IMG/VR virus record: IMGVR_UViG_3300018041_000003 | Length of the DNA: 20,000 nt | Source: an uncultured virus (IMG/VR IMGVR_UViG_3300018041_000003) | Lineage: Duplodnaviria > Heunggongvirae > Uroviricota > Caudoviricetes | Strand: one strand, 5' to 3' | Part shown: positions 1-20,000 of the stretch, piece by piece | Layout: every line of letters starts with the position of its first letter | How positions within the stretch are numbered: the first letter of the stretch is position 1 | The notes under the pieces: model-generated | The model's input: the letters and a program-made list of their open reading frames with translations, nothing else | What the model was told of the DNA's origin: nothing | Databases searched by the model: none | Program-made: the position numbers and the translations under genes

Positions 1-1
1 T

Positions 2-61
2 AAGACTGCTCAGAATAATGAAACGTTAAATAACTTAGGAAACATAATTAAAGGTGCATAA
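2..61 (+). CDS. 3' end of an upstream gene (partial; KTAQNNETLNNLGNIIKGA*)
   Basis: Open frame from 2 to TAA at 59-61, which overlaps the ATG at 61 (TAATG coupling). Confidence 0.55.
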   Translation, partial: KTAQNNETLNNLGNIIKGA

Positions 62-429
62 TGGCTAGTAACTTACCAAAGACACAATCAAGAGACAGCG
101 CAAGTGAAGTAAAGCAATTTTATAATCAGTATTTTACTGACTTTATTAATTTTCCTTCAAATGATGTTGACGCAGTAATTGGATTTTTTGAAAATAGAGG
201 ATTTAGTAAAACAGGCGCCATTGCAGTTGGAACTGTGCTACTCCAACAAGCAAAGTTAGACGGTATTAAAGTTTTTGAATTATTAGATACATTAAAGCAA
301 ACTGATCAAGTACAATTAAGCAGTGTAGTTACAGAAGTATTAAACTACAATAGAGAAAAAATTTCTACACTAGGTTATAAAGTTGATAATACTTCAAATA
401 GAATCGAAGCACGAAACATAGAGGTGTAG
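61..429 (+). CDS. hypothetical phage protein (122 aa)
   Basis: ORF with AAGGTG SD-like sequence upstream, tightly packed against both neighbours; no recognised motif. Confidence 0.8.
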   Translation: MASNLPKTQSRDSASEVKQFYNQYFTDFINFPSNDVDAVIGFFENRGFSKTGAIAVGTVLLQQAKLDGIKVFELLDTLKQTDQVQLSSVVTEVLNYNREKISTLGYKVDNTSNRIEARNIEV

Positions 430-430
430 C

Positions 431-871
431 ATGGCTAAATTTGCCCAAGGGCGATATAACCTCAAAAATCCAGACAAATACGTAGGACGCAAAACACCAC
501 TATATAGAAGTAGTTGGGAATTTGCTTTTATGAAGTTCTGTGATGAAAATCCCAATGTTGCTAAGTGGGCCAGTGAAGCAGTTAAGATACCTTATCTTAA
601 TCCGTTAACAGGTAAACACACAGTTTATGTTCCAGACTTCTTTATTGCATATGCAGATAAGAATGGCAAACAACGTGCAGAAGTAATTGAAGTAAAACCG
701 GATAATCAAACTACACTTGAAAGTGCAGGACGTAATAAGTATAAACAAGCACAAGTAGTACTTAATATGGCTAAATGGGAAGCCGCTAGAGCATGGTGTA
801 GAGATAAAGGACTATTTTTTAGAGTAATTACTGAAAAGGATATGTTCCATCAAGGAACACGTAAAGGCTAA
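431..871 (+). CDS. gp4: head completion nuclease, T4 gp4-like (TnsA-like PD-(D/E)xK fold)
   Basis: Motifs YRSSWE, WASE..IPY, YVPDF, IEVKP..QT and AKWEAA..WC...F...TE typical of gp4 homologues; GAGGTG SD. Confidence 0.85.
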   Translation: MAKFAQGRYNLKNPDKYVGRKTPLYRSSWEFAFMKFCDENPNVAKWASEAVKIPYLNPLTGKHTVYVPDFFIAYADKNGKQRAEVIEVKPDNQTTLESAGRNKYKQAQVVLNMAKWEAARAWCRDKGLFFRVITEKDMFHQGTRKG

Positions 872-874
872 ATA
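869..874 (+). promoter_or_regulatory. putative late promoter box TAAATA upstream of the 902 gene
   Basis: CTAAATA overlapping the gp4 stop codon; matches the core of the T4 late consensus TATAAATA. Confidence 0.5.
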
Positions 875-901
875 ATAGTAGCATATAATGGATTTTAAGT
901 T

Positions 902-1393
902 ATGAAGAAACTAGAAGAATTGCTTAATTTGCCCGAGTCTAAAGAAATTGTAGACGAAGCAAAATCTGAAGCAAAAGCAGAAGCAAAAACGGCTGTTATT
1001 GAACGTGAAGAAACACAGCGTAGTATTGCTGAATTAGATAAGATTAGTTCTGCACTTCCACAAGTTAAAGGCCTAGGAGAAATGGCTGATAAAGAACTTA
1101 ATGAAGTTGCAGATAAAGCCATGCAAGCATACGAAGATCTAATGGACTTGGGTATGAATGTAGAAAGCCGTTATAGTGGTAGAGTTTTTGAAGTAGCCGG
1201 CGGTATGCTTAAAACTAGTTTAGATGCTAAAGTTGCTAAGTTAGATAAGAAACTTAAAATGGTAGAATTGCAACTTAAAAAAGAAAAACAAGATAAAGAC
1301 GGTGGAAACGACGATGATCTAGTTTCAGGTGAAGGATATGTAGTTGCAGACCGAAATAGTTTACTTGAAAAATTGAAAAACATGGATAAATAA
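902..1393 (+). CDS. probable terminase small subunit (T4 gp16-like)
   Basis: 163 aa, helical/coiled-coil; AMQAYEDLM...GRVFEVAGGML resembles the gp16 'PRxxEVxxxL' region and the C-terminal VVADRNSLLEKL resembles the gp16 tail; close to terL. Confidence 0.55.
   Translation: MKKLEELLNLPESKEIVDEAKSEAKAEAKTAVIEREETQRSIAELDKISSALPQVKGLGEMADKELNEVADKAMQAYEDLMDLGMNVESRYSGRVFEVAGGMLKTSLDAKVAKLDKKLKMVELQLKKEKQDKDGGNDDDLVSGEGYVVADRNSLLEKLKNMDK
1387..1392 (+). promoter_or_regulatory. putative late promoter box TAAATA upstream of the 1414 gene
   Basis: GATAAATA at the end of the previous gene, followed by a short leader with AGGA SD. Confidence 0.5.
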
Positions 1394-1413
1394 CATTGTA
1401 ATAGGAAACGGAT

Positions 1414-1980
1414 ATGAAATTATACAGCGAATATTTAACAGAAGCATACAACAATAAAACTTACGAGTTTAAGATTGGTGTTGCTGGCGACAACGATGGT
1501 GTTGCAGATAAACTTGAAATGTGTCTTAAAAAGTTTGGAGTTACAAATATTACTCCAGGCAAAAAAACACCAATTCAAGAACGCCCACTAGATTTTCCAC
1601 AGTTGCAAAACGAAGAAGTAACTTATTACGAAGCAACTATTACATATCCAACACACGCTGAAGCATTACAAGAGTATCTAGGTTATAATATTGGTAAATC
1701 ACAATCACACATTATGGTACGCAATATGAATGCTCCACAAGAAGTTTATCAAGAGATTAACGATGCACCATATGAAATAAAACTTACTAAAGAAGATATG
1801 GGCGGTGAATCAGCACAAGAAAATGTTGGAAACAACAGAGTTATGGATTTGCTTAAAGAGTTAGAAACTGCTCGTAAAGAACACGAGTACGATCCAACTG
1901 CTACTGCAAAGACTATTACATCAGACCAACCAAAAACAGAAATGACTGACGTTAAGTCTAAAAGTCCAATAGGGAGTTAA
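1414..1980 (+). CDS. hypothetical protein, probably virion/head-associated (188 aa)
   Basis: Long ORF in the head/packaging block after a late box; N-terminal YLTE resembles T4-type prohead protease sites (inference). Confidence 0.75.
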   Translation: MKLYSEYLTEAYNNKTYEFKIGVAGDNDGVADKLEMCLKKFGVTNITPGKKTPIQERPLDFPQLQNEEVTYYEATITYPTHAEALQEYLGYNIGKSQSHIMVRNMNAPQEVYQEINDAPYEIKLTKEDMGGESAQENVGNNRVMDLLKELETARKEHEYDPTATAKTITSDQPKTEMTDVKSKSPIGS

Positions 1981-1982
1981 TT

Positions 1983-2783
1983 ATGAGATTAGATGACATT
2001 TACAAAAAGATTCAGCAATTGGACGAGGCGATGAATGAAGCCGCTTCTGCTTCGATTAATATGTCAGGCGACAATGCTGAGGACGTTATAAAATTAATGA
2101 ATGCACTTAAAGGTGGTTCGGGCGCAGATTCAATTGACAGTATTCCAACTGCAATTAAGAAACCAGTTGCACCTATGCCTGTTATGGGTCCACCAGATAT
2201 GAGCGACGACATGGCTAAGTTAAGAGACATTGTAGACGGTCCAAAAGATAGAGATCAATTGAAGCCGGGCATACAGGGAGAACCATGTAAGATTTGCGGT
2301 AAAGATCATTTAGGCAATTCAGGATGTGGAGAAGATATTGAAACAAGTGAAGGCGCTGGCGTAAGTTTAGATCAAGCACGTGAATACTTTTTTGATAAGC
2401 ATGACTTTGCTGATGAAAATGTTCAAGGCGAATATGACGAAATGGCAAGCAAAATGTCTCCAGAAGATGCTGAGACACTTAAAAAAGAACTTGAAGAATT
2501 TTATCCTGATGTTACTTTTGAAGGTTATGCTAACGAGCCAGATGAAAGTTATCAAGATCAGCATTATATGACTAAAGATTTATCAGGCGGTAGTGAACAA
2601 GGTCAAAAGAAATCATATCCAAAAGCGGCTGGCGGAGATAATCCAATGGCACTAGAGGCTGAAATTGCAAAAAGTTTAGCGGCACAGTTAAAAACATTTA
2701 TGTCTGAAGGTAAAGGCTGTGAATGTAATGACGGCGGCTCATGTGATTGCGACGATAGTTGCGAAGATTGTAGTTGTAAATAG
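1983..2783 (+). CDS. acidic hypothetical protein with CCHC-like motif and Cys-rich C-terminus (266 aa)
   Basis: GGGAG SD; very D/E-rich; CKICGKDHLGNSGC and terminal CECNDGGSCDCDDSCEDCSCK. Confidence 0.8.
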   Translation: MRLDDIYKKIQQLDEAMNEAASASINMSGDNAEDVIKLMNALKGGSGADSIDSIPTAIKKPVAPMPVMGPPDMSDDMAKLRDIVDGPKDRDQLKPGIQGEPCKICGKDHLGNSGCGEDIETSEGAGVSLDQAREYFFDKHDFADENVQGEYDEMASKMSPEDAETLKKELEEFYPDVTFEGYANEPDESYQDQHYMTKDLSGGSEQGQKKSYPKAAGGDNPMALEAEIAKSLAAQLKTFMSEGKGCECNDGGSCDCDDSCEDCSCK

Positions 2784-2802
2784 TTTACTCAAAGGCTATT
2801 TC

Positions 2803-2830
2803 AAATAGGGCCTCCGGGCCCTATTTTTTT
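2803..2830 (+). terminator. intrinsic terminator with C-UCCG-G tetraloop
   Basis: AAATAGGGCC-TCCG-GGCCCTATTT perfect 10-bp stem running into a T7 tract. Confidence 0.9.
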
Positions 2831-2833
2831 GAG

Positions 2834-2839
2834 TAAATA
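2834..2839 (+). promoter_or_regulatory. late promoter box TAAATA, 5 nt before the terL ATG
   Basis: TAAATA-CTAGT-ATG directly after a terminator, so a new promoter is expected here. Confidence 0.75.
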
Positions 2840-2844
2840 CTAGT

Positions 2845-4437
2845 ATGGCAAACAAAAGTTTAGACGGTGTACTAACTAAGAAAGCACACCAAAAAGAAAA
2901 GTTTACACAAGTACAGATTGAGGATTTGGCTAACTGTATGGATCCTGAATCGGGGTATCTATATTTTGCTAGGAAGTTCTTCTATATTCAACATCCTGTA
3001 AAAGGTAAAGTGTTGTTTGAACCTTATGATTATCAAACACGACTACTTTCAAGTTATCACGATCATCGATTTAATATTAATATGTTACCTAGACAGAGCG
3101 GAAAGACTACTACTGCCGCAGGATATCTATTATGGTATGCAATGTTTCATCCAGACCAAACAATTCTAATTGCCGCTCACAAATATACAGGTGCCCAAGA
3201 AATTATGCAACGTATTAGATACGGATATGAACTGTGTCCTGATCACATACGTGCTGGAGTTGTTAACTATAATAAAGGGTCAATGGAATTTGAAAATGGA
3301 TCACGTATTGTAGCACAAACAACCACAGGCAACACAGGACGTGGTATGAGTATCTCATTACTATACTGTGACGAGTTTGCGTTTGTGCAACCTAACATTG
3401 CTACAGACTTTTGGACTTCGATATCACCTACACTAGCAACTGGTGGTCGTGCTATTATTACAAGCACACCAAACTCAGACGAAGATACATTTGCTATTAT
3501 TTGGAAAGAATCTCAAAACAAATTTGATGAACACGGCAACGAACAACAAGTAGGTATTAATGGTTTCCATGGGTTTACTGCATCCTGGGACGAACATCCT
3601 GATCGAGATGATGAATGGAAGAAAACTGAATTAGGACGTATCGGAGAAGAAAGATTCCGTCGTGAGTATGGTTGTGAATTCTTAGTATTTGATGAAACAC
3701 TAATTAATTCAATTAAACTTGCGTCAATGGAAGGTAACGATCCAATTGAGAATATGGGCCAAATACGTTGGTATAAAAAATTAGATCCAACACAAACTTA
3801 CACAATTAGTTTAGATCCTGCTATGGGCACAGGCGGTGATTACTCTGCTATCCAAGTGTTTGAAGTTCCTTCATACAAACAAGTTGCAGAATGGAGACAC
3901 AACACAACTCCTATTACTGGGCAAGTTAGAATACTAAAAGAAATTTGTGACTATATTAAAGAAACAACTAGGAATAATACTGCTAGTAACATTTATTGGA
4001 GTATAGAAAATAACACAATTGGAGAAGCGGCTTTAATTGTTGTTCAGGATATTGGCGAAGAAAATATACCAGGGCTATTTGTAAGTGAACCTATGCGTAA
4101 AGGACACGTTAGAAAATTCCGTAAAGGATTTAATACTACCCATGCTACTAAAATTAGTGCTTGTGCTAAATTAAAGAGTATGGTAGAATCAGATCTTATG
4201 ACGATTAACAGTAAAGCATTAATATCAGAACTTAAAGGATTTGTAGCAAGTGGAACAAGTTTTAAAGCAAAGCCGGGTGAAACTGACGATTTAATCAGTG
4301 CAACACTACTGGCATTAAGAATGATGAAAGTTTTAAAGGACTGGGATCCTAGAGTGTACAATACATTTAAGCAAGATCACGTAGATGGAGAGGATTATGA
4401 GCCGCCGATGCCAATTTTTGTATCTTCCGGCTTCTAG
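2845..4437 (+). CDS. terL: terminase large subunit (T4 gp17-like)
   Basis: Q motif YDYQ, Walker A PRQSGKTT, Walker B LLYCDEFAF, coupling motif ITSTP, FRREYGCEF, RNase H-like nuclease residues ISLDPAMG..DYS and DDL. Confidence 0.97.
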   Translation: MANKSLDGVLTKKAHQKEKFTQVQIEDLANCMDPESGYLYFARKFFYIQHPVKGKVLFEPYDYQTRLLSSYHDHRFNINMLPRQSGKTTTAAGYLLWYAMFHPDQTILIAAHKYTGAQEIMQRIRYGYELCPDHIRAGVVNYNKGSMEFENGSRIVAQTTTGNTGRGMSISLLYCDEFAFVQPNIATDFWTSISPTLATGGRAIITSTPNSDEDTFAIIWKESQNKFDEHGNEQQVGINGFHGFTASWDEHPDRDDEWKKTELGRIGEERFRREYGCEFLVFDETLINSIKLASMEGNDPIENMGQIRWYKKLDPTQTYTISLDPAMGTGGDYSAIQVFEVPSYKQVAEWRHNTTPITGQVRILKEICDYIKETTRNNTASNIYWSIENNTIGEAALIVVQDIGEENIPGLFVSEPMRKGHVRKFRKGFNTTHATKISACAKLKSMVESDLMTINSKALISELKGFVASGTSFKAKPGETDDLISATLLALRMMKVLKDWDPRVYNTFKQDHVDGEDYEPPMPIFVSSGF

Positions 4438-4438
4438 A

Positions 4439-4444
4439 TAAATA
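4439..4444 (+). promoter_or_regulatory. late promoter box TAAATA, 5 nt before the ATG at 4450
   Basis: GATAAATA-CTAAT-ATG in a 12-nt intergenic gap with no SD. Confidence 0.7.
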
Positions 4445-4449
4445 CTAAT

Positions 4450-7221
4450 ATGTTAAACTTAGACAAAATTGCAGAAGAACTTTTTAATAAGATTAGAGGT
4501 CGTTATCCTAAAGTAACACTAGGAGACGAAAACTCTCTTATTACAAATGTGCCAAATAAAGCACGATTTTTTGATTTTGAGTTTAGTAAAGGAAATAAAG
4601 TAAATATTACTGTTGACGAAAAATCAGTAACTGTACTATATAATAACAAATTACTATCAGATGACAGCAAAATTCAAAAAGAAGACTGGTATGGTTTTAT
4701 GAAAGAATTAAGAGTTTTTGCTAAAAAGCGTATGCTTAATTTTGATACTCGAGATATTACTAAAACAAACTTAGATAAAAGAGATTATCAGTACATAGCA
4801 ACAAATAGACCCGGAGAAGAAAAAATGAGTGAAAGTAAGATGTATGGAACTAGTAGAACTAGTTTCCAAGATTTAGGAAATGCTAGACTTGTAGTCAAGC
4901 ATAGAAATGCAGTTGATCAAGAAAATCCTGCAGGACGTACACAACAAATTGATAGCATTTATATTGAAAGCAGTGAGGGTGAAAGATTTAAATATCCTTA
5001 CAGACATCTCAACGGTGCAAGAGCAATGGCTATGCACGTTTCAGAAGGTGGCAATGCATATGACACATTTGGTAAGCACATCGTATCACTCAGCGAAGAA
5101 CTTAGCAAACTACGTCAATTCAAAACTTATATGAATCGTTCAAGTGTAATGGCTGAGGGTCTTGCTGGTTACATGGACATTGTTAATGAAAGAATTGACA
5201 CTGTTAAAGAAACAGTTTTTAAATTACAAAGACAAAATTATTACAAAGAAGCATTTGAATCATTTGAAGAAACAGTAATGGAAGAAGTACCAACTGACGT
5301 AAGTTCAAACTGGATTGATGAATTAACTATTCGTCAATTTAATGAAGAACTAAAAAGTGTATTCCCTTACATTTATAATCTTGTTAAAGAAAATACAAAA
5401 CCTACACAGATTGGTCCGGAAGATTTGTTAGGCGAAGAAAAATTAGATTTTAGTGACAAGAATAAAGAACTATCTATGTGGCTGGCAAAGTATGACGAAT
5501 ACACCGGCGGCAATGGTGATGGATTACCTATGGGCTGGATCAAAGCCATGACATCAACTGGGATTGTAAGTGATGGATATGAGCAAGACGAACTTATAGC
5601 ATTTGAAAAGAAAATTGGCAAAGAAGAATCCGAGTGGGAAGATGCAGAATGGGATGAATTTAGAAAGCCTGAAAATTCTCCAATCACTTCAAAAATGTTT
5701 GCAGACTTAGCAAAGATTATCGGCACAGACGATCATGATGAAGATGTTGCTCGTGCTGTCAGCGATGCATTAAGTATCGGCGAAGGTGAAACAAATAAAG
5801 CAGACAGCATGAACATGGAAGAAGCAGATGATGGTAAGAAAGAACAACTCCAGGCATGGTATGAAAAGTATAACCAATATGACCCTGCAGACATCGGTAG
5901 TTTAGCAGACGGTATGTTTAAGTTCTTTCAAGATTCGGGTGTGGATTTAGACACAGTCGAAAAAAGTGAATACGATGCACTCGTAGCAAAACACGGCGAA
6001 GACAAAATAGAAGGTAATGCCTTGAGATTTTTAAGTGATGAGGATACACCTATCACTAAAGCAATGTTCGACGAGTTTGAAAGAATAATGGGCGAACCTG
6101 CAGATGAAGAAAGTTCAGAAAAAGCGGTATCATTGCTGGGACTGGATGAAGGTATGAACATGGAAGATGCATATGCTTCACACTTAGACAATATAGTTGC
6201 TACATCAAAACACGAGCAAGGTCCAGAACAAAACGAAGGCTCAGTACCTAACTACCTTGACAGCGAATGGAAAGATAAGTTAGCGGCTTGTGCTAAAGGT
6301 GAAGAAGGCGGTGAAGACGCAGTGTGCGATATGCTGGATAAGTTTGATATTCCAAAAGACAAAGCCGGCGATTTAATTCAAAAACAAATTGACAAAAAGT
6401 TTAAAGGCATTGGAGTAATGTTTAAAAATCCATTGAAAGCGGATCCTGAATGGGACAACCTACAAAAATTAGTTGATCGCTTAAAAGGCAAAAGTATGGG
6501 CGAAGGCAACGAATTTGCACAAAAGGTACAAGCACTAAAAGCCAAAGGTGCTAAGCCAGGAACTAAATTCAAAACATCAGACGGTGAAGAACATACACTC
6601 GAAGATGCTATTAGATTAGCAGGACTACAAGTTGAAGACTTTTGGACTGCTGAAGAATTAGTATCTGAAAGCGAACTTCCAAAAAGTCCCAAAGTATTAA
6701 AACTTGTTATTGATGATTTGAAAAAATTTAAAGCGGAACAAGAAGAAGCAAAAAAACAAGGCTATGACGAAGATGTAAGAATGATGCAAGGTCGAATTGA
6801 CGATATGATGGACATTGCAAATCTTATAAAGGATGGTGGTCCTATAGCCGCTTTGGATACATCAGTACAGGACCTTATTGTAGATTACTACGAAAAAGCA
6901 GGTGAGCCGTTACCATTTGCAAAAGAAGCAGATGATGACACTATGGATATCAAAATTGACAAAGACGGTGCGTTATCAAAAGCAGATGCTCCAGACAAGT
7001 TACACGATAAAGAAGAATTACCTTTAGATGAGTTTATCAAAGGACACTTTGATTACACTTCTAATCAATTCCCTAAAGGTGAAACTGCGGTCATGACAGC
7101 AGTTGAAAAGAAGTATGGTGACGAAGCAATAAAAGATGCTATGAACATCATGAAGGAATTGGTTACAAATCAAGATGAAGAGATGGCAAGAATTAAGACT
7201 TTAGCGGGTTTGGCTCACTAA
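4450..7221 (+). CDS. large modular acidic protein (923 aa), probably internal head/core-type; function unknown
   Basis: Uninterrupted ORF with a globular-looking N-terminal ~320 aa, then acidic modules including a diverged tandem duplication; ends in RIKTLAGLAH. Confidence 0.85.
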   Translation: MLNLDKIAEELFNKIRGRYPKVTLGDENSLITNVPNKARFFDFEFSKGNKVNITVDEKSVTVLYNNKLLSDDSKIQKEDWYGFMKELRVFAKKRMLNFDTRDITKTNLDKRDYQYIATNRPGEEKMSESKMYGTSRTSFQDLGNARLVVKHRNAVDQENPAGRTQQIDSIYIESSEGERFKYPYRHLNGARAMAMHVSEGGNAYDTFGKHIVSLSEELSKLRQFKTYMNRSSVMAEGLAGYMDIVNERIDTVKETVFKLQRQNYYKEAFESFEETVMEEVPTDVSSNWIDELTIRQFNEELKSVFPYIYNLVKENTKPTQIGPEDLLGEEKLDFSDKNKELSMWLAKYDEYTGGNGDGLPMGWIKAMTSTGIVSDGYEQDELIAFEKKIGKEESEWEDAEWDEFRKPENSPITSKMFADLAKIIGTDDHDEDVARAVSDALSIGEGETNKADSMNMEEADDGKKEQLQAWYEKYNQYDPADIGSLADGMFKFFQDSGVDLDTVEKSEYDALVAKHGEDKIEGNALRFLSDEDTPITKAMFDEFERIMGEPADEESSEKAVSLLGLDEGMNMEDAYASHLDNIVATSKHEQGPEQNEGSVPNYLDSEWKDKLAACAKGEEGGEDAVCDMLDKFDIPKDKAGDLIQKQIDKKFKGIGVMFKNPLKADPEWDNLQKLVDRLKGKSMGEGNEFAQKVQALKAKGAKPGTKFKTSDGEEHTLEDAIRLAGLQVEDFWTAEELVSESELPKSPKVLKLVIDDLKKFKAEQEEAKKQGYDEDVRMMQGRIDDMMDIANLIKDGGPIAALDTSVQDLIVDYYEKAGEPLPFAKEADDDTMDIKIDKDGALSKADAPDKLHDKEELPLDEFIKGHFDYTSNQFPKGETAVMTAVEKKYGDEAIKDAMNIMKELVTNQDEEMARIKTLAGLAH
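5809..6171 (+). repeat. 18-bp direct repeat ATGAACATGGAAGA(A/T)GCA at 5809-5826 and 6154-6171
   Basis: 17/18 identity, 345 bp (115 codons) apart, closing each of two diverged protein modules. Confidence 0.8.
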
Positions 7222-7245
7222 GTCACTTTTTTGACAAAGTTTCAC

Positions 7246-7274
7246 TTGACTTTATAAGTAAGTTTGTGTATTAT
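7246..7274 (+). promoter_or_regulatory. sigma70-type (early) promoter for the SSB gene
   Basis: TTGACT (7246-7251), 17-bp spacer, TATTAT (7269-7274) in an intergenic region; GGAGG SD at 7331-7335. Confidence 0.7.
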
Positions 7275-7343
7275 AGTAAATGTACTGCACAATCTAGGCA
7301 ATACAATAACAGCCAAAGGCAAATAACATAGGAGGCTTTAATT

Positions 7344-8333
7344 ATGGCAACACTAGCAGAAATTCGTGCTAAACTAAAAGAACAAGAATCACGCACAGGT
7401 GGTTCTAATCAATCAACAAGCGGCGACAACGCCATTTACCCATTTTGGAACTTAAAGGAAGGCGAGCAGTCAACTGTACGTTTCTTACCTGATGGTGACG
7501 AAAATAACACTTTCTTTTGGAAAGAGCGTTTGATGATCAAACTACCTTTCGCAGGTGTTAAGGGTGAAACAGACTCACGTCCAGTTCAAGTACAAGTACC
7601 ATGTATGGAAATGTATGGTGAATCTTGTCCAATCCTAAGCGAAGTTCGCGGATGGTTTAAAGATCCAACTCTAGAAGATATGGGTCGTAAGTATTGGAAA
7701 AAGCGTTCATACGTATTCCAAGGTTTTGTAACTGAGAACGGTCTTAATGAAGACAAAACTCCAGAAAATCCAATCAGACGTTTTATTATTGGTCCACAAA
7801 TTTTCCAAATCATTAAGGGTGCATTAATGGATCCTGAAATGGAAGAACTACCAACTGATTATACAGCAGGAGTAGACTTTAGACTTATTAAAACTTCTAA
7901 AGGCGGCTATGCTGATTACTCAACATCACAATGGTCACGTAGAGAGCGTCCATTAACTGATGCAGAGATGCAAGCAGTTAACACAAATGGATTGTTTAAC
8001 ATGAGCGACTTTTTACCTAAGAAACCAGGTGAAGTAGAAGTTAAAGTAATGCAAGAAATGTTCCAAGCATCAGTTGACGGTGAAGCATATGATCCGGAAC
8101 GTTGGGGACAGTACTTCCGTCCAGCAGGGATGGCGGCACGTACAGGTGATCCGAATACTCAATCATCTGCTCCGACTACACCAGTATCGACAGCACCAGA
8201 GGCTACAACTACACCAGTAGTAGAAGCACCTGCGGCGCCAGCACCAGAAGTAGCACCGGTGTCGGCACCAGCAAGCGATAATGGTAAAGCCGAAGATATC
8301 TTGGCAATGATCCGTTCACGTCAAGCACAGTAA
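7344..8333 (+). CDS. gp32: single-stranded DNA-binding protein (T4 gp32-like)
   Basis: VRFLPD, CPI, YWKKRSY, IGPQIFQII, TDY..G.DF.L.KT.KGGYADYSTS motifs; Pro/Ala-rich linker; adjacent to uvsX. Confidence 0.88.
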   Translation: MATLAEIRAKLKEQESRTGGSNQSTSGDNAIYPFWNLKEGEQSTVRFLPDGDENNTFFWKERLMIKLPFAGVKGETDSRPVQVQVPCMEMYGESCPILSEVRGWFKDPTLEDMGRKYWKKRSYVFQGFVTENGLNEDKTPENPIRRFIIGPQIFQIIKGALMDPEMEELPTDYTAGVDFRLIKTSKGGYADYSTSQWSRRERPLTDAEMQAVNTNGLFNMSDFLPKKPGEVEVKVMQEMFQASVDGEAYDPERWGQYFRPAGMAARTGDPNTQSSAPTTPVSTAPEATTTPVVEAPAAPAPEVAPVSAPASDNGKAEDILAMIRSRQAQ

Positions 8334-8341
8334 TAATAATT

Positions 8342-8367
8342 AAAGGGTGGCTTCGGTCACCCTTTTT
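8342..8367 (+). terminator. intrinsic terminator with C-UUCG-G tetraloop
   Basis: AAAGGGTGGC-TTCG-GTCACCCTTT (one G-U pair) running into a T5 tract. Confidence 0.88.
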
Positions 8368-8384
8368 ATGCTAAAGGAGAAACC

Positions 8385-9482
8385 ATGGCTAGTAAAGCAT
8401 TTGACGTTTCTAAGTTTCGTAAAAACTTAACTAAATCTATTTCAGGCATGAGTGCAGGATTTAACGATCCTACTGATTGGATTAGTACAGGTAACTATGC
8501 ACTCAACTTCCTTATCTCAGGAGACTTTAACAAAGGTGTTCCACTAGGTAAGGTAACTGTTTTTGCAGGAGAATCTGGTGCAGGTAAATCATATATCTGT
8601 GCAGGTAACATTGTAAAGGCGGCACAAGATCAAGGCATCTTTGTAGTTCTAATTGACTCAGAGAACGCACTTGATGAAACATGGCTACAGGCTCTTGAAG
8701 TTGACACAAGTGAAGAAAAACTTCTTAAACTTAATATGTCAATGATTGATGATGTAGCAAAAACAATTTCAACATTTATGGCAGACTATAAAGAAATGCC
8801 GGATGAAGAACGTCCTAAAGTATTATTTGTTATTGATAGTTTAGGTATGTTGCTAACACCTACTGATGTTGATCAGTTTAACAAGGGTGATATGAAAGGT
8901 GATATGGGTCGTAAGCCTAAGGCATTGACTTCACTTGTTCGTAACACAGTTAATATGATTGGCTCACACAATGTTGGCTTGGTATGTACTAACCATACAT
9001 ACGCATCGCAAGATATGTTCGATCCAGATGATAAGATTTCAGGTGGACAAGGATTTATCTATGCATCTTCAATTGTTGTAGCAATGAAAAAACTAAAACT
9101 AAAAGAAGATGAAGATGGTAATAAAATTAGCGAAGTGCGTGGAATTAGAGCAGGTTGTAAAGTAATGAAAACACGTTACGCAAAACCGTTCGAAGGCGTA
9201 CAAGTTAAAATTCCATACGAAACTGGTATGAATCCTTACAGTGGACTTGTTGATCTTTTTGAGAAAAAAGGTATGCTTGTTAAAGATGGTAACAGACTTA
9301 AATATGTTACTACTACAGGCGAAGAAGTTAAAGAATATCGTAAAGTTTGGGAAGCCGGCGGCACTTTATTAGATCAAGTCATGAATGACTTTAGTAACCG
9401 TGAGGAAGAACTAATTACAGATGAAGAGGTTCAAATCGAACCTGATGAAACTGTAGTACAGGAACCAGTAACTGAGGAGTAA
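8385..9482 (+). CDS. uvsX: RecA-like recombinase UvsX
   Basis: ISTGNYALN..ISG, Walker A GESGAGKS, IDSENA, Walker B LFVIDSLG, TNHTY, ISGG.G..YASS, KTRYAKPF; AAGGAG SD. Confidence 0.95.
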   Translation: MASKAFDVSKFRKNLTKSISGMSAGFNDPTDWISTGNYALNFLISGDFNKGVPLGKVTVFAGESGAGKSYICAGNIVKAAQDQGIFVVLIDSENALDETWLQALEVDTSEEKLLKLNMSMIDDVAKTISTFMADYKEMPDEERPKVLFVIDSLGMLLTPTDVDQFNKGDMKGDMGRKPKALTSLVRNTVNMIGSHNVGLVCTNHTYASQDMFDPDDKISGGQGFIYASSIVVAMKKLKLKEDEDGNKISEVRGIRAGCKVMKTRYAKPFEGVQVKIPYETGMNPYSGLVDLFEKKGMLVKDGNRLKYVTTTGEEVKEYRKVWEAGGTLLDQVMNDFSNREEELITDEEVQIEPDETVVQEPVTEE

Positions 9483-9490
9483 TTTGTTTT

Positions 9491-9718
9491 ATGGATAGTT
9501 CACAAGTTGTAGATATATGGAATCTTTTTAAAGAGCATACAGATAAGAAACATCTCGAAACACTTGCTGAAAGGTTTGTTGATCTTTTAGCAGATTATGG
9601 TGTTGGTGATGATGCGCTTAAAGATGCCATTGGTAACTGCGATTTCCTTGATTCAGCAATTAACTATTATCTTGATATAGATGAAGAACTAGTTTCAGAC
9701 GATGATGATTGGGATTAA
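9491..9718 (+). CDS. small acidic hypothetical protein (75 aa)
   Basis: GAGGAG SD; fills the gap between uvsX and uvsY; acidic tail DDDDWD. Confidence 0.8.
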   Translation: MDSSQVVDIWNLFKEHTDKKHLETLAERFVDLLADYGVGDDALKDAIGNCDFLDSAINYYLDIDEELVSDDDDWD

Positions 9719-9720
9719 TA

Positions 9721-10173
9721 ATGTGGTATAGCAAAATATCAAAAGATATTAGCCATATTCCAGATGCTATATCATACTTCGAAGCAGAACTTATTGAAGC
9801 AAAAAAAGAAATCCGAATTTATGGAAATCTAGAGAAGGCCGCGGCAGAAATGCCCGGCCTTGTCGAGCATCGTTTTAATCAATTACAAGAACTTGAAGCA
9901 ATACTTGAGTATCTTAATATCGAACTTCGTAGACTTCGTAGTAGTTTTTTTAAAAAATATCTTGAAAACTATCAACGTGCATTAAGCAGTCGTGACGTTG
10001 AAAAATACGTTGACGGTGAGGCAGACGTTGTTGACTACGAAAAGATTATTAACGAGTTTGCTCTTATGCGTAATAAATGGTTAGGAATCTCGAAAGGACT
10101 TGATCAGAAGCAATGGCAGATTACAAACATTACTAAGTTACGTGTAGCGGGCATGGAAGATGCATCAATTTAA
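9721..10173 (+). CDS. uvsY: recombination mediator UvsY-like (start revised to ATG 9721)
   Basis: 150-aa helical protein with LSSRDVEKYVDGEAD and KGLDQKQWQITNITKLRVAG, matching the UvsY C-terminal pattern; downstream of uvsX. Confidence 0.8.
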   Translation: MWYSKISKDISHIPDAISYFEAELIEAKKEIRIYGNLEKAAAEMPGLVEHRFNQLQELEAILEYLNIELRRLRSSFFKKYLENYQRALSSRDVEKYVDGEADVVDYEKIINEFALMRNKWLGISKGLDQKQWQITNITKLRVAGMEDASI

Positions 10174-10708
10174 CAATGAACTAGATACCCTTATGTCCAA
10201 AGTTAAAAAAGGACAAATGGAAAGATCCGAATATGCTTACATTGCCGAAAGACTTGGAAATAAAAATTTATTAATATTTGGTACTGGACATGATTCTCAA
10301 TTTTGGAGACACGCTAATACCGGTACTACAATTTTTCTAGAACATGATCCGGAATGGGTACTAGAAAAAACTAAAGATGTATTCTTAATTGAATATACAT
10401 CAAACATAAAAGATTATCAAAAACTATTAGACGAATACAATTCTAATAACTTTTCTAACTTAGAAATTACCTTACCTTCTGTTGTTTATGAGCACGAATG
10501 GGACGTAATATTTGTTGACGGACCTCCAGGAAATAAAAAGAAAAGTATCGGACGTATGCAAAGTATCTATATGGCTAATAAATTAGCAAATAAGAATACT
10601 GATATATTTGTACATGATTGTAATCGTATTGTCGAAGACGTTTATACTAAGGCATTCTTTAACATACAAGAAGAATTAGTTAAACTTAGACACTGTAGGA
10701 AAAAATAA
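10160..10708 (+). CDS. SAM-dependent methyltransferase resembling DUF579/GXM-IRX15 polysaccharide O-methyltransferases
   Basis: NLLIFGTGHDS..W, TIFLEHD..W, LP..VYE.EWDVIFVDGP.G, GRMQSIY.A, TDIFVHDCNR.VE...KAF and LRH are colinear with the DUF579 motifs as recalled. Confidence 0.8.
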   Translation: MHQFNNELDTLMSKVKKGQMERSEYAYIAERLGNKNLLIFGTGHDSQFWRHANTGTTIFLEHDPEWVLEKTKDVFLIEYTSNIKDYQKLLDEYNSNNFSNLEITLPSVVYEHEWDVIFVDGPPGNKKKSIGRMQSIYMANKLANKNTDIFVHDCNRIVEDVYTKAFFNIQEELVKLRHCRKK

Positions 10709-11448
10709 TGAATCGTATAATTTCTTTTGATCCTCGAGATCTAACATTTATTACAACTGCTAATAACTTATATGTTAATTTCGTAGAACCGTTTATATAC
10801 TTTTGTAAAACTAGTAATCCTGGTTGTAAGATTGAAATTTGGGTTGATGACTTAAATGCAGTATCAAAAATAAATGATCCAGATGTTAGAATTCATCAAT
10901 TACCAAACACTTATCATGTTGCAACATATAGATACATTTTAACACCAACTTGGGAAACTAAGTATTACTATATTACTGATGTAGATATAATGCATACTGA
11001 ATTTGTTCAACCATTTCATTTAATGCTTATGCAAGAATCTGGGTTGCCATTTAGTAATATTATACGCAACAAAAAAGGTCAACATAATCGTATGAGTGGT
11101 TTACATTTTGTAAAATCTCAATGGTACGAAGATACAAAAAATATAAGACCGCGAATTGAACCTAAAGGACAAGACGAAGAAATGTTATATCAGATTGCAA
11201 ATAGCATTTATGATTTAGGAAAAGTTACTAAAGGTTTATCTAATAGACCTGTACAAGGAATTCATTGTTCGGTAGGACGTAATCCTAGAGATAAACAATC
11301 GTGGGAACTTACATCACAACGATCGGCTTATTTTGTTGATGCAATTTTAAAACATGGAACATTTAATCCATGGTTTGAAGAAAAAGTATGTAGGCCAATA
11401 ATAGGCGAAGATACATTTGATAAAATGAGAAAACGTAGACGGATATGA
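10708..11448 (+). CDS. putative GT-A fold glycosyltransferase-like protein
   Basis: YYYITDVDI DxD motif after a hydrophobic strand, RMSGLHFV, DEEMLY; TAATG coupling. Confidence 0.55.
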   Translation: MNRIISFDPRDLTFITTANNLYVNFVEPFIYFCKTSNPGCKIEIWVDDLNAVSKINDPDVRIHQLPNTYHVATYRYILTPTWETKYYYITDVDIMHTEFVQPFHLMLMQESGLPFSNIIRNKKGQHNRMSGLHFVKSQWYEDTKNIRPRIEPKGQDEEMLYQIANSIYDLGKVTKGLSNRPVQGIHCSVGRNPRDKQSWELTSQRSAYFVDAILKHGTFNPWFEEKVCRPIIGEDTFDKMRKRRRI

Positions 11449-12056
11449 AGTTCAACATTGTAGTTGCTAGTGACATTAATTTAAAACGGTTTATTAATCC
11501 TTGCATTGACAGTATTAAGAAAATAGGATATGATCCAATGGTGTATGATCTTGGCGGACTAGGATATGGTAAGCCTTTTGAAAGTACAACTAGCGATAAA
11601 GCACTTCAGAAATTTCCTAAAAAGCCATTTGTTATTAAAGATGCATTACAACGTATTCCAAAAGATAGTTGGCTTGCATGGATTGATATTGATTGCATTA
11701 TGCAACACCCTATAGACGATGCTATTGGGGAGTATGACGTAGGAGTAACCTTTAGAAAAAATCATTTAAACTCTGGTGTAAATTTTTGGAAACACAACAG
11801 TAGAGCATTACACTTTCTAGATGTTTGGAGTAAAGAAGCATTACTAGTAGGTGGTGATCAAAACGGTCTTAATAGGATATGTAAAATTACATCTGGTTCA
11901 AGTGTTAACACTATACTTGATATTGAAGGTGCTAAAGTAAAAGTTTTTGATTCAAGAGTTTATAATAATTTCTTTTTCAAGAAAGATCAAAGTAACGCAA
12001 GAATACTACATTACAAAAGTAAGTTTAGAAATAGGTTTCCCTTTGATGAAGTATGA
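11445..12056 (+). CDS. putative nucleotide-diphospho-sugar transferase (GT-A; GT77/GT34-like)
   Basis: YDLGG, KKPFVIKDAL, LAWIDID (DxD), LNSGVNFW, GDQNGLN, YNNF, ILHYK; ATGA coupling. Confidence 0.72.
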   Translation: MKFNIVVASDINLKRFINPCIDSIKKIGYDPMVYDLGGLGYGKPFESTTSDKALQKFPKKPFVIKDALQRIPKDSWLAWIDIDCIMQHPIDDAIGEYDVGVTFRKNHLNSGVNFWKHNSRALHFLDVWSKEALLVGGDQNGLNRICKITSGSSVNTILDIEGAKVKVFDSRVYNNFFFKKDQSNARILHYKSKFRNRFPFDEV

Positions 12057-12630
12057 TTTTATAGAAATAGGAACTAGTAATTTTCATACATTGATTGAAA
12101 ATGCTAATAATGAAATTGGTATTTCGATCGAACCTATGAAAAAATATCTAGATCAGTTGCCAACTCCAAGTAATGTTATTAAGTTAAATTGTGCAATTAG
12201 TTTTGACGGTAGTAATAATTTGATTGATTTTTACTATATTGATCCTGATACTATTAAGCACCTCAACTTAAAACCTTTTATGAAAGGGTGTAACTCAATA
12301 GGAAACTATCATCCTATGCACATAAAATATAATGTACAAGAACACGTAACTATAGACAAGGTAGAACAACGTTCTTTAAAATCTGTTCTTGAAGAATATA
12401 ATGTTACCGAATTAGATTACTTAAAAATTGATACAGAAGGTGGCGACTGTAAAATCATGCAACAACTATATAACATTAAATTCAAACCAAAAAAAATTAA
12501 GTTTGAAACAAACAGTCTAGCAAACCCAGATGATGTTGCACATATACTAGATATATTTTCTAAAATTGGCTATGATATTAGTTGGGATAATAAAGCCAAA
12601 CGAGACACTATCTTAACATTGCATAGTTAA
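12046..12630 (+). CDS. FkbM-family SAM-dependent methyltransferase (start revised to ATG 12046)
   Basis: DFIEIGT, GISIEP, LNCAIS, LDYLKIDTEGGDCKIM, IKFE motifs. Confidence 0.85.
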   Translation: MKYDFIEIGTSNFHTLIENANNEIGISIEPMKKYLDQLPTPSNVIKLNCAISFDGSNNLIDFYYIDPDTIKHLNLKPFMKGCNSIGNYHPMHIKYNVQEHVTIDKVEQRSLKSVLEEYNVTELDYLKIDTEGGDCKIMQQLYNIKFKPKKIKFETNSLANPDDVAHILDIFSKIGYDISWDNKAKRDTILTLHS

Positions 12631-12633
12631 ATA
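12628..12633 (+). promoter_or_regulatory. late promoter box TAAATA, 6 nt before ATG 12640
   Basis: TTAAATA-TTGCTG-ATG overlapping the previous stop codon; no SD. Confidence 0.55.
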
Positions 12634-12639
12634 TTGCTG

Positions 12640-13386
12640 ATGAAACAGCAACTGATTAACCATATATTAGATAAATTCCCTGAAACATACGAACTGCAAA
12701 AGCAGTATAGAAGTCATCCTGACTACAGTTTATTAACATTAGAAAACTTTATTCCTCAAGATTTAGTTACACTAATGGCTAAAGAACTTGACGATATTCC
12801 ATTAGAAGACTGTAAGCATTTTACAAGAGCAGGATCGTGTATGTATGAATTTAACAATGTAGATCGTACACCTGTACAAGACGCTGTTGTACACGCACTA
12901 CACAGTGGTACATTTATTAAATGGTTACAAGAAGTTACAGACACAGTTGATTTAATTCCTGATCCGCATCTCATTGGTGCAGGATATATGAAATCATTTA
13001 CTGGCGATAGTTTAAAAGTTCACTCAGATTTTAACTGGAATGAACAACTTAGACTGCATCGTATGTTAAGTGTAGTAATATATCTCAATGATGAATGGCA
13101 AGATGATTGGGGAGGACAGTTGCAGTTTTATGATACAAAAAGACAAAAGGTACATACTAAAGTACCAGTAGGACCAGGCAACTGTGTAATATGGAACTAC
13201 AATAATTTTGCATTCCATGGTTACCCAGAACCAATGACTTGTCCCGAAGGTGTAAGCAGAAAGGGTATTAGGTTTTTCTATTACGTCAGTAATGCCAAGC
13301 ATGATGACAAACATCCACCACATCGTAGTTTATATTGGTATGATGAAAAAACAGGAACGCCATACGATCAGCCATGGAACAAATAA
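12640..13386 (+). CDS. 2OG-Fe(II) oxygenase (prolyl-hydroxylase-like)
   Basis: PDPHLIGAG, HSD (HxD), IYLNDEWQDDWGGQLQF, distal FHG and the 2OG-binding R in SRKGIRFFYY. Confidence 0.9.
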   Translation: MKQQLINHILDKFPETYELQKQYRSHPDYSLLTLENFIPQDLVTLMAKELDDIPLEDCKHFTRAGSCMYEFNNVDRTPVQDAVVHALHSGTFIKWLQEVTDTVDLIPDPHLIGAGYMKSFTGDSLKVHSDFNWNEQLRLHRMLSVVIYLNDEWQDDWGGQLQFYDTKRQKVHTKVPVGPGNCVIWNYNNFAFHGYPEPMTCPEGVSRKGIRFFYYVSNAKHDDKHPPHRSLYWYDEKTGTPYDQPWNK

Positions 13387-13892
13387 ACATTACATTACCT
13401 GAATTAAATTATATACGTTTGCCATATAGAGCAATGGATAACGTTTCAGTTCAGGGTAGAGCAACTGCATTTGAAAGTCAAAACAAACGATATCATCTTG
13501 CTGGATTTACAAAAGAAAACACAAAGTATGAACAATGTTTTCCTGTAACAGATGATTACGTACAGTTTGGTGCTACACTTTTTGATAGATGCACTGTAGC
13601 AGTAATGAAACAGATGCCTGGACAAACACTACCAAGTCATGTAGACACATTTTACAAAATTTCAAACGATTACAGTGTAGACCCGAAAGACTGTATTCGT
13701 GTAAACATCTTCCTTGAAGATTGGAAATCGGGTCATTATTTTGAAATAAATGAAAATCCGGTCTTGCAATGGAAGCGTGGTGATGCTATAATAATAGAAA
13801 AAGATGAACCGCATTTGAGTGCTAACAATGGTATGGTGCCTAAGTACACTATGCAAGTAACTGGAGTAAAAAATGAATTTAAGGGGTGCTAA
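13374..13892 (+). CDS. cupin / Fe(II)-2OG oxygenase-like protein (Asp/Asn beta-hydroxylase-like)
   Basis: MPGQTLPSHVD (HxD), RVNIFLEDWKSGH, WKRGD, PHLSANNG, KYTMQVTG. Confidence 0.72.
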   Translation: MEQINITLPELNYIRLPYRAMDNVSVQGRATAFESQNKRYHLAGFTKENTKYEQCFPVTDDYVQFGATLFDRCTVAVMKQMPGQTLPSHVDTFYKISNDYSVDPKDCIRVNIFLEDWKSGHYFEINENPVLQWKRGDAIIIEKDEPHLSANNGMVPKYTMQVTGVKNEFKGC

Positions 13893-14745
13893 ACCTGTAC
13901 CTGATAATAAGGTAAAACAGTTTATTGAAAGTTTAAATCCTGTAAAAGATTTATACAATCCAAAACTTCCACAAGAATTTAAGTACGAATTTGTAGATTG
14001 GATTTTATCAAGCGAATTTAATTTTATTAAAGGTATTGAAGAGTTTCCAGACATTACACTATGTAACGGAACTGTGCAAGCATTTGATCATTTCCATTAT
14101 AGGCACAAAGAAAAACGTTTTAGATTTTTTAAAGGCGAGTTTATGTATCATCAGGCTTGTCTAAAAAACGGAAGTCAATTTGAATGGATTAATGATAAAC
14201 CATTAATGGAAGGTGATGCACTTATACTAAGTGTCCCTTTCAGTGATAGAGGTATTCAACACCCTGCAACAGATATGTTGTTGTTAAATGCAGAACAGTT
14301 TAATATTCCTGTACTACTTGATTTTGCTTATTATCCTTGTACAAAAAATATTAATTTAAATCTTAGCAACTACCCAGCAGTAGAAACGATTACATTTAGT
14401 ATTAGTAAAGCATTCTACGGTGCAGAGTTTTTAAGAGTAGGTGTTCGTCTTGAACGTGCAAACACAGACGACGGCATTGATGTATTCAATTCTGTTGATA
14501 TGCACAATAGGATAGATTTAAGTATAGCAAGTAGTTTAATTAAAACCTTTCCGGTTGATTGGAACTGGAAAACATACACTGATGTATACAATCAAGTTTG
14601 TGAAGAAAAGAATCTTCAACTAACAGATTGTATTATGTTTGGTCTTGGCGGAGATGAGTACAAAGAGTATAATCGAGGCGGAGAAGTCAATCGTGTTTGC
14701 ATTAGTGATTTAATAGGAGAGAAAGTAAATGACAATAGTAAGTAG
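13873..14745 (+). CDS. PLP-dependent fold-type I enzyme (aminotransferase/decarboxylase-like)
   Basis: GTVQAF, SVPF, PVLLDFAY (PLP-binding Asp), FSISKAF (Schiff-base Lys), LRVG; GGAG SD. Confidence 0.75.
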   Translation: MNLRGAKPVPDNKVKQFIESLNPVKDLYNPKLPQEFKYEFVDWILSSEFNFIKGIEEFPDITLCNGTVQAFDHFHYRHKEKRFRFFKGEFMYHQACLKNGSQFEWINDKPLMEGDALILSVPFSDRGIQHPATDMLLLNAEQFNIPVLLDFAYYPCTKNINLNLSNYPAVETITFSISKAFYGAEFLRVGVRLERANTDDGIDVFNSVDMHNRIDLSIASSLIKTFPVDWNWKTYTDVYNQVCEEKNLQLTDCIMFGLGGDEYKEYNRGGEVNRVCISDLIGEKVNDNSK

Positions 14746-15790
14746 TCATAATGATTGGGATCCGTTAGAGGAAGTATTTGTAGGTATTGCAGATCATGCA
14801 CGTATTCCTACAGTGGATAAATCAACACACAGTTTCGGATTTGCTGATTGTAAATGGGAACACATTAAGGATCTTGAAGGACCTAGTCCAGAATGGGTAA
14901 TTAATGAAGCAAACGAGGATTTAGACAATTTTGCAAAAGTATTATCTGATTTAGGTGTTAAAGTAAGACGCCCCGAATCAATTGACCATTCAAAGGAGTT
15001 TGGCTCTCCTGACTGGAAAACAACAGGGTGGTACACGTATTGTCCGCGTGATTTATTGTTGCCTTTAGATAATCTTATTATTGATTGTCCCGGCGCAATG
15101 AGAGCAAGGCAGTACGAAACAACTGCGTACAGAGAATTTTTGTATGAAGCAATGCAAGGCGGTAGTGAATGGATTAGTGCACCACGTCCAAGACTACTTG
15201 ATGAAAGTTATCAGTTAGAGGATTTAAGTATTCCAACACTTGTAAACAAAGAGATTGTTTTTGACGCACCTAACATTGTACGCCTTGGTAAAGATTTATT
15301 GTATCAAGTAAGCAACAGTGGAACTAAATTAGGTTACGAATGGCTTAAAACTATTGTTGAACCAAGAGGTTATAAGTTGCATCTTGCTGAAGGCTTTTAT
15401 AGTTATTCACACTTTGACTCAACTGTTATTCCTTTACGTCCGGGATTAGTATTGTTTAATGGTGATAGAATTAGACCAGACTTTTATCCTAAAATCTTTG
15501 AGTCATGGGACAAAATTTATTTCCCAGGTGATAAAGTAATCGACATTGGTACAAACTTACCAAATGGTGTATCACCTTGTAGTAAGTATATCGGTTTGAA
15601 CTTTATGAGTGTAAATGAAAACTTGGTAATCTGTGATGAGAATCAAGAAGAACTACGTAAAGAGTTAGACAAACACGGTATTGAAACTATCGGATTGCCT
15701 ATGCGTCAAGCACGTACACTAAGTGGCGGCTTCCATTGTGTTACTTTAGATACTAAACGTAAAGGCACATTGGAAAGTTACTTTGACTAA
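14729..15790 (+). CDS. amidinotransferase (StrB1 inosamine-phosphate / glycine amidinotransferase family)
   Basis: SHNDWDPLEEVFVG, GVKVRRP, YCPRD, catalytic Asp in FDAPN, His in SHFDST and Cys in GGFHCVTLD; AGGAG SD. Confidence 0.93.
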   Translation: MTIVSSHNDWDPLEEVFVGIADHARIPTVDKSTHSFGFADCKWEHIKDLEGPSPEWVINEANEDLDNFAKVLSDLGVKVRRPESIDHSKEFGSPDWKTTGWYTYCPRDLLLPLDNLIIDCPGAMRARQYETTAYREFLYEAMQGGSEWISAPRPRLLDESYQLEDLSIPTLVNKEIVFDAPNIVRLGKDLLYQVSNSGTKLGYEWLKTIVEPRGYKLHLAEGFYSYSHFDSTVIPLRPGLVLFNGDRIRPDFYPKIFESWDKIYFPGDKVIDIGTNLPNGVSPCSKYIGLNFMSVNENLVICDENQEELRKELDKHGIETIGLPMRQARTLSGGFHCVTLDTKRKGTLESYFD

Positions 15791-16646
15791 ACGCGGACAC
15801 CATATACCCAATCTTGAATATATGATCACAACCAGTTGCGATCTGGCTTGTCCAGGTTGTGACCGGTTTATTGATCACGGACATCCGTTTGTAGAGTCGT
15901 ATGAAGACATAGTTGCTAATATGGAAAAATGGTTCTGTCGATTAGATCCAGACCACATAACTATTATTGGTGGCGAACCTCTTCTTCATCCACGGATTTA
16001 TGATATCCTAAAAGAAGCAAGAAGGATATTTGATCATGCAACTATTGAAGTATACACAAATGGATTTTTATTACCTAAAAGGCCCGATATACTTAAGGTA
16101 TTAAAAAAAATTGGTCGTGCAAAAATTAGTTGTAGTATACACAATAAAAATCCAGAAGTAAGAAAATTAATTGAAAAAAATTTATGGGATTCGTTTTATA
16201 GTAAAGGACAATGGTCAATAGTAAGTCCTATTGCTCATAAACAAGACGGAGTAACTGTTGAAGTAACTGATCCTACCGAAGGTGGTTGGTATGATTATCG
16301 ACGCAATGTAAATGGCAAACTTAAACCTTGGAACGATCAACAGCCTTCTAAGAGTTACAGCAAGTGTGGTGTTTCTACATATCCTATTATCTATAAAGGT
16401 AAGTTATACAAGTGCCCACCTATTAGTATGTTAAAGACACACCTTGAAAAATTTGATATGTTAGACGATCCTGATTGGAAACCATATTTAAACTACAAAG
16501 GATTAGATGTAGAGTGTGATGACGAGGTATTAGAAGCATTTGTAAAAAATATCTTCCATCCACATCAAATTTGTTCTATGTGTCCTGCTAATCCAGAACT
16601 AAAACCGCAGGAAGAAGCAGTAATTAAAAACGTGAAAATACTATGA
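15783..16646 (+). CDS. radical SAM enzyme with C-terminal twitch/SPASM-like cysteines (TTG start; alternative ATG 15822)
   Basis: CDLACPGC (CxxxCxxC), IIGGEPLLHP, VYTNG, C...GKLYKCP, ICSMCP. Confidence 0.9.
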   Translation: MTKRGHHIPNLEYMITTSCDLACPGCDRFIDHGHPFVESYEDIVANMEKWFCRLDPDHITIIGGEPLLHPRIYDILKEARRIFDHATIEVYTNGFLLPKRPDILKVLKKIGRAKISCSIHNKNPEVRKLIEKNLWDSFYSKGQWSIVSPIAHKQDGVTVEVTDPTEGGWYDYRRNVNGKLKPWNDQQPSKSYSKCGVSTYPIIYKGKLYKCPPISMLKTHLEKFDMLDDPDWKPYLNYKGLDVECDDEVLEAFVKNIFHPHQICSMCPANPELKPQEEAVIKNVKIL

Positions 16647-17797
16647 AAACAGTTCCTTTAATAACAATGGACAATAGTTCCAGAAGCCTTGGAACTGTTA
16701 TTGAAAACTTCAAAGGCATTCTTAACTTTGAAGGTTATAATAATAAGATACTAGAGGATATTGAACATCTTGTAGTATTTTTTGAATATGTTGGAGACAA
16801 TGATCATACATTTAAAACATTTACTAACTTTTTTGAAACATATAAAATTCCGACCTTTCTTGTTATCGATGACTCATACGAAGGACTTACAGACTCTACA
16901 TTTCTTACGTTGGTAGAAGAGACTGTTAAAAAGAATCCTTATATTAAAGATTGGGTTATTTTAACTAATAACAAAAAGTTAAAGAGTCCGAACAAAATAT
17001 ATTTTAATGTACAATTACACTTAGACCGATATGACGGCATTGACATTAATAAACATATTGACACAGACTGGAACGGTAATAGTAATTTACGTAAGAAAAA
17101 GTTTTTATGCTTAAACAGACAAGAACGATTGCATAGGTTAATAACAACAGACTTCTTGTTAAAAAATGATATTGCTAAACATACATATCTTAGTTGTCCA
17201 TTAGGTAATTACAAATACGTCCTTGATGGAGAATTTGATCAACCTGAATATAAAAAATATTTAGATAAATCATTACAAGGCACAACCCTAAGTCAAGAGT
17301 CAATTAACCGTCTTAAAGAAAACTTACCTATTAGTTTAGACTTAGATGAAACAACATATAAATCTATGTCTAGAAATCTGCCAGACGGTAGTCAATACTA
17401 TGCTGAAAGTTATTTTAGTATTATTACAGAAGGTGACTACGATGACGACAATAGAGAAGCATTTACAGAGAAAGTATTAAAATGTTTCTTGTTCAAGCAT
17501 CCGTTTATTGTTATTGGATTGCGTAACACACTACAGCAATTACGCGACTTAGGATTCATAACTTTTAATGATGTTATTGACGAAAGATATGATGCAATGT
17601 CATTTGCTAGGCATCGGTTTGAATTAGCAACAGCAGAAATTAAGAAACTAAACAGTTATAATATTCACGAATTAAGAGACTTATATAATGAGTTACAACC
17701 TATTCTTAATTATAACAGAGAACACTATCTACGATTGTTTAATCAAAAACAACCAGTAGAGTTAATACATAGAATTAAGAAGTTCGTAAATGATTAA
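16643..17797 (+). CDS. hypothetical protein, possibly glycosyltransferase-like (384 aa)
   Basis: KKFLCLNR..R.HR and SIITE...FTEKVLK...HPFIVIG...LRDLGFITF...DERYD; the TEK segment recalls GT10-type donor-binding motifs (weak); ATGA coupling. Confidence 0.55.
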   Translation: MKTVPLITMDNSSRSLGTVIENFKGILNFEGYNNKILEDIEHLVVFFEYVGDNDHTFKTFTNFFETYKIPTFLVIDDSYEGLTDSTFLTLVEETVKKNPYIKDWVILTNNKKLKSPNKIYFNVQLHLDRYDGIDINKHIDTDWNGNSNLRKKKFLCLNRQERLHRLITTDFLLKNDIAKHTYLSCPLGNYKYVLDGEFDQPEYKKYLDKSLQGTTLSQESINRLKENLPISLDLDETTYKSMSRNLPDGSQYYAESYFSIITEGDYDDDNREAFTEKVLKCFLFKHPFIVIGLRNTLQQLRDLGFITFNDVIDERYDAMSFARHRFELATAEIKKLNSYNIHELRDLYNELQPILNYNREHYLRLFNQKQPVELIHRIKKFVND

Positions 17798-18713
17798 TAA
17801 TAAATTCTTTGTTAGGCACATTACACTGCTTTGCTACATCAATTAATTGTTTCTGTTCTTCCTTGTCAAGCAGTGCTATATCAAGATGTAAAGGATATGT
17901 TAATACGTTTATATACCAACGTACATCTTGAAAACGTCTGCAAAAGTCATTTAGTTTTTCTAAACCCATATAATTGTTTTTGTGTAACACAGTATTAAAT
18001 TCTAAATTAAAACTTTTGTCGTAAACCCAGTCAATAAACTTAACCACGTCGGCCCACTTAGTACCGCCTCTAACTTTTTCTGCAAGTTCTCCAGTGCCGT
18101 CGATGCTTAGAATAAATGTAACATCTTTGTATTGATTTAGTTCCTTAACTATATCGTCATTAGGAATAAATGTTCCATTCGTATTGTATATTACCGTTAC
18201 TTTACTTTTGTGTTTAATTTGATATAACAATCGCAGATGTCTATCTGTAATTAATGGCTCACCGCCTAAAAATAAAATCTTTTCAATTGTATCAGGAACG
18301 TTGGTTACTGCATCAATCTCCATTAACTTGTGTTTTGGTGCTCCATAAATGTTTTTTTCTTTTACAATCCAACTTGTACTAAACTCTGAATTACATCCGT
18401 CGCAAGTTAGGTTGCACAAGTTATCAAACCCAATTTCTAAAAATTTAAGTTCAACGGAATTAGTATCATATTTTTCATTAAATTCTTGGCGTAGACTTTT
18501 GTGTTGTATTGATTCTTCATAATAACATTTTTCACAACCTGGTATACGTTCGCCTGACTCGCTTTGTTGTCGAAGTTCCTTGTATGCATCAGAGTGCAAT
18601 ATGTTGTCTACATTTCCATCAAACGTATCAATAGAATGTTTAAATCGGCAACAAGGATAGACTCTATTGCCACTACGTATATTAGTGTGTTTCCAAAATG
18701 CACTACACTTCAT
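17775..18713 (-). CDS. radical SAM enzyme with N-terminal SPASM/twitch-like domain
   Basis: N-terminal C...YPCC...GCEKCY, then NLCNLTCDGC (CxxxCxxC), FLGGEPL, YNTNGT, LSIDG. Confidence 0.9.
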   Translation of the reverse strand: MKCSAFWKHTNIRSGNRVYPCCRFKHSIDTFDGNVDNILHSDAYKELRQQSESGERIPGCEKCYYEESIQHKSLRQEFNEKYDTNSVELKFLEIGFDNLCNLTCDGCNSEFSTSWIVKEKNIYGAPKHKLMEIDAVTNVPDTIEKILFLGGEPLITDRHLRLLYQIKHKSKVTVIYNTNGTFIPNDDIVKELNQYKDVTFILSIDGTGELAEKVRGGTKWADVVKFIDWVYDKSFNLEFNTVLHKNNYMGLEKLNDFCRRFQDVRWYINVLTYPLHLDIALLDKEEQKQLIDVAKQCNVPNKEFIINHLRTS

Positions 18714-19119
18714 AATATGGAATCCATTTATCGTCTAAATCTTTTTGTAAGCATTTGGTTGCTAAATCTAGAAACGGTTTATAATCTATTTTGGTTTTAT
18801 CTTCATTACGTAATGGATCAAAAACAAATATGTTGCTTCTGTTTGTAATGTCTAATTCATCTGTATGTATGTTTAAGAACACCGGTTTGTTGGTGTCTAA
18901 GACGCATTTTAAAGCGCCTACACTGCATATAACATAGTCAGCACTATCAAACATAGCCTCTAGGTCTTTCTGGTGCTTATAAGACGTTTTAACAAGGTTT
19001 ACACGTTCTTGTAACCAATTTGTAAGATGTGTTTCTAATACATTATCGTTAAGAGGCAACATCAATACATAACTAAATTTATTTTGGTTTGCATCTTTGA
19101 ATAATTTTTCAATGTTCAT
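18703..19119 (-). CDS. hypothetical protein (138 aa)
   Basis: ORF coupled to both minus-strand neighbours (ATGA overlap and 11-bp overlap). Confidence 0.75.
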   Translation of the reverse strand: MNIEKLFKDANQNKFSYVLMLPLNDNVLETHLTNWLQERVNLVKTSYKHQKDLEAMFDSADYVICSVGALKCVLDTNKPVFLNIHTDELDITNRSNIFVFDPLRNEDKTKIDYKPFLDLATKCLQKDLDDKWIPYYEV

Positions 19120-19709
19120 TTCTTAATGATTTCTAAATCAAATGTAATTATACTTAGAGGATTTTCACTTTGATTTGGCGTAGTGCTTATATCAAAATAT
19201 CCAGGAATAAAATATATTTCACCCTCGGGCATAGGCAAATATGTTTGCCAACTATTAAGTGCATTTCTATTTTCTATAGGAATACTATTGTAGTAATATT
19301 CACTAGCAGGATTATCAACAACTAATCCTCCACTCTTAGGATCACTAGTTACAAAATACATACCGGTATAAAAACTTTGGGTATTTTTCTTTTTAGTTAA
19401 ACACCCACCTGGCATAATACATTGTATCGTCGACCGTGTTATGGCAATATGCTGACCTTGTTTAATATCAAATTCTTTAAAAATAGTTTTACAGAATTCT
19501 TTAATTTCTTCACTTTCACTAATATGCTTAAATGCATTATTAGTTTGGAAGTTGTCTTTACTTTGCCAAGTGTTAATATGTTGAACATTTGTATTGTTTG
19601 ATTGCTTTTGGAAATCTTCAACCAGTCGTCCAAACATAGCCTTTACGTCAGCGTGTTTAGCAAACGTACTGTGATACATAGTGTTTACAAAAATATTCAA
19701 TTGATCCAT
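19116..19709 (-). CDS. 2OG-Fe(II) oxygenase-like protein (TIGR02466-like) lacking metal ligands; start revised to ATG 19709
   Basis: WQS, PGG, YTGMYFV..P..GGLVVDNP, PEGEIYFIPGY, TPNQSE...IITFD follow the family pattern, but the His ligands are absent. Confidence 0.7.
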   Translation of the reverse strand: MDQLNIFVNTMYHSTFAKHADVKAMFGRLVEDFQKQSNNTNVQHINTWQSKDNFQTNNAFKHISESEEIKEFCKTIFKEFDIKQGQHIAITRSTIQCIMPGGCLTKKKNTQSFYTGMYFVTSDPKSGGLVVDNPASEYYYNSIPIENRNALNSWQTYLPMPEGEIYFIPGYFDISTTPNQSENPLSIITFDLEIIKK

Positions 19710-19714
19710 ATACA

Positions 19715-19720
19715 TACTTA
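19715..19720 (-). promoter_or_regulatory. late promoter variant TAAGTA, 5 nt before the minus-strand ATG at 19709
   Basis: Minus strand reads ATAAGTA-TGTAT-ATG, the same geometry as the TAAATA sites. Confidence 0.6.
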
Positions 19721-19761
19721 TTTTACGCTCAAATACGAATAGTCTAGTCTGGCTGAAAATG

Positions 19762-19767
19762 TAAATA
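19762..19767 (+). promoter_or_regulatory. late promoter box TAAATA, 5 nt before ATG 19773
   Basis: GTAAATA-TCTAC-ATG; no SD. Confidence 0.7.
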
Positions 19768-19772
19768 TCTAC

Positions 19773-20000
19773 ATGAAAGTAGTATTAGTAACAGGTGGTT
19801 TTGATCCACTACACTCAGGGCATATTGCCTATCTTAAAGAAGCAAAAAAGTTAGGCGACAAACTTATTGTTGGTGTAAACAGTGATGCCTGGCTAACACG
19901 CAAGAAAGGCAGACCTTTTATGCCTTTTGAAGAGCGTGTTGCATTAATACGAGAAATGAAAATTGTAGATAAAGTAATCGGATTTGACGATGCAGATAAT
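19773..20000 (+). CDS. cytidylyltransferase-family nucleotidyltransferase (TagD/RfaE-like), 5' part; not in the ORF track
   Basis: Hand translation MKVVLVTGGFDPLHSGHIAYLKEAKKLGDKLIVGVNSDAWLTRKKGRPFMPFEERV... contains the HxGH motif and VGVNSD; runs off the window. Confidence 0.92.
   Translation, partial: MKVVLVTGGFDPLHSGHIAYLKEAKKLGDKLIVGVNSDAWLTRKKGRPFMPFEERVALIREMKIVDKVIGFDDADN

Follow-up and report, generated by a model that had tools for sequence, protein, structure and literature searches.

A compact DUF579-family protein in the post-uvsY cassette of T4-like jumbo phages, probably a sugar O-methyltransferase acting on a phage-built glycan

We propose that a 182-residue protein of the DUF579 (IRX15/GXM) family, encoded in a 20,000-nucleotide stretch of DNA from an uncultured virus (the window), is probably a soluble and catalytically competent SAM-dependent sugar O-methyltransferase, a cytoplasmic enzyme that tailors a glycan built by the phage itself. 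The enzyme would transfer a methyl group from S-adenosylmethionine to a sugar in the cytoplasm of the infected cell. The glycan would be built by the phage's own glycosyltransferases and nucleotide-sugar enzymes and then tailored by the DUF579 protein, and the product, we infer, would be an O-methyl sugar on that glycan. As judged by sequence, membership in the family is solid; the glycan role is assigned because of the gene context and of domain fusions in bacteria. The gene is a constant member of a variable cassette that follows uvsY in a T4-like jumbo-phage lineage of roughly 350 kb.

That the gene belongs to a phage, as a sequence-only reading of the same DNA had supposed, is borne out by the contig, which carries gp15, tail sheath, large terminase, gp32-like SSB, UvsX and UvsY. 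The open reading frame (ORF) has an ATG start, which is supported because homologues start at the same position (alignment A1), and its first 14 nt are shared with the end of uvsY. Its TAA stop overlaps the following ATG as TAATG, so the proposed coupling to the next gene holds. All the motifs quoted in that reading are present in the translation: NLLIFGTGHDSQFW at residues 36-49, TIFLEHDPEW at 57-66, LPSVVYEHEWDVIFVDGPPG at 105-124, GRMQSIYMA at 131-139, TDIFVHDCNRIVED and then VYTKAFF at 147-167, and LRH at 176-178. The protein matches PF21729 (IRX15/IRX15L/GXM) with an E-value of 1.8e-31 and 109.6 bits, against a cut-off of 27.8, over residues 28-167 and profile positions 9-174 of 189, and a six-frame profile search of the contig likewise finds this family. 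No other Pfam family is reported at E <= 0.01. The agreement of the motifs with PF21729 is, at the level of the sequence, far above chance.

PHROGs has no family for the protein, PDB sequence and profile searches return only chance-level matches, and there is no sequence match to the COMT/CCoAOMT or TylF/MycF types (Pfam at E <= 0.01; PDB sequence and profile searches); the likeness to cation-dependent O-methyltransferases is one of fold only. In a set of 117 distinct viral and bacterial domains, with plant members left out, 21 residues are conserved in at least 96% of the sequences, and the phage protein keeps every one (L38, F40, G41, G43, D45, W49, T57, F59, E61, Y79, P106, D115, I117, D120, P122, G124, G131, R132, D153, R156 and E159). 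The description of the protein as compact and without an N-terminal membrane anchor agrees with a maximum 19-residue Kyte-Doolittle hydropathy of 0.72 and no predicted span, by a crude test whose threshold only one of six N-extended bacterial homologues used as controls passed.

The AF2 model of the protein (pLDDT 95.3, pTM 0.91) has a seven-strand Rossmann layout, and its top PDB fold matches are all class I methyltransferases. The best solved match is MeT1 of Mycolicibacterium hassiacum (PDB 6g7d/6g80), a polysaccharide class I methyltransferase acting on sugar hydroxyls, with a Foldseek E-value of 7e-5 and a VIA Z of 13.4 (rmsd 3.0 A over 149 residues); we take it to be the sugar O-methyltransferase that serves methylmannose polysaccharide synthesis. 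It is followed by MycE, MycF, SpnH and SpnK, which are Mg-dependent sugar O-methyltransferases, and by enzymes of the COMT/CCoAOMT type (Z 11.4-12.1). Ranking by fold is not discriminating, because the tRNA and rRNA methyltransferases TrmR (Z 12.8), TrmI and RsmC tie with the sugar enzymes within about 1-2 Z units. MeT1, MycE, MycF, SpnH and SpnK are only 10-15% identical to the phage protein and share no Pfam family with it; what they have in common is the fold and likely the chemistry, not membership.

Glycine-rich motif I and an acidic residue ending strand 2 serve SAM binding in class I methyltransferases. Both are found in the model, where G41-x-G43-x-D45 comes after strand 1 and E61 closes strand 2, and these residues would bind SAM. 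R156 and E159 may contact the sugar. By analogy with COMT/CCoAOMT-type enzymes, D120 and D153, which end strands 4 and 5, may hold a metal. The enzyme probably needs a divalent metal; Arabidopsis GXMT1 reportedly depends on a divalent cation (Co2+). Sequence, profile and fold searches found no solved DUF579 structure in our copy of the PDB. For a family of importance to plant biomass, a first structure and mechanism could conveniently be sought in this soluble, anchor-free protein of 182 residues, whose fold is predicted very confidently.

The glycan context of the domain can be observed in viruses and bacteria alike. In 12 of 16 diverse viral DUF579 loci a glycosyltransferase or nucleotide-sugar gene lies within 3.5 kb or is fused to the domain. 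The same loci also show sulfotransferase, pyruvyl transferase and Methyltransf_24 genes, the last of these next to DUF579 in 5 of the 16. The remaining four have no glycan genes nearby. In locus L028, DUF579 is flanked by the two halves of a split DNA polymerase. Long bacterial DUF579 proteins carry fused glycosyltransferase domains (E <= 1e-4) in 15 of 21 cases, 10 of them above Pfam cut-offs, and a fused Methyltransf_24 in 6 of 21. One viral locus, L048, also has DUF579 fused to a glycosyltransferase domain, and these fusions tie the domain to glycans. Bacterial members (from filamentous cyanobacteria, Chlamydiota, Gemmatimonadota, Alphaproteobacteria and others) are 32-44% identical to the phage protein over the best aligned segment, share the 21 conserved residues, occur in glycan contexts and often have GT1/GT2 or Methyltransf_24 domains fused to them. 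Unlike the phage copy, many belong to multidomain proteins as long as 1,403 aa or are extended at the N-terminus.

The better known members are those of plants. GXM1-3/GXMT1, PtrGXM1-4 and AGM1/2 belong to the same Pfam family, PF21729, and have colinear motifs and a glycosyltransferase context. Recombinant poplar GXMs methylate GlcA on xylan, and IRX15 and IRX15L belong to the DUF579 family with catalytic activity not established (PMC3921138, in the text available). The plant 4-O-methyltransferases are described in the same partial text as type II membrane proteins of the Golgi, anchored at the N-terminus, whereas the phage protein is soluble. Our literature search turned up no study of a bacterial or viral member, and none appears to have been characterised.

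To call the phage protein plant-type, as had been suggested, is misleading. PF21729 is present in 61 of 61 database relatives of the protein, and the domain is encoded by at least 175 bacterial species genomes (confirmed loci) and at least 65 viral contigs. In a profile search that included divergent members (A2), the best 120 of 363 matches are all bacterial or metagenomic. The family is widespread, and its members are already labelled by public pipelines. On the plant-trained model TIGR01627 (A_thal_3515) the phage protein scores 95.6 bits, below the trusted cut-off of 149.85, and substrate specificity can therefore not be transferred from plants. The cut-off is reached by none of 26 viral proteins and by 12 of 35 bacterial ones, chlamydial and cyanobacterial copies especially looking closer to the plant model; the phage copy lacks both a score at that level and the N-terminal anchor. 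In our tree, which is unrooted and built from viral and bacterial rows without plant sequences, so that TIGR01627 scores stand as a proxy for plant likeness, the window's copy sits in a virus-only clade. The further suggestion that it may inform the origin of the family is weakened by this position and by the more plant-like bacterial copies, and the phage copy adds little on the origin of the plant family.

The DUF579 gene and its neighbours open a cassette of 16.2 kb and 21 ORFs, inserted into a T4-like jumbo-phage backbone with uvsY on one side and a helicase on the other (Table 1). A hydropathy analysis predicts membrane spans in none of the 21 ORFs.

Table 1. Genes of the window from uvsY to its right end, with the main evidence for each.
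Positions	Strand	Feature	Evidence
9709..10173	+	uvsY-like recombination mediator, left backbone flank	phrog_231 E 1.5e-15; 45% identical to XaC1_358
10160..10708	+	DUF579/PF21729 (IRX15-GXM family) soluble class I SAM-dependent methyltransferase (predicted), 182 aa	PF21729, AF2 fold
10708..11448	+	GT-A-fold glycosyltransferase-like, 246 aa, coupled to DUF579	AF2 pLDDT 91.3
11445..12056	+	nucleotide-diphospho-sugar transferase glycosyltransferase (PF03407, GT77-type), 203 aa	E 1.9e-6, 28.5 bits vs 22
12052..12630	+	FkbM-family methyltransferase, second of the module	PF05050 Methyltransf_21 E 1.8e-10
12634..13386	+	2OG-Fe(II) oxygenase, opens separately conserved middle module	PF13640 E 4.9e-15
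13374..13892	+	172-aa ORF, very weak cupin hint	Cupin_2 E 0.22 only
13873..14745	+	290-aa ORF, lead: PLP-dependent aminotransferase class I/II-like	Atlas, no Pfam match
14729..15790	+	353-aa ORF	no significant family
15783..16646	+	radical SAM enzyme	PF04055 E 1.3e-16
16643..17797	+	384-aa ORF	no family
17775..18713	-	twitch/SPASM-domain radical SAM enzyme	NF033640 E 5.8e-62, 210 bits vs 170; PF04055 + PF13186
18703..19119	-	138-aa ORF	no family
19116..19715	-	2OG-Fe(II) oxygenase-like	PF13759 E 8.9e-4 and TIGR02466 25.7 bits, both below cut-offs
19773..20000	+	5' part of cytidylyltransferase-like/mannose-6-phosphate-isomerase-C (cupin) fusion, 255 aa	PF01467 E 2.1e-17

Both genes directly downstream of DUF579 are glycosyltransferase-like, as had been read from the sequence, one by its Pfam match and the other by its predicted fold. 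For the latter, the 246-aa protein, Pfam, PHROG and NCBIfam give no match, and its GT-A identity is settled by the structure prediction, whose top Foldseek matches are GlyE 5gvv (E 5.9e-6), LgtC, glycogenin and ABO transferases. Its D91-x-D93 is invariant in 31 homologues. An hhalign comparison of its alignment with GT8 and PF03407 gives probabilities of 0.2 and 0.1, with profiles of only 4-6 sequences. The Atlas lead for the same ORF is to GT8/Nucleotid_trans clusters.

For the FkbM-family gene, ATG 12052 is preferred over TTG 11947 because the homologue in locus L011 has 197 aa; TIGR01444 gives it 29.9 bits, below cut-off. The oxygenase that opens the middle module is 88-91% identical in loci L007 and L010, and is absent from L011-L017. 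The possible PLP enzyme scores 0.99 by Atlas features against viral clusters with PF00155 in 12-27% of their members, which we treat as a lead only. The fusion gene cut by the end of the window is complete at L148:2061-2828, where it has PF01467 and PF01050; the next ORF is a PF01501 GT8, followed by six more soluble ORFs up to the helicase. The pair formed by the fusion and the GT8 is kept in L011-L017. PHROGs has no family for the six scanned ORFs downstream of DUF579 (10708-14745), and a lenient Pfam search of 11 unannotated cassette ORFs gave nothing solid.

DUF579 lies shortly after uvsY in every related locus that spans this position (L007-L019 and L022). The association with the two glycosyltransferases, to which the sequence-only reading had linked its function, is not conserved: L014-L018 keep DUF579 after uvsY with other neighbours. 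Cassettes of sister phages carry a sulfotransferase, a pyruvyl transferase and several methyltransferases. The cassette is absent from the cultured relative XaC1, in which PF21729 has no match; the control genomes have none either, and the same search recovers the gene in the window's contig. A tblastn search of the protein against 50,697 GenBank phage records gave no match, and a DNA megablast against GenBank phages matched only the XaC1 RecA-like gene. In uncultured jumbo phages the DUF579 gene flags a large, variable sugar cassette inserted in the replication module. Knowing where the glycan goes (virion, host envelope or DNA) would help to explain the abundance of carbohydrate genes in T4-like marine phages.

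One destination, possible if somewhat unlikely, is the host envelope. During infection the cassette would remodel the LPS O-antigen, capsule or exopolysaccharide of the host, as a means, for example, of blocking superinfection; on the inner side of the membrane, DUF579 would methylate host-bound, lipid-linked intermediates. Such a role is what is usually proposed for the large gene sets for "cell wall synthesis and modification" in T4-like cyanomyoviruses (PMC12801897, in the text available). The T4-like cyanomyoviruses S-SCSM2R, S-SCSM1 and P-SSM2 have many glycosyltransferases, a cytidylyltransferase and nucleotide-sugar enzymes, and the available part of that source mentions no DUF579 gene in these sets. 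LPS-type GT8 and GT25 accompany DUF579 in viral loci, and the bacterial homologues are fused to polysaccharide-type GT1/GT2 domains. Against it, a flippase, a polymerase, an initiating transferase and other membrane proteins are absent among the 21 cassette ORFs, and remodelling of the host surface would therefore have to rely wholly on host machinery.

The all-soluble 16 kb cassette may also be a self-contained cytoplasmic glycan factory with which these salt-marsh T4-like phages (~350 kb) would coat their own virion proteins, a tentative and on the whole unlikely proposal. The coat glycan would be methylated here, and in sister phages also sulfated and pyruvylated, and the fast-evolving, swappable module of DUF579, glycosyltransferases and methyltransferases would set the surface chemistry of the particle. 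If true, this would give bacteriophages an equivalent of the glycans on giant-virus fibrils and capsids. PBCV-1 A064R has a rhamnose O-methyltransferase as its domain 3, in a virus-encoded cytoplasmic glycan assembly, and the Mimivirus fibril glycogene cluster includes methyl-, pyruvyl- and glycosyltransferases (PMC9614988, in the text available), as sister phage cassettes likewise hold a pyruvyl transferase and methyltransferases. PBCV-1 and Mimivirus, however, infect eukaryotes, and their capsid and fibril glycans were determined experimentally; nor does the available part of the same source report the giant-virus methyltransferases as DUF579 proteins.

Concerning the sugar, the sequence-only reading had favoured 4-O-methylation of glucuronic or another uronic acid installed by the adjacent glycosyltransferases, in the manner of plant GXM/AGM. 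We find no support for such specificity and consider it quite unlikely. All characterised DUF579 enzymes do methylate GlcA on xylan or arabinogalactan (PMC3921138; PMC7237498 citing Temple 2019; both in the text available), R156, present in all 117 domains, could bind a carboxylate, and the operon includes a PF03407 glycosyltransferase, GT77-type enzymes and DUF579 acting together on plant arabinogalactan (PMC7237498, in the text available). But the phage protein lies in its virus-only clade, far from plant-like members, and sister phages retain DUF579 with other genes in place of the neighbouring glycosyltransferases. No cassette gene indicates uronic acids, the sole nucleotide-sugar gene being the cytidylyltransferase/MPI-cupin fusion. 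UDP-glucose 6-dehydrogenase (PF03721) is found in none of five related fragments, which are 12-31% complete, so that this is no evidence of absence, and the host could supply UDP-GlcA.

It is very unlikely that the glycan is placed on phage DNA bases, as in T-even phages, with DUF579 methylating a DNA-linked sugar to evade restriction. The cassette does lie inside the replication and recombination module, with SSB, UvsX and UvsY on one side and the helicase on the other, its proteins are all soluble, and the contig also encodes a T4 gp1-like dNMP kinase. The oxygenases, radical SAM enzymes and possible PLP enzyme of the middle module, and the L028 gene between its polymerase halves, point in the same direction. 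Against this, the scanned ORFs, which come from incomplete fragments, include no hydroxymethylase, TET/JBP-type oxygenase or T4-type alpha/beta-glucosyltransferase, and the sulfotransferase and polysaccharide pyruvyl transferase of sister cassettes fit a polysaccharide or glycoprotein better than DNA.

Finally, that DUF579 is no sugar methyltransferase, and is instead a non-catalytic IRX15-like scaffold or an RNA, protein or small-molecule methyltransferase sharing the fold, is most improbable: RNA methyltransferases rank about as high by fold, no activity has been demonstrated for the DUF579 proteins IRX15/IRX15L (PMC3921138, in the text available) and 4 of 16 viral loci lack glycan neighbours, but the SAM-motif and putative catalytic residues are all kept, PF21729 is the only sequence family matched, and the glycosyltransferase fusions in bacteria and in L048 link the domain to glycans.

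Regulatory signals in the window are not enriched. The T4 late-promoter consensus TATAAATA occurs 0 times in 20 kb against 3.2 expected, which has no bearing on timing, and there are 43 sigma-70-like promoters against 57.8, and 7 terminators against 5.1, in shuffled sequences. Read depth in RNA libraries is higher over SSB and UvsX than over the cassette, a depth of a kind that cannot rank genes. Expression of the DUF579 gene is possible, the RNA-library contigs being such as may also stem from DNA carry-over; contigs of all four metatranscriptome runs cover the gene, and one of them bridges the uvsY/DUF579 junction.

The open reading frame that begins at the end of uvsY encodes a DUF579 protein (PF21729, formerly DUF579, the family of IRX15, IRX15L and GXM). 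All of the motif strings quoted in the sequence-only reading are present in its translation, and its assignment to the DUF579/GXM profile stands: the match to PF21729 has an E-value of 1.8e-31 and 109.6 bits (gathering score 27.8) and spans positions 9-174 of the 189 in the profile; PF21729 is the only Pfam family that matches the protein at E ≤ 0.01. The DUF579 motifs are confirmed as real, far beyond chance. The plant-trained model of the same family, TIGR01627, gives 95.6 bits (E 3.6e-27) and does not reach its curated cut-off of 149.85. The gene shares its first 14 nt with the end of uvsY, and its TAA stop runs into the ATG of the next ORF.

The DUF579 family is not plant-specific. In the protein database, 61 of 81 candidates are relatives, every one annotated PF21729, the best non-identical one being 74% identical; some are on contigs of 209-346 kb, and JGI's pipeline names several of them 'glucuronoxylan 4-O-methyltransferase'. 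The domain in such proteins is already assigned by public pipelines. A profile scan of IMG/VR gives 65 DUF579 loci, giant-virus bins among them. In prokaryotes, taking one genome per species, 175 of 207 candidates are confirmed as DUF579 loci, of which we kept the best 80; filamentous cyanobacteria (Okeania, Trichodesmium, Arthrospira/Limnospira), Chlamydiota, Gemmatimonadota and Alphaproteobacteria are at the top of the list. The domain was already listed for an Arthrospira genome in 2010 (PMC2853384).

Can the phage gene tell us about the plant enzymes? A maximum-likelihood tree (IQ-TREE quick search, LG+C20) was computed from the 117 rows left when 28 of the 145 input rows had been dropped (26 identical to another row, 2 short). 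In this unrooted tree without plant rows, whose bacterial rows had been chosen beforehand by their similarity to the query profile, the window protein falls in an all-viral clade of 16 rows (SH-aLRT 99), half of them (8) belonging to its own T4-like lineage and the other 8 to different viral contigs, and viral rows form at least five separate groups: a long-branched one of 9 that includes giant-virus bins, one of 7, the window's 16, 4 among cyanobacterial rows, and 2 singles. We take the TIGR01627 score as a proxy for how close a member is to plants. None of 26 viral proteins (46.5-122.5 bits) reaches the cut-off versus 12 of 35 bacterial ones (87.8-180.1 bits), the highest being a Parachlamydiaceae protein. 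By this proxy many bacterial copies are more plant-like than that of the phage, so that 'plant-type' is misleading for it, and the suggestion that it may inform the origin of the plant family is weak. The highest scorers, all above the cut-off, are chlamydial (loci L100, L073, L093, L094 and L092) and filamentous cyanobacterial (L068, L070 and L077) proteins. If the plant family has a prokaryotic origin, these chlamydial and cyanobacterial sequences would be better source candidates than phages.

The AlphaFold2 model of the DUF579 protein, built with 30 aligned relatives, has a seven-strand Rossmann layout (pLDDT 95.3, pTM 0.91). Among solved structures, Mycolicibacterium hassiacum MeT1 is the closest in fold (Foldseek E 7e-5; VIA Z 13.4, rmsd 3.0 Å over 149 residues), and the next are the sugar O-methyltransferases MycE, MycF, SpnH and SpnK together with enzymes of the COMT/CCoAOMT type (Z 11.4-12.1). 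Because tRNA and rRNA methyltransferases tie in this ranking (Z 11.5-12.8), the fold alone indicates a class I methyltransferase, with no more than a leaning to the metal-dependent O-methyltransferases. In a set of 117 distinct domains (38 viral, 79 bacterial), each of 21 residues is kept in at least 96%, and the window protein has them all. Among the 21, G41, G43 and D45 follow strand 1, E61 ends strand 2, D120 follows strand 4, and D153, R156 and E159 follow strand 5. If class I and COMT-type enzymes are taken as a guide, G41-x-G43-x-D45 and E61 would bind SAM, D120 and D153 would hold a metal, and R156 and E159 may face the acceptor. Arabidopsis GXMT1 is reportedly Co2+ dependent. No DUF579 structure was found in the PDB by sequence, profile or fold search, and the window protein is a handy soluble representative for a first one.

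The virus record in IMG/VR is 42,602 bases long, with a CheckV completeness of 12%; related records of 90 and 115 kb are 25% and 31% complete, which implies genomes of about 350 kb. Among the genes on the contig are those for a T4-type gp15 tail-sheath stabiliser, tail sheath, dNMP kinase, large terminase and virion protein, along with a gp32-like SSB, UvsX and UvsY, a structural and replication gene set that indicates a T4-like myovirus. Among 50,697 GenBank phages, the only DNA-level relative is the cultured Xanthomonas jumbo phage XaC1 (349 kb), through a RecA-like gene with 72% identity. XaC1 has the same backbone in the same order (terminase, structural protein, SSB, RecA-like, UvsY homologue, helicase); its UvsY homologue is 45% and its helicase 48% identical (E 3e-165) to those of the window phage. 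The UvsY-helicase interval in XaC1 is 1.1 kb with two small ORFs and no PF21729 gene is found in that phage, versus 16.2 kb and 21 ORFs here, from window position 10174 to the helicase at L148:8673, L148 being a stretch of the contig that reaches past the window end. The DUF579 gene thus opens a large insertion in a conserved replication/recombination module. This cassette extends past the window end (G000:C1:19461-35671; L148:1-8672). Over SSB/UvsX the G+C content is 0.41-0.42, and it falls to 0.30-0.33 at 10-12.5 kb. Elsewhere in the window, the TnsA-like protein may be a homing-type or mobile-element nuclease.

Features of the window and of the cassette
Feature	Position	Strand	Description
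TnsA-like endonuclease N-terminal domain protein	431-871		PF08722, E 5.2e-23; upstream of terminase
gp32-like SSB	7344-8333		Pro/Thr/Ala/Val-rich linker ahead of C-terminal tail, residues about 270-310
UvsX/UvsY	8385-10173		
DUF579 ORF	10160-10708	+	ATG start, 182 aa
GT-A-like ORF	10708-11448		246 aa; directly after DUF579
Nucleotide-diphospho-sugar transferase	after GT-A-like ORF		PF03407, E 1.9e-6
FkbM methyltransferase	after PF03407 gene		E 1.8e-10
Middle block	12634-19715		in order: 2OG-Fe(II) oxygenase, cupin-like, PLP-aminotransferase-like, unknown, radical SAM, unknown, twitch radical SAM, unknown, second oxygenase-like ORF (2OG-Fe-like)
ORF unk172	13374-13892		172 aa
Last block	after middle block		cytidylyltransferase/mannose-6-phosphate-isomerase-C fusion, GT8, then six unannotated ORFs

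The two GT-like genes claimed downstream are borne out, one by a predicted GT-A fold and the other by its PF03407 match. The first has no Pfam, PHROG or NCBIfam match; its model (pLDDT 91.3, from an alignment of 31 homologues) resembles the retaining GT-A glycosyltransferases GlyE (E 5.9e-6), LgtC, glycogenin and the ABO transferases, and D91-x-D93 is invariant in the alignment. For one of the middle-block unknowns, the Atlas gives a lead to viral clusters that are PLP aminotransferase-like. No membrane span is predicted in any of the 21 cassette ORFs, the DUF579 protein among them (the highest 19-residue hydropathy is 1.34), in agreement with the anchorless protein described earlier; the test is a crude one, its threshold being passed by only one of six control proteins, N-extended homologues from bacteria. 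The cassette would thus encode no flippase, polymerase or polyprenol-phosphate transferase.

In sister phages of the same lineage (loci L007-L019 and L022), SSB is 66-82%, UvsX 73-93% and UvsY 75-92% identical to the window phage, and the DUF579 gene, always shortly 3' of uvsY where the locus covers that position, 46-72%. The GT-A and PF03407 genes are retained in L007/L008, L010 and L011-L013, with an FkbM homologue in all of these except L010. Both GT genes are absent from L014-L018, where a Methyltransf_24 gene flanks DUF579; in L017 the flanking genes also include a sulfotransferase, an FkbM gene and a polysaccharide pyruvyl transferase. Such neighbours imply that glycans of sister cassettes may carry sulfate and pyruvyl groups besides methyl groups. 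The Sulfotransfer_2 and polysaccharide pyruvyl transferase genes lie beside DUF579 at L017:6068-6706 and L017:9129-9896, and at L031:10741-11484 in a further locus. The cytidylyltransferase/isomerase fusion and GT8 are kept throughout the lineage loci. The oxygenase/radical-SAM block is missing from L011-L017 and is 88-96% identical where present (L007/L010); unk172 is 71% identical in L007/L008. From this distribution the block looks like a separate module that may have nothing to do with the glycan genes. Divergence is faster in the DUF579, GT and methyltransferase genes than in the core genes beside them: relative to L010 the former are 58-61% identical versus 91-93% for UvsY and UvsX, and across sister phages the genes at 10160-12630 are 58-77% identical versus 88-93% for UvsX/UvsY.

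The association with glycan genes extends to other viruses and to bacteria. At 16 diverse viral loci the DUF579 ORF passes PF21729 in every case, and at 12 a GT or nucleotide-sugar gene is within 3.5 kb or fused; these neighbours include GT2, GT8, GT25, GT32-like, GDP-mannose dehydratase, DegT aminotransferase and CMP-sugar synthetase-like genes. One locus has a GT2-DUF579 fusion (L048:7263-8531, 423 aa), and three viral proteins of 446-556 aa (L033:6891-8543, L047:6843-8510, L046:7185-8522) carry DUF579 at the C-terminus after 250-370 residues that match no Pfam family. The four loci without such genes in that range are L053, which looks like a giant virus, L049 and L058, which are uninformative as to context, and L028. 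In L028 (1460-4617) the DUF579 gene lies exactly between the two ORFs of a split family B DNA polymerase, the exonuclease with the N-terminal polymerase part and then the C-terminal part. Among long bacterial DUF579 proteins, 15 of 21 carry GT domains at E ≤ 1e-4 (10 above Pfam cut-offs, 5 below), and these fusions are the strongest argument for DUF579 acting on glycans. Methyltransf_24 is present in 6 of the 21. It is fused to DUF579 in cyanobacteria (L069, L074, L076, L078, L080, L082) and encoded beside it in viral loci L015, L017, L020, L037 and L046, a recurrent pairing that suggests a two-methyltransferase unit.

We consider that the DUF579 protein is probably a soluble SAM-dependent sugar O-methyltransferase that would tailor a glycan assembled by enzymes of the phage in the cytoplasm. 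Where would this glycan go? Virion glycosylation has precedents: Freeman in 2023 is said to have described it in mycobacteriophages, which we count as one. In giant viruses, glycogene clusters combine methyl-, pyruvyl- and glycosyltransferases (PMC9614988). Remodelling of the host envelope is the usual proposal for cyanomyovirus carbohydrate genes (PMC12801897), but the cassette lacks any predicted membrane or export protein. Sugar modification of DNA is suggested by the position of the cassette in the replication module, but the signature enzymes are not seen. As to the acceptor, glucuronic-acid methylation is the only activity known in the family (PMC3921138; PMC7237498), but specificity of the window enzyme for it is unlikely, and the proposed uronic-acid methylation finds little support, because the phage branch lies far from plant-like members, its partner GTs are exchangeable, and none of five related fragments, all incomplete, has a uronic-acid gene.

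Full-text literature searches gave plant-centred papers among their matches and none that deals with a DUF579 enzyme from a phage or a bacterium; the gene is a marker of an uncharacterised phage glycan cassette. The stretch is found in salt-marsh metagenome runs and partly in metatranscriptome runs. RNA-library contigs cover the DUF579 gene at low depth in all four libraries compared, which, given possible DNA carry-over, is only a weak hint of expression. One of these contigs (X17 record 19, 10012-10455) bridges the uvsY/DUF579 junction.

Follow-up and report, generated by a model that had tools for sequence, protein, structure and literature searches.

A PLP enzyme–amidinotransferase gene pair of a salt-marsh T4-like phage and its probable place in a guanidino-sugar tailoring island

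What would a phage make with a PLP-dependent enzyme and an arginine amidinotransferase encoded by overlapping genes? The question is raised by an island in the genome of an uncultured giant T4-like (jumbo) phage of salt-marsh habitat, of which a stretch of 20,000 nt (the window) was analyzed. The best reading for the island, to which we give an even chance, is that its products oxidize, aminate and amidinate a sugar-type unit and then transfer it. The pair is probably one functional part of a phage 'tailoring island' that builds a guanidino-bearing, sugar-type decoration.

An overlapping gene pair in a mosaic island

The island lies between uvsY on one side and a helicase gene on the other. 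On the ORF map of the window, the ORFs from position 9709 onward overlap or abut (Table 1), and promoter and terminator scans of the window returned no more sites than did shuffled sequence. The window DNA is present in 20 salt-marsh or estuary runs, six of them RNA libraries; 11 of these runs are flagged as places from which the window DNA may itself have come. The 55 loci used for comparison were collected by searching with amidinotransferase patterns and are therefore kin, not independent samples; among them are 46 different amidinotransferase DNA sequences.

Table 1. Features of the island: position in the window, strand and principal evidence
Feature	Coordinates	Strand	Evidence and occurrence
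IRX15/GXM-type methyltransferase, accessory	10160..10708	+	PF21729 109.6 bits; only in the window's closest relatives, 5/55 loci
Accessory ORF without known family	10708..11448	+	no Pfam or PHROG match; same 5/55 loci
Nucleotide-diphospho-sugar transferase-like protein, accessory	11445..12056	+	PF03407 28.5 bits, cut-off 22
FkbM-type methyltransferase, accessory	11947..12630	+	PF05050 41 bits
2OG-Fe(II) oxygenase 2OG_A, prolyl-hydroxylase-like	12634..13386	+	PF13640 56.7 bits; 44/55 loci
Small cupin-type HxD...H protein cupin_B	13374..13892	+	no Pfam match; 52/55 loci
Compact fold-type-I PLP-dependent enzyme, 290 aa, unannotated family	13873..14745	+	model, structure matches, conserved cofactor residues
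StrB1-type L-arginine amidinotransferase, 353 aa	14729..15790	+	PDB homology; catalytic D108, H228, C337
Radical SAM enzyme rSAM1, 287 aa, Cys-rich C-terminal part	15783..16646	+	PF04055 61.6 bits; 42/47 testable loci
GT-B fold glycosyltransferase (modelled), virus-only family	16643..17797	+	no Pfam match; AlphaFold2 pLDDT 87.4; 39/46 testable loci
N-terminal-twitch radical SAM enzyme rSAM2	17775..18713	-	NF033640 210 bits, cut-off 170; SPASM/twitch match at residues 3-64
Conserved 138-aa ORF, no family	18703..19119	-	no Pfam or PHROG match; 33/55 loci
Putative 2OG-Fe(II) oxygenase 2OG_C	19116..19715	-	PF13759 20 bits, under 27-bit cut-off; 36/55 loci
Cytidylyltransferase-like / mannose-6-P-isomerase-type cupin fusion, start	19773..20000, runs past window	+	PF01467 42.7 bits, PF01050 60.6 bits; 27/55 loci

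The FkbM-type ORF overlaps the preceding gene, so its true start probably lies 3' of 11947.

A first-pass annotation had described a fold-type-I PLP enzyme overlapping an amidinotransferase, and this description was borne out: the two ORFs share 17 nt, and a GGAG about 10 nt 5' of the second ATG falls, together with that ATG, within the 3' end of the PLP gene, forming an internal Shine-Dalgarno site. Co-occurrence of the pair in viral loci, a check named beforehand, was likewise observed. In 51 of 52 testable viral loci the amidinotransferase gene is preceded, on its own strand, by a PLP-like gene (within 60 nt in 37), and the pairing persists in distant viral loci (L045-L050 and L054) in which the amidinotransferase is 55-66% and the PLP protein 32-37% identical to those of the window. 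It was found again, at 25-37% identity and with altered gene order, in contigs of Bdellovibrionia metagenome-assembled genomes (up to 917 kb), where the PLP gene sits beside an amidinotransferase-like gene (25-28% identity) and 4-7 paralogues of N-terminal-twitch radical SAM proteins. Compared with locus L011, the PLP and amidinotransferase genes show third-position identities of 58.5% and 53.3%, and amino-acid identities of 90% and 66%; judged from such sequence comparisons, both are old and under purifying selection.

RNA libraries also yielded contigs across the pair. Contigs at least 99% identical to the window span the PLP/amidinotransferase junction in all four runs examined; one of 1586 nt additionally spans amidinotransferase/rSAM1, and another, of 1268 nt, spans 2OG_A/cupin_B/PLP. 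RNA libraries may contain DNA, and these contigs are no proof of a single transcript. A transcript beginning at 12640, as proposed at first pass, is putative.

Could the two genes be mere neighbours in a hypervariable island, serving unrelated processes? Islands of this type are mosaics, and the first four genes of this one (10160-12630) occur in only 5 of the 55 loci. Each member of the pair also occurs without the other: locus L051 has the amidinotransferase and no PLP-like gene, while in L069 the PLP family lies beside arrays of N-terminal-twitch radical SAM genes with no amidinotransferase within 7 kb on either side. Yet the gene overlap with its internal ribosome-binding site, the nearly constant single-strand arrangement and the recurrence in Bdellovibrionia in a different order all argue for a functional link, and we consider mere adjacency very improbable. 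What L069 does indicate is that amination and amidination are separable; since the PLP family is found without the amidinotransferase, the two genes do not make up a self-contained unit but belong to a larger system.

Identity of the two enzymes

The amidinotransferase resembles StrB1, the L-arginine:inosamine-phosphate amidinotransferase of Streptomyces griseus, from end to end. In a phmmer search of the PDB, StrB1 (1bwd) was the best match (E 4.1e-90, 305.9 bits, residues 2-351 on 2-346), with about 50% identity as counted on the printed alignment. SxtG (E 1.6e-56), HsvA (3.1e-56) and AGAT (about 1e-54 to 1e-53) followed at about 190-195 bits each. The build is also compact in the manner of StrB1, 353 aa against 348 aa with few gaps, whereas SxtG, at 383 aa, has several insertions relative to it in the alignment. 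The CPRD, HxD and GGFHC motifs are shared with StrB1; C337 (in GGFHC), H228/D230 and D108 align with the matching motifs of both StrB1 and SxtG. All 32 aligned relatives have R107, D108, H228, D230, H336 and C337, and 27 of them keep D179. The intact Asp-His-Cys triad noted at first pass stands. The superfamily hydrolases ADI and DDAH were absent from the PDB matches at E up to 10, and the Pfam ADI family scored 14.2 bits, under its cut-off. On this homology the enzyme belongs to the StrB1 subfamily of the pentein superfamily, with a pentein fold implied. Transfer from L-arginine to inosamine phosphate is suggested by similarity, in automatic names only (NCBI 'inosamine-phosphate amidinotransferase 1', KEGG K04340).

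The PLP enzyme has no such close relative. It had no Pfam match (E up to 0.1), no PHROG match and no significant PDB match by sequence (best E 0.67 with the single sequence and 0.14 with a profile). Its AlphaFold2 model (mean pLDDT 93.5, pTM 0.91) gave as top Foldseek matches the histidinol-phosphate aminotransferase of T. maritima (1uu2, E 3.6e-12), L-threonine-O-3-phosphate decarboxylase and C-S lyases, and VIA-align superposed it on class-I aminotransferase-fold enzymes with Z 21-22 over 265-280 residues. D150, S176, S178, K179, R188, R268 and R274 are invariant in a 41-sequence alignment. In a broader set of 150 sequences (149 representatives from clustering at 50% identity, and the query itself), 149 retain D150, 148 retain S176, 148 retain K179 and 138 retain R188, with Lys in a further eight; R274 is kept in 110 of the 112 sequences with a residue at that column. 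The motifs align with those of the aminotransferase 3if2 in an HMM alignment that is itself of no significance. The model thus combines a large and a small domain with a predicted Schiff-base lysine (K179), an Asp for contact with the pyridine nitrogen and Ser and Arg residues for phosphate binding, which places the enzyme, as modelled, in fold type I and the class-I type (HisC/CobD/AAT-like). The family, with 754 representatives at 50% clustering, is divergent and unannotated: two relatives, L062:7920-8939 (24.5 bits) and P0336 (25.6 bits), pass the 19.7-bit cut-off of PF00155 (Aminotran_1_2), and the window protein does not.

A sugar aminotransferase identity of the DegT/DnrJ/EryC1/StrS (StsC-type) kind was rejected for the PLP enzyme, which has no PF01041 match and a class-I fold. 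Locus L045 has its own, separate DegT aminotransferase gene (323 bits), so the PLP-like enzyme may have a different job.

Natural fusions point to the partners of the family. Three proteins join a PLP domain to an N-terminal-twitch radical SAM domain, two in one order (P0339 and P0344, 324 and 311 bits to NF033640) and one in reverse (P0348, 257 bits); these show the N-terminal-twitch radical SAM family to be the closest partner of the PLP enzyme. One fusion is an unbroken 813-aa ORF in viral DNA (L069:7001-9442), and P0336 fuses a PhyH dioxygenase to the PLP domain. The radical SAM and PhyH fusions are consistent with an order of oxidation, amination and amidination.

The class-I fold of the PLP enzyme raises an alternative, which we regard as unlikely, in which the pair serves free amino-acid or polyamine chemistry independently of the glycosyltransferases and makes a small molecule related to arginine: a non-proteinogenic guanidino amino acid, homoarginine or an amidinated polyamine, acting as metabolite, inhibitor or DNA counter-ion. 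The fold is of the amino-acid type with a conserved C-terminal arginine, and an arginine at the R274-type site of class-I enzymes usually binds carboxylate or phosphate; both points also weigh against the sugar reading. The arginine-acting enzymes RohP, MppP and Plu4 top the VIA list, but they lie within 1 Z unit of about 50 other enzymes and are thus only a lead. Among known amidinotransferases, AmtA uses lysine and HsvA polyamines as acceptors (PMC4887976, PMC12371840). Against this alternative are the preference for StrB1 over HsvA, SxtG and AGAT by more than a hundred bits, the company of glycosyltransferase and sugar-nucleotide genes that the module keeps in three separate phage lineages, and the occurrence of PLP/radical SAM fusions in islands lacking an amidinotransferase.

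Oxygenases, radical SAM enzymes and sugar genes around the pair

Two HxD..H proteins before the pair and a radical SAM enzyme after it, all noted at first pass, were recovered with their motifs intact. In 2OG_A, H130, D132 and H195 are retained in 26 of 26 homologues, and in cupin_B, H89, D91 and H147 in 29 of 29. For cupin_B, an Atlas lead points to clusters in which PF05118 occurs in 19-21% of members, and the protein is probably an Asp/Asn-hydroxylase-like oxygenase. The CX3CX2C motif of rSAM1 is retained in 25 of 26 homologues, the remaining one being gapped at the site, and that of rSAM2 (C100, C104, C107) in 29 of 29. By its score, rSAM2 is a member of the NF033640 N-terminal-twitch radical SAM proteins. 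Protein or peptide modification is just as typical a setting for SPASM/twitch radical SAM proteins and for enzymes of the 2OG and Asp/Asn-hydroxylase-like kinds.

If the island modified a protein or peptide, the hydroxylases and radical SAM enzymes would target residues in a protein of phage or host origin, such as a tail fibre, the amidinotransferase would turn an amine on a side chain (that of lysine or ornithine, or an introduced one) into a guanidine, and the glycosyltransferases might glycosylate hydroxylated residues. The prolyl-hydroxylase-like character of 2OG_A (PF13640) fits such a role, as do three further observations: members of the Asp/Asn beta-hydroxylase family turn up again in Bdellovibrionia clusters, L069 and distant loci; the N-terminal-twitch radical SAM proteins have secondary NCBIfam matches mostly to peptide maturases; and an ORF with the Mtd_N tropism-determinant domain adjoins the module in four of five distant loci. 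We nevertheless think it unlikely. No obvious precursor-peptide gene was noticed in the plain list of window ORFs of at least 50 aa, and the amidinotransferase is about half identical to an enzyme acting on a small cyclitol phosphate. In the cyanomyovirus S-SCSM2R, ORF266 has no match to the window amidinotransferase, for which the whole record holds one matching place. We know of no obvious precedent for a PLP aminotransferase acting on a protein substrate.

The remaining genes support a sugar-related context, comprising the GT-B glycosyltransferase, the cytidylyltransferase/cupin fusion and, after the fusion, a GT8 gene (PF01501, 26 bits) present in 26 of the 55 loci; among the distant loci, L045 adds its DegT aminotransferase and L046 an NDP-sugar epimerase/dehydratase. 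The two-Rossmann-domain GT-B fold assigned to the 16643-17797 product comes from its model, for which VIA gave Z 13.5 (6eji), 13.4 (the H. pylori alpha-1,3-fucosyltransferase 2nzx) and 12.0 (T4 alpha-glucosyltransferase). Z values of 13.5, 13.4 and 12.8 extended over 270-300 residues, and every match listed was a GT-B enzyme. As to its sequence family, GT10 or another, an Atlas score of 0.81 is only a lead.

The T4 enzymes among these matches bear on a further alternative, in which the island places an amino- or guanidino-bearing (glycosyl) group on a phage base and so evades restriction. Both T4 alpha- and beta-glucosyltransferases appear (Z 11-12), tied with many others, but the closest structural neighbours of the model are not DNA enzymes. 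Known thymidine hypermodification pathways employ PLP and radical SAM enzymes, and the Campylobacter phages with an amidinotransferase and radical SAM module have modified DNA. The 42.6-kb contig, on the other hand, has no hydroxymethylase, DpdA-type base-exchange or DNA-kinase-type gene, although the contig is a fragment and this absence is weak evidence. We consider DNA hypermodification improbable.

Precedents and a proposed order of steps

Amidinotransferases had been taken at first pass as non-standard for T4-like phages. That view did not hold: modules of amidinotransferase and radical SAM genes are already known from Campylobacter phages (2010) and a cyanomyovirus (2025). In the T4-like phages CP220 and CPt10 (Timms et al. 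2010, PMC2853527), a 'glycine amidinotransferase' is set among about five radical SAM genes; in CP220, the amidinotransferase and a radical SAM gene have two sugar-transferase-like genes after them, and in CPt10 a 'threonine-phosphate decarboxylase domain' protein is annotated nearby. Unlike the window system, these modules have another host and habitat, their amidinotransferases are only 29-31% identical to that of the window, and the PLP-type protein of CPt10 has no detectable similarity to the window PLP family (hhalign probability 1.2%). S-SCSM2R (PMC12801897) is described as having 'antibiotic synthesis genes', a reading that appears to rest on annotation only. Its ORF309, an 'inosamine amidinotransferase' with 40.5% identity to the window enzyme, adjoins a 2OG protein resembling cupin_B and a radical SAM protein resembling rSAM1 (30% identity), near five annotated glycosyltransferase genes (ORF302-304, 307 and 310). 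The nearby ORF305 is annotated as a fold-type-I PLP protein (AHBA-synthase-like) but is unrelated to the window family (hhalign probability 0.4%).

Hypervariable host recognition cluster/LPS-gene islands of marine T4-like pelagimyophages and cyanomyophages (Zaragoza-Solas et al. 2020, PMC7029224) share glycosyltransferases (GT8, rfaE-type), radical SAM cassettes and Asp/Asn beta-hydroxylases with the window island. They lie between VrlC and gp14, in contrast to uvsY and helicase here, and amidinotransferases are mentioned nowhere in that text.

For the chemistry, the first-pass annotation had invoked a streptidine-like logic. The order of oxidation, amination and amidination is consistent with the PLP fusions, and the nearby genes are sugar-related; the enzyme class differs, the PLP protein being class-I and not DegT/StsC. 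In contrast to StrB1, the window enzyme is phage-encoded, has radical SAM and 2OG enzymes as neighbours, and lacks in the window the streptidine partners (StsC-type aminotransferase, kinase, dehydrogenase and phosphatase). Searches of the island and its flanks (Pfam, PHROG, NCBIfam) returned no kinase, NAD dehydrogenase, phosphatase or inositol-phosphate synthase, the only kinase found being a dNMP kinase about 15 kb upstream. With kinase, NAD dehydrogenase and inositol-phosphate synthase absent from the island, this is not the streptidine pathway.

2-Deoxystreptamine biosynthesis offers a parallel for the early steps, with BtrN and BtrS in place of the window's radical SAM and PLP enzymes. 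BtrS is of a different aminotransferase class from the window PLP enzyme; the twitch domain of the window family is N-terminal, and neither rSAM1 nor rSAM2 matches BtrN by sequence in the PDB. The likeness lies in the logic: BtrN, a radical SAM dehydrogenase, turns a hydroxyl into a ketone that BtrS converts to an amine (PMC13707489), a precedent for the first two steps proposed below, and in the window system the PLP enzyme has a twitch-type radical SAM family as fusion partner or neighbour. The streptidine order is oxidation, transamination, phosphorylation, transamidination (PMC13707489). The NF033640 family, to which rSAM2 belongs and whose paralogues fill related viral and Bdellovibrionia islands, is assigned no reaction by its name or description, and its fusion to PLP domains was observed in the present analysis.

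In the order we propose, oxidation by either a radical SAM or a 2OG/cupin enzyme would first create a carbonyl on a sugar-type unit (sugar, sugar-phosphate or cyclitol); the oxidant may be the radical SAM enzyme instead of the 2OG oxygenases. The class-I PLP enzyme would then transaminate this carbonyl, through K179, to a primary amine. The amidino group of L-arginine would pass to C337 of the amidinotransferase, releasing ornithine, and the new amine would become a guanidine. Lastly, the cytidylyltransferase-like protein with the GT-B and GT8 enzymes would see to the activation of the unit and its transfer to an acceptor, for which a virion fibre or capsid protein and a host envelope glycan are candidates. 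The product of phage modules with amidinotransferase and radical SAM genes is named in none of the literature found. As far as that literature goes, a guanidino sugar-type unit on phage fibres or capsid, or on the host envelope, would be the first virus-made guanidinylated glycoconjugate; we hold such a decoration to be less likely than not. More boldly still, the product might be a free aminoglycoside-like molecule produced during infection.

The module is far from a rarity: metagenomes hold 2621 relatives of the amidinotransferase at E 1e-10 or better, beside the large PLP family. The PLP fusions and the conserved pairing supply a concrete, testable order of steps with soluble enzymes, and if the guanidino-sugar reading is true, they would lead to the first reaction for both the N-terminal-twitch radical SAM family and the 290-aa PLP family. 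Guanidino groups alter charge, hydrogen bonding and receptor binding; if the phage guanidinylates a glycan or its virion, this would be a new route to tune host recognition, superinfection exclusion or immune evasion.

Coupling of the PLP enzyme and the amidinotransferase

The reading frames of the PLP enzyme and the amidinotransferase overlap by 17 nt, and a GGAG motif lies approximately 10 nt ahead of the amidinotransferase ATG. This overlap, with oxygenases before the pair and a radical SAM enzyme after it, is present as described in the first-pass annotation. Searching with the amidinotransferase, we retrieved 55 viral loci representing 46 distinct amidinotransferase DNA sequences. Among the 52 loci with at least 900 nt of upstream sequence, 51 carry a PLP-like gene upstream on the same strand (within 60 nt in 37 loci, at 61-1000 nt in 13, and further away in one), the exception being L051. 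In L052 the C-terminus of the PLP enzyme is visible at the cut end, and L039 fell outside the testable set.

Because these loci are kin recovered with one query, the counts are not independent samples. The stronger argument for pairing is that it is found again among divergent sequences and where the gene order differs: it persists where amidinotransferase identity is 55-66% and PLP-like identity 32-37%, and on Bdellovibrionia MAG contigs (up to 917 kb) a PLP-like gene lies beside an amidinotransferase-like gene in divergent orientation, with 4-7 N-terminal-twitch (N-twitch) radical SAM paralogues and Asp/Asn-hydroxylase-family genes nearby. Complex prediction for the two proteins returned a score of 0.00 and the verdict 'no answer', which counts neither for nor against binding.

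Set against the related locus L011, the two genes have similar identity at third codon positions (58.5% and 53.3%), and the encoded proteins are 90% (amidinotransferase) and 66% (PLP enzyme) identical. Across L011, L019 and others, the amidinotransferase retains 88-90% amino-acid identity versus 40-66% for all of its neighbors, with the same synonymous divergence. Both genes have long been resident, and the constraint on the amidinotransferase far exceeds that on any neighbor and is unusually strong for an island gene.

Contigs at ≥99% identity were present in four metatranscriptome libraries, and the PLP/amidinotransferase junction was bridged in all four; one 1586-nt contig also reaches the radical SAM gene after the pair, while a 1268-nt contig covers the 2OG oxygenase, cupin and PLP-like genes. 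These contigs, which do not define transcripts and could include DNA carried over into RNA libraries, weakly support expression and carry no information on a start at 12640. A scan for promoters and terminators yielded no excess over shuffled sequence that would be informative (37 promoter-like sites versus 54.7 expected; 5 terminator-like sites versus 4.3 expected). One RNA-library contig, from run X16, has an additional T after position 9944 (within uvsY), which a strain difference or a misassembly may explain.

Identity of the two enzymes

The amidinotransferase (353 aa) can be aligned along its whole length with StrB1 from Streptomyces griseus (PDB 1bwd; E 4.1e-90, 305.9 bits). We judged its subfamily by bit scores against PDB sequences, in which StrB1 scored ~110 bits above SxtG, HsvA, and human and pig AGAT. 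The Pfam ADI model barely detects the protein (14.2 bits), which accounts for the mixed automatic names given in public sources: 'glycine amidinotransferase', 'dimethylarginine dimethylaminohydrolase' and 'inosamine-phosphate amidinotransferase 1'. Across 32 aligned sequences, Bdellovibrionia homologues at 28-32% identity among them, R107, D108, R127, E130, H228, D230, R326, H336 and C337 are invariant, and D179 is kept in 27. The proposed Asp-His-Cys set (D108, H228, C337) is therefore real and conserved. Judged from its sequence, the protein adds a new member to the StrB1 group.

The PLP enzyme (290 aa) matched nothing above cut-off in Pfam, PHROGs or NCBIfam, and its best E values against PDB sequences were 0.67 (phmmer) and 0.14 (hmmsearch). 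It has 267 close metagenome relatives, few of them named, and those all as 'hypothetical protein'. An AlphaFold2 model built from a 41-sequence alignment reached a pLDDT of 93.5. Its Foldseek neighbors are histidinol-phosphate aminotransferases, threonine-phosphate decarboxylase and C-S lyases (E 1e-12 to 1e-9), and VIA-align gave Z scores of 21-22 to many enzymes of the class-I aminotransferase fold. Because these structural matches are tied, the fold does not tell which reaction is catalyzed; the arginine-acting PLP enzymes that top the VIA-align list were set aside as evidence, because ~50 entries score within 1 Z unit of one another.

Cofactor residues are near-universal in the query and 149 representatives (D150, S176-x-S178-K179 and R188), as are C-terminal R268 and R274. 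A full HMM search recovered 754 representatives at E 1e-3 or better, 205 of them at 1e-30 or better. A pattern scan of prokaryotes (one genome per species, 185,579 species) located the family in only 8 loci. One of these, L062 (183 kb, labeled as a Haliscomenobacter MAG), encodes SegE endonuclease and a T4 baseplate protein as well as an SMC/gp46-like ATPase, next to two PLP-like paralogues; given the SegE and baseplate proteins, it clearly comes from a T4-like phage and was sorted into the MAG. The PLP enzyme is the founding member of a class-I family that is large, unnamed, unannotated and mostly viral.

The island and its genome

The window belongs to a 42.6-kb viral contig (C1). Its left half encodes a T4-type head-closure protein, large terminase, gp32-type single-strand DNA-binding protein, UvsX and UvsY, and the contig flanks encode tail sheath, dNMP kinase and a ResIII/DEAD helicase. 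From uvsY on, plus-strand ORFs are contiguous or overlapping and are followed by three minus-strand ORFs. In T4, uvsW adjoins uvsY; the helicase here is a candidate UvsW. IMG/VR relatives (the records behind L009, L018, L054, L045 and L011) measure 90-217 kb and are rated 25-59% complete, implying genomes of ~360 kb. These five records lack psbA (PF00124); as fragments 25-59% complete, they do not settle the host by this absence. Window DNA is present in 20 salt-marsh or estuary sequencing runs, of which 6 are RNA libraries and 11 are marked as possible sources of the window DNA itself. Megablast of positions 12600-16700 against isolated phages returned no match, with the proviso that near-identical records may be missing from that set.

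Features of the island and of related loci (window positions unless a contig or locus is named)
Feature	Coordinates	Strand	Setting and remarks
Tailoring island, entire, ~16 kb	9709-20000; C1 up to 37132		between uvsY and the ResIII/DEAD helicase gene
uvsY	9709-10173	+	T4-type gene at start of plus-strand ORF run
GXM-type methyltransferase (phage protein matching IRX15/GXM)	10160-10708		
The preceding GXM-type methyltransferase together with an unknown protein, a sugar-transferase-like protein and an FkbM methyltransferase			four upstream genes; accessory, 5/55 loci only
Prolyl-hydroxylase-like 2OG oxygenase	12634-13386		first in module around the pair
Small HxD...H cupin	13374-13892		between 2OG oxygenase and pair
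PLP enzyme	13873-14745	+	
Amidinotransferase	14729-15790	+	
Radical SAM enzyme, 287 aa	15783-16646		after the pair
GT-B glycosyltransferase (predicted), 384 aa			after the 287-aa radical SAM enzyme; virus-only; model pLDDT 87.4
N-twitch radical SAM enzyme	17775-18713	-	NF033640, 210 bits
138-aa unknown ORF; another putative 2OG oxygenase		-	beside the N-twitch radical SAM enzyme
Cytidylyltransferase-like/mannose-6-P-isomerase-type cupin fusion			downstream of module; 27/55 loci
GT8			follows the fusion; 26/55 loci
Four consecutive ORFs, 266-337 aa	C1 30973-34359		beyond the window; no Pfam family
1417-aa ORF	L069:2758-7011		related locus L069

Metal or cluster ligands are kept in nearly all distinct homologues (29/29, 26/26, 25/26 and 29/29). 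Searches of both radical SAM enzymes against PDB sequences gave generic radical SAM matches only, BtrN not among them; the best rows for the 287-aa enzyme were low-complexity matches to designed repeat proteins. The GT-B model of the 384-aa protein has Z scores of 13.5 to 6eji and 13.4 to Helicobacter pylori alpha-1,3-fucosyltransferase. The match of the phage protein behind uvsY to IRX15/GXM is strong (PF21729, 109.6 bits), and the protein occurs in the closest relatives only; its family includes the plant glucuronoxylan O-methyltransferases. Of the four ORFs beyond the window, which may be further transferases, three are kept in 24-29 of the 55 loci (the 29 for u266 include four matches at 26-29% identity), and the fourth has matches at 20-31% identity only, possibly to paralogues.

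At distant loci the module is accompanied by a DegT sugar aminotransferase in L045 and by an NDP-sugar epimerase/dehydratase in L046. Just downstream of the module, four of five distant loci (L045, L046, L051 and L054) have a ~380-420-aa ORF with an N-terminal Mtd_N (major tropism determinant) domain, which hints at a link to receptor-binding fibres.

Fusions, proposed chemistry and alternatives

Several members of the PLP family are fused to other enzymes: an N-twitch radical SAM domain precedes the PLP domain in P0339 and P0344 (324 and 311 bits) and follows it in P0348 (257 bits), a PhyH dioxygenase precedes it in P0336, and a methyltransferase follows it in P0315. D150, S176, K179 and R188 are kept in all of these. 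The radical SAM-PLP fusion occurs as one unbroken ORF of 813 aa in three viral contigs. One of them is L069, where at least six N-twitch radical SAM domains and a pair of Asp/Asn-hydroxylase-family genes occur and an amidinotransferase is absent for 7 kb to each side. The PLP enzyme therefore has the radical SAM family as its closest functional partner, and some of the islands carry the amidinotransferase in addition. L069 also contains a 1417-aa ORF in which ~520 residues of unknown sequence precede two tandem N-twitch radical SAM domains.

In the aminocyclitol route as outlined in PMC13707489, the radical SAM dehydrogenase BtrN yields a ketone that the PLP enzyme BtrS aminates; streptidine is described there as arising by oxidation, transamination, phosphorylation and StrB1 transamidination. 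Since the enzyme classes and fusions fit this sequence, we propose a four-step scheme. A radical SAM or 2OG enzyme would oxidize the substrate, the K179 enzyme would transaminate it, the amidino group of arginine would be transferred via C337, and the cytidylyltransferase-like protein and glycosyltransferases would activate and transfer the product. The enzyme identities and their linkage are observed; substrate, step order, product and acceptor are inferred.

The first-pass reading of guanidino-group installation holds in part: the enzymes are real and the pair is coupled, but several points count against a sugar substrate. The PLP enzyme belongs to the amino-acid class and retains an arginine of the carboxylate or phosphate type, a DegT enzyme is encoded separately in L045, and the island lacks a kinase and a dehydrogenase. 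Both HisC and CobD, the preferred Foldseek matches of the modeled PLP enzyme, have phosphate esters as substrates; speculatively, this could fit a phosphorylated acceptor like that of StrB1. The rival explanations are, in descending order of weight, modification of a protein or peptide, free guanidino amino-acid or polyamine chemistry, DNA hypermodification, and mere neighborhood of the genes.

Comparable gene sets have been described in other phages. Campylobacter phages CP220 and CPt10 have clusters of five radical SAM genes with a putative glycine amidinotransferase, for which the description consulted gives no function (Timms et al. 2010, PMC2853527). The cyanomyovirus S-SCSM2R is described as carrying 'antibiotic synthesis genes' (2025) for an inosamine amidinotransferase, an AHBA-synthase-like PLP protein and a radical SAM maturase (PMC12801897). 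By hhalign, the CobD-annotated protein of CPt10 and ORF305 of S-SCSM2R are not of the PLP family described here (probabilities of 1.2% and 0.4%), and tblastn with the PLP enzyme against the CP220, CPt10 and S-SCSM2R loci found nothing at E up to 1. Pelagimyophage hypervariable islands combine glycosyltransferases, radical SAM cassettes and Asp/Asn hydroxylases, but, as described in PMC7029224, have no amidinotransferase, unlike the present island. In the papers retrieved by literature searches, no phage amidinotransferase was given a product or substrate. We read the pair, within its island of radical SAM enzymes, oxygenases and glycosyltransferases, as a new form of aminocyclitol- or aminosugar-type tailoring.
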